DNA of 32,000 nt from Zygophlyctis sp. KS116 (Eukaryota; Fungi; Chytridiomycota). The stretch covers positions 22,672 to 54,671 of the forward strand of contig BAAFSQ010000046.1 of the NCBI GenBank assembly GCA_054661495.1, in the 5' to 3' direction. Numbering within the stretch: position 1 is the stretch's first letter; the number at the start of each line of letters is the position of its first letter. Positions 1-32,000 of this stretch are shown here, in pieces. Under the pieces are notes generated by a model. That model was not told where the DNA came from. It did no database searches and saw only the letters and a program-made list of their open reading frames with translations. A program made the translations under genes and the position numbers.

Positions 1-396
1 TAAAGAAACATTTGATTAAATTGTAAAGGTGTGGGATTTCGCTAGTGCTAAACTTATTTCAAATGTTCAGTGGTCTGAATCTATTGACGGCGAAGCTCAG
101 AAATCGAGTTTATTATACACCACTAGTTTTTCTCGTGGACATGAAAGTCCAGTAGGTAAATGTAACAATCGGTTTATCATTGCTGGAGGATCTAATAGAA
201 ATGAATTGAAAATTTTCACTTCAGAATCTTATCGAGTATATATTATTAATTTACATATTAGACGGTTGCGTCCATAATCGGACTTTCAGAGGCTGTTTAC
301 TCTGTTTCAATGTCTGGAAACGATAGATACCTAGCAGTAGGTGGGGCTTCTCAGTCTCTTATGATATTTAATATTGAAGAAAAAGTGTCAGACTGA
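1..396 (+). CDS. 3' end of a WD40-repeat protein (partial)
   Basis: VWDF motif after an AG acceptor at 27-28. Removing intron 236-261 (26 nt, GT..AG) gives ...SYR|TVASIIGLSEAVYSVSMSGNDRYLAVGGASQSLMIFNI..., a WD40 blade. Stop TGA 394-396. Confidence 0.7.
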
Positions 397-435
397 AATC
401 TTTAACTTTGAGTTTAGGGCCAATTGATTTTTAAA

Positions 436-2034
436 ATGATTACTAGATCAAGTCAGATCTTTACAAGATCGCTGAAAAAAGTGAGGCCGATCTCTATGGA
501 TTTGAATAGGCTCAGCCGCCCACTGATGATGCAACTTCGTCCTCTAACATCGGATAAAAATGCATCCAAAACTGATTCCAATCAGCAAAATGATGCCTCA
601 GGGTTTAATATTTTTGAGCAACTCAAAGCTCAGCAATCTGGTCAAAGAAATGGTGGCTTTGAAGAATCACCTGAAATTGATGAGCGGGAAAAGGCGAGAC
701 TTAATAGAGAAGCAGCCAAGGCGGAAAATGATGTCAACGAGCGTCAAAAAAAGACTTTTGGAATAGGATCATTAGTGACTGTTCTTGCATCTCTTGGATT
801 CTACATTTATTTAGGTACTAATTGTTTTAATAATCATAGGTCTTGCATCTGAGGATGAACCTGATAAAGATCCTGAAGAGGGTGCTTTTGGGGCTCATAA
901 TAGAAGAGTTCTTAGTGCATTGACTGGTTATTATAATGTATGATGATTATTTAATTACGATAAAGTACTGGATGAGTCCAGCAATTCTCAAGCTGTTACC
1001 GGATCCACTTCCTGCTCCTTATCAGAGACCAATCACTCTTTGTGTCGAGTTGAATGACTCTTTGGTTCATTTAGTTTGGGATGTAAATTAATTCTCTTAA
1101 TATTTTAGAAATCAGAAGGATGGAAGGCGGCATTAAGACCTGGAGCTAAACAATTTCTGGCAAGCTTGAGTCGTTACTATGAGGTTGTGATCTATACCAC
1201 ACAAGCAGCATATGTGAGATTGTTAAAATTAATATTAGCTTGCTGAACCTGTTGTCACTGCTATTGATCCATTTCAGTATGCCATGTATCGACTATATAG
1301 AGACCACACACGTATTGTTAACGGCAAGTTTATAAAGGATATAGATCATCTCAATCGTGACACTAAAAAAGTTATCGTATTAGACATAAATCCAGATTCT
1401 TATTCTTTGCAACCAGAAAATGGTGTTAGTTTAAAGCCTTGGAGGGGTGAATCTGGTGATTCAGAATTAATACGAATGAGCTCTTTTCTTGAAGGTATTT
1501 TCGCAAGTATAATTTCTAGAATTGAACGTTTTTATGAGTATGATTGGCTCAGATGATGTTCGACCTTTTTTGAATTCGTTAAAGAGTATCGATCCCGATG
1601 ATGCTCCAGCGGCATGGCAAAAATATAAAGAAAAAATGCGAAATGATTTTGATTCGATCCAGAAAGAGAAAAAGGCACAATCACCTTCGCTTTTGGGATC
1701 TCTAATTGGTGGACGTGGTCAAGCCCGTAAAAGAAATGTTATTGATATGCTGGAATCTGTCGTAAAAGAAGAAAGAGCTACATTTGCAAAAGAACAGGAG
1801 CAAAATAAAGCGCAGATGCTTGAAATACAAAAGCAGCATGAAGAAGCTATCAAGAAACAAATTGAAGAAAACAAGAGTAAAAATCTAAAATTATGGGATT
1901 ATATGATGGGAGCTGGTCAGCCTGCAACACAAAATGATGATACAAATCAGCATTCTAAATCATGGTTCCAGGAACTTTTCAAGACGGATTCTCCTCAAGA
2001 TCAGCCATCTGTCAGTATGGAAGCATCTAAATAA
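436..2034 (+). CDS. TIM50: Mitochondrial import inner membrane translocase subunit Tim50
   Basis: Arg/Ser-rich presequence, single TM (GIGSLVTVLASLGFYIYLG), LLPDPLPAPYQRPITL, GWKAALRPGA, FCP1-like domain (YRLYRDHT..KDIDHLNRD..QPENG). Introns 815-839, 938-965, 1083-1108, 1214-1238 and 1495-1519 join the ORF fragments in frame. Confidence 0.93.
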
Positions 2035-2102
2035 AATGCCATTTTTAAGTATTTGATCATTGTGATTTTGTTACCTGAGCATTTAAGATTACTTATCTTC
2101 CG

Positions 2103-3989
2103 ATGAAAGTTATTGAAGAGGGGTGGATATTTGATTCAGATTTTGACTCTGTAAGAAACATCATTTTAATTAAATAGGGAAATCTAGCAAAAGTTGAAGT
2201 TGATGATCGTTTAACAACGCAATCTAGACGAGATTCTTTGGCGTCAAACCCATCTATTGCTCCTTCGGCAGAATCTAATTTAGAAGCTATCACATCAACC
2301 AAGAAGGCTTCTGCCAAAAGAAAGGTCATTCAGTTCAACTTATGGACGAAACCAGATTTTAAATCCTCAAAAAATCGGACATGGTTTCATTTCTCAATCG
2401 AAAAGGATACTGATGAAAAATCAGATTTGCTGATTAACCTTCGATTCTCAATCATGAGCCTTAATTCTGTTAAGAAATTATTTGAAATGGGAATGAGGCC
2501 AGTCTATCGCTTAAGTGGTTTTGAAGTCTGGCATAGGATTCCAATCGCACCGACTGTGGATTCTATAGATCATGGGATGATGTTACACTTTAATCTATAC
2601 TTTTCAGGCACTTTAAGAGATGATGTTAATTTTGATGGTGTAGATTATAAGACGCTTGGTTCTCGGTCTCATCCTTTCCCGGTTAGGAAGATATATTTGG
2701 CATATTCTCTTCCATATAGCTACACATATTTGCAGAAGAGGATATGTAGCCTTGAAAATCATTTTGCTCCATCTTTTATGAAGAGAATCAATATTCAGCC
2801 CGAATCAATGGGATCGGACACTACTAATCATTCGAAAGGGATGGAAAGATTTGACTCTAAATATCAGCTTATCAATAAAGCAGGTCATGAAACCAATTTG
2901 TATTTTCATAGGGATTTGCTGGCTAAATCTTTAGATGGTCATCGATTGGATTTAATCACAATCAGCTCGCATGATGGAATGATTGACAATCCAGCACATG
3001 AATCATTATGCGCAGAATTATTTCCCGATGGTTCTAAATCGAGGGCAAGAGCCTTTAGAATGTGTTCAAGCAGAGTCTCTTTGTCATCACAAAAGTTGAA
3101 TGTGAATCATTCTGAAGGGAAAAAGTATTTTATTGTCACAGCAAGAGTTCATCCTGGGGAAACGGCATCATCTTATGTATTGGATGGATTTTTAGAATTC
3201 CTACTATGTGAACATGATCCTAGAGCAGCTCTGCTTCGCTCAAAATTTGTTTTTAAAATCATTCCTATGTTGAATCCGGATGGCTGTTTCAGAGGCAATT
3301 ATCGTGATGATTCAAGAGGAGTTAATCTCAATAGAGTATATGATTCTCCTGATCCAAATACACACCCAACAATTTACGCTACAAAAAAGTACATTATGGA
3401 CGTCTGCAATCCATCAGGGCAGATCGGATTCTACATTGATCTTCATGCTCATGCAAACAAGACAGGCTGCTTTTTATTTGCTAATCGTGTACTGGACGCA
3501 GATGATCGCAAAAAGATTTGGACTTTTGGAAAAAAGATGAAAGAGCATTGTCCATGGTTTGATTTGCGAGAATGTGATTTCACTGCAGAGAGAAGCCTAA
3601 AGAATATTCCAAGGCAAAACACAAAGACTAACCTTTCCGGTTCTAAAGTATCTCCTGATCAAAGAGAGTATCGCACCAAGGATGGGACTGGGCGTGTTGC
3701 AATATTTGCTGCTACTGGATGTCCTCATTGTTACACATTTGAAGTGAATTATCATAGTGCTAGACACGATATTGGATGGACAGGTAACGTCAAATCTCAA
3801 AAAACCATGTCATCGAGCCCATATTGTCCACCATCCATAAAATGCAAAGAAGAAACATGTCTACTGAATCGATCAATTTCTTCATTTTCTAAATTTGAAA
3901 ATCACGAATCTGGATTTACTTTGGGTGATTTTCACTCTATGGGAAGATCTTTGGCATTAGCAGCATTGGATGTGGTTCAGCGTGAATAA
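2103..3989 (+). CDS. AGBL5: Cytosolic carboxypeptidase, M14D family (CCP5/AGBL5-like tubulin deglutamylase)
   Basis: After intron 2151-2177 the N-terminus reads FDSDFDS|GNL. Motifs: RTWFHF, zinc ligands ARVHPGE and IDLHAH, PMLNPDG, NLNR, catalytic TFE, and KDGTGRVA resembling CCP5. The subfamily call is from motif recall. Confidence 0.82.
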
Positions 3990-4095
3990 CGAAAATATAC
4001 TCTCAAAATCCCAATTACTGTAAAATTCCTCAAAATGAATCCGTATTGGCTTGATTGTTTTTCAAAGAGATCCAAATTGGATCATCTATTTAGCC

Positions 4096-5313
4096 TCATG
4101 ATCTTCTTCTAAAGAGAGCAAACAAAAGTGCCAGAATTATAAACGGCTGTGATTTTGAAAGTATCCTTAAAATCACTGACAATGGCGATTGTCCAAAATG
4201 AGTCCCAACCGACTGATTTGATGAAGCTAAAGGAGTCGGTTTACTTTCCAGAGCCTTTAAAGCTGAAGTATCTTCCACTTTCTGAACAATATCCTTTTTC
4301 CCTCCTAAAACAGCTGTTAAAAGTTTAGAAACAGGAGGACTTTCATTTCGTTTATTATTCTTTAGCCACTTGTGTGCTTTAGCCAAAGAAATCGGAAATG
4401 CCTGAGTAGTAATTAGAGAAACTACAGATTTGGGTAACCATCCTTGTAAATCCCCATCAACTACTTGTGTGACAAAACAAGCCCCCTCCACAGACGGGTG
4501 AGGTTCTACCAATATACCTGCAATATTCGCCAGCATTCTTACGTCTCCTGCATCACTAATGTAAGAAGGATGAGAAGAGATGGAAGTTGTAACATTTAAA
4601 AAAGAATGTGGCTTAATTTCATCTAGAAAAGACATCACCAAAGCATCTCTTGGAGCTGTAGGCCAAAACCCTCTTGTTTTCATATACTTTTCTCTTTAAA
4701 AGAAATAATTACCTGAATAGAAGTCATAGAGTCCAAAACCTCTAAAACTCCTGCACTTGTACAAATCTCATCCCATTCTGATCTTTTACTTATATCAGAT
4801 AAATAGTCAAATGCCTCTTCAGGACTTGTATCCTAAAAATTACTAAACCTTCTATACCATTTCAACCAGAATTCTGAATGTAAAATCGCATTTTTTCTTT
4901 TGATGCACTTGAATCTTGTACACAGAGTCTGATTTACTGGAAGATCTAGTCAAAACCAAGTTCCAGACATCTTCTTCTCTATCTCCTACAGGACTTTTGA
5001 CTGTATCTGCCATTTCCAAAAACTGAGCCTTGAGAGCATTGAATTTTTCCAAATTCCCTGGATCAACTTGCTTTGTCTCTTGAGTCTCTTGGACATTTAG
5101 AGACTTGATAGCAGTGGATGCTGGACTTTTCACTGGCGCTGAAAGAGTCATTGTCTTTTCTGATACATCGGCTTCATACAAGCGATACAAAGATATAAAA
5201 GAGAGTATGGCTAGAGATCCCTGTGATAGATAGAGAATAGTTTTCTCTTCAAATACAAACATTGATACAAAAATCGATGTGAAACTGAGAGATAGAATCA
5301 CTAGTTCAATCAT
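4096..5313 (-). CDS. START (StAR-related lipid transfer) domain protein with hydrophobic segments at both termini
   Basis: Introns 4833-4857 and 4687-4712 join the ORFs: SPEEAFDYL..RSEWDEIC, WPTAPRD, VDGDLQGWLPKSVV. Two N-terminal hydrophobic helices and a C-terminal IILALLFALFRRRS tail. Confidence 0.8.
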
Positions 5314-5327
5314 TTTTTCAGGAAATT

Positions 5328-5876
5328 ATGTTTAGCGATAGTCTTCTTGTTGGAGCCTTGACGTTAACTTGGCCCTTGTATATTTACTCTTATAAACAAT
5401 CGGTAGTCTCTCCGATACTTAATATTGGCTTGCATGCATGTAGAATTGTTGTAAAACTCTTTATACCACTGCTAGAAGCCAAAGTCAATTCAAGTCTTGA
5501 TATTTTCCCTCAAAGACATTATATTCCTATTCTATTTAGTTATGGTTTAGTATCACTAGGATTACTAGCACCCCTGGATGAAATTCAATTTCAATCAAAA
5601 TTCAATTTAAAACAAATGATTTGGTTGGCATTTTCACATACAACTGAAGCTCTAGTCTTTTATCTAGTATTCTCTAGATTAGAAAGATTTATACATCCAT
5701 CAGAACGTAATTATAATTTTTTCAGATATTCCATGTGTCATATACTGTCTCTATTCTTTAGTTGTTTAGTAGGAAATACTATTCATAATTATAGATTATC
5801 CTCTAAAATATTTTATAAATTCCTCTTTGAATCCATGATACATGTTGGAACTATAATAAAAGAATTATTCTTTTAA
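5328..5876 (+). CDS. Hypothetical multi-pass membrane protein (182 aa, intronless)
   Basis: ATG-started ORF exactly filling the gap between two recognisable genes, with several hydrophobic stretches. No family recognised. Confidence 0.5.
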   Translation: MFSDSLLVGALTLTWPLYIYSYKQSVVSPILNIGLHACRIVVKLFIPLLEAKVNSSLDIFPQRHYIPILFSYGLVSLGLLAPLDEIQFQSKFNLKQMIWLAFSHTTEALVFYLVFSRLERFIHPSERNYNFFRYSMCHILSLFFSCLVGNTIHNYRLSSKIFYKFLFESMIHVGTIIKELFF

Positions 5877-6809
5877 TTTCTTTCTTTCCAAATATCTAGC
5901 TTTAGCATCTTGAACTTTAGAGTCTGTGACAGTAGACTCAAAAGTTCTTTTAAGAGATTCCAAAACTTGAGATTTTTCCTCTTCTTTTTCTAATTGTACT
6001 TTGATTTTTTGTGATTCCAAATCTCTTCTTCTTTTCAAATTTAAAAAATCATTCTTCTTTTTATCTGGCCTGTCTTGTTTTTTTAAGTCTTTTTCATAAA
6101 TATTTAATTTTTGAATTTCTGCCTTTTTAGTAAAGTTCAATCCTCCTTTTAAATATAATCTTTTATCAACAATCTCTTCAGAGTCATTTAAAATGACTAC
6201 TCCTGTTTCTATGGCTTGTTTTATAGCTATAGATTTTTCATCAATTTCATTTAATTGTTCCACAGTCTCTTTATCATTCTTGCCCCTTGACTCTAAATCT
6301 CCTCCCCTCCCAGATTCTAGAATTGACCCAGTTCTTTCATCTAGAATTTTCCTATAAAATCCATTTAAATCCTTCTTCTCTCTAGCTTCTCTCTCTTCTT
6401 CTTCCTTTTCTAATTTCAAGAGTTCCTGTTGCTTGTCCAGATAAGCCTGTGTTACAAACTTTTCCTTATCTTGAAATAAAGCCCCTTCTTCCTCTCTTTC
6501 TCTTTGAATTTTCTTTTCATTTGCAATTTCCAAATCTATTTTCCTCTTGTTTGATGCTCTAATAAGTCCTTGAATATACCTAGCTTCCTTTTTGACACTA
6601 GTCTTGTCTTGTTTCTTCTGTGTTGAAGAAAATGTCTCAAAAGACTTGTCATAGTCAAATATATCAGAATCTTGTTCGATTGCTTGACTGATAATTTCTA
6701 TAGTTTTTTTATCTACATTTTGTCTTTTCCCAACATCGCTTTTCTCTCCTGTATCCTGAACAGGCTCATCAAATACATTTCTTCTCTTGACATTAAGTCC
6801 AAATTTCAT
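5865..6809 (-). CDS. NSRP1: Nuclear speckle splicing regulatory protein 1 / CCDC55 (DUF2040) homolog
   Basis: MKFGLN start, IFDYD, RYIQGLI, EKKIQREREEEGALFQDKEKFVTQAY, C-terminal AKARYLERK. Intronless. Confidence 0.85.
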   Translation of the reverse strand: MKFGLNVKRRNVFDEPVQDTGEKSDVGKRQNVDKKTIEIISQAIEQDSDIFDYDKSFETFSSTQKKQDKTSVKKEARYIQGLIRASNKRKIDLEIANEKKIQREREEEGALFQDKEKFVTQAYLDKQQELLKLEKEEEEREAREKKDLNGFYRKILDERTGSILESGRGGDLESRGKNDKETVEQLNEIDEKSIAIKQAIETGVVILNDSEEIVDKRLYLKGGLNFTKKAEIQKLNIYEKDLKKQDRPDKKKNDFLNLKRRRDLESQKIKVQLEKEEEKSQVLESLKRTFESTVTDSKVQDAKARYLERKKLKE

Positions 6810-6862
6810 TTTTTATCACTTTCTTATTAGATCTTATCACCTTTATAAAGAAAAAACTGAAA

Positions 6863-7774
6863 ATGTCAGAGCCTCAACTGGGAAAGAAATTGCTACAAAT
6901 TTACTCTGAAACTCCCATCGGCTCTCTCCTGATATTAATATTTTCTATTCTATTTACTCTTTTTAATCTAAATCTAAACGTAAGAGTCTCTTTTCTAGAT
7001 GCTATAAATCCTATAAAATTACTATTCTTTACTCTTTCCCATGGCTCTTGGTGGCATGCAGTCATTGCTATTCTAGTTTTTCCACTGGCAAGTGTTAAAT
7101 TTGAACGTGAACATGGAACGCTGGCTCTACTATTTTTTTTCTTGGCATTTAATGTAATTCTTGGTCAATTGTTTATTTGGATTTCTTATATACTTAAAAT
7201 ACTCTCTCTATTCACTTGGGATATGGATTCTATAGGTATTTCAGGACTAGATATTTCTTTTATGGTTTTTATTACTATTGAAGCAATGAATTTAGACTCT
7301 AGTATAAACTCTATTCCTCCTATAGATAATACAGTACCTAAATTTATGTATCCTGTAAGTTTTATGTTGATATTAGAAGTAATTTTATGGGATTTTTTGT
7401 GTACAAGGCATTTAATAGGAATTATTCTAGGATACTTTTATTCTCAAAAGGTATTTCATGGGATCACACCTTCTCCGTATACTTTTGGTAATATTGAATC
7501 AATTCCCTTTTTACAACCTGTTGTAAGATCAAAAATGTATGTTCCTCATCCAGGAGCAATTTCTTTAGACTCTGAAACTCAAGGTCAAAAGAGAGAATCT
7601 TCATTTTTGGATCAAGTTCAGACTTTTGTTGGAAATAGAAATTCACAGTATGTGAGTATAGATGAAGGGAGAGAGGCTGAAAATGGGTTATTACAGACAA
7701 AGGATGAATTATGGGATGATTTGGAGGAAAATCAACAGTCGTGGGAAGAGGAAGTGACTCAAAATGTTAAATAA
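6863..7774 (+). CDS. Rhomboid family intramembrane serine protease (Rbd2/RHBDD1-like)
   Basis: About 6 TM segments, HxxWWH, FExxxGT, catalytic GxSG (GISG) and HLxG (RHLIG), acidic cytosolic tail. Intronless. Confidence 0.72.
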   Translation: MSEPQLGKKLLQIYSETPIGSLLILIFSILFTLFNLNLNVRVSFLDAINPIKLLFFTLSHGSWWHAVIAILVFPLASVKFEREHGTLALLFFFLAFNVILGQLFIWISYILKILSLFTWDMDSIGISGLDISFMVFITIEAMNLDSSINSIPPIDNTVPKFMYPVSFMLILEVILWDFLCTRHLIGIILGYFYSQKVFHGITPSPYTFGNIESIPFLQPVVRSKMYVPHPGAISLDSETQGQKRESSFLDQVQTFVGNRNSQYVSIDEGREAENGLLQTKDELWDDLEENQQSWEEEVTQNVK

Positions 7775-9599
7775 TTAACCGCTTTTGCTTTTATTCAGAC
7801 AAGAATATTTATGATTTAAAAAATTACTCCATATTTTAAATTCTTTAAATCTTTTTGTGGATTTTAGGATTTCTAGAAATTCTAAAATCTTTACAATAGA
7901 TTCGAGTCCAACTGGATTTTCAAGAACGCGATTTGCGTCCAGTCTTGAAAAAAAATACTTGTATTCATTACATGCTTTGAGAATGTCTTGCTCTAAATGT
8001 GATTGAGTATTATATCCAAGAATTAATGCAGATCTAGTCATTCCAAAGTCTATAAGTTCAAGGTTATGATTTAGATCAGCAATCACGTTTTCAGGCCGAA
8101 CGTCTCCATGTATCAATCCATAATTTTCATAAAAATTTTGAGCTAGATTCATGTATTTGACAGATATGCCTCTTTCGAATTCTGATCCAAATTCACAGGT
8201 TTGTAAAAGAACATCTAATGGGATTCCAACAATCTTTTTTTGGCAGATTACCATTGCTGCAGCATCATATACTACTAGCCTATTAATCCGGCTTAAAGCG
8301 ACAATCTCATTGTAAAAAGATTCCCGAGCTTGTCGATCAGACCTGAATAGAAGCTTGATAACCAATTGATCTTGAGGAACTCCTTTAACGTAGCCATTAT
8401 ATGTTACTCCATAGCCTCCACGACCAAGCTCTGATGTAAAAATGAAATGCCAGTTAGTAATTTTGATTCCTGCGGGCAGCATTTCCTTTGAGTTTTTCTT
8501 TGAGCGTAATCGCAGGAAATCTAATTTGACAGAATTAAAAGCATCCAGAATATTTTCCACTTCAAATTCTGAGTAATATTCTCGATATTTAGTTAACCAG
8601 TTTCTTACGCACTTTTCGTTATGTGGCACCAATGGACATTCACTTGCTGCATTAACAAGATCCCTTAGAAAAGCATTGATCACTACCAAGCATTGAGACT
8701 TCGAAAAGTTAAGTTTTATAGCCTTATGAATATAATTGCTCATGAATATTTGAGATCCTTGTTCTAATGGGAAAATGCGAGCTTTTAATACATCCGCTGT
8801 ATGCTTGGACAAAAAATCATTACGACGTTGATCACCAAAGCATGTCCGAAAATTAAGTAAAACATTTTGATCTGATTTTGAATTCTTAATTATCAATATT
8901 CCCATTTCCTCATCATAATCAACCAGCTCCATATTCATCCTGAAACGATCAAACTCGTTTAAATAGTCCCTTTGGAAGAAATAAAGTCTAAACTCCAAAA
9001 AATCCTGTACATTGCAATCAGTACATCCTCTAAAAATAGCACATTTTGGATTCTTATCCACACATCCCTGATAAAGAATCACATATTTGTCACCAGATAT
9101 ACTAAATTCCAAAGGCAATACAGAAATCGGATTAGGATGCTTTTTCAAATTAATGATTTTTTGTCGTTCAAACTGAGCCAGTACAAAATTCCTCTGATGA
9201 CTAGAAAGTCCAATTTTCTCGTGAAAATCCATCCAACATTTCAATATCTTTCCAGATATCCCAGAAAAAGGATATTTGAGTACAGTCTGTAGAGCAAAAT
9301 CCAAATACTCTTTAATTTCAAGATGATATTTATCCTTATCAAAAGCATTGATATAAGAAGCCGCAAAAACAACGTATGCGGGATTCAATGGATCTTCCAA
9401 TGCTTTTTTAAATATATGATTTCCATGTAGCAAATGATCCGAACTAGAATTATTTATCAAATATTAATACCGACTTATTGGTTGAAGCATTGTTGATTGC
9501 TTAAACGGTTCTAAAGATTTCTGATAATCAAAGTAGTTTTCACTAATCATCATCTTCTAAAAGTAGTAGAGTAAACGGAATGCCCACGTGCAGATGCAT
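7775..9599 (-). CDS. Orphan protein with C-terminal protein kinase-like domain
   Basis: LGRGGYGVTY (Gly loop), VIK, alphaC E, HGDVRPEN, IDFG. The track ORF starts at TTG 9460; introns 9444-9470 and 9557-9587 extend it in frame to ATG 9553 or ATG 9599. Confidence 0.72.
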
Positions 9600-9762
9600 T
9601 CCTTTATCAGTATAAAATTTATCTGGTAAGCAGCAATTTCCGCAACGCAATTTTTCTTTCAGTAGTTTGGCATAAATTATCCGCTATTCCGCTATTCCGC
9701 AATCAAGAGATCCTTTCCGTCCAAACTGTACAAAGAATGATCCCTAGGCCATTATTAAAAAA
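9600..9762. promoter_or_regulatory. Bidirectional promoter between the kinase and the esterase-ABCG gene, with repeated TTCCGC elements
   Basis: Tandem ttatccgc-tattccgc-tattccgc at 9677-9700, plus tttccgc at 9637-9643 and tttccgt at 9714-9720. Confidence 0.45.
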
Positions 9763-12700
9763 ATGTTACCAGTTTTGGCTCTATATTTTTACAAGACTGT
9801 AGTGTCTGATCCAATAATCCTGACAAACGGAGAGTATATAAGTTTAATTGACATGTTAGCATTTCAATTACTGGAAATATTCCTGTGAATGGATCGGCTC
9901 AATTTTTAGGAATCACTTATGCTGAGGCGGCTCGTTGGGAAGATCCGCTGATCAAACCACTTTCATCGGTTGTTGCTACAACTGAGCCTAAAGGGTAATT
10001 TCATGGTATTAATCCCAAGATGTCCGCAGATATGCGATTCAAATATAAACTGCCCAAGATATATCTCGGAGGATTGCTTGCAACTAAATGTTTGGACTCC
10101 ATTCACAAGTTTTGAGAATTTAACGACTTTGCGTCCTGTGCTGATATACATTCACGGAGGCGCCTTCAAAACTGGGCATGGGTATCTAGAGGAATTTGGA
10201 AATTTAGCAAAATCATTAGATTCTATAATTGTTGGCTTTAATTATCGACTATCAATCTTTGGATTTTTTCAAAAGGATTTGAAGTTTGAAAACTTTGGGA
10301 TTAAAGACCAAAGGACTGCGCTTCAATGGATTTACGAAAATATTGGCAAATTTGGTGGTGATGTCCAAAAGGTAAATAATATTCAGTATTGAAAATAGAT
10401 TTCAGTTTTAGGACATAGTGCTGGAGCATTATCAGCTCTTATACACCGTGCCCATCCTCTGACAAGATTCATTATGAATAATATGATCCTAATGTCTATT
10501 CCAGCTATTCAATTTGCTTCTGAATACGAATCAAAGAACACTATTGGTTCATTAAATTCAACTCTTTGTGAAAGTATAAATGATGCTGTACTCTTTGAAT
10601 GTTTGAAAAATCAATCAATGATGCGTCTGCTTGTAGCTGGACAGGAGAAATTTGATGATAACCAAGTGATGATGACTAAAGCATTTCCGCCCAGAGGTAA
10701 ATAATCTATAATAAGATTAGTCGATAATTTTGACATTTTGGATCATCCATTTGATATTCTGAAAAATGCGACATATATGAATGGAACGAACGTTATTATG
10801 GGAACCACCTCAAATGAAACGTATCTGTTTCTCAATAAGCTCTATCCAGGAGCTATATCAGCGCCTATATTTGATATCATTTTGTAAAACATTTTTTTGA
10901 TTTATAATTTAGACTATCGTTATTTGGATCGGAAAAGGCCTCGATTAAAGATAGGTACCCAAACGCGGAAATATCTACAGGGGATCAGAATCAGAAATCT
11001 AGGCTTACACAGATAACTTCTGATGCAATCTTCACATGTCCTTTAAAAAATTCTCTGAATGAATCGTTGATAGCAGCAAATGTTTATACTTACTACTTTG
11101 AAACTCCTTTTCCTGGACAAAAAGATTCTTCCTCTGGTAATATTTGTGAAGGAACCGCATGTCATGGTACTGATTTGGCATATCTTTTAGATATACCTTT
11201 TCAAGGTAAAATATTTATTCGAGAATTAATTGAAAGAGGAATATAGTTTGATTTCACTCACATTTAGAAAGTTTATTTCTAATTTTTTACTATCTGGAAA
11301 TCCTAGTTTGGAAAATAATACATGGGAAAAAGACGGACTAATGCGATTTGCTTCTGCGAAAATAACCTTTCAATACAATCATCCCCTTGAAGAAACATGT
11401 GATTTTTGGAGTAAAAAACAGGATTTTTATGTGCAACTGGATCCACCGACTTTTGCAAGAGGTTATAGCTTTATCGAAATCTTTGGCCTCATTTTTTTTG
11501 TGATTTTTATCTTTGTTCAGATTGCCCTTTTAATATTTTCCTGGAAGAAAAATCAACGAATCTTAAAAATTCAGAATGCAATCGAGATATACGATCACCA
11601 GGCTCTTAATCTGTCGTCTTGTTTTTTAGAAGATACTCACAAAAACGGAGAAGATACGTTTTATTCTGTTTTAAGCACTCCGACTCCTTTAGAATTATCT
11701 TGTGAAAACTTAACTGTAGAATATTCAAACACTCGGGTGTTAAGTGCTATTACTGCAAGTTTCATTCCTGGATCATTAACAGCTATTATGGGGCCATCAG
11801 GCTGTGGAAAAACAACTCTGATTACTGCTCTAAGGGGGCGGCTCAAACGGTATAGCAATGGAGATATTTACCTGGGATATCAAAATATTCATGATATTTC
11901 TTTTAATGAAATGAATAGTTTAATTGGATTTGTTAGTCAGCACGACCCTCCTTTTTGGGGTCTTTCTTGTAGAGAGCTGTTGACATACTATGCTCATCTT
12001 CAGGTAAAACATTTCTCTAATATTTAAGTCGCCCACCATGACAGATGAGGAGATTTCTCAGAAAACTTTGGATGTGATTAAATTGATGGAGCTGTCAGAT
12101 TGCTGCGATATTGTTCTTACTAAGCCTGGTACTACAAAAGGTGGACTCTCAGGAGGACAGCTCAGAAGGGTCGCAATTGCAGTAGTACTCTTACAAATGC
12201 CAAGTGTAATATTACTTGATGAGCCTACTAGTGGCTTAGATTCGGAGCATGCATTTGAAGTAATTAAAGTGTTGTCAAATCTGGCTGCACAAGGTCATAC
12301 AATAGTTTGCACCATCCACCAACCTCGCATTGAAGTATATCAGCTTTTTTCTGACGTTCTGGTTCTCACGAAAATGGGTGTCCTATATCATGGATCTCCT
12401 ACAGGTGCAAATGAATATCTTGAAGCTTATTCCGAAGCAAATCTTACTTTTGATAAAGCTCAAAATCCTGCAGATTCCTTGTTAAAATTGGCATCTAACT
12501 ATGAAGACTTACTTTCATCCAGTTTATTCAAAGCCAATGATGGAAGTACTGCGAACATTTCCTCCTCATTTGCAGCAACACAGACCACTCTGATATGCGA
12601 CTCCGTATATGAAAAAGCACTTCCCATAATTGTTGAAGTTCAAGGCGAAAACTTTAGTCTGAAATCTAAACTGCTAAGCAATTTATCTCTCATAGAACTT

Positions 12701-13768
12701 TATCTTGATGAATCGATTTCCAATTGCCAAGTTCCTGCAGTTTTGGGTCTGAATTTATCTGATATATCCCTTAACAAAGATATTAGAAGTATAACATCCG
12801 AACATTTTTCAATGGACATTGATAAGGATATGTATGCTGCTGACAAGAGAATTAAAAAAATTGCAGCTGGACGGAGACTTTTTATTGAAATCCAGACACT
12901 TAACGCAAGATGGTGGAACATTAGACCATTTTCAAGAAAGCTTATGATGCTTTTTATCTGTCTAATCACTGCAATCATTGTAGGAATAATCCATCGACGC
13001 CCTTATTTGGACATTACATCTTTTGAATTGCAAATGAAGGGAATTTTTTTAGGTACGAATTATATATTTTATCTCATCACAGCATGCATAGGTCTACCAG
13101 CTATTAAAAATATAGCCATATCCTATGATTTTTACCTAAATAGAGACTTGTACGAATTCGATCTTATGAATGGAATATCTTCTCATCTTGGCTTTTTTAT
13201 TCATAGAATGTATGTATCCAGTGTCAATTCTAACTAATTTAGAATTTACGAGACATCAGTCTCTTCATTAGAGGCCTTAATTACACTCATTATAGGAACT
13301 CTGGTATTAGACTGCAACCCAAATCGAATACTTCCTTCTCTTACAATATTCCTCGCTTATTACAACACTGTCGCAACATTTTTCACTTGCCTTTTTTCAA
13401 CTAGACTGGGAGTTCCAGAAGCAAGATCCATTTCATTTTTAATTCAGGCATTATTCACCATCACTAATGGGATATGGTTAACCCATGGCGAAAGCCCATT
13501 TTATATCGTGCTTGAATGGATAAAATATATAAATCCTCAATACTGGGCGATTTCTTCTTTGATACATCAACTTTTGTACTCATCTGGCAAGTGTGTATTG
13601 ACTGGGAGTGGAGGAAAATGCTTAGTAGCAGCTGGAGATGCTTTTGAAAGTCATATTGGCCTTGTGGATATTTCCTCTTCCACTTCAATATTGGTTTTGA
13701 TTGCCATATGGACAATGCTAAGGATAGTTCAGTACATTATATTGCGATCAAATGAATTAAAATATTAA
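9763..13768 (+). CDS. Carboxylesterase (type B) - TM - ABCG half-transporter fusion protein, ~1251 aa
   Basis: Removing introns 9834-9859, 9995-10019, 10372-10398, 10697-10720, 10884-10912, 11206-11236, 12004-12028, 13053-13082 and 13210-13242 gives one 3756-nt frame. Esterase motifs: FLGITYA, SEDCLQLNVWTP, IHGGAF, GHSAG, GTTSNE, CHGTDL, NFLLSGNP. TM at ~11470-11545. ABC motifs: GPSGCGKT, LSGGQ, LLDEPTSGLD, TIHQP. ABC2-type TMD ending in WIKYINPQYWA. Confidence 0.88.
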
Positions 13769-13797
13769 CCAACCAATTTTCTTCTGGAATAAAACGA

Positions 13798-16419
13798 TTA
13801 GAAACTTTTATGATGATACTCATTGCAAGCTTTGATTTCTTCCCAAATTTCGCGAATGTGAGGATTGGTATCATCGGGGAAAGATATTATATCCAGGGTA
13901 ACCTTAAGTGCCAATACATCTTTCTGGAACTAAATTAAGCAAAAATCTTATTAACTTACATGACGCCCTATTTCTCTCATATTTCCAGAAACCCAACGCC
14001 ACCATGTCGAAGCTAAGACACCCTCTTGTGGATGTGAAGAGTTTAATTTATCATTCATCACTTCGGTAAATTTATTGAATACCAGTATGAATGTTTCTTT
14101 ACGTTCTCTAACAGCTGCCTCAAAAGCAGTTTCCAAAGATTGCACGCTCTCTGATTCATCGTTACCATCGTGCATCATATCTCCCGTATTATTCTTTGCG
14201 TGATTCATTTTTTCTTCGATCTGGGATACTTTAAAAAGGACCTTATTTAATGTCGATCGCAATACTGACCAGATAAAAAACCTAAGTGTTAAATTCCCAA
14301 TCATCAAATTACTTGTAATGATGAGCCTCCAAAGTAGCAGATGATAAAACCCAACTAATAATACTTGTTGGATCTAAAATACGGTAGTTCATAAATTTGT
14401 CTAGCACAATTTGTAAAAACTGAGAGTTGCGATTCCAAAATGCAAAAACTACACGAATGGTATGGTTTTTTTCTAATGGAAGAGAATTAAACTCTTGGAT
14501 GATCGGCAAGTATCTAAAGCATCAAGTTTTAAAAATTATACCTTTCAACCATACTCAATAAATGACTGAAACTTTTACTTCCATGATGCATCAGACTTTG
14601 CAAAAACATTTCGCGGGCTATCTGATCATTATCAGACAAATCAACATCCATAGAATTATTAGCTGAAGAATCCAAAGATCCTTCTTTGACCTTGCTTATA
14701 ATAGCCAAAACGTTCTCTTTATTTTCCCTCCTACCAATAGCTTGAAACATTTCCTTTGACAATTCATAGATGAGCTCATCTATTTTCAAAAAATTCAACA
14801 CTTACTTCCTGTACTAGATGCATCAGAAAATTTAAAATCGAATCCGGGCTCTTGAGCTGGAAATATATTTCCATTCTGCAAATATTCTTGCGGCAAAACC
14901 GATTTTATTCGATCATAATAGGACAATTGAATACACTGAGCAAGAGTTTCCCTCACAAATACAGACTTACCACTATTCAAGTCTTCCATCACATACGTCC
15001 TACGATAAGAATTACGAAATCATACCATTCCTTCCATTTCCAAGAAAATCCAAAATTACTCAAATGATGAGAAAACCACTCACTTAAACGACGAATGCAT
15101 TCAACATCCATACCTTCGTTTGACAAGTCCATCCTCTCAAAAATTATTTTTAGGGAGCGCCCCATTGCAGATGGCACCTTTTTTAATTCACCTTTGCAAA
15201 GATCCATTAATAAGGTTGAGTAATATACAATTTTCTCTTGAGGCCGAGGAAAAGAAACCATCTCTGTAATTAAAGTTTCAACCAAGGATTGATAAACATT
15301 ATACTCTTGAAAATAACTATCAGACAGAAAATCTTGAGTATTAAGAAGAATTTTTGATGCTTCCAAATGATTAAGGGAATATATCCGAATTATATCCGTG
15401 ATAGTATCTTCCAAAATAAACCTAGCAATACTTCGCATCGGAGGAACTTGAGCAATCTTTATTTATTAAAACAATTAAATTACCTCTTTATCAACGCTAT
15501 CATCAAAAACAAAAAATTTAGGCTGATAATCAAATTTATAAGCTGCTTTTACTGGAGAATCCATAGGAATCACCAGGAGTGGAAGTGGCAGCGGAGTAGC
15601 AGGTGATTTGAAACCATTTTCAAAAGTCTTTAAAATATCAACTTTCCATCCATCCATCTCTAAATGTTGAATACGAGCCCATAACAAGTCTAAGCACTAA
15701 CATTAAATTGATCAAAATTTCAAAATTTCAAAATTATCAAAAGCTCTTACATCTAATTGATCATACAATTTCCCTTCCTCTACGTTACGATATACCGAGA
15801 CTGAATTAATCACTCTATTTAAACCAATTTCATTCTTCTTTTCTAATCTTGATGACATATAAGAAGAAAGAAATGCCATTAATTTTGCGAGATCAAGTCC
15901 CACTTCCGCATGCAACTTTTGACATGCCCAAGGAAGAGTAGCTAATACCAAATAGACAAATCCATCTGCTTTTGGAAGAGGAGTGGAAGGTTCTTTTGCA
16001 ACTCCCAAAAACATTTCCATCAGCAACATAAAATGATTCGGATTGATCAGATTCAGATTCACCAAAGCGGCTAAATATCTTAAAAAATATTTAACGATTA
16101 TGAGATTTCCCTTTATGATTTCAGATGATATCTGAGCCTGAGACAAATTGATCATATCAGAGACAAACATTGGGTTTTTTAAACTGATGACTCTTGTTAT
16201 CGCTGCCCAAGCTGACATCTTTGCAGGCATCTGAGTGATTGCTATTTCTAATGCATTTGTCACATCTTTAGGATTTATTTCAACATCTTTTTCCAACTCG
16301 GTCCCATATCTCTCAATATCCTCAACGTCTGCATTTAGATCGTAGAGCCGATTTGAAATTCTAAGAGTTGCTTCAGGCAAATCATGAATACTATTGTAAT
16401 TCTCAATAATTGCAGTCAT
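13798..16419 (-). CDS. NCBP1: Nuclear cap-binding complex large subunit (CBP80/Sto1)
   Basis: MIF4G-type protein with CLDLLWARI, RLSEWFSHHLSNFGFSWKWKEW, LSYYDRIK, GSKSFSH. Introns 15697-15750, 15457-15483, 15000-15025, 14780-14805, 14514-14541, 14282-14312, 13930-13959. Confidence 0.92.
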
Positions 16420-16479
16420 TTTAAATTTGAGGGTTCCGCAAAGGTTCAACGATAAGTGAAAATACTGATTCAACAAGTT

Positions 16480-17784
16480 TTATTTCTCTTGATCAAGCAT
16501 TAATTTTTGTGCCATATATGCCATCAATCTTATACTTTGAATTTTTATAAATCCATTAGAATCTGATGGATTAAAACCTCCTGATTCATCCATTGAAGCA
16601 ATCTTTTCATCATATAGAGTTAATCGAGAACTTCTACTCTTGATAATAACATTTCCTTTATATAGAAATAAAGAAACTTTTCCCTGAACTGCTTTTTGGG
16701 AGTTTTCAACAGCAGCCATTATAAATTCTCTTTCAGCACTAAACCAAAATCCATTATACAAGATTTCAGAGAGTTTTTGAGAAAACTCATCTCGAAGTCT
16801 ACGAACTTCACGATCTAAAACCAAGCCTTCCAAATCAACATGAGCAGCTCTAAGAATAGTTCCACCAGGAGTCTCATAACATCCACGAGACTTAATCCCG
16901 ATAAATCTATTTTCAACAATATCAATTCTTCCTATTCCATGTTTTCTCCCAAGAGAATTCAAGAGTAAAAATGAATCTAGAGGATCTTTTACAGTTTTAC
17001 CATCAAGAGTTACAGCTACTGGAACTCCACCCATAAATTCTATTTCAACTAAATCACCATTATCAGGAGCATCCTGTGGATCTACAGTCAACTTCCACAT
17101 ATCCTACTATATAAAATTTTGAATTATACCTTTGGTGGAGTTACTGAAGGATCTTCAAGGATACCTGCTTCATAAGAAATATGATAAAGATTTTCATCAG
17201 TAGACCATGGCTTTGAAGGAGTTTGAGAAACTGGAATGTTTTTTTTACTAGCATACTCCAAAAGTGCTGATCTTCCGGGAAATCTGTTATAAAACTCTAA
17301 ATTTAAGTTGAAAAATTCAATACCAGGATCTCTCCATGGAGCTATAACCTTGATTCCAGGAAATAATGCATAATAACCCAATTCAAAACGAACTTGATCA
17401 TTTCCTTTTCCTAAAATCAAATTAAAACTAGATACCAGTGCATCCATGGGCTACAAAATCACAGCCCTCTCTCTTTGCTATTTCAATTTGATGTTTTGCC
17501 AAAATAGGACGAGCAAGGGAAGTTCCCAAGAGATAAACACCTTCATACAATGCATTAGCTTTGATCGCAGGATAAACCATATCAGTAACAAACTCCTTTC
17601 GAAGATCGACGACAAAAACCTTTTTGGCTCCAATCTTTAAAGCCTTTTTTTCAACCTGATCAAAATCCTCTTCTTGTCCGACATTACCGATAAAGCAATG
17701 CACTTCAAAACCTTTTTCTATCAACCAAGCCAAGATGCATGAAGTATCCAAACCTCCCGAATATGCCAATAAGACTTTTGCCAT
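16480..17784 (-). CDS. ARG1: Argininosuccinate synthase
   Basis: [14 protein letters not shown]|[44 protein letters not shown]. Introns 17411-17435, 17297-17323, 17105-17129. Confidence 0.97.
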
Positions 17785-17840
17785 TCCTAAATTTAAGTGC
17801 TAGGATCAGTCTGCAGTATAAAGTGGCTGGACAAGGTGAA

Positions 17841-18710
17841 ATGGCAAATGTGACTGACGGTAAAACATTGGCTGATAAGTCGTTATTTTTACTGGATATG
17901 GATGGAGTAATTTATCATGGACATAAACTTCTACCCGGAGCAAAAGAATTTATAGCTGCCGTACAAGATGCTGGAAAATCTCTAGTATTTATCACAAATG
18001 CGTCGGATAGGACGCCACAACAGCTTTCGGAAAAACTTGAAAGATTGGGAATTGCTTCTTTACCATCACAACTATTCTTAACATCAGCGATTGCAACTGC
18101 TGAATTCGTTTCACGGCAGAAGCCAGGCGGAACTGCATTTGTAATTGGAGATATAGGTCTATTAACAGCATTGTCAAATGTTCATTTTAAATTAATTGAT
18201 CCAATTAAATCTACAGAAATACCAGATTATGTTATTGTATTTAATTTATTCTAACTTTTGAAGATTGGTGAAACTCAATCAGATGCAATCTATAATCATT
18301 CAACTATTACGATTGCTATTAATTACGTGTTGAAAGGATCATTCTTGATTGGAACTAATAAGGATGTTTTGGATAATGCAGAAGCCGGATATTCGCCTGG
18401 ATGTGGAGCACTTTTAGCTCCTATACAAACTGCTACTGGACAAGTTCCTTATTTTCTAGGAAAACCAAATCCAATTATGATGAATTTAGCTCTTGAAAAA
18501 GCATCTGCTCAATCTGGAAGAAATATTTTGTTGGAAAATACTGTAATGATTGGTGATCGTATGGATACTGACATTATTGGTGGAATTGAGTCTGGATTAA
18601 CTACAATTCTTGTTTTCTCTGGAATCTCTAAACCTCAAGATTTGAAAAAATATTCTTATTCTCCTAGTATGACTTTTGATAATCTTAATCAGGTCTTAAA
18701 ACAAATTTAG
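17841..18710 (+). CDS. HAD-IIA family phosphatase (NagD-like)
   Basis: DMDGVIY (motif I), TNAS (II), GKPNP (III), GDRMDTDI (IV). Intron 18237-18263. Confidence 0.88.
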
Positions 18711-19252
18711 ATTTGATCGTCTTTTAATAGTATTTCCGACCATTTTTGAAGTTGTTTGAGTTTATGTAGCAGAGCCTTATTTTCAAGATTACCAGATTTG
18801 TCTGCTGATTTTGAGTTTTGACTCTTAATTCTATGAATTTCTTATATTGAGTTATTACTATTACCTTTTTCTAAATTATCACATTTAGATTGTAACTGAT
18901 CATATCCTTGAGCAATAGCACCATTCATGATCAATAGACTACTCTGAACGCGATTCACACTAGTCAATAATCGGACCATTGCGTCTTTACTTTGATTCAA
19001 CTGCTGTTGAAGCATTTTATTTTCCTGTTGAAGCATTGACCGCTCTTGATTCCATTCGGCACGTTCCATTTCTCTAGAGAACAGCAATTGAAACGTTTTA
19101 AGTTGCCATTTATGACTGGAATGCTCGCAACTAATTTGATCTTGTGCCGGCAATGCATAATTCATGGGCGGTGGAGGTGGATAAAACTCATGAGAATATA
19201 ATTCTGATAGTGACTCTGAAGCTTTTAGGAGCAGTTGCATCTGATCTTGCAT
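18707..19252 (-). CDS. Hypothetical coiled-coil protein
   Basis: Gln/Leu-rich heptads and a PPPPP motif. Intron 18841-18864 extends the frame to TAA at 18707-18709. Confidence 0.55.
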
Positions 19253-19260
19253 TTATTAAA

Positions 19261-21001
<1,741 letters not shown>

Positions 21002-21075
21002 TTTGTTCCTGCCAATTCAGGTCTTTCCCACGCCTGGGCCTACAATATAATTTTTTGAATTGAAATTCGTTTCAA

Positions 21076-21601
21076 ATGTCTTTTAAGAAGCCTGCTAGAG
21101 AGCTGATTGAGCGACTAAGACAAACATCTCCTCTTTTAAATAGAAAACTGAATATTAATGTAGTAAGACTTAAAAACCTCATTTTAGCCTCAAGATCGTC
21201 TAAGATCAGTTGCTGTTCATGGAAAAGGTGCTTATCTACCTCCAATCTTGGAATTATGTCTAGAGTATAATCATTTCAGGAATGGCGCTGGAGGTGATTC
21301 TCGTGGAATGGTGGAATATCTTGAAAGAGATCTCAAGTCCTTAGCAGCATCTCGTCCTTGGTTACTCTTTAAAGTTGAATCTAGAAATGGACCACCAATC
21401 ATTAAAGCTCGATACACTGATAATCGTAAAATTACCATGAATGTCTCTAGAATGTCTTCTCAAGATATTAGAAAAACGATTATAAATTTGGTAGACTCCC
21501 GAGGAATTGAATTTAAACCAAATTTACCAGTTAAACCCCATATATTCAACAAGACCGAACATTGGCATCCATTTATGTCTAGTAATAAGTTTAGACCGTA
21601 A
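21076..21601 (+). CDS. MRPL51: Mitochondrial ribosomal protein mL43 (fungal MrpL51)
   Basis: Intron 21163-21187 joins the two ORFs: HGKGAYLPP..GGDSRGMVEYL..PIIKARY (L51/S25/CI-B8 domain). Confidence 0.78.
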
Positions 21602-21845
21602 AACATTTCTGATGACCAGAAATACAATAAAACCAGTCTTTAGTTTGACATTTGATCTTTGAGTTTGGACATGGGCAGTCTAGAGGCGTTTGAGCGCAAC
21701 TATTATCAGAGCAGGTATACCATTCACAATTAATATTTACTGGTTTTTTAGAATCTTGCTGATCAGAACCTTCTTGCTGAAAGAAATTAAAAAAGGCCAA
21801 TGTAGTTGAAGCAAACAATATCATCATCATCATTCTCCGTATCAT
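21591..21845 (-). CDS. LCL2: Lcl2-like small secreted Cys-rich protein
   Basis: Signal peptide followed by FFNFFQQ, then C..Y.C.....C...PLDCPCP...KC.......CIS, the cysteine pattern of fungal Lcl2. Confidence 0.72.
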   Translation of the reverse strand: MIRRMMMMILFASTTLAFFNFFQQEGSDQQDSKKPVNINCEWYTCSDNSCAQTPLDCPCPNSKIKCQTKDWFYCISGHQKCFTV

Positions 21846-21886
21846 TTTGTACGTCACTGTGGGAAAGGAAATAGGAAAAAATTAAA

Positions 21887-24514
21887 ATGGAATTTACAGA
21901 TCTAGCATCAATGCCGCCTACAAAAGGGACAAACGAATCAATGAATGGGATGTGGGATTTTGATCTACTAGGGAAATCTGATGCCGATGTATTTGATGTT
22001 AATTTTCTACAATCTCAAGCTAATGATCATGTCAATCGTGAACGGACAAATCAAAAGGCAAATCTAAAAAATGATAATCCAATGCATGAGAAAAAAGACA
22101 AAGAACAAGCCGAGAAAGTACATGAATCGGTGCCGTTAGATGTCAATGATCAGAGGCTAAAAGATGAAAAACTGGCAAAATTGGTTTCAGCAGGATTTGA
22201 TGCTCAAAAGGCTTATCAAGCTTTAAAAAATTGTCAGTGGGATGTTGAAATGGCTGTAGATATGTTGTTTAATCAAGGTGGTTCTCCAACTAGAGAAAAT
22301 CAATCAAAGAGTCCGATGCGTCAAAGTGAAGTAATTTGGTCTTTTTCTAAATGATGATAGGTATTTCAGTCTATAGGAATGTCTGTATTTAAAGGAGCTC
22401 AAAAGGTGTTTGATTACTCAAAAAAGAAGATTACGCAAGTTGTAGAGTCTTCAAAAAGTTCTGGATGGATGAGTGAATTAAATAGTTCAAATGAAAAATC
22501 GGATTATTATCTAGAAAGACCTTCCAGAGACGCTCTATCACCGACATCTAAATTAGGGGTTTCTGAAAATCCTATTTTATCAGAACGATTGGAGGGATCG
22601 AGATTAAAAGACCAGCTCGGTTCAAGACCAAATAAGCCTGTAAGATCTTTTAATCAAAGTGATTTGCCAAATACATCGACCGCCGTAATTCAGAAGAAGG
22701 AAGTGACAGTAAAGCCAGCTCGAGTTGATAAAATTTCAAAAATTCAAAAGATACCAGAATCGTTGTTAATTTCTGGTTTAATTGATTCTCCGACTACTTC
22801 AACTATATCAGATATGAAAATTAAAAAAGAGTCAATGCCATCCTTTGGGGGAAATCAAAGTTTGGGACTGTTGGATTCTTCAATTGAATTCAATTTAAGT
22901 GGCTCAAATAGCATTCTAAATCCGACTGTGTCTGCTCATCCACTTAAAAGTGGTAATTTTAAGCATCGAGAAGATATATTAACTTATTCTGTCAATTTTC
23001 CTTCGAATGCTTCGTCAGGTCATTTCTCGCAAGCTCCTAAAAATATACCGTCAATACCAAATAAGTCTGCAGCCTTAAATATGTCTAAAAATGATTCTAT
23101 CTCAAAGGCTCAGTCAGTATCCGATCCCCCTTTGACACAATCATGGACTAATTTAAATTCTTTCAAGCAATCAAATCCAATACACAAGCCCATAAATCAA
23201 GTGAAGATGAACACCATTGACCCTTTTTTAGGTATTTCAGCTTTAGGTAAAGCAAGCACCGATTCTACAGCCGAGAATCTACTCAGTTCTAAGAAGCAAT
23301 CGACGAATGCTTTTAATGTGACACAAACAAATTCAGCAGCTTCACGCCAATCTCAGGGTGGATCAAGTAGTAAAAATAATAATACGCAGCCTAATAATGG
23401 CCGCTTATTAGATGATCCGTTTGATTTTTCTTTATCTGGAAAGGGCATGATAAACCCGAGCACCAATAAGATTGCATTGTCATCAAACTTAGCGGAAGTG
23501 GGAGATGCTAAAAAGAAAGCAATAGATGATAGCTTTAAGATATTTGATAGCATTCATGGCAAGTCAAATATTATATCCACCAATACTGATCAATTAAAAA
23601 CATATCATAAATCGGAAGTCATAATATTGAAGGAAAAAGGGAACGAATTCTTTAAAGCAGGTCAATATTCTCAAGCCGATGGCCAATATACTTTAGCAAT
23701 AAATTCCCTTTCAGACAAACACCCACTATTAGCAGTTTTATATAATAATAGAGCAGGAGCTCGACTTAAGACTGGATCATATCTTGAAGCCATAAACGAT
23801 TGCAATCAGGTACAGGAGCTTGAACCGAATAAAGTTAAAAGTCTACTAAGAAGGGCGCAAGCTTATGAATCACTAGAAAAATGGGAGGAGGCTCAATCAG
23901 ATTATAGAGCGATACTTGTAATTGATTCTACGGTGAAAAGTCTCAGTCAAAGCTTAGTAAGATGCAGTAAGGCTCTTCAATCTTTAAATACTAATCAAAC
24001 TCAAGTTACTCGAACCAAAAAACTTCCAGATCGGCAGAATGTTTTACCGCCTTCGAACTCAAGGTTTTATTCTAATCTTATTTAAAAAATAGCTTTAGCC
24101 ACAAAACTATAGAGGTCACAGCTGCAGTTCAATTAATAAGAGAGAAAAATAAACAGGCTGAAAGCGAAGACGCATTAAAATTAGCATTAAAAGATCAAAT
24201 TGATGAAAAGGTAATAGATTTTAATTTAAATTTCTCAGATTCATTCTTGGCGAAAAGGCAAGGAAGATAACCTAAGGGCGCTTCTCTCATCTTTGGATAC
24301 TGTGCTTTGGAAGGAGCTTGAATGGAAGACGATCAATTTATCTGAAATTCTTACTCAATCCCAAGTGAAGGTCAAATATTTAAGAGCTATTTCAAAAGTT
24401 CACCCTGATAAGTTAGGATCAAATATATCAGTTGAAAATCAACTCATCGCCAATTCTGTGTTCAGCACATTGAATAAGGCATGGGATACATTTAAAACAC
24501 AGAATGGGATGTAG
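21887..24514 (+). CDS. SWA2: Auxilin-like clathrin uncoating factor (UBA - low complexity - TPR - J domain)
   Basis: UBA (LVSAGFD..AL....WDVEMAVDML), DPF motifs, 3 TPRs (LKEKGNEFFK..), C-terminal J domain with VHPDK. Introns 22331-22360, 24064-24092, 24211-24238. Confidence 0.88.
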
Positions 24515-24547
24515 AATTTTTTTAATTCTTAATATTATATTTCAAAA

Positions 24548-26647
24548 TCAGGCCTTTGGTAATGCCCATGAGAAAATGGCCCCAACTTCGCTTACCGATA
24601 TTATACGGCGACCATCGGGTGAGAATTTGACTTTAGTTATATCGGTAGAATGACCAACTCCAACATAAGCCACGTCTCCTTCTTCGTAGCGATAAACCTT
24701 TTAGTGAGCTAATCATAGTGCTCTACATACCTTAACAAGCTTGTCACTTCCACCTATAACAAAATTGGATCCATCGGGAGAAATGTCTAATCCGTTGATT
24801 GTATCAGATTGAGTTGCTTCAAGCTCTCTTATCAAAGTGCCATCAAATGCCTCCCAATATCCGACCTTTCTGTCGGTTCCGCAAGTCAAAAGCTGAGACT
24901 CGTCCGGGTAGTAAGATACGGCATTGAAGAAGGAAGGTGCAAAGAGTACTTGATTTCTCACAAATCGAGTCAGATCCCATATAATACAAGAGCCATCCGA
25001 ACTGGAAGATACACACTCTAAATTATTTTTACGGATTTTGATGCAGGTGACAGTACCTTAAGGTTGAAATTTCGAATTAAATATTACCTTTATGTTCTTT
25101 CATAGCACCTTCTAGTACTTGAATATGTTTAGAAACTTTCCAGACTCGTACTTGGCCATCTTGAAAGTATTAGACATAGAATATTACCCTCTCCGCCAGA
25201 AATGATTTTGAAATCACCATTTGAATTAATGGTATCAGTGACAGCCAATGCAGTAACACACTTCTTGTGTGCATCATGAATCACATATTGTAAACGACCA
25301 GTTTGAGGTCCAAATGCTCTTATCTTCCCATCATTCCATCCTGTAATAAGACTAGATCCATCCTTTTTAAATATTAATGTAATACATTCAAGATTTGGAA
25401 TATGTATTTTCAAGAGTTCTGATCGACTATTTGCATTCCAAAGACGAATATCAGTTGATGACGAAGTTGCAAAAACATCTGATGAATCACTTTTGTTAAA
25501 TAAATAAAAGAAATACGCTGGGAAACAGATATCGTTGACCGTTGAATAATGGCAGGAAGATTTTAGCTTATAAGTGAAATCCTTTCCATTGACTAGGTAA
25601 ATATTTGAAGATGCTGTTCCAGCGAAAAAATGGTCTTGGTTATCGAATGCGATTGAAGTAACCCCTCCGTCGACCTTTACTGAGCTATAATATTAATCAT
25701 TAAATTGATACTGTAAAATATTCATTTTAGGAAGCTTTAATGCAGCAATAGTTCCATCGCCACAGCCTATAATTACAGTTTCATCATTTGGTGACAGCGC
25801 AGCAGAGATAATACCCAAACTAAATAAATCCTTAAAATAATTAGCCCAATTTAGAAATACTTACTTTTTCTTTAGGGGGTCCAGAATGTTTGAATAATCC
25901 AGTTTTCAAATCAACCTTCATTAAATCACCAGTGGTAGTTCCACAATACATAAACTGATCATTTTGATCCACAGTAATACAGTTTACAATCCGCTTAATT
26001 TGACCAGTTTGACAATCTGTTGCTCTGACTTTACGTTGTGCGGGAGAAACTTCCCAAATTCGAAGAGTTGAATGACCGCCAGTCACAAACTTATGATCAT
26101 CATGGTTAAGATAAGCAAGAGACAGCGTAACACCAGATGAATCATTTGATGCTGGTGATCCACAAATCGCGACTCCTTTGTCCAAATCCCAAACAATAAC
26201 TGCATTATCATCTTCACCACCCAAAGATGCCAAAAACTTTCCATTTGGCGAGAACGCAACAGCCTGTACTTTTACTTTATGAAGAGTAAATCTATTTTTC
26301 AACTGCCTTTTCTGAAAATCCCAAATAATAATATCAGCCTAATATTAACAGATTTACTACAAACCTGAAAGCCCATATGCGTAACCTGTCCAGATGCAAT
26401 ATATTTTCCATCTTTAGAGATCGCCAAACAGCTTACAATGTTAGTATGACCCTGTAAGAATTCCTGGGCATGCTCCTTGTGGGAATCAGCGACTACGACT
26501 GTCGATCCAAGTGAATAAACCGTATTAATTCCGTTTGGATGTTTGATTAAGCCTTGGGGGACAGCTCCTTAATTTAAGACAATTCTTCATACCTCCAAAT
26601 CCAATCGTAGATTCTATCTTTAGAGTCTGTATATCTGCTGTAGACAT
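24548..26647 (-). CDS. CFAP52: Cilia- and flagella-associated protein 52 (WDR16)
   Basis: TIGFGGAVPQGL..HP, SGQVTHMGFQADIIIWD, LGGEDD, GWNDGKIRAFGPQTG, GTDRKVGYWE. Eight introns of 25-34 nt. Confidence 0.93.
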
Positions 26648-26670
26648 TTACGGAAGTTTAACACCTCATT

Positions 26671-26682
26671 ACGTCATGACGT
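26671..26682. promoter_or_regulatory. Perfect palindrome ACGTCATGACGT (two CRE/ATF-like TGACGT sites) just upstream of the CFAP52 start
   Basis: 12-bp self-complementary element 24 bp from the ATG at 26647. Confidence 0.35.
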
Positions 26683-26785
26683 TTGATTTGTGATCAGTGG
26701 ATATAAGCTGTGGATATACTTACATACAATTTTTCCTATAATAAGTAATTGCTGATAAATTCTCCAAAAACATTATATTATGCCT

Positions 26786-27684
26786 TTAAAATCGAGATCT
26801 AGGAACACCAAGATCCAATAACTTTCCAAAAGCCTTTGCAAAATCATTGAAAAAGGCATTCTTGTCTTTAGCATACAACTTTACGTATTTTGAGAATTCC
26901 GGATCCCAGAGCAACGCCATATCCGCTGGTAACATCATTAAATCTCCATCAGGATTTTCATACTGTTCTGGTCCGGACCATTTCTTTTTTGTCCAATTTT
27001 CAGACATTAGCAAAACAAAATATTGGTTAGAAAATCTAGTTGGAGTATATGTCCATGGCCCAGAATAACCAGAACGATCAGTGTGACATCGTCCCAAAGA
27101 ATGAGCCCCACAAAGCGCAACAATTTCTTGATCATTAAATCCCATTCTATAATTTAGAAAAAAGATTTACCGATAAAATATCTCTCGCACATGATTTGAT
27201 CCCTGCGCAGCCTATCATAATTAGTTTTTCAAGTTACATCTGGTAGTCTTCCATTTGGAGGTATATCAGAAGGAACCAACGTTTCTTTTCTTTTATCTAC
27301 TCTTCCTGGACCCCAAGAAATACTTGGACCTCCCATTGCTTCAATTGCAACAACACCAGCTAGTGTCCATATATCCGCATACGACATTTGAGGATAAGCC
27401 AGTTTTATAGGTTCCAGAAATTCTCTGTCTATTTAGTTTCAAGATTTACCTTGCATGTTCTAGACCGTCATTAGCACCATCAGTAGATTCTGGAGGAAAT
27501 CTCATTGTTGCTCCATTTGAGCCACCATTCTTTGACTTTACACAGTATGTACCAGATGCGTGCCAAGCGACTGTTTGATTAGTATTGTAAAAGTACGTCT
27601 AACTAGCAAAGGTCCAATAGATCCATCATCCCATCCCGGCTTTGCCAAGATTTGCTTTATAGAGTCTTTAACTTGCTGATTCAT
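26786..27684 (-). CDS. Class I heme peroxidase (cytochrome c peroxidase-like, CCP2 type without mitochondrial presequence)
   Basis: [37 protein letters not shown]. Introns 27571-27596, 27425-27449, 27212-27237, 27147-27170. Ends -SRF. Confidence 0.92.
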
Positions 27685-27702
27685 TTGTTTTTTAAACCTA
27701 AA

Positions 27703-28318
27703 ATGTCAATTCGCTCGCACTATGAATCTCTCGGAGTACAAAATTACTATAAATCCTTTGGATCAGAGTATAAAAATCCCCATGCACATCTGTTAACTAG
27801 TATTATTTGTCAGCTGCTATCCGATCAGACTAAATTTGGCTCAGATCTTGTTACCATTCTTGATTTTGCTTGTGGATCTGGCGAAGGAATAGTTGCATTG
27901 ACGAATGCATTCAAAACTCTTGGGCTAAACTCCAACATTATTCTAGATATTTCGGATCCTTATACTCTCCCTGCATTTCATCAAGAGCGACTCATAAATC
28001 CGCTTCCCGCAAACGTACAGTTGAGGAATCAATTTAAATGGACATTTGAAGAATTATCTCATTCAGACTCAATGCTTTCAAAGTATGATATTGTCATCTC
28101 ATCGTTTGCATTACATTGTAGGATTTATTTGATTAATACTAGTGGCTCAATCATGTCTATTTTCTCTATTATTCAACTTATCCCTACACTGTAGATTCCT
28201 TATAATTGTTAGTCCTCATAAAAAACCACATATACTCCCTTCGACTGGTTGGATTTTAGTCAAGAAAATTCAAAATAGGATTCATGCATGGCTATATTCT
28301 AGTTTGCATGATTTATAA
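27703..28318 (+). CDS. SAM-dependent methyltransferase-like protein
   Basis: ILDFACGSGE motif I and YDIVISSFALH. Intron 28118-28142 extends the frame through SPHKKP to TAA 28316-28318. Confidence 0.72.
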
Positions 28319-28371
28319 TAATTATACTATTTTTTGTATTCCCTACTCTATACCTCTGCTTTTAAATGTGA

Positions 28372-28570
28372 CTAGAGATGATCGCAGCAAGTACAAGTCA
28401 GGATTATACATAAAATATCACCGCAGCCAGAGCAGAATATACAGCAATTATCTAATTTGTTGCCCTCAGATGATGTATCCGATAGTGAAATTGCATCTTG
28501 GGGAGGAGGGACAGGGGGATATGCTGCAGATTCTAAAAGGATTAGTCTTTAAAGTACCATTCATAGACAT
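28372..28570 (-). CDS. 57-aa Pro-rich / Cys-rich tail microprotein (CYSTM-like)
   Basis: Removing intron 28533-28557 gives MSMNESAAYPPVPPPQDAISLSDTSSEGNKLDNCCIFCSGCGDILCIILTCTCCDHL*. Not in the ORF track. Confidence 0.7.
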
Positions 28571-28630
28571 TTTTTATTTCAAATCTAAAAATAGATTTTT
28601 ATAGATAATGTATTTCGTTCGTTATTTGAG

Positions 28631-29744
28631 CTATATGACAGATTCCATTCGAGGAGTAGCAGTCTTTTTAGCCAAAAACAAACTAAGGCGATGTACCTTT
28701 TCTTTTTTTTCAGAACTTATTTCTGGATCAAATTGTTTGAATGATCCAGATCCAGATTTCCATCTCATATATCCAAATAGACCAATCAAAACAGCTATGC
28801 CCAAGGATGCTACAACAGCAATCGCAATACTGTTTGAATCCGTTGTAAGTGATCCAGATGATTTACCAGGAGCGCTTACAGAAGTAACTTTTTTATAGTC
28901 TGGATTGCTGAATGGCGAATCAACAAGGTTGATTTTAGAAAAATCGCATTTGGGCTTACTCTGGCAAAAAGCAACAGAGCCACCTTCATTACAAATCGCT
29001 ACTTTTGTTCCGGAAGCATAAGCTCCCCATTCTACTGATTCTCTGTTTATTAATTTATATTAAAACTTACGGTGGAGTATTTCCATGAAGCCATACTTTT
29101 CCAAATAAACCTTTATTGTTTTCTACTTTACTATCAATTAGTCAAAATTGTTATTCTTACATGTTAACGAGAGAAGTATTCAATAAAGAACAAGAAAGAT
29201 CTCCAGATAAATGATTTGCATCAATCAATCTAAAGTTAATAGAGTTGTTATTACAGACTTTTGAGATTGGATAAATAGCCCAGAGACTGCGGTACTCCAC
29301 CACTTAATTGATTGTTTTGTAAATTCCTATGAATAAGCAAGTTTAAACATACAATGAAGTCAAATTCGTTAAATTTCCAATCAAAGATGGAATTTCGCCA
29401 GTCAAGACATTGCCGCTAAGATCAAGAGTTTGAAGTGAGCTGATTTTACCAATATACTCTGGTATTGATCCATCAAGATTCTTGTTATGCCATTTTAGAC
29501 TAATTACATTGCTGCCATTGCAAGTAACACCATCAAAATCGCAACATATAGTATCGTTGCTTCTATCAATTCTCCTATAGTCAGCAATCAGATAGTTAAA
29601 ACTATCTGCTAAATCCAATACTAATGAGCATTCAGAAGGTGGGGTAATATGTGCTTCACTTGTGATAACCGCTCCCATTGTAATGATTCCAATAAGGATG
29701 TAAACAAATAATCCACGGGGTCAGCCAAGAGATATGAGAAGCAT
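28631..29744 (-). CDS. Plant-type LRR receptor-like membrane protein (N-cap, ~4 LRRs, TM, short tail); 5' end disrupted
   Basis: CCDFDGVTC cap and LxxLxLxxNxLxGxIP repeats. Phase-2 introns 29327-29352, 29230-29254, 29131-29160, 29043-29070. TM IAIAVVASLGIAVLIGLFGYM. In-frame TGA at 29721-29723 within the putative signal peptide. Confidence 0.75.
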
Positions 29745-29821
29745 GAGTCTGACATATATAAATATATGATTATTGACATGATCCTATCTTCAAATTTTCA
29801 GTATTGTAGATTTTTAGAGTA

Positions 29822-31379
29822 ATGACTCTCATAACTAGTATAGCGGTTGGTTCAAGTATTCCAGTTGTGATTGCATTCGGATTCATTGCATTATATATAT
29901 CTAGACAAAATCCTGATCATGACGGATCTACTGAATACTTTTTAAGTGCTAAAAACTCACAGTCGAGTACTCGAATAGCATGGTCATATTATGCTGCTGC
30001 AGTCGGTGCTTGTGTGGTATTTGCTCCATCTTCATATGTTGTGGATCCTGTAAACGGGGCAGGCTGGTTGGGTCTACTGTGTATGTCATTTTTTACTGCC
30101 GCTGGGGTATTGGTTGTTGTATATGCGGGAACTTTTGTCCGGCGTAAATACCCAAAGGCGATCTCATTAGGTCAATATTGCAATCTTAGATTTGGTCGAT
30201 CAGTTGAGATTTATGTAACAACGCTTGTTTTTTTCAATTTAGCGATCGGTAAAGTCAAAATATGAAATAATATATAGCATTATCTGCAGAGTATACTGGA
30301 ATAGGAGAGTTATTTTCTCAGATTCTAAATGCTCCGCCAATTATTCCTATTTTAACTGTTGGACTTGTTACATTAACTTATACAGTTATAGGAGGGTTAT
30401 ATGTGTCTATTGTTACAGATCAATATCAGTCAATATTTATCATTGCATTACTATTTATTGTAATTATATATGTTGCTTGTACTTTTAGGCCAGGGCCTTT
30501 ACCAGAGCTGCCACCGCATCTTGCACTCAATGAAAATGGGTGGAGCTCGATTATCACCCTTGGGTTAGCATTAACATCATCTTCTCTATTTTCTGATGCA
30601 TTCTGGTAAATTATACAGCTTAATAAAAAGGCAAAGATCTAGCGCTGCAGCTGACGAAAAGGCTCTGATAACCGGTGGATGGCTTGGTGCTTTATTAACT
30701 TTTGTGGTTGTTTTTACATTTGGCATTCTTGCTTTTTTAGCTGCCTGGGCTGGAATGAACACTGACAGTAATACTGCATTTTTCTCTATATTAACTTCTG
30801 CGAATGGAGATCAGGGATGGATTCTTATAATTGTTACTCTGATTGCCATTACGATGAATGAAAGCGCAGTTGATTCACTACAAAATGCGATTTCAAGTAC
30901 TGTTGCATCACTAGTATTGTCCCTGGGATTTTCAATGTCTTTAACTCTTACAAGAATTATCGTAGTTCTTTTAAACATACCAATTATGCTGATTGGGCTT
31001 CAAGGCTATCAAATCACTTCCCTATTCTTAATTTCAAATATTATTACTACTTTTTCAATGCCACCATTGATTTTAGGACTTTTTGAATGCTTTGATGGGG
31101 TTTTAACAGGAAATACTGTACTTTTCAGTAATATTTTTTCATTTTTTGCGATTTTAATTTATGGATATATACAGACTGTAAATTCATAATTACTAAATCA
31201 AGGGGTCAATTACACTTGGTATCATCAAGTATTTTTATTCTTTTTACGATTATGGTGCATTTTTAACCGGATTTTTAGGTTCCTTTTTTGCAATTGGAAT
31301 CTGGATCGTAATTGATCAATTATTTTTCAAACATAAGGAAACTTACAGCAAAGTGGATTCTATTCCTTTTTCAAACTGA
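29822..31379 (+). CDS. Sodium:solute symporter (SSF) family transporter
   Basis: EYFLSA, RFG, YTVIGGLYVSIVTDQYQ, W|QR; about 13 TM segments. Introns 30249-30278, 30606-30630, 31178-31202. Confidence 0.83.
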
Positions 31380-31669
31380 TCGCTCCTTGAAATATATTCT
31401 CTTTATCATTCACGATTAGCCAGGAATGGCATACTAATCAGAAATACTTGCAATATTTGGATTTAAGCAGATAAAATTACATTATATTTTTAAAGATTTT
31501 TAAACAATTTTGCAGGAGAGAATGATTATTAGGCATGATTCACCGGAAACTGTATCTGAGTAGAAATTATTTCGGACTAGCATGATTTTCTTTCAGTATT
31601 AACCTGAAAGTTCAGTTCCTGCGCCACTAAATGTGGCAAGAGTATAGCTATTAATGGGCACAGAAACAA

Positions 31670-32000
31670 ATGCAAAATCAAGAATTCTACATTCAGTATC
31701 TTGATTATCGGCCCGTCTTTATTGAAACTCATTATATCGGAGAACAAGAGAGACGGAGGCCGCTCAATGATGTCGGTGACTTGATTGGTGCTTATAAGAC
31801 TGCTGTGGCACCTCTTCTTGCCTCAACTCCTATTGACGAACTCACTCTCCACCTTCCGGATGGATTTGATAGGTCTACCCTTAAAGAAGGATACTTTTCT
31901 TCTATTGATGAAACTGATCAAGCACTTCGCTCTGGTTTGGCTCTTACTAAACTGAATGATCTGGGCTTAAATGATCTTATTCCACTCATAATCAAGTCAA
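31670..32000 (+). CDS. 5' part of a Crinkler (CRN)-like protein, ubiquitin-like header domain (runs off the window)
   Basis: Open frame from ATG 31670: MQNQEFYIQY..PVFIETH..DVGDLIGAYK..IDELTLHLP..PLIIKS, resembling chytrid CRN-type N-termini. Absent from the track because it has no stop in the window. Confidence 0.6.
   Translation, partial: MQNQEFYIQYLDYRPVFIETHYIGEQERRRPLNDVGDLIGAYKTAVAPLLASTPIDELTLHLPDGFDRSTLKEGYFSSIDETDQALRSGLALTKLNDLGLNDLIPLIIKS

Follow-up and report, generated by a model that had tools for sequence, protein, structure and literature searches.

A carboxylesterase and an ABCG transporter lie in direct succession at one locus of the chytrid Zygophlyctis sp. KS116, which raises the question of whether they form one protein and, if so, whether both halves would act on the same molecule. 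The locus was analysed within a stretch of 32,000 nucleotides (the window), to which all positions refer. ABCG transporters carry sterols, lipids, hormones and drugs across membranes, and the cargo of most fungal members, as well as of the whole Adp1 type, is unknown; a conserved natural fusion to a predicted-active esterase would point to an ester, or the products of one, as the likely cargo. With a probability of roughly 0.6, we read the locus as one fusion gene for a dimeric ABCG transporter with an exoplasmic esterase, the two activities acting on the same hydrophobic ester.

Gene model and the junction exon

Removal of nine GT-AG introns from positions 9763-13768 of the plus strand left 3756 nt, or 1251 codons in ten exons, with a single terminal stop (Table 1). 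Every intron began with GTA, ended with AG and measured 24-33 nt, and the GC content was 14-32% in the introns versus 36% in the exons. An earlier note on this DNA had claimed such a frame, and it was reproduced by splicing and a frame check; the positions that the note gave for the GHSAG motif, the catalytic Glu and His and the Walker A motif were all exact. Exons were searched singly, and for the alignments and the tree they were placed on orthologue alignments as separate fragments. When intron positions were compared with orthologues, an intronless one included, the flanking exons abutted at six of the nine junctions with 0-1 orthologue residue between them; intron 8, which is in-frame and stop-free, was among the six confirmed by this continuity. 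Junctions 2/3 and 6/7 were blurred by a few terminal residues misplaced by the aligner, and junction 1/2 falls within the variable N-terminus; there, 10 orthologue residues separated the two exons, and no residue of the intronless member aligned. Homology thus supports the predicted splicing pattern and gene model.

Table 1 Features of the fusion gene, with positions in the window
Feature	Positions	Strand	Remarks
Introns 1-5	9834-9859, 9995-10019, 10372-10398, 10697-10720, 10884-10912	+	
Introns 6-9	11206-11236, 12004-12028, 13053-13082, 13210-13242	+	
N-terminal hydrophobic segment (MLPVLALYFY...)	9763-9807	+	Putative short signal peptide; read from sequence, weak
Carboxylesterase ectodomain (type B, PF00135)	9860-11409	+	Exons 2-7a, ending at CDFW; Pfam and orthologues
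Oxyanion-hole loop HGGAF	10153-10167	+	Both glycines invariant
Nucleophile elbow GHSAG, catalytic Ser	10411-10425	+	Aligns with GESAG of butyrylcholinesterase chains; invariant in family
Catalytic Glu, within SNE	10816-10818	+	Family SNE column aligns with acetylcholinesterase KDEGSY; invariant
Catalytic His, within ACHGTDL	11163-11165	+	Invariant in family
Exon 7 (junction exon)	11237-12003	+	One open frame spanning esterase C-terminus, stalk, TM0, cytosolic linker and NBD (N-terminal half)
TM0, single membrane helix between esterase and NBD	11470-11544	+	Hydropathy 3.09 over 19 aa
Walker A GPSGCGKT	11791-11814	+	
ABC signature LSGGQ	12146-12160	+	
Walker B and D-loop ILLDEPTSGLD	12209-12241	+	
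H-loop TIHQP	12311-12325	+	
NPADS, counterpart of ABCG NPxDF motif	12464-12478	+	After NBD
ABCG-type membrane domain, connecting helix and TM1-TM6	12908-13768	+	Split by introns 8 and 9
Cys pair in last exoplasmic loop, CVLTGSGGKC	13592-13621	+	Same side as esterase; both Cys invariant in family

The junction itself had been claimed to lie inside a single exon of one polypeptide, and exon 7 was indeed fully open: the esterase end (FLLSGNP..CDFW), the TM helix and Walker A followed each other without a break, and the stretch from the esterase C-terminus to Walker A was free of any stop codon. The same junction was found in relatives. Among independent assemblies of related species, one (L014, 58% amino acid identity) read unbroken from the esterase C-terminus to the membrane domain (TMD), and another (L016, 76% identity) had the same exons with an intron where intron 7 lies; a metagenomic orthologue (P0056) carried the junction in a single intronless ORF of 1191 aa on four contigs, and more than 20 annotated chytrid proteins also had the junction. 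The cysteine of CDFW was invariant across the family (C451 in P0056), and therefore the start of exon 7 belongs to the esterase domain; the end of the COesterase profile (460-515 in orthologue P0003) also maps there. By analogy with cholinesterases, this cysteine probably pairs with a conserved cysteine of exon 6. That two adjacent genes for an esterase and an ABCG protein were misread as one, or that the DNA was misassembled near 11300-11700, is hardly credible against the open junction, its recurrence in the relatives and the conserved cysteine that ties exon 7 to the esterase. Across the junction exon, dN/dS was 0.27 against L016 and 0.17 against L014, and exon 8 also gave 0.17 against L014, the L014 values coming from near-saturated synonymous sites (dS 1.9-2.3). 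Taken together, the spliced frame and its relatives showed that 9763-13768 is one gene, predicted to encode a 1251-aa membrane protein of a family conserved in Chytridiomycetes.

Genes for an M14 peptidase, START, NSRP1, rhomboid, a kinase-like ORF, a MIF4G-like protein, argininosuccinate synthase and TPR neighbour the fusion gene, and no hint of its function was found among them.

Predicted esterase ectodomain and membrane topology

The predicted protein consists of an N-terminal hydrophobic segment, a type-B carboxylesterase, a stalk of ~20 residues, TM0, a cytosolic linker of ~80 residues, an ABCG-type nucleotide-binding domain (NBD), a variable cytosolic linker and a six-helix ABCG membrane domain. 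Exon by exon, Pfam placed COesterase in exons 3, 4 and 6 (114.7, 30.7 and 29.8 bits; cut-off 27), ABC_tran in exons 7 and 8 and ABC2_membrane in exon 10. For the last of these, exon 10 alone scored 18.5 bits, below the cut-off of 26.9, whereas orthologues scored 36-54 bits, above it. Full-length orthologues gave 225-262 bits with the PF00135 profile.

The earlier note had described the esterase catalytic residues as intact, and GHSAG, SNE, CHGTD and HGGAF were all present and aligned with the catalytic positions of cholinesterases. The Ser-Glu-His triad, the oxyanion glycines and the disulfide cysteines were invariant in 13/13 family ectodomains; a conserved disulfide pair was seen in the alignment with butyrylcholinesterase, and the catalytic His is flanked by two family-specific cysteines, C418 and C423. 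These features assign the ectodomain to the type-B carboxylesterase family and predict that it is an enzyme.

Neuroligins and cholinesterases were the nearest solved structures of the ectodomain. Both share with the fusion the PF00135 alpha/beta-hydrolase fold and the conserved disulfide cysteines, and in neuroligins, which are type I membrane proteins, a stalk and a single TM helix likewise come after the extracellular domain. This kinship would suit an ectodomain that is no enzyme in vivo and serves instead as a neuroligin-like ligand-binding, sensing or adhesion module regulating or targeting the ABCG. Neuroligins, however, lack the catalytic Ser, unlike the fusion family, in which triad and oxyanion glycines are kept throughout, so we regard such a role as improbable. 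Neuroligins are also non-catalytic and have a short tail in the cytosol, cholinesterases are either soluble or anchored by lipid or collagen, and none of them is joined to a transporter.

The order ectodomain-TM-NBD-TMD proposed in the earlier note was confirmed by the Pfam order, by hydropathy and by TM0, which was found in every family member about 100-170 aa upstream of Walker A. An AlphaFold2 model of P0056 (moderate confidence; pLDDT 73, pTM 0.53) placed a helix corresponding to TM0 at residues 477-516 and predicted the linkers around it to be disordered. Because the NBD is necessarily cytosolic and a single helix precedes it, the esterase is predicted to lie on the exoplasmic side, at the cell surface or in an organelle lumen. 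From this topology it follows that the esterase and the conserved Cys-pair loop of the TMD would share one side of the membrane. A signal peptide had also been claimed: the hydrophobic N-terminal stretch is present, but it is short and weak here, and clearer in orthologues. N-glycosylation sequons, cited before as a sign of an ectodomain, were rejected as a marker, since their density was equal on both sides of the membrane (9 in the ectodomain of ~515 aa versus 7 in the cytosolic part of ~455 aa) and is therefore uninformative on location.

Transporter half, family distribution and relation to Adp1

The NBD had been described as complete. Walker A and B, the Q-loop, the signature and the H-loop were all present, and Walker A and B, the signature and the H-loop were conserved in the family. 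ABC_tran (exons 7-8) precedes the six-helix ABC2-type membrane domain (exon 10), which is the reverse order. The NPxDF motif is a mark of ABCG proteins; in its counterpart NPADS, the N, A and D were invariant in 18 family members, and all of NPAD was invariant in a 7-member set. The nearest solved structures of the transporter half were ABCG25, Cdr1, Pdr5, ABCG16, ABCG2, ABCG8, ABCG1 and ABCG5. In a search of an orthologue against solved structures, ABCG proteins held the top ranks (E 7e-37 to 1e-29), followed by ABCA3 and ABCA4 (from 4.5e-31) and ABCB (from 6e-28); the orthologue aligned with ABCG2 over the NBD plus the entire TMD. Fold matches pointed to ABCG25, ABCG2, ABCG1 and ABCG5/G8. 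By sequence and fold comparison, the transporter half is thus assigned to the ABCG subfamily.

Half-size ABCG proteins with solved structures (ABCG2, ABCG1, ABCG5/G8, and plant ABCG25 and ABCG16) were the best matches of the transporter half in both sequence and fold. They share with the fusion the reversed NBD-then-TMD order, all ATPase motifs, an NPxD motif that follows the NBD and cysteine in the last exoplasmic loop; unlike the fusion, they start with the cytosolic NBD and have neither TM0 nor an ectodomain.

More than 20 predicted proteins combine PF00135, PF00005 and PF01061, and all named ones are from Chytridiomycetes. Twelve or more genera of chytrids are represented: Spizellomyces, Powellomyces, Geranomyces, Thoreauomyces, Gaertneriomyces, Rhizophlyctis, Homolaphlyctis, Boothiomyces, Polyrhizophydium, Quaeritorhiza and Blyttiomyces, together with Batrachochytrium salamandrivorans, an amphibian pathogen. 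The earlier note knew of no described ABCG protein with such an ectodomain. The domain search shows that it exists in these chytrid proteins, but all of them are annotated as hypothetical or by domain name only. A literature search for the fusion, its accession numbers and the Pfam pair found no paper describing an esterase-ABCG fusion, and neither SPPG_09314 (Spizellomyces) nor the motif GQSAGA was found in the accessible part of the supplement to the 2010 fungal ABC inventory. Among the nearest clusters of the ESM Atlas, which covers clusters of at least 50 members, no large one held both domains.

In the phylogeny of the transporter half, the fusions formed one long-stemmed ABCG clade of their own (SH-aLRT 100), whose inner branching broadly tracked the chytrid orders. 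Such branching fits a single old fusion that was probably inherited vertically.

Adp1-type fungal ABCG proteins constitute Group VII, with yeast Adp1/YCR011C (Kovalchuk and Driessen 2010, PMC2848647). Like the fusion, they begin with a soluble ectodomain that one TM helix connects to a single central NBD, and they end in an ABCG membrane domain of six helices; the function of Adp1 is unknown, as is that of the fusion protein. Their ectodomain consists of EGF-like or CPxGxYC cysteine repeats, whereas that of the fusion is a carboxylesterase with catalytic residues. The same genome contains a true Adp1-like gene (L013) with CPxGFYC-type repeats, like SpunABCG1 of Group VII, and apart from the fusion gene itself it was the closest match to the junction exon in that genome. 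In the tree, the Adp1-like clade (100) was separate from the fusion clade (100), the fusions were not nested in it, and in the free tree it joined some two-NBD ABCGs (93, unstarred); a constrained tree that held fusions and Adp1-like proteins together was not rejected (AU p 0.14). Of the Adp1-type assignment made before, the topology stood, while the transporter half fell in a clade apart; likeness to Adp1 was shown for topology only. These results indicate that the predicted fusion is a real, conserved and uncharacterised variant of the ectodomain-TM-NBD-TMD type of ABCG protein.

Proposed coupling of ester hydrolysis and transport

Half-size ABCG proteins work as dimers, and the ABCG subfamily acts mainly in the export or flopping of lipids, sterols and xenobiotics. 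If the fusion protein dimerises like other half-size ABCGs, two esterase domains would stand above the exit of the transport pathway, and esterase and pump may share one hydrophobic ester as substrate. Because ABCGs are mainly exporters or floppases, the most likely order would be that the pump first brings a lipid-like ester to the outer leaflet, where it is deacylated by the tethered esterase. In the reverse order, the esterase would cleave an external ester, and the lipid or sterol so freed, once partitioned into the membrane, would be handled by the pump. A more specific picture, which we hold tentatively, is that the two ectodomains form a catalytic cap over the ABCG exit, so that the ATP-driven extrusion of a lipid or sterol ester would be coupled with its deacylation in one reaction, as would, in the reverse case, hydrolysis with a subsequent uptake or flipping. 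To our knowledge, the protein would then be the first ABC transporter of a eukaryote in which an exoplasmic enzyme is covalently attached and acts on what the pump carries, and it would offer a natural hint at the class of substrates handled by ABCGs with ectodomains, the enigmatic Adp1 type included.

The fusion could also be real and yet uncoupled, an ordinary ABCG from which a surface or lumenal esterase gains only membrane anchoring, dimerisation or co-localisation while its substrates are unrelated to the cargo. The same genome encodes a stand-alone secreted esterase of the PF00135 family (C195), which indicates that esterases work here without a pump, and the predicted disorder of the linkers around TM0 may also suit this reading. 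Against this, several chytrid orders have retained the fusion with both catalytic sets intact, no split members of the family were seen, and the short stalk of ~20 aa between esterase and TM0 would hold the enzyme near the membrane. On this evidence we consider an uncoupled fusion rather unlikely, and we prefer the reading in which pump and esterase share an ester.

That reading can be tested, as the family occurs in culturable, genome-sequenced chytrids such as Spizellomyces punctatus, and the fusion offers two handles, hydrolysis and ATPase activity, which can be mutated separately in one protein. It would also add a eukaryotic, exoplasmic case to the few ABC transporters that join bond cleavage with transport, namely PCATs and the ABCD thioesterases. 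In peptidase-containing ABC transporters such as PCAT1, cargo hydrolysis is coupled to export (PMC6959990). Like the fusion, PCAT1 combines an N-terminal hydrolase domain and an ABC exporter in a single polypeptide, and it works as a dimer; unlike the fusion, PCATs are bacterial, their C39 peptidase is cytoplasmic and acts before transport, their exporter fold is of type IV and their cargo is peptide. The peroxisomal ABCD transporters ABCD1 and Comatose have intrinsic acyl-CoA thioesterase activity (PMC7838297, PMC6642094). They are eukaryotic ABC transporters in which (thio)ester cleavage of a lipid substrate is part of transport, but the activity resides in their own membrane domain and not in a separate fused enzyme, and they belong to another subfamily and another membrane.

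Gene structure and the junction exon

The fusion gene (9763-13768, +) comprises open reading frames in three frames joined by nine GT-AG introns of 24-33 nt, each with GTA at its 5' end and a GC content of 14-32% versus 36% in the exons. Splicing gave a single frame of 3756 nt (1251 codons) with a stop at the end only; exons were concatenated solely for this check of frame and length, and homology and domain searches were run per exon. Pfam assigned COesterase (PF00135) to exons 3, 4 and 6, ABC_tran to exons 7 and 8, and ABC2_membrane to exon 10. The splice model was checked by fitting the exons one at a time into an orthologue alignment that includes an intronless member. Six of the nine exon junctions abutted with 0-1 orthologue residue in between, including that of intron 8, which is 30 nt long, in-frame and stop-free, and whose retention would add 10 residues present in no orthologue. 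Two further junctions were blurred by a few terminal residues misplaced by the aligner, and junction 1/2 falls in the variable N-terminus. The assembly is 12.7 Mb in size with introns of 24-33 nt, unusually compact for chytrids.

Features of the fusion gene (window coordinates)
Feature	Position	Strand	Basis
Introns 1-3	9834-9859, 9995-10019, 10372-10398	+	GT-AG
Introns 4-6	10697-10720, 10884-10912, 11206-11236	+	GT-AG
Introns 7-9	12004-12028, 13053-13082, 13210-13242	+	GT-AG
Exon 7 (junction exon)	11237-12003	+	one open frame
Esterase C-terminus, FLLSGNP..CDFW	within exon 7	+	sequence
Hydrophobic helix before NBD	11470-11544	+	hydropathy 3.09
Walker A	11791-11814	+	sequence

Because the esterase end, the helix and Walker A share the uninterrupted exon 7, the fusion is independent of splice choice, as the earlier note had argued; the motif coordinates it gave proved exact. 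The Cys of the CDFW motif, encoded in exon 7, is conserved; if the pattern of cholinesterases applies, it would pair with a conserved Cys of exon 6 and so anchor exon 7 in the esterase fold.

A family of esterase-ABCG proteins in chytrids

Exon 7 served as query in a profile-free scan covering 1.84 billion representative proteins; among the matches were proteins aligned from the esterase end through the NBD, in which Pfam found COesterase, ABC_tran and ABC2_membrane together. After two further searches, esterase-ABCG proteins numbered more than 20, and scores fell off steeply below them (962 to 425 bits in one search, 391 to 289 in another). Members include SPPG_09314 of Spizellomyces punctatus (1387 aa) and proteins of S. 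'palustris', Powellomyces, Geranomyces (two species), Thoreauomyces, Gaertneriomyces, Rhizophlyctis, Batrachochytrium salamandrivorans, Homolaphlyctis, Boothiomyces, Polyrhizophydium, Quaeritorhiza and Blyttiomyces. All named members among the matches listed belong to Chytridiomycetes, and as far as these searches reach the architecture appears confined to that group. Quaeritorhiza carries four such genes, two with consecutive locus tags on one contig (in Q. haematococci, P0050 and P0272, HK102_009773 and HK102_009774), which points to local expansion. The Fimicolochytrium model is truncated and lacks the esterase, and groups with the fusion proteins in the tree. B. salamandrivorans has the fusion in two clusters, and no B. 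dendrobatidis entry occurs among the matches listed, for which loss, annotation or the limits of the search may account. The database models P0271 (Polyrhizophydium, 1981 aa) and P0270 (Boothiomyces, 1335 aa) carry additional domains (kinase and ankyrin, or ubiquitin at the C-terminus), probably because adjacent genes were merged, and are unlikely to be true architectures.

The metagenomic protein P0056 (1191 aa) is encoded by a single uninterrupted ORF on four contigs. The junction is preserved in two related DNA stretches, each of an independent assembly: in L014 (58% amino acid identity) the frame stays open between the esterase C-terminus and the TMD, intron 7 being absent, and L016 (76%) has the same exon followed by a 25-nt intron where intron 7 sits. 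The dN/dS of the junction exon was 0.27 versus L016 and 0.17 versus L014, the latter with near-saturated synonymous sites. Together with the size of the family, the intronless member and the two conserved junctions allow misassembly or two neighbouring genes to be discounted; judged from these sequences the fusion is real and a single gene, and we give an artefact next to no weight. Logan and ENA assemblies hold close relatives at 76-85% amino acid identity.

Public protein sets name these proteins only 'hypothetical', 'ABC transporter domain-containing' or 'Carboxylesterase family-domain-containing'. A full-text literature search by fusion, accession numbers and Pfam pair found no published description, nor is the fusion listed in the accessible part of the supplement to the 2010 fungal ABC inventory. 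The earlier remark that a described ABCG with a cholinesterase-family ectodomain is not known thus holds for the literature searched, but not for databases. We class the protein as an ABCG with an ectodomain and TM0, here bearing an enzyme.

Transporter half and its relation to Adp1

The window protein retains the Walker A and B, Q-loop, signature and H-loop motifs intact, and they are conserved in the family. In sequence and fold, the transporter half best matches ABCG25, Cdr1, Pdr5, ABCG16, ABCG2, ABCG8, ABCG1 and ABCG5. In its own genome, the junction exon's best non-self match is L013 (L013:3379-5754, -; contig C23), the genome's Adp1-like ABCG. This gene encodes a signal peptide, cysteine repeats of the CPxGFYC type, a TM helix, an NBD and a TMD and is interrupted by one or more short introns; its product is 64-67% identical to the Entophlyctis, Polyrhizophydium and B. 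salamandrivorans counterparts. A protein named ADP1 is among the relatives of L013, and the L013 repeat is similar to that of the Group VII member SpunABCG1 (Kovalchuk and Driessen, PMC2848647).

In a maximum-likelihood tree of 61 NBD-TMD units (616 columns, quick search), the 20 fusion transporter halves formed one clade on a long stem (SH-aLRT 100), in which the window protein adjoins a metagenomic member (99). The 21 Adp1-like proteins formed a separate clade (100) in which the fusions are not nested; constraining both together cost 7.4 log-likelihood units and was not rejected (AU p 0.14). Therefore, the likeness to Adp1-type proteins proposed earlier is shown for topology only. Branching within the fusion clade broadly tracks chytrid orders, with one group of Spizellomycetales and one of Rhizophydiales, and so suggests a single ancient fusion passed on by vertical descent.

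Esterase ectodomain and possible coupling to transport

The oxyanion glycines, Ser (G-x-S-A-G), Glu (SNE) and His (ACH(T/G)TD) are invariant in 13 family ectodomains, upholding the claim of a retained catalytic apparatus, and so are cysteines at the cholinesterase-family disulfide positions. In alignments, the Ser falls on the nucleophile motif of butyrylcholinesterase chains, the Glu on the acetylcholinesterase KDEGSY motif, and the C243/C254 pair on a conserved cholinesterase disulfide. Solved structures nearest to the ectodomain are acetylcholinesterases, neuroligins and butyrylcholinesterase. A neuroligin-like, non-enzymatic sensor is nevertheless quite improbable given the invariant triad, and both halves look active. 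The genome also holds a stand-alone secreted COesterase gene (L017:885-2640, -; contig C195) with signal peptide, GESAG and a stop after the esterase fold, and a third COesterase on the short contig C677.

In all family members a single hydrophobic helix precedes Walker A by about 100-170 residues. It is the only helix between the cytosolic NBD and the esterase, which places the esterase on the exoplasmic side, where the invariant Cys pair in the final loop of the TMD also lies; the conserved cysteines at disulfide positions agree with this placement. Of the previously cited signs, an N-terminal hydrophobic segment occurs in many members, but the putative signal peptide of the window protein is short and weak, and N-glycosylation sequons are uninformative (9 in ~515 aa outside versus 7 in ~455 aa inside). 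The AlphaFold2 model of P0056 (pLDDT 73, pTM 0.53) has confident NBD and TMD, and the helix that precedes Walker A spans 477-516 there, followed by a disordered linker.

At the level of predicted proteins, these comparisons show that one conserved polypeptide combines an esterase, exoplasmic and apparently catalytic, with a complete ABCG half-transporter. Because a half-size ABCG works only with two NBDs, the protein would dimerise. ABCGs are mostly exporters or floppases for hydrophobic molecules; if esterase and pump share a substrate, the order we favour for this reason is that an esterified lipid-like molecule would be exported and then deacylated at the exit. Alternatively, an external ester may be hydrolysed first and its product handled by the pump. 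That the two halves act independently, with only a common anchor, is less likely, though to be taken seriously. PCATs (PMC6959990) and the thioesterase activity of ABCD1 and Comatose (PMC7838297, PMC6642094) are precedents for ABC transport coupled to hydrolysis; there the enzyme is on the cis side or inside the TMD, whereas the chytrid esterase is exoplasmic.

The region 5 kb upstream of the fusion gene contains an ORF with a weak match to the START lipid-transfer domain (4096-4683, -; 23.8 bits). Another ORF, intronless and 561 aa long (7775-9460, -), has a long unannotated N-terminal region and a divergent kinase-like C-terminal half (Pkinase 30.2 bits, just below cut-off; PK_Tyr_Ser-Thr 28.2 versus a cut-off of 23.1).
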